Positions 1-20,672 of a stretch of 20,672 bases of DNA are shown here, in pieces. A program made the position numbers and the translations under genes. The stretch comes from Oculatellaceae cyanobacterium bins.114 (GTDB lineage Bacteria; Cyanobacteriota; Cyanobacteriia; Elainellales; Elainellaceae), in the NCBI GenBank assembly GCA_033764315.1, contig JANRJA010000189.1, positions 1-20,672 of the forward strand, in the 5' to 3' direction. The notes below the pieces were generated by a model. It saw only the letters and a program-made list of their open reading frames with translations. It was not told the DNA's origin and did no database searches. Each line of letters begins with the position of its first letter. The first letter of the stretch is position 1.

Positions 1-191
1 CCCGTTAACAAGACTACGCCAATGCGAGTGTCTTCTCTGGCATTTGTGAATGCATCGTCGAGTTCAACAATGGTTTTGGGGCGAAAGGCATTGCGCTTGT
101 GAGGACGATTGATCGTAATTTTGGCGATGCCATCTGCTTTGTGATAAAGAATGTCTTCGTAGGTTTTTGCAACCTGCCAATCAACTTGCAT
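1..191 (-). CDS. menB: 1,4-dihydroxy-2-naphthoyl-CoA (naphthoate) synthase, 5' portion; gene runs off the window
   Basis: Manual translation from ATG at 191 gives [64 protein letters not shown]. This is the typical MenB/crotonase N-terminus (ITINRP..RNAFRP), downstream of menD. It is absent from the ORF track because it has no stop within the window. Confidence 0.95.
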
Positions 192-210
192 AGCGAAGAA
201 ATGAATTCTA

Positions 211-251
211 GTAATGTTGGTTGAGTTGCTAAGCAACCCACCCAACATTAC
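211..251. repeat. REP-like imperfect palindrome between the TerB-like gene and menB
   Basis: GTAATGTTGG-TTGAGTTGC-TAA-GCAACCCAC-CCAACATTAC: 10-bp perfect outer arms plus an inner GTTGC/GCAAC stem. Confidence 0.75.
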
Positions 252-264
252 CACTCAGGTTCTG

Positions 265-885
265 CTATCTTCCTGACTCGGTAGGTGACAGCACAGCCAA
301 AACACTCTTGGCAAAGTTGACACAGACAATGTCTAAAGATTCAAACAACAGAGGATTGAGCAGAGTTCTGACTTCTTCTAATGCGGCTGAGTCAGAGGGG
401 TCATGATGGACAAAACCAGCTTCTAGAACCTGAAGATGATGGTTTGGAACCTCAAGTCGATGGGCGATCGCCTGTAGATATAATCTCTCGCGCATATCCA
501 CTTCACCATCTGCCGATGCCGTTTCATAACCCAAACTCAGCACCAACAACCGCTCTGAGATGGATAAAGGAGCAGCTAGAGCTGAAAGATATTGAGGGTT
601 GAGATATATCTGATACTCTTCAACACCCTCAATAATTTTTTGCATGAGAGGATAAACGCTACTCCCCGGTGGAATAAACGCATTTAACAACGTTGTGAGA
701 TGGTGCTCTTCATCATCTGTAATCGTTCGATCAATCGCGACGACCCCGGACAAAACTGTGATCAATGCTGCCAAAAATAGGACTGTGGAATTTGAACTTT
801 GGGAGTTAACATCTTGTCCAGTAATTTTGGACACAAGAGTCAATCCATCAAGACCAGCCCGTACTTCATCCATTGATAGAATCAT
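265..885 (-). CDS. TerB-like (tellurite-resistance family) domain protein
   Basis: 206-aa helical protein with TerB-type motifs 'IDRTITDDEE' and 'ASADGEVDMRERLYL'. Confidence 0.75.
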   Translation of the reverse strand: MILSMDEVRAGLDGLTLVSKITGQDVNSQSSNSTVLFLAALITVLSGVVAIDRTITDDEEHHLTTLLNAFIPPGSSVYPLMQKIIEGVEEYQIYLNPQYLSALAAPLSISERLLVLSLGYETASADGEVDMRERLYLQAIAHRLEVPNHHLQVLEAGFVHHDPSDSAALEEVRTLLNPLLFESLDIVCVNFAKSVLAVLSPTESGR

Positions 886-968
886 AATTTGTCCATAACA
901 CTGTGACGGGTACTTGGCGTTTTGTCAACAGGATATTGCTACAAAAACACCTATTAAAAATCAATGTT

Positions 969-2771
969 TTATCTCAATTCATTTTTGTTAAACCCAAGCA
1001 TCTCTGGCATGAATTGAGCAAAGAAACGATGTCGCCATTGAGCATCTTGGGTTCGATTTGTACGTAGTTCTAGAACTCGAACACCTCTCTCTGGAAGTGG
1101 GTTCAGACAAGCCGATAATTGATCCCAATCTTGAATATGTTGATATTCCACTTCATAAGCTGCACATAATTGAGGAATATGAGCGCGTTGTGGAGTAGCA
1201 AAAAATTCTTCAAAGGGAGGATTAAATTGGGCGATCGGTAGCATTTCAAAAATGCCTCCTCCATTATTATTAATGACCAGAATGGTAAGATGACCGCTTA
1301 ATGCTCTGGTTAACAGAAAACCATTCGTATCATGAAGTAACGCTAAATCTCCGGTCAACAAGACGCTACTCTGATTGCGATGTGCTATACCCAACGCGGT
1401 AGACAAGGTGCCGTCGATGCCATTGGCACCCCGATTAAACCAAAGCTGAATTGTGGAGCAACCTGGACGCCAAAAACACTCCACATCTCGCACAGGCATA
1501 CTGTTAGCGATAAACAGGGGCGTCCCACTGGGCAAACATTGAGACAGCAACCAGGAAGCTTTCCCTTCAAACAACGCTTCTGTCTGGCTTAACGTCTGGT
1601 CGATGCAGCATCTAACGTGCGCGTCTATCTCACACCAGTGCTGCAAATATGATGCAGTCGGGTTGAGTGGTGGGGGTGAGACAGCAATATCTGCGGATCC
1701 TGATAGTGCACCGACAAGTTGCTCGATCGCCACGGGTAGATGAGTGGTTTTGAGATGCAACGGATCTAAATTGCGATCGCCCTGATCTACAATCCACTGC
1801 TGGGGTTGAGTGGCTGACAACCATTCTCGCAGTCGTTTGCTCGTTGGCATGTCTCCAACTCGAATGACGACATCTGGGGCGAGATGTTCCGCCCACGCTG
1901 GATTCCGCAAAATCAGATCATAGGTGGAAATGAGATGGGGGTTGAGATCGGCATAGTTGCGAACGGGTGATAGCCCCTCCGCTAAAACAGGAAAACCTAG
2001 TGTTTTGGCAAGATGGGCGATCGCTTGACAGTAAGCCTGAGGCGATCGCGATTGAGCAACTCCGGCAATGATGATGCCTCGGTCGGTGTGCAGCCATTGC
2101 GGGGGAATGGGGAATGAGGATACCGCAGTGAAAGGGAGAAAGCGTGAAGGCGCAAGTGGGTTTATAAAGTCGAAAAAATCAGCGGGAAAGTGATCAACCA
2201 GGTGTTGTGCCTCTGGCTGAGGAATAGGGGCAAGTGGGTCGCGAAAGGGCAGGTTGAGGTGAACGACTCCAGGAACAGGGTGGAGCGATCGCCCCCCGGC
2301 ATGAATCAACGTTTGGCGTAGGTAAGCCAGTTGACTCAGATCGAGGGATGGGACAGAGATCTCGCTGTACCAATTGGGAAAGGTGCCATACAGTTTTTGC
2401 TGGTCGATGGTTTGCCCAGAGTTACACGCCCGCAGCTCAGGGGGGCGATCGGCAGTCAAGATCAGCAGCGGCACTCGGCTCTCGTAGGCTTCAATCACGG
2501 CGGGGTAAAAGTTAGCTCCAGCAGTGCCAGAGGTGCACACCAAAACGGTAGGAATGCCTGTGCGACGAGCCATCCCCAGCGCAAAAAAGGCGGCTGACCG
2601 CTCATCTAAGACTGGAATCGCCTCGATCGCAGGGTGTTGGGCAAAGGCAACGGCTAATGGGGCAGAGCGAGAACCGGGGCAAATAATGGCAGTATGCACC
2701 CCCAATCGATGCAACGTTTCTACCAAAACAGACGCCCAAATCGAGTTGGTATTGCTGAAGTTTATAGACAT
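969..2771 (-). CDS. menD: 2-succinyl-5-enolpyruvyl-6-hydroxy-3-cyclohexene-1-carboxylate synthase
   Basis: Motifs ICPGSRSAPL, LDERSAAFFALG, CTSGTAGANFYPAVIEA, TADRPPELR, NRGANGIDGTLSTALG and the ThDP motif GDLALLHD...NNNGGGIF. The start is placed at ATG 2771 (MSINFSNTN); the longer ORF-track start overlaps the divergent gene. Confidence 0.96.
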   Translation of the reverse strand: MSINFSNTNSIWASVLVETLHRLGVHTAIICPGSRSAPLAVAFAQHPAIEAIPVLDERSAAFFALGMARRTGIPTVLVCTSGTAGANFYPAVIEAYESRVPLLILTADRPPELRACNSGQTIDQQKLYGTFPNWYSEISVPSLDLSQLAYLRQTLIHAGGRSLHPVPGVVHLNLPFRDPLAPIPQPEAQHLVDHFPADFFDFINPLAPSRFLPFTAVSSFPIPPQWLHTDRGIIIAGVAQSRSPQAYCQAIAHLAKTLGFPVLAEGLSPVRNYADLNPHLISTYDLILRNPAWAEHLAPDVVIRVGDMPTSKRLREWLSATQPQQWIVDQGDRNLDPLHLKTTHLPVAIEQLVGALSGSADIAVSPPPLNPTASYLQHWCEIDAHVRCCIDQTLSQTEALFEGKASWLLSQCLPSGTPLFIANSMPVRDVECFWRPGCSTIQLWFNRGANGIDGTLSTALGIAHRNQSSVLLTGDLALLHDTNGFLLTRALSGHLTILVINNNGGGIFEMLPIAQFNPPFEEFFATPQRAHIPQLCAAYEVEYQHIQDWDQLSACLNPLPERGVRVLELRTNRTQDAQWRHRFFAQFMPEMLGFNKNELR

Positions 2772-2802
2772 CTCCAGAGAGCCATACAGTCGGCACACTA
2801 AA

Positions 2803-2839
2803 CTTGTTACCCTATTGCTTGTTACCCTAATTGAGTAAC
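2803..2839. promoter_or_regulatory. Candidate regulator site in the 102-bp divergent menD/sulfatase-like promoter region
   Basis: CTTGTTACCCTA occurs at 2803-2814 and 2818-2829, overlapping GTTAC-N9-GTAAC (2821-2839). Confidence 0.35.
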
Positions 2840-2873
2840 GTGAAGGCTTAGCAAGACATTTAGGAAGTAGCTC

Positions 2874-4433
2874 ATGTCCATTCAGCGTCCAGATATCGTG
2901 TTTTTGGTGCTTGACACACAGAGAAGCGATCGCCTCTCCTGTTACGGCTATCCCAAACCCACCTCTCCAAACCTGGATGCTTTTGCGGCGGATGCAACTC
3001 TGTTCCGCAATGCCATTTCTGCTGCCCAGTGGACGGTGCCCTCCCACGCTTCTATGTTTACAGGGCTTTATCCCTCAGCTCACCAGGTGTTGCAGTCTTA
3101 TTCAGTCCTTCCTGCTCACATTAACACTTTGGCTGAACGCTTGAGCGCAGGAGGCTACTTTACAGCTGGGTTCTGTAACAATCCGCTGGTAGGAGTCATT
3201 AATAATGGATTGCGCCGAGGGTTTTACAGCTTCCTCAACTACAGTGGCTTACTCACTTCTCGACCCAATCAGGCGGGCATTCCCTCTGGGTTGCTCGATC
3301 GCTATCGTCAATTGTTTAAACGAATGCTGGCGGGTGCGCTCGATAAGGTGCAAGATTCGTTTGCTCGCTCAGAGTTATTACTGGCCTTTTCGTTTACGCC
3401 GCTGATGGTGCCGATTTGGCAAACAGCTCTTAGTTTTAAGGGCAACACCACTAAGTCCCTCGATGATGCTGCCCGGTTGTTGATCGACCGACGTGGACTT
3501 GAAGGCGATCGCCCCATTTTTACCTTCATTAACTTGATGGGCACTCACATGCCGTATCATCCACCCCGTTCCTATGTCGAGCGGTTTGCTCCGCATGTGT
3601 TGCGTGACAAAGAATCTCAGCATTATTTGCGACGGTTTAACGGAGACATCTATGGCTGGCTAGCTCCTTTAGCCGGGGCACTCGATGAGCGGCAAAAAGC
3701 CACCCTAGATGGCATGTATGACGCAGAAGTGGCCTATCAAGATGACCAGATTGGCTTGTTTTTAGAACGATTACGTCAGAGTGGTGCCCTCGATAATACG
3801 ATGGTCGTGGTCTGCTCTGATCATGGTGAGCACTTAGGTGAAAAACACTTTATTGGACACTCCATTTCGCTTTACAACGAGTTAGTGCAAGTCCCCCTGA
3901 TCATCCGTGACCCTGGTAACAATTTGACTCAGGGCACAACCCGAACCGATGTGGTTTCTACACGCTGTCTGTTTCACACCCTGTTAGCGGCTGCCGGATT
4001 AGCAGATGACTTAGAGGAAATGTCATCGCTAGCGCGTCCACCGGCAAACGAGTTAGAAGGGCATGTGTTTTCAGAGGCGATTCCTCCGCAAAATGTGGTC
4101 AGCTTGCTCTATAAACGGCAACCAGAGCTAGTGCTCTCTCATGCTTGTGACCAACCCCGACGAGCAATTTGGTTGGGCAATCATAAGTTAATTGAAACGG
4201 GAGACACGTCAGCCGCCGCCACCAATCGTTTAGAACTCTTTGATTTCCTCAATGATCCTTATGAGAATATGAACTTGACCGACATTCTGCCTGAGAATGT
4301 TGAAGTCTTGCAGGAATGTTTGCAGCTTTTTGCAGGGCAATCCACAGCCGTGATGTCAGACGAACGAGCACCCGGGTTTGATGATCCAGAAGTGCAACGT
4401 CGCCTTAGAGATTTAGGCTATCTAGAGGATTAG
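2874..4433 (+). CDS. Sulfatase-like hydrolase/transferase (alkaline phosphatase superfamily) with Thr at the nucleophile position
   Basis: Motifs VLDTQRSD, TSPNLD, WTVPSHASMFTG, THMPY, YDAEVAYQD and SDHGE, plus the C-terminal RLRDLGYLE tail. Confidence 0.9.
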   Translation: MSIQRPDIVFLVLDTQRSDRLSCYGYPKPTSPNLDAFAADATLFRNAISAAQWTVPSHASMFTGLYPSAHQVLQSYSVLPAHINTLAERLSAGGYFTAGFCNNPLVGVINNGLRRGFYSFLNYSGLLTSRPNQAGIPSGLLDRYRQLFKRMLAGALDKVQDSFARSELLLAFSFTPLMVPIWQTALSFKGNTTKSLDDAARLLIDRRGLEGDRPIFTFINLMGTHMPYHPPRSYVERFAPHVLRDKESQHYLRRFNGDIYGWLAPLAGALDERQKATLDGMYDAEVAYQDDQIGLFLERLRQSGALDNTMVVVCSDHGEHLGEKHFIGHSISLYNELVQVPLIIRDPGNNLTQGTTRTDVVSTRCLFHTLLAAAGLADDLEEMSSLARPPANELEGHVFSEAIPPQNVVSLLYKRQPELVLSHACDQPRRAIWLGNHKLIETGDTSAAATNRLELFDFLNDPYENMNLTDILPENVEVLQECLQLFAGQSTAVMSDERAPGFDDPEVQRRLRDLGYLED

Positions 4434-4481
4434 TAATGCAGAAAGGCTGAAAGATAAAGGCTGAAGGATAAAAACTAGCCT

Positions 4482-4575
4482 TACAGCAATTTTCATTTGT
4501 GTATACCACATCAACGTGTTGTATCGCCTGAATCCCAGTTATTTGCTGTGTGGCACTCGTCTGAAAACCGCTGTA
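4482..4575. mobile_element. About 90-bp MITE-like element with terminal inverted repeats, flanked by TA
   Basis: Left end TACAGCAATTTTCA versus reverse complement of right end TACAGCGGTTTTCA (12/14 identical), with further inner pairing (CCACA/TGTGG). TA on both sides fits IS630/Tc1-type target duplication. Confidence 0.65.
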
Positions 4576-4654
4576 AATTGATTTTGATCCTTCATTCTGT
4601 GTCTCTGATCGTTTCTTTCTATCCCTTATCCTTGATATTTTGATCCTTAATTAT

Positions 4655-5539
4655 ATGTATCCTCCCGTTGATCCCACCATCGAAATTAATTTGGGTTTTA
4701 GAACCCTTGAGCTGCACTGGTATGGGCTGTTGATGGCGACAGCTGTAATTGTTGGCTCCCAAATTGCCAGTTCTGAGGTGGAACGCCGAGGACAAAAGGG
4801 CGATGACTTCTGGGATATGTTGATCTGGGTACTCATCCCCGGTTTTATTGGGGCGCGTCTCTATTACGTCTTTATTCAGTCACCCCGAGGAGAGGGTGGT
4901 TTAATGAGTTATTTAGAGCACCCAGCGACAATCTTTAAAGTTTGGGAGGGTGGCATTCACATCTTTGGGGGCTTTATCTTTGGAGCGATCGCCCTTTACC
5001 TCTATACCCGCATTAAGCGATTGCCAGGGTTAGTGTTTCTCGATGCGATCGCGCTGGGTTTACCTCTAGCTCAAGCCATTGGGCGTTGGGGCAACTTCAT
5101 TAACCAGGAGTTATACGGACCTCCGACAACCCTCCCGTGGGGCTTGAAAATTGACTGCGATCGCCGCCTTCCTCCCTATAACAATGGTTGTGATCCCAGA
5201 CTTCCTGTTGATCCCAATACAGAGGTTTATCCCCTCAGTACTCACTTTCAACCCCTCTTTCTCTACGAATCGCTCTGGAACTTTGTAGGGTTTGGACTGA
5301 TCTTTTGGATCTCCCGCCGCTTCAAACACCAACTCAAAGATGGCGATCTGACTCTGCTCTATCTAATCTGGTATCCACTAGGACGGTTCTTCATCGAGTT
5401 TCTCCGCACCGACTCCTGGTTCTTCCCTGGCACTCCCTTCAACGTCGTTCACATTCTCAGTGCGATCGCCATTCTCGCTGCCGGAATTGGGCTATACGTT
5501 CGTCATCAAGATAGTGCACCACAACAGCTAAAAGAGTAG
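4655..5539 (+). CDS. lgt: Prolipoprotein diacylglyceryl transferase (Lgt family), atypical
   Basis: Motifs HWYG, GARLYYV, QAIGRWGNFINQELYG, LPWG, LYES and GRFFIEFLRTD, with several hydrophobic TM segments. ATG 4655 is preferred over TTG 4640. Confidence 0.9.
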   Translation: MYPPVDPTIEINLGFRTLELHWYGLLMATAVIVGSQIASSEVERRGQKGDDFWDMLIWVLIPGFIGARLYYVFIQSPRGEGGLMSYLEHPATIFKVWEGGIHIFGGFIFGAIALYLYTRIKRLPGLVFLDAIALGLPLAQAIGRWGNFINQELYGPPTTLPWGLKIDCDRRLPPYNNGCDPRLPVDPNTEVYPLSTHFQPLFLYESLWNFVGFGLIFWISRRFKHQLKDGDLTLLYLIWYPLGRFFIEFLRTDSWFFPGTPFNVVHILSAIAILAAGIGLYVRHQDSAPQQLKE

Positions 5540-5556
5540 ATAGGGGGAATAGGTAA

Positions 5557-5732
5557 AGTTTTGAGTTTTGAGTTTTGAGTTTTGAGTTAGTGGTTCAAGG
5601 CAAGGTCATTCAAAACTCATCCTTCATCATTCATCACTCTCCTTCCTTCACCACTCTCCTTAATGAATTTTGAGTTAGTGGTTCAAGGCAAGGTCATTCA
5701 AAACTCATCCTTCATCATTCATCACTCTCCTT
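5557..5732. repeat. STRR-type heptamer array plus an exact 65-bp direct duplication
   Basis: (AGTTTTG)x4 at 5557-5584. Identical 65-mers at 5580-5644 and 5668-5732. The internal TCAAAACTCA is complementary to the heptamer array. Confidence 0.9.
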
Positions 5733-5763
5733 ACACTCTCCCATTCTTTATTCCCAACTCCCT

Positions 5764-7155
5764 ATGTCTCCCTCTCCACGCCTCATCATCATTGGTCTAG
5801 ACTGTATGGAACCCTCCCTCGTCTTTGACCAGTGGCGATCTGATCTCCCTAACCTCTCTCGCCTGATGGCAACAGGTAGCTATGGACGGTTAGAGAGCAG
5901 CATTCCGGCGATCACCGTACCTGCTTGGAGTTGCATGATGAGTGGACGTGACCCAGGCGAGTTAGGAATCTATGGCTTTCGCAACCGCGCCGATCGCACC
6001 TATGGCAAAATGGCGATCGCAGATGGTCGGGCAGTCAAATTTCCTCGATTATGGGATGTGTTAGGTGAAGCAGGTTGGACGGTAGCAGTTCTTAGCGTTC
6101 CGGGGACATCTCCCCCTTATGCCGTCAATGGCTCCCTGGTGTCTTGCTTTTTGACCCCCAACACAGATACTCCTTACACCCACCCACCCCAACTGGCGGC
6201 GCAGATCAACGCCTGGATGCCAGACTTTTTACTAGACGTTCCCCATTTTCGCTCTGACGAAAAAGAACGCATCCTCAAAAACATTTACAGCCTATGCGAT
6301 CAACGTTTCACCCTGGCTGAGAAGCTATTGGCTCAGGACTCGCCCGATTTTTTGATGCTGGTGGATATGGGGGTTGATCGCATCCATCACTCCTTCTGGA
6401 AGCCAATGGATCCCCGGCATCCGCAATATGAACCGAATTCGCCTTATGCCAACGCCATCCACGACTATTACTGCTATGTTGATCGGCGCGTTGGGGAGTT
6501 ACTAGCTCAATGCAGCGATGAAACGGCTGTTTTAGTTGTCTCAGACCACGGAGCACGACCGCTCATGGGCGGCATTTGTGTCAACGAGTGGCTGATCAAG
6601 GAGGGCTATCTCACCTTAAAGGCAACCCCCAGTGAGCCTAAATCACTAGACGAAGTCGAAGTTGACTGGAGCCGCACCAAAGCCTGGGGCGCAGGTGGCT
6701 ATTACGGACGCATCTTCCTAAATGTGCAGGGACGAGAACCACAGGGCACGATCCCCATTGCGGAGTATGAAAAGGAGCGATCGCAACTCGCAGAAAAACT
6801 GGTCACAATCCCTGATCCCAATGGAAATCCATTGAATAACCGAGTCTTTAAACCCCAGCAGATTTATCAGAAAGTGCGGGGTGTCGCTCCTGATTTAATC
6901 GCCTACTTTGAAGAACTGGCATGGCGATCGGTGGGCACTGTCGGCAGCGGCACACTGCATACCCTCGATAACGACACTGGCCCCGATGATGCCAACCATG
7001 CTCCCTTTGGACTGATGATCTTCCACGACCCCAAAAATCCTAAAAATGGGCAACGTCTCGAAGGAGCACAGCTCTATGACATCTTGCCGACGCTCCTCTC
7101 ACGCTATGAAATCAAGCCTCCTGTTGGGTTGCGTGGCAAAGTCCTACCTGTATAA
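5764..7155 (+). CDS. Alkaline-phosphatase-superfamily type I phosphodiesterase / nucleotide pyrophosphatase (COG3379-like)
   Basis: Motifs IIGLDCM, PAITVPAWSCMMSG (Thr nucleophile), DRIHHSFW, VSDHG, VDWSRTKAW and the C-terminal NH. No evident signal peptide. Confidence 0.88.
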   Translation: MSPSPRLIIIGLDCMEPSLVFDQWRSDLPNLSRLMATGSYGRLESSIPAITVPAWSCMMSGRDPGELGIYGFRNRADRTYGKMAIADGRAVKFPRLWDVLGEAGWTVAVLSVPGTSPPYAVNGSLVSCFLTPNTDTPYTHPPQLAAQINAWMPDFLLDVPHFRSDEKERILKNIYSLCDQRFTLAEKLLAQDSPDFLMLVDMGVDRIHHSFWKPMDPRHPQYEPNSPYANAIHDYYCYVDRRVGELLAQCSDETAVLVVSDHGARPLMGGICVNEWLIKEGYLTLKATPSEPKSLDEVEVDWSRTKAWGAGGYYGRIFLNVQGREPQGTIPIAEYEKERSQLAEKLVTIPDPNGNPLNNRVFKPQQIYQKVRGVAPDLIAYFEELAWRSVGTVGSGTLHTLDNDTGPDDANHAPFGLMIFHDPKNPKNGQRLEGAQLYDILPTLLSRYEIKPPVGLRGKVLPV

Positions 7156-7596
7156 GTGGGATTAGAGTTTTGCCGAAGCTCCAACATCTTTAACCCATCA
7201 AGGTTTTACCCACTCCAACGAGTAGAACCAAAATCGGGCTTATGGTGGCGATTGTGCTGCAAACCCCATTTTCTCTAAGGATCACCTAAATCACCCGATT
7301 GGATGAGTCCAGGGAGTGAGGTGCGATCGCCCTCTAAATCGTATTGTTAAAAATATCCTCAAACTTCACCGTGTTGAATCTGGAATTTAACAGCCCTCTG
7401 TTGTAGTTGGAAAGAGAATATTGGCAGGTCATCTGGGAATAATTTGCATAAGCTTAATCACTGATGACGTTATGTTTCAAGAGTATGTAAAGTCTTACCC
7501 TAAGTTAAACAGGGATGCACAGTCCCTCTAGTAGAGTGAGATCAGTATAGATATTCAACTTATTTTTAATTGCTTATTGTGTGTGAGGTAAGGTTC

Positions 7597-8139
7597 ATGA
7601 CGCTACATTCTTTGACTCGTATCTTCCCATCGCGGACTTCTTTATTTCGTTCATTAGAAAAGCCATTAACAGGTCTGTTTGTAGCTATTGGTTTAATGGG
7701 TGTTGCTGCTCCACAATCTGCCACCCACGCCACCGAAGCACCCAGTTCTAGAAACTCTGTTGCGACTCAAGTAGCTCAAGGATCTGCGCAGACATTGCCC
7801 GATGGGGTTTACCTCTACGGTCAAGCGACTGAACCCGAGCAAATCGGCTCCGCTTACATGGTTTTTGAAGTTAGCCAAAACCAAGTGGTTGGGGCGTTCT
7901 ATATGCCCTACTCCTCCTTTGACTGTTTTCGGGGAGAGTTTCAGAGCGATCGCCTTGCTCTTAATGTAGTTGATAGCTATGAGCAAACTGTAAATCCTTA
8001 TTCCATTGCCTTGAACTCTGATGGTTCGGTCGCATCCACTGGAGAGGCGATCGCGCCGATAGGGTTAGAAGGGTTTAACCGGATGCAAACAGTGAGCGAT
8101 AACGATCGCCGCATTCTCGCCACCTGCCAAGCCGATTAG
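7597..8139 (+). CDS. Conserved cyanobacterial hypothetical protein, probably exported
   Basis: SD-like GAGGTAAGG precedes ATG 7597. A hydrophobic signal-like segment (LTGLFVAIGLMGVAA) is followed by a DGVYLYGQ..PEQIGSAYMVFEV domain with two Cys. Confidence 0.75.
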   Translation: MTLHSLTRIFPSRTSLFRSLEKPLTGLFVAIGLMGVAAPQSATHATEAPSSRNSVATQVAQGSAQTLPDGVYLYGQATEPEQIGSAYMVFEVSQNQVVGAFYMPYSSFDCFRGEFQSDRLALNVVDSYEQTVNPYSIALNSDGSVASTGEAIAPIGLEGFNRMQTVSDNDRRILATCQAD

Positions 8140-8170
8140 TAGATCAGGTAGAAGCCGATCGTCATTTAAT

Positions 8171-8194
8171 CAGGCTTGAACGTTTCTTGAGCCT
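8171..8194 (+). terminator. Possible hairpin/terminator after the hypothetical gene
   Basis: AGGCTTGA...TTGAGCCT stem with G-U pairs; no strong U-tract. Confidence 0.3.
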
Positions 8195-8304
8195 AATGCG
8201 GTAGTTAGCTCTGCATTGTCATGGTAGTGAGGTGCTTGATGCTCTGCTACCGCTACAATGCATTACGATAGGACAATCCTCACCTAAACTACGAGGCTCC
8301 TCCT

Positions 8305-8595
8305 ATGCAGCGCGACACAGTTCTTTTAACTCTCAAGCAACATCAAACTGCGTTAAAAAATTTAGGTGTGCGATCGCTGGCATTGTTTGGTTCTGTAGCG
8401 CGAGATGAAGCAACCCCTACCAGTGATATTGATATCTTGGTTGAATTTGAACCTCCAATCACTTTCGATCGCTACATGGATGTCAAGTTTTACCTTGAGG
8501 ATCATTTAGAAAGCAAAGTCGATTTAGTTAGTTGGAAATCACTCAAACCTCAAATCCGGACATTGGTAGAACAAGAGGCGATTCATGTCGCGTAA
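8305..8595 (+). CDS. mntA: Minimal nucleotidyltransferase (MNT) antitoxin of a HEPN-MNT (type VII) toxin-antitoxin pair
   Basis: 96 aa with LFGSVARDE...SDIDILVEF (GSX10DXD) and KVDLV. It overlaps the start of a DUF86-like ORF. Confidence 0.9.
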   Translation: MQRDTVLLTLKQHQTALKNLGVRSLALFGSVARDEATPTSDIDILVEFEPPITFDRYMDVKFYLEDHLESKVDLVSWKSLKPQIRTLVEQEAIHVA

Positions 8596-8731
8596 TTTTC
8601 AGCTTTATCTAGCCGATATTCAAATGGCCTGTGAGAAGGTATTGCGCTATATCGATGGGATGAATTTTGAACAATTTGTAGAAGACGATCGCACATTTGA
8701 TGCGGTGATTATGACTGTTGTAGAAGATTGA
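8585..8731 (+). pseudogene. hepT: Truncated HEPN/DUF86 (HepT-like) toxin
   Basis: Manual translation: MSRNFQLYLADIQMACEKVLRYIDGMNFEQFVEDDRTFDAVI-MTVVED*. DUF86-like up to DAVI (8710), then unrelated; the RX4H RNase motif is absent. It overlaps mntA by 11 nt. Confidence 0.85.
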
Positions 8732-8762
8732 GATACGATGTCATTATGGGGAATATTGACAT
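8709..8762 (-). other. 17-codon ORF behind a perfect Shine-Dalgarno (small protein or truncated gene start)
   Basis: TAAGGAGGT (8778-8770), a 7-nt spacer, then ATG 8762 giving MSIFPIMTSYLNLLQQS*. Confidence 0.35.
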
Positions 8763-9030
8763 AATGAATACCTCCTTATTTAGAACCTTAAGTGGGATTA
8801 GGGTTCGCCAGTCAAAGCTCTCCTTACTTAAAGTAGTTCAGTTACTATTGGTCTTTCTGAAGAAAAATAGCTGGTTCATCATTAAAGTTACAATCTTCTG
8901 CTACAAACTCCGTTGCAACAGCATTCAATTGAGTAAGATTAGGAAGGTTTCAGCGACTTAATTTTGAATTTTCAGAAAGTCGATTTAAAGTAATTATGAT
9001 TACACTAGATGAATTACTAAATAACTTTAT

Positions 9031-9827
9031 TTAGTAACGCTTTGGTAGTGTTCTAAAATACAATAAATCATCAAAAGAAAAGTTGTCTTTGATAAACTTA
9101 GATAAAATTTGACGAGCTGATTGAAGAAGCTTAATGTGTTGATCAAGAAATTCAACAAGCTGAGTTATATGTTCTTTATCGTCATCTGAGAATTTGGCAT
9201 TAAAAGTAGGCTTCTGTGTCAGAGAAAATAGTAAATTTTTGGGCCATTCATCAGAAGTTTCATGAGTTAGTGTTCGTAGTCTCACATCTGTAGGATCTAA
9301 TTTATCCAAACCCTGCACGCTTTGGTAAAGCTCTTCAAGATTAGCACTAAGCAACTCCTTGGATGAAGCTGAATAATTAATAGAAAAAACTGACAAAGAA
9401 TCTGTGAAATTTTAAAGCTGTTTTCGCCCTCCAGAGTTGATAACTCTCGAAGGAGAGAAGCAATTGTACTTTTTCCTACTCGTATGCCCCAAAGCATTTT
9501 ATGTAGCTCCTCATCATACAATGAAATAATTTGTCGTAAGTCATTGAAGGATTTGAAGAAGATTGTAGAGGCGTTATCGATATCTTTTGAAATTCTTACA
9601 ATTGGTACACGATATAGTACTCTTTTATTTTCGGAGGCGAGTCCATTTTGAGATTGATAAATGAACTCTATTGCTGCTTGTTCAAGTTGTTCTAGTGACT
9701 CATACAAACTAAGAAAAGACTTTGCTGCTTGCTTGCGCTGATCAAGTGCTAAATCTAATTTCTTCTCAGCAATTTTTGTTATGGAAAATTCAACAAGTTT
9801 CCCAAGAAATCCAAGCCAACCAAGCAT
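9031..9827 (-). pseudogene. Frameshifted hypothetical gene in the AT-rich island (two overlapping ORFs)
   Basis: SD AGGAG precedes ATG 9827 (MLGWLGFLGK...). ORFs 9297-9869 and 9031-9396 overlap by 100 nt in different frames, and the first turns implausible after about 9410. Confidence 0.65.
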
Positions 9828-10042
9828 AAAATTACTCCTATACTCTATAACCTTGTTTACCCCAAACATAATCTAGTGATTGCGCTTAGGAGTTGCTATG
9901 AATCTTTAGCTCACTACTGATGGTTTTCCTCAGCCCTCTTTAAGACGACTGGTAGATTGTGCCTAAAATTTCCATAGCCCAATCGTTCCCATAGCCTCGT
10001 TTCTTTCGATGGTTGTACACATCTCAAAGCTCTAAATATAAC

Positions 10043-10285
10043 TCAAGCTACCTCTAATACCCACCTAAAAATGAATAGAACTGCCACTTCAAAGGACGAG
10101 TAGATAGCAATATTATTAAACGGAAAATTTCTTGCTAACGACTCCCTTTGAAACTTAGTCTGGAGATTGCCGAATTTATTATCCTCCTTGAAAATTAAAT
10201 TACGGTTTTCTTGATAATATTTGCGTCTAGGCAACCAGGTCAAAGTTTTCTGCATTGTTTCAGACTCAAACTGTAATACAGACAC
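10043..10285 (-). CDS. Short hypothetical ORF, possibly a remnant
   Basis: 80-aa ORF directly downstream of the SbcC-like gene in AT-rich DNA; no recognisable motif. Confidence 0.25.
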   Translation of the reverse strand: MSVLQFESETMQKTLTWLPRRKYYQENRNLIFKEDNKFGNLQTKFQRESLARNFPFNNIAIYSSFEVAVLFIFRWVLEVA

Positions 10286-10340
10286 ATGGAGAGCAAATCA
10301 TTGGGGAATAGTTTTGAAAGGTTATACTCTGCTTTCTAAG

Positions 10341-13100
10341 CTACTCTCGCTGTACGAGGATGACGTTCTCGGTCACTTTTTCAAAGGTGTCGTCATGGCT
10401 AATAACGAACAGTTGACGGAAGGTTCTGATATTGGCGATCGCCTCTGCTAAACTCTCTCGTCGGGGGCGATCCATATTCGTGGTGGGTTCGTCAAAGAAG
10501 GCGATATCGATATCGGCTAGAACGCGCAAGAGGGCAAGACGCACAGCCAGAGCAGCACACATTTGCTCTCCGCCAGAGAGGTTAATAAACCGTCGAGTGT
10601 GTGCTCCTTCTTGCACAATGATTTCGTAGTCACGAGTCCATTCCAGGGCAACATTGGGGCGATTCATTAGCTCGCGGAATAGCTTGTCTGCCTCGTGAGA
10701 AATGTTTTGCACATAGCGTTCGGTAATCCGAGGGCCAGCTTTTTTGTAGGCATCCCGCGCAAATTTGATGAACCGTTTATTGCGCTCAGCTTGCTTTAAG
10801 TCAATCTGGGCGCGATCGCGTTCTTGGGCGATCGCTTGCAGGTGAGTCAACTGTTGCTCTAGCTCGGTTAACAGTTTGCGTTGTTGAGGCAAGCTGCCTT
10901 GAATGCGATCGACCTGACTGCGAGTTTCAGCATACAAAGATTCCACCTGTTGCCAATGTTGCGGGTCATAGTTTTGCTGAAGCCGTTCGTACTCAACTTT
11001 TAGGGTCTGTTGATGAGCTTGTAATTGCTGCACTTGGGCGATCGCAGTTTGCAATTCGGTGATCCGCTGCGGCAGGCTTTCTGCATCCTTCTGATATTGC
11101 ACATAGGTGAGATGACTGGGTTGATACATCTGACGCTGGTGCTTGTGTTGCTCAATGTGCCCATCCAGGTCAGCAAATTGCTCAAGTTGTTGATCTAAAT
11201 CGGCAATGCTTTGTTGAATCGAGACTTGCACCTGTTGCAGTTGAGCAAATTGTGTTTGAATCTGGGCTTGTTGTTGCAATTGCTGGGTCAAGAGGTGCTG
11301 ACGACTACGGGGATCACCCAATTGGGTGAGTTGCTGAGCTACGTGCGATCGCCGTTCTTGCCACCCTGCCTCCGTTGAGAGCACTCCTTCGAGCTGTTGC
11401 AGGCGAGTTTGCAGTTGGGCTATATCTTCGTTGAGTTGTGTCTGTTGCTCTAGTCTGGTCTCTAAGCTGTCATACTCGGCGCGATGGCGGTAAGCAGTTT
11501 CGAGCTTAAGCTTGAGTTCATAGGACTGCTGCTTTAACTTGGCAACTGAGGTTTGCTCTGACAAATCTGACAGAATTGCCTCCACAGCCTGTAACAAGTC
11601 AGTATTTAGATCAACCCCTGCTTGAATTGCGGCTAATGCTGAATCAACAGAAGCCGTCGCCAATAACGGCATACTGGCTTGCATTTGCTGCAAAATGGCT
11701 AACGCTTTCTCAGCTTGAGTTTGATGGCGATCGCGCTTGTCTTGAGCAACCTGCACCAGTTGTCGTAAATCAGCTTCAAATTGCTTTGCCGCTTCGATGC
11801 GGCTCAACTGCTCTTGCAGGCGATCGCGTTGTTGTTCAAATCCTTCAATTTGTTTAACCGTGGCCGCCAACCCCTGAAGTCGTTCAATCTCCTGAGTTAG
11901 CCGAGTCACATCCGTTTTGGCTTTCGTCAGTTGTTTACCAAGTGTTTGATGCTCCAATCGGGCCGCTTGTAGTTGTTGCAGATGATCGGCGATCGCAGAT
12001 TGCTGCTGTTCTAACTCAACTTGCTGTTGCATTAGGGGTTGCAATTGAGTGATCTCAGTCTCTGCCTTTTGCAACCCCTCTAACTGCACCGTCAATCGAG
12101 TCAACTCGGTGTGCCGCTCTGTCAGTAGCTTTTGCTGTTTTTCCCGTTGTTTTAGCAAAGTTTGGCGTTGTTTCGTTTGGCGATCGCATTCTTGTAAGGC
12201 TGCCTCTGCCTGCAAAAATGTTTGATATCCCACTTGGTTGGTGTTACACACTTCAACTGCTTGTTTTGCCCGCTCAACCGCCTCTTCTAAAACGCGGTTC
12301 GTCTGTTGCTGACCTGCAATTTGAGTTGTGCCTTGCTGCAACTGCGCCTCTAGTTGCTGAATCTGTTGAGCTTGTGCTGCCAGTGCTGTTTTTTCGGCTT
12401 GCAGTTTTGCTAATGCAGTCTGTAGGGTCTGAAGTTTTGTTTCATCCTGCGTGATCTCTGTAGACAAGTCAGCACATCGCTGTCGTGTCGTTTCCCAATT
12501 TGATAAGTCTTCACTGTACTTAGCGATCGCCTGTTCTAGTTTCTCAACTTGAGCTTCACTATAGGTCTTGAGCGAACCCAACTTGGCATAAACCTGCTTG
12601 TATTCTTCAACTTTTAGAACGGCATCAAATACTTTTTTACGGTTCTCTGTTGTTTCTAAAAAAGCAGCCGTGAAAGTTCCCTGAGGGACTCCAATTGTGT
12701 TAGCAAAAAGCTTGCCTAAATCGGTTCCTGGTGCCACCCCTAAGTGTTGCCGCAACCAGGGCATGACCTCTTCATCGATATGCTTGTAATCGAGTCGTTG
12801 ATCTAACTGAGGATCATAAATGGTGTAACCCTTTGTCGTGCACCGTTGAACACTATAGGTGCGCCCATCTCGGCTTGACACAAACGCCACACTGGCTTGA
12901 GCACTATTGGCTCCATTGCGAATGATGTCTTCATTTTTGTAGGCACCTCGATGGTTAAACAACGTCCAGGCGATCGCCTCTAAAATGCTGGTTTTGCCCG
13001 CCCCGTTTTCTCCACAAATGGCATTAGTGCCGAGTTGGAAGGTAAAGTGGCGATCGCTATGAGACTTGAAGTTCTTGAGGGTGACAGAGAGAATTTCCAT
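10341..13100 (-). CDS. sbcC: Rad50/SbcC-like SMC-family ATPase
   Basis: N-terminal LKNFKSH, Walker A GENGAGKT, Q-loop VPQGTF, a long Gln/Leu-rich coiled coil, signature LSGGE, Walker B FFDEPT and the ISH switch. Confidence 0.88.
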   Translation of the reverse strand: MEILSVTLKNFKSHSDRHFTFQLGTNAICGENGAGKTSILEAIAWTLFNHRGAYKNEDIIRNGANSAQASVAFVSSRDGRTYSVQRCTTKGYTIYDPQLDQRLDYKHIDEEVMPWLRQHLGVAPGTDLGKLFANTIGVPQGTFTAAFLETTENRKKVFDAVLKVEEYKQVYAKLGSLKTYSEAQVEKLEQAIAKYSEDLSNWETTRQRCADLSTEITQDETKLQTLQTALAKLQAEKTALAAQAQQIQQLEAQLQQGTTQIAGQQQTNRVLEEAVERAKQAVEVCNTNQVGYQTFLQAEAALQECDRQTKQRQTLLKQREKQQKLLTERHTELTRLTVQLEGLQKAETEITQLQPLMQQQVELEQQQSAIADHLQQLQAARLEHQTLGKQLTKAKTDVTRLTQEIERLQGLAATVKQIEGFEQQRDRLQEQLSRIEAAKQFEADLRQLVQVAQDKRDRHQTQAEKALAILQQMQASMPLLATASVDSALAAIQAGVDLNTDLLQAVEAILSDLSEQTSVAKLKQQSYELKLKLETAYRHRAEYDSLETRLEQQTQLNEDIAQLQTRLQQLEGVLSTEAGWQERRSHVAQQLTQLGDPRSRQHLLTQQLQQQAQIQTQFAQLQQVQVSIQQSIADLDQQLEQFADLDGHIEQHKHQRQMYQPSHLTYVQYQKDAESLPQRITELQTAIAQVQQLQAHQQTLKVEYERLQQNYDPQHWQQVESLYAETRSQVDRIQGSLPQQRKLLTELEQQLTHLQAIAQERDRAQIDLKQAERNKRFIKFARDAYKKAGPRITERYVQNISHEADKLFRELMNRPNVALEWTRDYEIIVQEGAHTRRFINLSGGEQMCAALAVRLALLRVLADIDIAFFDEPTTNMDRPRRESLAEAIANIRTFRQLFVISHDDTFEKVTENVILVQRE

Positions 13101-13312
13101 GCGGCTTAGTGTAGCCTAGCTGATCTATGAATCGCCACTGAAGCAATATCAGTTGTAAAAATATCAGGTTCAAATTCGCTGATATCGAGTATCCTGCCAG
13201 GTATAAGGTGATTTTGAAAAGAGGATATCCCGATTTCAGATCTCCTTAACTTTTCCCTGGCAAAAGGGAGTTGGAGTCGTTACATTTGTACTATTAAAGC
13301 ACCAATCGCTGG

Positions 13313-13687
13313 ATGATGCCGATTGGAATTGGGTTCTTGATTATGGTGTTGGCGATCGCAGAATGGTATTCATGGCTTCCAGGAATTGACTTACCCGTGC
13401 CGATATTCATCGCAGCGGGTCTGTTGTTGGCGGTTGCCTCTAATCGGGGAAAACGGGTTAACTTGCCCTGGCGATCGCCCCACGCCCCCCCGTTGCAGTC
13501 TTCTCAGCCCAAGCCCGCTCAACCCAAGCAACCCCCATCTCAGACCTCAGTTGTTACTACTCCAGTCAAGGTGATTCCCGACCCGACCCCGGTTCAACCC
13601 CCTCGTCGTAGCCCTGAATTGCCAAAGTTTAAATTGCCAATTTCCTCTGAGAAACCCATCTCCTTCAAAATTCGTAAACCTGATTAA
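13313..13687 (+). CDS. Small membrane protein with a Pro-rich C-terminal tail (cyanobacterial hypothetical)
   Basis: Two N-terminal hydrophobic segments ending in LLLAVASN, a Pro/Gln-rich region and an ISFKI end. Confidence 0.7.
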   Translation: MMPIGIGFLIMVLAIAEWYSWLPGIDLPVPIFIAAGLLLAVASNRGKRVNLPWRSPHAPPLQSSQPKPAQPKQPPSQTSVVTTPVKVIPDPTPVQPPRRSPELPKFKLPISSEKPISFKIRKPD

Positions 13688-13702
13688 AATCCCTTTCATA
13701 TA

Positions 13703-13882
13703 GATTATTTGCAGGGATATCCAGGGGACATTTCAGGAGTATTGAGGGGATATGCAGGGACATTCCAGGGGTATTGAGGGGACGCGATTAATCGCGTCCC
13801 CCCGGAAATAATCATCCCCTCGGAAATAATCATCCCCCTAGAAATAATGTTCCTCTGCAAATAATCACCCCCGTTAATAATC
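13703..13882. repeat. REP-like perfect palindrome flanked by short tandem repeats between convergent genes
   Basis: 24-bp perfect palindrome GGGGACGCGATTAATCGCGTCCCC (13778-13801). Degenerate 10-11-nt (C/G)AGGG repeats lie to the left and 16-19-nt GAAATAATCATCCCC repeats to the right. An outer 12-bp inverted repeat sits at 13703-13714/13855-13866. Confidence 0.85.
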
Positions 13883-13883
13883 G

Positions 13884-14837
13884 CTAATTTTTATTTTTTT
13901 GGATCACCACCTGATGAGATTGCAGGAGGATGGTGATTTTAGAATCAAAGACATCAAGAAATGCATTGATGCCAATATCAGTTCTGTAATTAGGATTGCG
14001 GAGAGGGAAATCATAATCATCAAAAATCAAGATGCCATTTTCCTTCAACAATCCCCAACATAAAACCGCATCAACTAACACATCACTTGGCTCATGAGAG
14101 CCATCAATGTAGATAAAATCAAACGTGTTCAGAGGGAGCGATCGCAACACCATTTGAGATTGCCCCACTATCTTTTTAACTTTAGAAGCAGCACCAGTTT
14201 TAGCAATATTTGCATCAAATCGAGCTTCAATAGACTCAACATATCCTTCTTTAAACTCCTGATATTCAGGGCCACCCGTAAAGGTATCAACACAGGTAAT
14301 CGAACCAGAGGGATGGGTGAGCACCTGGTCGAGCAGCCAACAGGTAGCTCGTCCTTCCCAGGAGCCAATCTCTAAAAAATTGAGATCGGGTTGCCCTCCA
14401 AGAGGGTTTAAATAGTCTTGCCAAATTAAAAGATTGCGGCTAAACCAATCTTGAGTAAATTGATAAGCTTTAGCACGAGTTTCAGCTTCATAGTTTTGTC
14501 TGAGTAGCTCTAACCTAGCTTGCTCAAATGTTTCATCATGCTCTAATGCTTGTTGAAGATAATGAGTCGCCTGATCAGCATTTCCTTGTTTCGCAACGAC
14601 CATCGCCAAGTTGAAATAAACTTTGGCAATTTCAAGTCTAGATAATGGAGGAGTAACGTTGAGTACATTGGCAAAGTTTTGAATGGCTTGATCAAATTGC
14701 CCTTGTTGATAAAACGTGATGCCTAAATCGTTATAGGCACGTACTAACCGATCTCGATTTTCTAAAACCAGTTCATACTCGTTGACCGCTCGATCGAGGG
14801 CGGTGTAATCCATGTCGGTTTCAGAGTTACTGTCCAT
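13884..14837 (-). CDS. TPR-containing class I SAM-dependent methyltransferase (Methyltransf_24-like)
   Basis: N-terminal TPR helices (AYNDLGITFYQQGQFDQAIQNF; VYFNLAMV), then DWF, LEIGSWEG, CVDTF, FDFIYIDGSH and GILIFDDY. Confidence 0.88.
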   Translation of the reverse strand: MDSNSETDMDYTALDRAVNEYELVLENRDRLVRAYNDLGITFYQQGQFDQAIQNFANVLNVTPPLSRLEIAKVYFNLAMVVAKQGNADQATHYLQQALEHDETFEQARLELLRQNYEAETRAKAYQFTQDWFSRNLLIWQDYLNPLGGQPDLNFLEIGSWEGRATCWLLDQVLTHPSGSITCVDTFTGGPEYQEFKEGYVESIEARFDANIAKTGAASKVKKIVGQSQMVLRSLPLNTFDFIYIDGSHEPSDVLVDAVLCWGLLKENGILIFDDYDFPLRNPNYRTDIGINAFLDVFDSKITILLQSHQVVIQKNKN

Positions 14838-14894
14838 AGGGGTAGTGATCGCGTGAAGTTAAAGCAAAAGTATTTAGTCAACCCTAAAGATACA

Positions 14895-14975
14895 GGTAGT
14901 CCTCTAAAAGTAATGATTTTTGAGTCAGGATATGCCGCGCTCCGCGCGGCATATCCTGACTTGTTTAGGACTACC
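14895..14975. mobile_element. 81-bp IS1-type MITE with an 8-bp target-site duplication and an internal perfect hairpin
   Basis: Ends GGTAGTCCT...AGGACTACC. AAGATACA is repeated at 14887-14894 and 14976-14983. Internal 18-bp perfect arms at 14923-14940/14944-14961. Confidence 0.85.
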
Positions 14976-15019
14976 AAGATACAAAGGACGCGAAGAGACT
15001 GGTGCTGTGTATTTTGTAT

Positions 15020-15115
15020 CCCAATGATGCATCATTGGGTTCATTAATGATCAATCTTGATCAGCTTGGGCGATCGCGTCACAATAAAAGTAGCGTTACA
15101 AAAAGTAGCGTTACA
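15020..15115. promoter_or_regulatory. Palindromes and a tandem duplication in the divergent methyltransferase/ubiH-like promoter region
   Basis: 20-bp perfect palindrome CCCAATGATGCATCATTGGG (15020-15039) and (AAAAGTAGCGTTACA)x2 at 15086-15115. Confidence 0.45.
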
Positions 15116-15163
15116 GTCAAATCAGTACCTGCGTGGTTTCTCTAGAATTTGGTGGTGTGACTA

Positions 15164-16369
15164 ATGGCAGATGTGGATTACGATGTAGCGATCGCCGGGG
15201 GTGGCATTGTCGGGCTCACCCTTGCCTGTGCATTGCAACACACAGGTTTACGGATTGCGCTGATTGAGGCAAAACCTCGCGAAGTGGGGTTAAACCATCG
15301 ACGAGCCTATCACATCACTTTAATGTCGAGCCGCATTTTTGCAGGGTTGGGCGTGTGGAATGCGATTTTGCCCCACATCACCACATTTCGCCAAATTCGG
15401 CTTGCTGAAGAATTTCATCCAGCTGTAGTGAATCTGTGTCCTCAAGATTTGGGAACTCCAGCCTTGGGCTATGTTGCAGAACATCACGTTTTACTCAAAG
15501 CCCTCTACGATCGCCTTGAGCAAGCAACCCATGTGAATTGGGTGTGCCCCGCAGAAGTGATTCAAGCAGACTACACCTCTGATCGGGTCAAGCTCACAGT
15601 CGAACGCGCAGGCACTCGTCAATCGTTGACGGCTCGCTTATTGGTGGCGGCAGATGGAGCGCGATCGCCCATTCGTCAACAGGCAGGCATTGGCACCCAC
15701 GGCTGGCAATATTGGCAATCATGCATTACAGCCGTGATTCGTCCAGAAAAATCGCACGGTGACATTGCCCGCGAACACTTTTGGTCAAGCGGTCCTTTTG
15801 CGACCTTGCCCTTGCCCGATAACCGCGCTCAGATTGTGTTGACAGCCCCCCATGCTGAGGCAAAAGCCTGGATGGCCGTCGATAATGAGCAGTTTTTAGC
15901 CGAGCTAAATCGCCGCTATGACGGACAACTGGGTCATTTGGAGCTAGAGAGCGATCGCCAGTTGTTTCCTGTGCAACTGATGCAAAGCGATCGCTATATT
16001 AGCTCTCGGTTAGCTCTGGTCGGCGATGCGGCGCACTGCTGCCATCCGGTGGGTGGGCAGGGGTTAAATATGGGCATCCGCGATGTGGCGGCTCTGGCAG
16101 ATGTCATCAAAACGGCTGCCCAACATCAGGAAGATGTTGGGAACTTGCAGGTGCTCAAACGGTATGAGCGTTGGCGCAAATTTGAGAACCTTACCATTCT
16201 TGGTTTTACTGATTTTCTCGATCGCTGCTTTTCAAATCGGTGGTTTCCCTTAGTCACCGTGCGGCGACTGGGGTTGCAAATCATGCGCTCTGTCCGTCCT
16301 CTGCGATCATTAGCATTGCGGCTGATGACGGGTTCTATGGGGCGCACTCCCACACTGGCAAAACGGTAA
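15164..16369 (+). CDS. ubiH: FAD-dependent hydroxylase, UbiH/COQ6 family (probably plastoquinone pathway)
   Basis: Motifs IAGGGIVG, LLVAADGARS and LVGDAAHCCHPVGGQGLNMGIRD. Confidence 0.88.
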   Translation: MADVDYDVAIAGGGIVGLTLACALQHTGLRIALIEAKPREVGLNHRRAYHITLMSSRIFAGLGVWNAILPHITTFRQIRLAEEFHPAVVNLCPQDLGTPALGYVAEHHVLLKALYDRLEQATHVNWVCPAEVIQADYTSDRVKLTVERAGTRQSLTARLLVAADGARSPIRQQAGIGTHGWQYWQSCITAVIRPEKSHGDIAREHFWSSGPFATLPLPDNRAQIVLTAPHAEAKAWMAVDNEQFLAELNRRYDGQLGHLELESDRQLFPVQLMQSDRYISSRLALVGDAAHCCHPVGGQGLNMGIRDVAALADVIKTAAQHQEDVGNLQVLKRYERWRKFENLTILGFTDFLDRCFSNRWFPLVTVRRLGLQIMRSVRPLRSLALRLMTGSMGRTPTLAKR

Positions 16370-16482
16370 TGATGCTGGGAAGGTAGGAGAAGTAATCACC
16401 CAACGTTCACTCCATTGGATGAATGCAGTCTTGCCAGCTCTGTGAAAGGATCTATTTCGTATATGTATGTACAACTAATTTG

Positions 16483-16566
16483 CCCTCATCCCAACCCTTC
16501 TCCCGTAGGAGAAGGGCTTCCAGGGACTCCAGTTCCCTCTCTTGTGGTAGAGGGCTAGGGTGAGGG
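16483..16566. repeat. REP-like nested palindrome of the CCCTCA.CC..CCCT...AGGG..GGGTGAGGG type
   Basis: Outer arms CCCTCATCCCAACCCT / AGGGCTAGGGTGAGGG, with inner hairpins CCCTTCTCC-CGTA-GGAGAAGGG and CCCTCT...AGAGGG. Confidence 0.75.
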
Positions 16567-16639
16567 TTAGACCTAGCGGGAGTTTCAGAAAAGTTGCACA
16601 TTAGGTATTTTGTATCCCCGTTGTATACACAACTACAAA

Positions 16640-17485
16640 ATGCAAAAACAACAAGAGCAGGTCAAATTTTGGCGATGGCAAAGTTCCTCTAGTGACGGTT
16701 TGCCCCAGAGCCACGATGTTGAGTTGCTGCATGCTCGTTACATCACCCACTCTTTTAGTCGCCACACCCACGACACCTTTGCCATTGGCGTGATTCAGCA
16801 GGGGGCAGAGGAGTTTGCCTACCGGGGTGAAACCCATGTGGCGATCGCTGGTAGCATTGCCCTGATCAATCCGGGTGAAGTGCACACCGGACACGCCGCC
16901 ACCGACCTGGGTTGGACTTATCGCATGTTGTATCCTGATGTGCGCTTGCTACAACATGCCGCTTCCCAACTCTCCGACCATGATGTCAGCATTCCCTACT
17001 TCCCCAACCCGGTTGTGCAAGACGAGTATCTAACTGGACTCATTTTGCGACTGCATGTGGCTCTAGAACAACAAGCACCCCAACTAGAACAAGATTCACG
17101 CCTGCTATGGACTTTTAGCCAGTTGGTTTTACGACATGGGGGCGATCGCTCTAACATCAAAGCCATTGACTCTGAATCTCGTGCCATTCAAACCGTACGG
17201 CACTATCTAGAAGCACACTATGCTGAGAACGTTAGCCTCGAAACCCTGGCGGCGATCGCCAACCTCAGCCCCTTTCATCTGCTTCGCACTTTCCGTAAGC
17301 AGGTAGGTTTGCCACCCCATGAATATCTCAATCACATCCGATTTCAGCAGGCAAAAAAATTCTTAGCTCAAGGACGACCCATTAGTGATGTTGCTCATAT
17401 CACGGGGTTTGCCGACCAGAGCCATTTAACCCGCCAGTTTAAACGCATGATTGGGGTGACACCAGGGCAATATCGATCGCTGTGA
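16640..17485 (+). CDS. AraC family transcriptional regulator (cupin-like ligand domain plus double HTH)
   Basis: Motifs FSRHTHD, INPGEVHTG, LSPFHLLRTFRKQVGLPPHEY and GFADQSHLTRQFKRMIGVTPGQYR. ATG 16640. Confidence 0.93.
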   Translation: MQKQQEQVKFWRWQSSSSDGLPQSHDVELLHARYITHSFSRHTHDTFAIGVIQQGAEEFAYRGETHVAIAGSIALINPGEVHTGHAATDLGWTYRMLYPDVRLLQHAASQLSDHDVSIPYFPNPVVQDEYLTGLILRLHVALEQQAPQLEQDSRLLWTFSQLVLRHGGDRSNIKAIDSESRAIQTVRHYLEAHYAENVSLETLAAIANLSPFHLLRTFRKQVGLPPHEYLNHIRFQQAKKFLAQGRPISDVAHITGFADQSHLTRQFKRMIGVTPGQYRSL

Positions 17486-17526
17486 AGAGCGGGAACTGAG
17501 GACTTTTGCTAGGGTCATGCCCAAAA

Positions 17527-17655
17527 AATTGGGTGTTGCTAATCGACCGTATGAATACAGATGTCCCCTTCGACTGCGCTACTGCGCTCAGGGGATGCTA
17601 ACTGAGTTCAGGAGATGGTGACTGAACGCAGTGCATCTGATTGGTAGCTCCAATT
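17527..17655. repeat. Degenerate MITE/REP-like element between convergent araC and clostripain genes
   Basis: Ends AATTGGGTGTTGCTAATC / GATTGGTAGCTCCAATT pair with G-U wobbles. The interior has CCCCTTCGACTGCGCT(ACTGCGCT)CAGGGG with an 8-nt duplication. Confidence 0.5.
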
Positions 17656-17668
17656 TGGAGAACGGGTA

Positions 17669-19339
17669 TTACCAGTCTCCCCAAGCCAGAAAATCATCCC
17701 AAGCTGTGTCATTGACAAAATTAGAGGTTACTCCTAAGTAATCGGAACTGGGATACTGGCCTCGTTCAGAGAAATAGACAGACAATCCACTGCTATGACC
17801 TGCGATCGCCGTAAAGTTGCTAATCACCGTACTGTTGTAAGCAGTCAACACATCTTGAGCGGCTGTGCGAATGCTAGTTGAGATCCAACCATTATTGACT
17901 ACTCTTGAAAAGAGATTGCCAATATCAACATAGTCGGGATAATCTCCCTCCCCATAGGCGTTGGAGTCAGCATTGCGGGCTGACCCCAACTCTTGGAGAT
18001 CATAATCAGTAGCAGTGTACATAACAGCATTAGCAAAATCACTCAATGTAGTAGAGAGATTAAAGGGATTGCTATCTCGCATCACCGTCAGAGCGATCGC
18101 CGATAGGGTTTCATCTCCAGAGGGATAGGTTTGAGCATAGCGGTTAACGATGCTGCTACCAAACTGAGTTGCCGTCATTGAGGGATTCGCCACCAAATCT
18201 TGCAACGTTGTGGCGTAGTTCCAACCTGTGCCCGGAATCAATTCTTGTGAACCTACATAAACCGAGGCACTGTCTCTCACAGCATGAGCAAACTCAACTG
18301 TTCCCATCAAACAAGCATCCATACCCAACACATCAACCGTGTCAGGCAAGCTACCCAACACACTATTAAATTCATTGGCACTGAGAGCATCGCCTGTAAT
18401 GTCGTCATACGCTACCTCATGCCCCGATCCATGTCCCCAAACCACCACAGCATAGTTGTCAGCTTGATAGTTTGACATGCCCCAGTTGAGAAAATTGCGG
18501 AGCGTACTGGCATCACCCATATTGGCTTCGCCAATGCTAGTCCCCCAATGAGTACCAGGGGTGCTGCCATAGCTGATCAATCCGCGCCGAGTATCGGTCC
18601 AGTTGCCATAACGAGTGTCGTCGGTGGCTTGCCCTCTCGTAAAGGAGGAGTGATCTGCGGCAGTGCGATCGTATTGCAGCAAGATATTCACGTTACTGTT
18701 AGAACCGACACTTGCCATTTCACGGAAGTCTTCGATGGTATAGCGTTCTAGATTGTCGGCTGACATATAAATCATTACCGTCCAGTCCGCCCGATTGCCC
18801 GTCGGTGCAGGGTTATCTAGTGGAGTGGAACTATTGGCAAGACGACGGGTTGAGAGGCTGAGACTATAGTTTGTTCTGTTGCCAACTGAAAACACCCGCA
18901 CATAATAGGTTCCTGCTTCTAAGTCGCAGTTAATGCTATCTGCCGCTGCACCAACTCGATAGGAACCTGCGATCGCCACCCCTGCTTGATTAAACAGTTG
19001 CACATCGGCATTGGCTCTCAGACCTCGCAGAGACATCCGCAATTTTTGCCGACCTGTCACACGAAACTTCACATAGTCATTGCGATCGCCTGGAGCACCA
19101 ATGACATTACTCAATGTCCGGTTTCTTAATGTTCCTAAATTGAACGCACCTCCACGAGTGTTACCCAAATCTCTGTTAGAGGAGGCTCGTCCAATAGTAG
19201 ACCGTGATTTAGAAACCCCATCGCTGAATTCTTGTTGATCTAAACCAGACTGAAGCGGAGAAGAATAAGAGTTAAAAGTAGACGTTCTTGATGAATCAAA
19301 TCTGAAGAGATTAGAACGTTGAGTCGTTAAGGTTAACAT
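17669..19339 (-). CDS. Clostripain-like cysteine peptidase (family C11) with an N-terminal PPC (pre-peptidase C-terminal) domain
   Basis: PPC-like DRNDYVKF...ANADVQL...LEAGTYYVRV...NYSLSL, then C11 motifs WTVMIYM.ADN, EANMGD, WGHGSG (His), MDACLMG (Cys) and GSQE. The start is at 19339 or 19348. Confidence 0.9.
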   Translation of the reverse strand: MLTLTTQRSNLFRFDSSRTSTFNSYSSPLQSGLDQQEFSDGVSKSRSTIGRASSNRDLGNTRGGAFNLGTLRNRTLSNVIGAPGDRNDYVKFRVTGRQKLRMSLRGLRANADVQLFNQAGVAIAGSYRVGAAADSINCDLEAGTYYVRVFSVGNRTNYSLSLSTRRLANSSTPLDNPAPTGNRADWTVMIYMSADNLERYTIEDFREMASVGSNSNVNILLQYDRTAADHSSFTRGQATDDTRYGNWTDTRRGLISYGSTPGTHWGTSIGEANMGDASTLRNFLNWGMSNYQADNYAVVVWGHGSGHEVAYDDITGDALSANEFNSVLGSLPDTVDVLGMDACLMGTVEFAHAVRDSASVYVGSQELIPGTGWNYATTLQDLVANPSMTATQFGSSIVNRYAQTYPSGDETLSAIALTVMRDSNPFNLSTTLSDFANAVMYTATDYDLQELGSARNADSNAYGEGDYPDYVDIGNLFSRVVNNGWISTSIRTAAQDVLTAYNSTVISNFTAIAGHSSGLSVYFSERGQYPSSDYLGVTSNFVNDTAWDDFLAWGDW

Positions 19340-19664
19340 AATATGCAAACCTACTTAGTTGAGCCATATATACTTAGCTCTACGCTTGAGAGACATATGC
19401 AGCGACTAAGATACTCAGGGGAAAAAGACAGCTAAAAAGGATAATTTTTACCCCTTTTCATTCTTTAGTTTTTCATTCTTTACTTTTCGTCTGAGGAACT
19501 GGGGGGCGATCGCCACATTTCCCAGATCAATTACTGCAAGAATTATGGAACATCTCAAGAGATTTCAAAAATCTCAGCAAACACTCATATTCTTCTTAGA
19601 AAACTCATCCGTCTTTCATGCCTGTTCAAGGTGGATACCGTAACTTAGATTGTAGGAACAGAAC

Positions 19665-19737
19665 GTATTTAAGTACACCACGTACTTAATACATCCAACC
19701 AGCATTGCTATGTGTTCAACGTACAAGTTTACAAGTT
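19665..19737 (+). promoter_or_regulatory. Candidate operator elements upstream of the double-Gly peptide
   Basis: Inverted repeat TTAAGTAC-ACCAC-GTACTTAA (19669-19689) and direct repeat (TACAAGTT)x2 (19722-19737). Confidence 0.35.
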
Positions 19738-19764
19738 AGGGATTGACATCCCAGGAGCTAAATC

Positions 19765-19992
19765 ATGAGCGAAGATAAAACTATTCATTCTGATGCAGAA
19801 ATCTCTGATGAAGACTTAGAATCTGTTTCGGGCGGAGAAGATAATTTCCCAGCGTTCCCTAACCAGGGCGAGCTTCCAGATAGCGTTTTAGAAGGCGTGG
19901 CAGGTGGAACCAGACCTCCTTCTGGAGATTCAAACCCCAGTGACTTAACCAACACAACGGTTAACTCAGACGATATCATCAAGCCCCATTAA
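19765..19992 (+). CDS. Small acidic peptide with two double-glycine leader motifs (RiPP/bacteriocin precursor-like)
   Basis: SD CAGGAG precedes ATG. EISDEDLESVSGG and ELPDSVLEGVAGG both match the ELSDEELE.V.GG leader consensus of Nif11/NHLP/bacteriocin precursors. Confidence 0.8.
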   Translation: MSEDKTIHSDAEISDEDLESVSGGEDNFPAFPNQGELPDSVLEGVAGGTRPPSGDSNPSDLTNTTVNSDDIIKPH

Positions 19993-20043
19993 TTGTTGGA
20001 CATTCCACACCCAAGTTCATTGTGAAGTTAAGACTGTTGCAAT

Positions 20044-20133
20044 AAAGCTACAATGCTGTTTTCTCAGCTCAATGTTGACAATCCTGCAAAGATTGAAAGA
20101 CTTTTTGAAGAGACATCCGGCTATTGTAGCTTT
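20044..20133. repeat. 11-bp inverted repeat between convergent genes (possible bidirectional terminator or mini-element)
   Basis: AAAGCTACAAT (20044-20054) and ATTGTAGCTTT (20123-20133). Confidence 0.45.
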
Positions 20134-20138
20134 TTCTC

Positions 20139-20513
20139 TTAAAGCGTCAGACTGACTAAAGTAAGGAGTTTATACCAGTTCTCACCGAGCCAAGCGGCTG
20201 ACTTTTCTACATGGAGACGTAACTTCTCAATTGATTCTGCAAAATTGCCTGTTTTTTGGGCATACGTCAATGCTCGGTCTAATGCCTGACCCACCTCATC
20301 TTTGTTGGGTTGAGGTTTAGTGAGTTCATCCTGAGCATCCGCGATCGCATTTTCTATCTTGCGCTGATCGGGCGATCGGAGTTCTGTAAGCAGTGCTTTG
20401 AGGGCTTCCAATTCTGAAGCGATGTCAACTGTCTCTGATGACGGCAGCGTTGTTTGCTGAAGGTTGATAGAGGAATTGTTGCGATCGCCAAGAGTTAAAT
20501 TACTATTATTCAC
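20139..20513 (-). CDS. Hypothetical helical protein resembling the C-terminal domain of some cyanobacterial pentapeptide-repeat proteins
   Basis: DIASELEALK...DQRKIENAIADAQDEL.KPQPNKDEVGQALDRAL.YAQK...HVEKSAAWLGENWYKLL. The start (GTG) is uncertain. Confidence 0.65.
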   Translation of the reverse strand: MNNSNLTLGDRNNSSINLQQTTLPSSETVDIASELEALKALLTELRSPDQRKIENAIADAQDELTKPQPNKDEVGQALDRALTYAQKTGNFAESIEKLRLHVEKSAAWLGENWYKLLTLVSLTL

Positions 20514-20618
20514 GTCGCCATTAAAAAAAATAGGTAACTACTCAGGCAAAACTTGCTGAGTTTAAGTGGAGTGGGGATAACTGGGTTATTGTTGGAAGCA
20601 GGGCATTGAGCATGATCA

Positions 20619-20672
20619 ATGAAGGAACCGTCTGAACAATCAGAGCAGCTTCGGGAAGTGATCCGTGCCGCG
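20619..20672 (+). CDS. Possible 5' end of an unidentified gene running off the window
   Basis: ATG 20619 opens MKEPSEQSEQLREVIRAA, uninterrupted to the window edge; too short to identify. Confidence 0.3.
   Translation, partial: MKEPSEQSEQLREVIRAA

Follow-up and report, generated by a model that had tools for sequence, protein, structure and literature searches.

An lgt gene and a sulfatase-like threonine-type enzyme gene as an inherited pair in a cyanobacterial locus

Described relatives of the three proteins

The closest described system for the central gene of the locus is E. coli Lgt (5AZB/5AZC), whose active site faces the periplasm, where glycerol-1-phosphate exits (excerpts of PMC4728403). 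The Lgt encoded in the window, i.e., the whole stretch of 20,672 nucleotides that was analysed, belongs to the same TIGR00544/PF01790 family, is of similar length and also has several hydrophobic segments. It shares with the E. coli protein the G-R-x-G-N-F-I-N-x-E-L-x-G signature and the Y-x-x-x-R-x-x-x-E-x-x-R motif, whereas their overall identity is about 30% or less. Besides, it carries a Phe at the H103 column, with a His two residues earlier, a Gln at the H196 column and an 11-residue Cys-bearing insert of its own. A conserved partner gene lies upstream of the window lgt; no such partner is described for E. coli lgt. In E. coli, lgt and thyA form one transcription unit, and the soluble enzyme encoded by the latter, thymidylate synthase, has no known link to lipoproteins. 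Here instead, lgt is paired, in two phyla, with the gene of an uncharacterised phosphoesterase-like enzyme.

For the product of this partner gene, type I sulfatases and phosphonate monoester hydrolases (4UPH, 7OZ8, 6G5Z, 9KOQ) provide both the closest fold (TM ~0.6) and the closest solved sequences (1.6e-26). It has in common with these enzymes an Asp near the N-terminus, the D-H pair and the C-terminal subdomain. However, a Thr stands in place of the formylglycine-forming Cys/Ser, a His replaces the motif Arg, and a conserved insert (FCNNPLVGV..NG.RRGF) is found where sulfatases carry the sulfate-binding Lys/His; unlike type I sulfatases, the protein is predicted to be cytoplasmic. A Thr nucleophile on a sulfatase-type fold is also a feature of LtaS, EptA (MCR) and OpgB. 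These enzymes use or modify phospholipid head groups, phosphatidylglycerol (PG) being used by LtaS and OpgB. In contrast to them, the sulfatase-like protein begins at the catalytic domain, with neither a transmembrane domain nor an export signal. The NCBIfam models of LtaS, EptA and OpgB gave weak, partial matches to it (15-47 bits vs cut-offs of 404-1250), and none of the three was among the 49 fold matches listed for its model.

The product of the third gene resembles NPP/ENPP enzymes and phosphonoacetate hydrolase (PhnA) (2GSN, 7N1S, 3SZY, ENPP1/3/6), with which it shares a whole-length PF01663 match, an aligned Thr, a conserved D-H pair and its best folds. It differs from NPP/ENPP by about 80 extra residues and by a predicted cytoplasmic, rather than secreted or ecto, location. 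The active-site loop and its surroundings are poorly modelled.

The three gene products of the window

Three plus-strand genes lie in a row in the window, at the positions given by the first-pass annotation: a sulfatase-like gene (2874..4433; 519 aa), lgt (4655..5539; 294 aa) and an NPP-like gene (5764..7155; 463 aa). The start of lgt was placed at ATG 4655, which matches the MYPPVDP N-terminus of homologues, a TTG at 4640 being the alternative (299 aa). Its product exceeded the TIGR00544 cut-off (186 bits vs 118.9) as well as that of PF01790 (240.5 bits vs 24.9; 2.1e-71), and matched E. coli Lgt (5azb) at 9.1e-13 with the signatures GRWGNFINQELYG and YPLGRFFIEFLR aligned. In this alignment Y26, R143, N146, E151, G154, Y235, R239 and E243 are kept, and none of them varies among 25 cyanobacterial Lgts. 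In E. coli Lgt, the essential residues include Y26, H103, R143, N146, G154 and R239 (excerpts of PMC13251419), and H103 is the only one of them that the window protein does not have. The altered active-site histidines noticed in the first-pass annotation were found again: Phe stands at the H103 column and Gln at the H196 column, each with a His two residues upstream. The shifted His (GGIHIFGG) is invariant in 25/25 cyanobacterial Lgts, and a His occupies the E. coli H103 column in just 2/81 Lgt rows. Since natural replacements of H103 by Y, W or F are reported in other species (excerpts of PMC13251419), a His at this position (HGGL motif) is not family-defining. The 11-residue insert (~nt 5183-5215) belongs to the periplasmic head domain, includes two Cys and is absent from the 24 other cyanobacterial Lgts. 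Besides, the 119 other Lgt matches listed are 65-80% identical and called Lgt wherever they are named. The window protein is consequently predicted to be a diacylglyceryl transferase and appears to be an ordinary, lineage-typical cyanobacterial Lgt. The suggestion that it is an atypical, repurposed paralogue runs against its TIGR00544 score, its retained essential residues and a His pattern common to all 25 cyanobacterial Lgts, and its proposed non-standard acceptor found no support.

The sulfatase-like protein matched PF00884 (2.7e-46 overall), with PF01663 also matching over residues 9-74. Aligned to solved sulfatases, its T54 (QWTVPSH) falls in the Cys/Ser-formylglycine column and H58 in the Arg column; the formylglycine motif C/S-x-P-x-R is not present, T-V-P-S-H standing in those columns. 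This T-x-P-x-H motif parallels LTFPNH of Xanthomonas (Xac) NPP. The T54 column holds Thr in 27/28 family rows and Ser in the other (L008). Among 153 aligned domain rows (best 150 cluster representatives), Thr was found in 145 and Ser in 6. D14, D316 and H317, invariant in the 28 family rows, are presumed to be metal ligands. The family-specific insert (residues ~100-210) is highly conserved and poorly modelled, and the C-terminal tail RLRDLGYLED is conserved as well. All 24 NCBIfam matches were far under their cut-offs. The AF2 model (pLDDT 78.6, pTM 0.84) had as best folds in Foldseek the phosphonate monoester hydrolase 4uph and the sulfatases 7stt and 6g5z, with a probability of 1.00 and a TM of ~0.6.

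The NPP-like protein matched PF01663 at 1.4e-48 (166.7 bits vs a cut-off of 23). Its T51, invariant in 26 rows, falls in the same column as the nucleophile Thr in PhnA and Xac NPP. Hence, a Thr was found at the nucleophile position of both flanking enzymes, and their assignment to the alkaline-phosphatase superfamily (PF00884, PF01663) also agrees with what had been noted initially. D13, D216, H219, D261, H262 and H412 are invariant in the 26 sequences and are candidate metal ligands; in the profile alignment D216 and D261-H262 fall on NPP zinc ligands, H219 is off by one column and H412 is uncovered. The AF2 model had a pLDDT of 79.4, dropping under 50 over residues 47-92, T51 among them, and its best folds were ENPP1/3/6, Xac NPP and PhnA (TM 0.5-0.64). 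The single protein had no sequence match among solved structures, and with a profile the match reached only 1e-3.

Neither enzyme has a 19-residue window with a Kyte-Doolittle mean of at least 1.6; the most hydrophobic stretch of the sulfatase-like protein (residues 168-186, mean 1.53) lies inside the conserved insert. Both ORFs open with the first start codon that follows a stop, 5-7 residues ahead of the first strand, which bears the metal-binding Asp. Start context and hydrophobicity thus agree with the earlier remark that neither enzyme has an obvious signal peptide, and we infer that both are soluble and cytoplasmic. As both flanking enzymes are of the Thr type, it is sensible to predict that they act on phosphoesters and not on sulfate esters. 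This chemistry would take place in the cytoplasm, perhaps on PG-related substrates.

Inheritance of the gene pair and its possible meaning

Gene neighbourhoods were compared in 80 Lgt loci from the 600 stretches listed, a small and skewed sample with 8/80 loci labelled Cyanobacteria. A sulfatase-like orthologue, called by a custom HMM (440-992 bits) and confirmed by Pfam, immediately precedes lgt, on the same strand, in 12/80 of the loci listed. These comprise cyanobacterial-type loci and three Chloroflexota lineages, and the genes around the pair differ between loci. The NPP-like gene comes next after lgt in only 3/80 loci listed. Hence, the proposed three-gene unit is only partly borne out: the adjacency of a Sulfatase-type gene and lgt recurs in different genomes and phyla, whereas a Phosphodiest-type gene is rarely adjacent. 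In the Lgt tree, all 13 linked Lgts, that of the window included, fall in one 26-row clade (UFBoot 85 / SH-aLRT 95). The pair was found in 13/23 testable rows of this clade and in 0/55 rows outside it; the other 10/23 have no sulfatase-like neighbour (L003, L011, L016, L017, L020, L032, L050, L051, L054, L076). With the neighbour missing in these rows and the NPP-like gene so seldom adjacent, the linkage is dispensable. In their own tree, the 13 sulfatase-like proteins group as the corresponding Lgts do in theirs. Identities in the same loci are 58-79% for the sulfatase-like, 65-78% for the NPP-like and 57-72% for the Lgt proteins, so that the conservation of both enzymes roughly equals or exceeds that of Lgt. 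Indirectly, 17/119 listed Lgt matches share the exact “longest contig” size with a sulfatase-like match, and 11 of these 17 shared contigs measure at most 12.3 kb, the smallest 2,754 bp. The gap between the sulfatase-like gene and lgt is 2-36 bp in 6 related loci, and that between lgt and the NPP-like gene is 14, 3 and -4 bp in L001, L005 and L014, respectively. In L007, a PIN-domain gene is inserted between the genes. Three members of the cyanobacterial-type clade (L008, L009, L014) bear other-phylum labels and have 0-1 HIP1 sites, which may reflect binning error or gene transfer. Recurring in other genomes, the adjacency is beyond chance, and its apparent inheritance as a unit in two bacterial phyla hints at a helper function. 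No description of the pair was found in the literature searched; nor was a pathway of this three-gene composition, of which the first-pass annotation had known none either.

In the reading that we prefer, to which we give a probability of about 0.4, an ordinary Lgt belongs to an old inherited operon with one or two soluble Thr enzymes and would be functionally tied to them through phosphoesters of PG or glycerophosphate. On the periplasmic or lumenal side, Lgt would transfer diacylglyceryl from PG to exported prolipoproteins, at their lipobox Cys, with release of glycerol-1-phosphate, and its gene would have been inherited and presumably transcribed together with that of the sulfatase-fold enzyme. 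Because the latter has the Thr-type motif T-x-P-x-H, which NPP has too, a phospho-threonine intermediate is expected, and its substrates for hydrolysis or transfer would be phosphoesters instead of sulfate esters. The third gene, present in a subset of cyanobacterial-type genomes including the window, would supply a second soluble Thr enzyme with an NPP fold. Since the Lgt active site is periplasmic and the enzymes have no export signal, they would be unable to take part directly in the Lgt reaction; instead, their substrate may be a phosphoester from the PG/glycerophosphate pool used by Lgt, reached from the cytoplasmic side, candidates being phosphatidylglycerophosphate, lyso-PG, glycerophosphoglycerol and re-imported glycerol phosphate. 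For the same two reasons, the envelope-facing role first proposed for the two enzymes found no support (excerpts of PMC4728403). It is unlikely that this Lgt clade (cyanobacterial-type plus part of the Anaerolineae) works with a dedicated cytoplasmic Thr-type partner of the alkaline-phosphatase superfamily, lipidation being two-component. The soluble enzyme would then make, edit or salvage a phosphoglycerol-bearing donor or by-product for Lgt, and the NPP-like enzyme would complete the pathway in some cyanobacteria. If true, it would be the first accessory factor for an otherwise stand-alone Lgt, and would provide a function for a soluble subfamily of the sulfatase family's W-T-x-P-x-H branch, a very large one that is uncharacterised.

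A serious, if tentative, alternative is inherited synteny without biochemical link, in which unrelated housekeeping genes, brought by chance into one transcription unit in an ancestor, are kept together by inertia or shared expression alone; lgt-thyA of E. coli is an example. Indeed, as the linked Lgts form a single clade, one ancestral arrangement followed by inheritance suffices to explain the adjacency. The loss of the neighbour in 10/23 testable clade members, the scarcity of the third gene next to lgt and the insertions between genes without obvious harm (the PIN-domain gene of L007, the repeat DNA of the window) all fit this view, and a periplasmic active site facing cytoplasmic enzymes opposes direct coupling (excerpts of PMC4728403). 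However, the pair persists where all surrounding genes differ, in at least three Chloroflexota lineages and the cyanobacterial-type clade at 40-79% protein identity, often with gaps of 2-36 bp and with two gene trees that mirror each other. Quite improbable is a physical two-part machine, in which the Thr enzyme would dock on the cytoplasmic face of Lgt and PG head group and diacylglyceryl transfer would be handled together. LtaS, EptA and OpgB do combine a polytopic membrane domain with a sulfatase-fold Thr domain, and close relatives of the sulfatase-like protein are fused to polytopic N-terminal domains (at least 3 hydrophobic 19-mers in 31/31 long forms examined); the tight gene spacing in 6 loci is also suggestive. 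Residues 100-190 are the most conserved yet poorly modelled region, as a lid that binds a partner or lipid could be, and include the hydrophobic maximum of the protein (residues 168-186). Nevertheless, an LGT domain was found in 0/45 long relatives, the membrane-anchored forms fall outside the 52-row soluble subfamily that contains every lgt-linked member, and the cytoplasmic surface of Lgt is small, its chemistry being on the opposite side of the membrane (excerpts of PMC4728403).

Even less probable is the original proposal, in which a repurposed Lgt paralogue would lipidate a non-standard acceptor and the two enzymes would process phospho- or sulfo-esters of an envelope component. The Lgt clade is distinct, with a His or Asn two residues before the H103 column (26/81 rows), and Brevefilum and Anaerolinea each have species in it and in another Lgt clade, which makes paralogy in Chloroflexota possible. 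Two lgt copies are reported for about 1,300 genomes (excerpts of PMC13251419), and one cyanobacterial MAG (L080, 13 HIP1 sites) has a different, Firmicute-like Lgt. But this extra Lgt sits among IS605/TnpB and group II intron genes, hence it is the L080 type that looks accessory, not that of the window. Moreover, the window clade supplies the annotated Lgt of cyanobacterial genomes (119 matches listed), every essential residue but H103 is kept, the enzymes have no export signal, and Synechocystis, said to have one Lgt-like protein, does contain lipidated proteins (excerpts of PMC8038367). The least probable reading, a very doubtful one, places the sulfatase-like protein in sulfur metabolism, with cytoplasmic hydrolysis or transfer of sulfate esters and an incidental adjacency to lgt. 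It would account for a fold and best sequence matches that are those of sulfatases, for a sulfotransferase gene directly upstream in L015 and for an ATP-sulfurylase/APS-kinase gene after the NPP-like gene in L014. Such sulfur-related neighbours occur in just 2/13 linked loci, though, and the replacement of C/S-x-P-x-R by T-V-P-S-H holds in 145/153 related domain rows, whereas the matched solved sulfatases of this fold all use formylglycine, C61 being essential in EfAS (excerpts of PMC12421950).

Upstream region and spacer DNA

The sulfatase-like gene is divergent from menD, which lies on the minus strand and probably starts at 2771; its TIGR00173 match begins at ORF residue 104. The intergenic region (2772..2873) contains the direct repeat CTTGTTACCCTA twice and is presumed to be the promoter region of the three-gene unit; a sigma-70-like site was not called on its plus strand. 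Downstream, the two spacers are repeat-rich, as initially described. In spacer 1 (4434..4654, 221 bp), between the sulfatase-like gene and lgt, a 14-nt tandem repeat and a 25-nt direct repeat are accompanied by an imperfect long-range inverted repeat, and its fold is not significant (z -1.77). A MITE, the label first given to the spacer DNA, is defined by multiple dispersed copies, terminal inverted repeats and target-site duplications. The spacer repeats have no additional copy within the 20.7-kb window, where they are local duplications only, and no Rfam family matched the spacer DNA. Promoter-like or terminator-like sites were not called in either spacer, which says little on co-transcription either way. 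In the reading that we prefer, repeat DNA would have been inserted in the window at both junctions of an operon that relatives keep tightly packed. Spacer 2 (5540..5763, 224 bp), between lgt and the NPP-like gene, consists of AGTTTTG repeated 4.6 times, then of a hairpin-forming 69-nt unit present twice (5576-5644 and 5664-5732; 99% identical, 88 nt apart), and its fold z-score of -4.25 was equalled in 1/200 shuffles.

A cyanobacterial-type Lgt in the window

Overall, the window has a cyanobacterial character: the HIP1 octamer GCGATCGC occurs 47 times over its 20.7 kb, and its genes have their nearest homologues among filamentous cyanobacteria. As the first-pass annotation had observed, the three genes are co-oriented on the + strand: an ORF of 519 aa for a sulfatase-like protein (2874-4433), lgt (4655-5539, 294 aa) and an ORF of 463 aa for an NPP-like protein (5764-7155). 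A longer lgt ORF (4640-5539, 299 aa) begins with TTG; the ATG at 4655 was taken as the start because homologues start at MYPPVDP.

The second gene encodes an Lgt by every available sequence test. The protein matched PF01790 (2.1e-71), TIGR00544 (186 bits, cut-off 118.9) and E. coli Lgt (5azb, 9.1e-13), with which it shares Y26, R143, N146, E151, G154, Y235, R239, E243 and R246 (E. coli numbering). Unlike the E. coli enzyme, it carries Phe at H103 and Gln at H196, with a His two residues earlier each time. Hence, the altered histidines reported initially do differ from E. coli H103 and H196, but all 25 cyanobacterial Lgts aligned share the arrangement, GGIHIFGG, without exception. Among the matches listed, His occupied the H103 column in 2 of 81 aligned Lgt rows. 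According to the excerpted text, H103 is essential in E. coli Lgt (PMC4728403); in an excerpt on other species, Y, W or F replaces it and the residue "is thus not absolutely conserved" (PMC13251419). Because the catalytic apparatus is kept and cyanobacterial genomes are annotated with this same Lgt type, we read the protein as a housekeeping enzyme, and the idea of a repurposed, atypical paralogue was not supported. In Synechocystis, one Lgt-like protein is encoded, sll1187, according to the excerpt (PMC8038367).

Two inserts are peculiar to the window Lgt: one of 11 residues, two of them Cys, in the periplasmic head domain (5183-5215), and one of 3 residues near the N-terminus. Both are missing in 24 other cyanobacterial sequences and in the nearest homologue, which is 80% identical. 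A stretch of 14 nt overlapping the longer insert (5203-5216) repeats the lgt 5' end (4663-4676) with 93% identity, PVDP being encoded in both, which suggests that this insert arose as a small internal duplication.

Recurrence of the sulfatase-like/lgt pair

A genome scan with the Lgt alignment gave at least 80 loci; among those listed, 8 were labelled Cyanobacteria and most Chloroflexota. All ORFs of these loci were searched with HMMs built from homologues of the window genes, gene starts were placed, and the neighbours in 12 loci were scanned against Pfam. Among the matches listed, 12 of the 80 loci have a sulfatase-like orthologue (440-992 bits) as the immediate, same-strand upstream neighbour of lgt (L001, L004, L005, L007, L008, L009, L014, L015, L031, L046, L053 and L063). 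The adjacency, for which the first-pass annotation had proposed a search across genomes, thus recurs in two phyla. One further match, in L071, is weak and not an orthologue (68 bits, opposite strand). The gap between the two genes was 2-36 bp in six loci and 106-213 bp in five. In L007, with a PIN-domain gene inserted (7540-7974), it reached 740 bp; this insertion parallels the repeat insertions of the window at the same junction. The flanks varied by locus (secA, rlmL, pfkB, a TIR-NACHT gene, fumarase, recF, guaB-purB) and the pair alone was constant.

The NPP-like gene followed lgt in 3 of the 80 loci among the matches listed (L001, L005 and L014, with gaps of 14, 3 and -4 bp), and was not found downstream of lgt in the remaining cyanobacterial-type loci, over the 1.1 to 8 kb available. 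Of the envelope-modification module suggested earlier, the lgt-linked Thr enzyme is conserved, whereas the fixed three-gene unit is not. In the seven loci labelled Cyanobacteria with the window Lgt type (L001-L007), the pair was present in four; L003 has a YbjQ-like gene upstream of lgt and lacks the pair, which was not judgeable in L002 and L006, whose sequence begins at lgt. An indirect measure agreed with the pair linkage: for 17 of the 119 listed Lgt matches, the longest contig had exactly the size of that of a listed sulfatase-like match (11 of these 17 contigs being at most 12.3 kb, and the smallest 2,754 bp). The same was found with NPP-like matches for 12 of 119, and with both partners for 5 of 119. 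In L014, a fused ATP-sulfurylase/APS-kinase gene directly follows the NPP-like gene (10266-11999), and in L015 a sulfotransferase gene directly precedes the sulfatase-like gene (5768-6379).

A maximum-likelihood tree, along with a quick tree, was built for 81 Lgts (window and 80 listed loci). All 13 linked Lgts, window included, fell within a single group of 26 rows, which a branch with UFBoot 85 and SH-aLRT 95 separates from all other rows and which comprises a cyanobacterial-type clade (11 rows, support 100/100) and a Chloroflexota clade (15 rows). His (23 rows) or Asn (3 rows) at the position two residues ahead of the H103 column marks this group and no other row. The sulfatase-like neighbour was present in 13 of the 26 rows, absent in 10 and not judgeable in 3 (L002, L006, L039); outside the group, the pair occurred in 0 of 55 Lgts, the sequence available upstream being shorter than 1.1 kb for six of these. 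The groupings in a tree of the 13 sulfatase-like proteins matched those of the Lgt tree; therefore, the pair was inherited, or moved, as a unit. Three MAG contigs within the cyanobacterial-type clade bear the labels Thermoflexales, Acidobacteriota and Roseiflexus, and for them binning errors and transfers cannot be told apart; HIP1 sites number 0-1 in L008, L009 and L014, and only 2 in the true cyanobacterial locus L001.

Lgt carries out the committed step in the biogenesis of bacterial lipoproteins, is under discussion as an antibiotic target and is regarded as an enzyme that works alone. Its adjacency to the sulfatase-like gene could be explained by a single ancestral arrangement, i.e., by synteny only, and the absence of the pair from 10 of the 23 judgeable clade members is in line with such an origin. 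In that case, the window would hold an ordinary lgt flanked by two conserved hypothetical enzymes. However, the pair survives in otherwise unrelated neighbourhoods across two phyla, and the tight gene spacing and the co-phylogeny also speak against synteny only; a functional tie between the two genes is therefore favoured. A partner gene that accompanies a single Lgt clade across two phyla would indicate an unrecognised requirement of lipoprotein or phosphatidylglycerol (PG) metabolism.

More than one Lgt may occur per lineage. Brevefilum and Anaerolinea species were found both inside and outside the 26-row group, no two loci coming from one assembly, and for this reason Chloroflexota may carry two Lgt types. 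Two different cyanobacterial-type Lgts, P0063 and P0108 (contigs of 109,905 and 59,975 bp), each 67% identical to that of the window, are both named Oscillatoria sp. CS-180; therefore, some cyanobacteria have two copies of this type. In L080, a true cyanobacterial contig from a Nostochopsis MAG with 13 HIP1 sites, the Lgt (7677-8780) is Firmicute-like, with His in the H103 column, and is surrounded by IS605/TnpB, group II intron reverse transcriptase and topoisomerase genes; owing to these neighbours it looks like an accessory, mobile copy.

Predicted Thr-nucleophile enzymes on either side of Lgt

The sulfatase-like protein matched PF00884 (Sulfatase, 2.7e-46), its first 70 residues also matching Phosphodiest in Pfam, and gave 24 NCBIfam matches, none near the curated cut-off (best 145 vs 481 bits). 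When aligned to solved sulfatases, T54 occupies the Cys/Ser (formylglycine) column and H58 the Arg column of the motif, which reads T-V-P-S-H in place of C-x-P-x-R. In a family alignment of 28 members from Cyanobacteria and Chloroflexota, the nucleophile column held Thr in 27 and Ser in 1, and D14, P56, S57, H58, H225, D316, H317 and H329 were invariant. Over 153 aligned domain rows, window included, from the 150 nearest representatives in a library of 1.8 billion proteins, Thr filled the same column in 145 and Ser in 6, and 2 rows were gapped there; hence, Thr is the rule throughout a very large branch. This sulfatase-fold family counts 10,790 cluster representatives at E<=1e-30, and annotation as "sulfatase" or "arylsulfatase A-like" is a routine error for its members. 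The motif W-T-x-P-x-H-x-S-x-F-T-G has a counterpart in Xanthomonas NPP, L-T-F-P-N-H-Y-T-L-V-T-G. The manganese-dependent arylsulfatase (NCBIfam NF052527, PDB 9KOQ) was rejected as a model because it relies on Cys61/formylglycine, as stated in the excerpt (PMC12421950).

For the AF2 model of the sulfatase-like protein (pLDDT 78.6, pTM 0.84), the best structural matches were phosphonate monoester hydrolase and formylglycine sulfatases, at TM about 0.6. Residues 100-190 were modelled at pLDDT 51-64 despite many invariant positions (FCNNPLVGV..NG.RRGF..NY.G; P180, W182, F188-K189-G190). A scan of the protein found neither a signal peptide nor a membrane segment, the most hydrophobic stretch (residues 168-186, mean 1.53) lying just below the 1.6 threshold; upstream extension of the ORF is impossible, its start being six residues ahead of the first strand. 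Longer relatives carry a polytopic N-terminal extension (31 of 31 examined), and PF01790 was found in 0 of 45 long relatives scanned for Lgt fusions. In a FastTree phylogeny of 134 rows, a 52-row subfamily (local support 100) consists of short, soluble proteins only and includes all lgt-linked members, the long forms all falling outside it. The C-terminal tail (4380-4433), (D/E)DP.(V/L)..RL(R/K).LGY(L/I)E, is kept from Cyanobacteria to Chloroflexota, was modelled at pLDDT below 50 and may be a docking or sorting motif.

The NPP-like protein matched Phosphodiest over its full length (PF01663, 1.4e-48). A single-sequence search of solved structures gave no match at E<=0.01; a profile of 26 orthologues gave marginal matches (E about 1e-3) that place T51 on the Thr serving as nucleophile in phosphonoacetate hydrolase and Xac NPP, and D261-H262 on the NPP D-H pair. 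D13, T51, D216, H219, D261, H262 and H412 are invariant. The AF2 model (pLDDT 79.4, confidence below 50 across residues 47-92) was closest to ENPP1/3/6, Xac NPP and PhnA, and a scan for an export signal found none.

Both flanking proteins are predicted to be active, cytoplasmic, Thr-nucleophile metalloenzymes. To our knowledge, all characterised Thr members of the superfamily (NPP, PhnA, LtaS, EptA) handle phosphoesters, and by analogy the two enzymes should do so as well. Cyanobacteria, in which PG is reported to be the only major phospholipid, and Chloroflexota have phospholipid-poor membranes. Our best guess is that the enzymes would act at the cytoplasmic side of the membrane, their substrate being a phosphoester from the pool of PG or glycerophosphate. 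Topology argues against direct coupling to Lgt, since the active site and the glycerol-1-phosphate exit of Lgt are on the periplasmic side in the excerpted text (PMC4728403) and the flanking enzymes are predicted to be cytoplasmic. Complex prediction for Lgt and the sulfatase-like protein, run without controls, scored 0.00 in two runs (mark 0.32) and was given no weight, either for or against binding. If functional, the linkage would give a first functional handle on the very large Thr-nucleophile family. Full-text literature searches, excluding subscription journals and supplementary files, found nothing on the combination of the three genes or on a comparable sulfatase-like enzyme of Thr type in the cytoplasm, and nothing relevant on neighbours of cyanobacterial lgt, including that of Synechocystis, or on COG3379 and the fate of glycerol-1-phosphate.

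Spacers and surroundings of the three genes

Spacers of 221 bp (4434-4654) and 224 bp (5540-5763) separate the three genes. The former contains a 14-nt tandem repeat and a 25-nt direct repeat, and its predicted fold is unremarkable (z -1.77). The latter contains AGTTTTG x4.6 and a 69-nt unit in two copies (99% identity), and folds far more strongly than shuffles (z -4.25, equalled by 1 of 200). The description of these spacers as repeat DNA was therefore borne out. The label MITE was not confirmed, since the repeats are local to the spacers, with no further copy elsewhere within the window, and an Rfam scan of the whole window matched no family. A promoter and terminator scan, uninformative on cyanobacterial promoters, called no site in either spacer, and a lipobox scan of the window ORFs for Lgt substrates returned only spurious antisense ORFs within menD. 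The menD gene lies upstream of the sulfatase-like gene on the opposite strand, its start being most likely at 2771; the divergent region of 102 bp (2772-2873) contains the direct repeat CTTGTTACCCTA twice, which could be a regulatory site.

Further downstream, an MntA-like nucleotidyltransferase antitoxin gene (8305-8595, +) gave 49.6 bits with NCBIfam NF047752, below the cut-off of 60, and 3.4e-31 with PADLOC PDC-S09; no HepT-like partner ORF was found in the 430 bp after it. Two unassignable ORFs (9031-9396 and 9297-9869, both -) lie within a low-GC (0.35) stretch, which adjoins the gene of a 919-aa SMC/Rad50-like ATPase (10341-13100, -; PADLOC LmuB 2.5e-33); this region (8500-13100) may be a Lamassu-like defence island. 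A tandem-repeat block with periods of 18-36 nt is located between two genes at 13707-13882.
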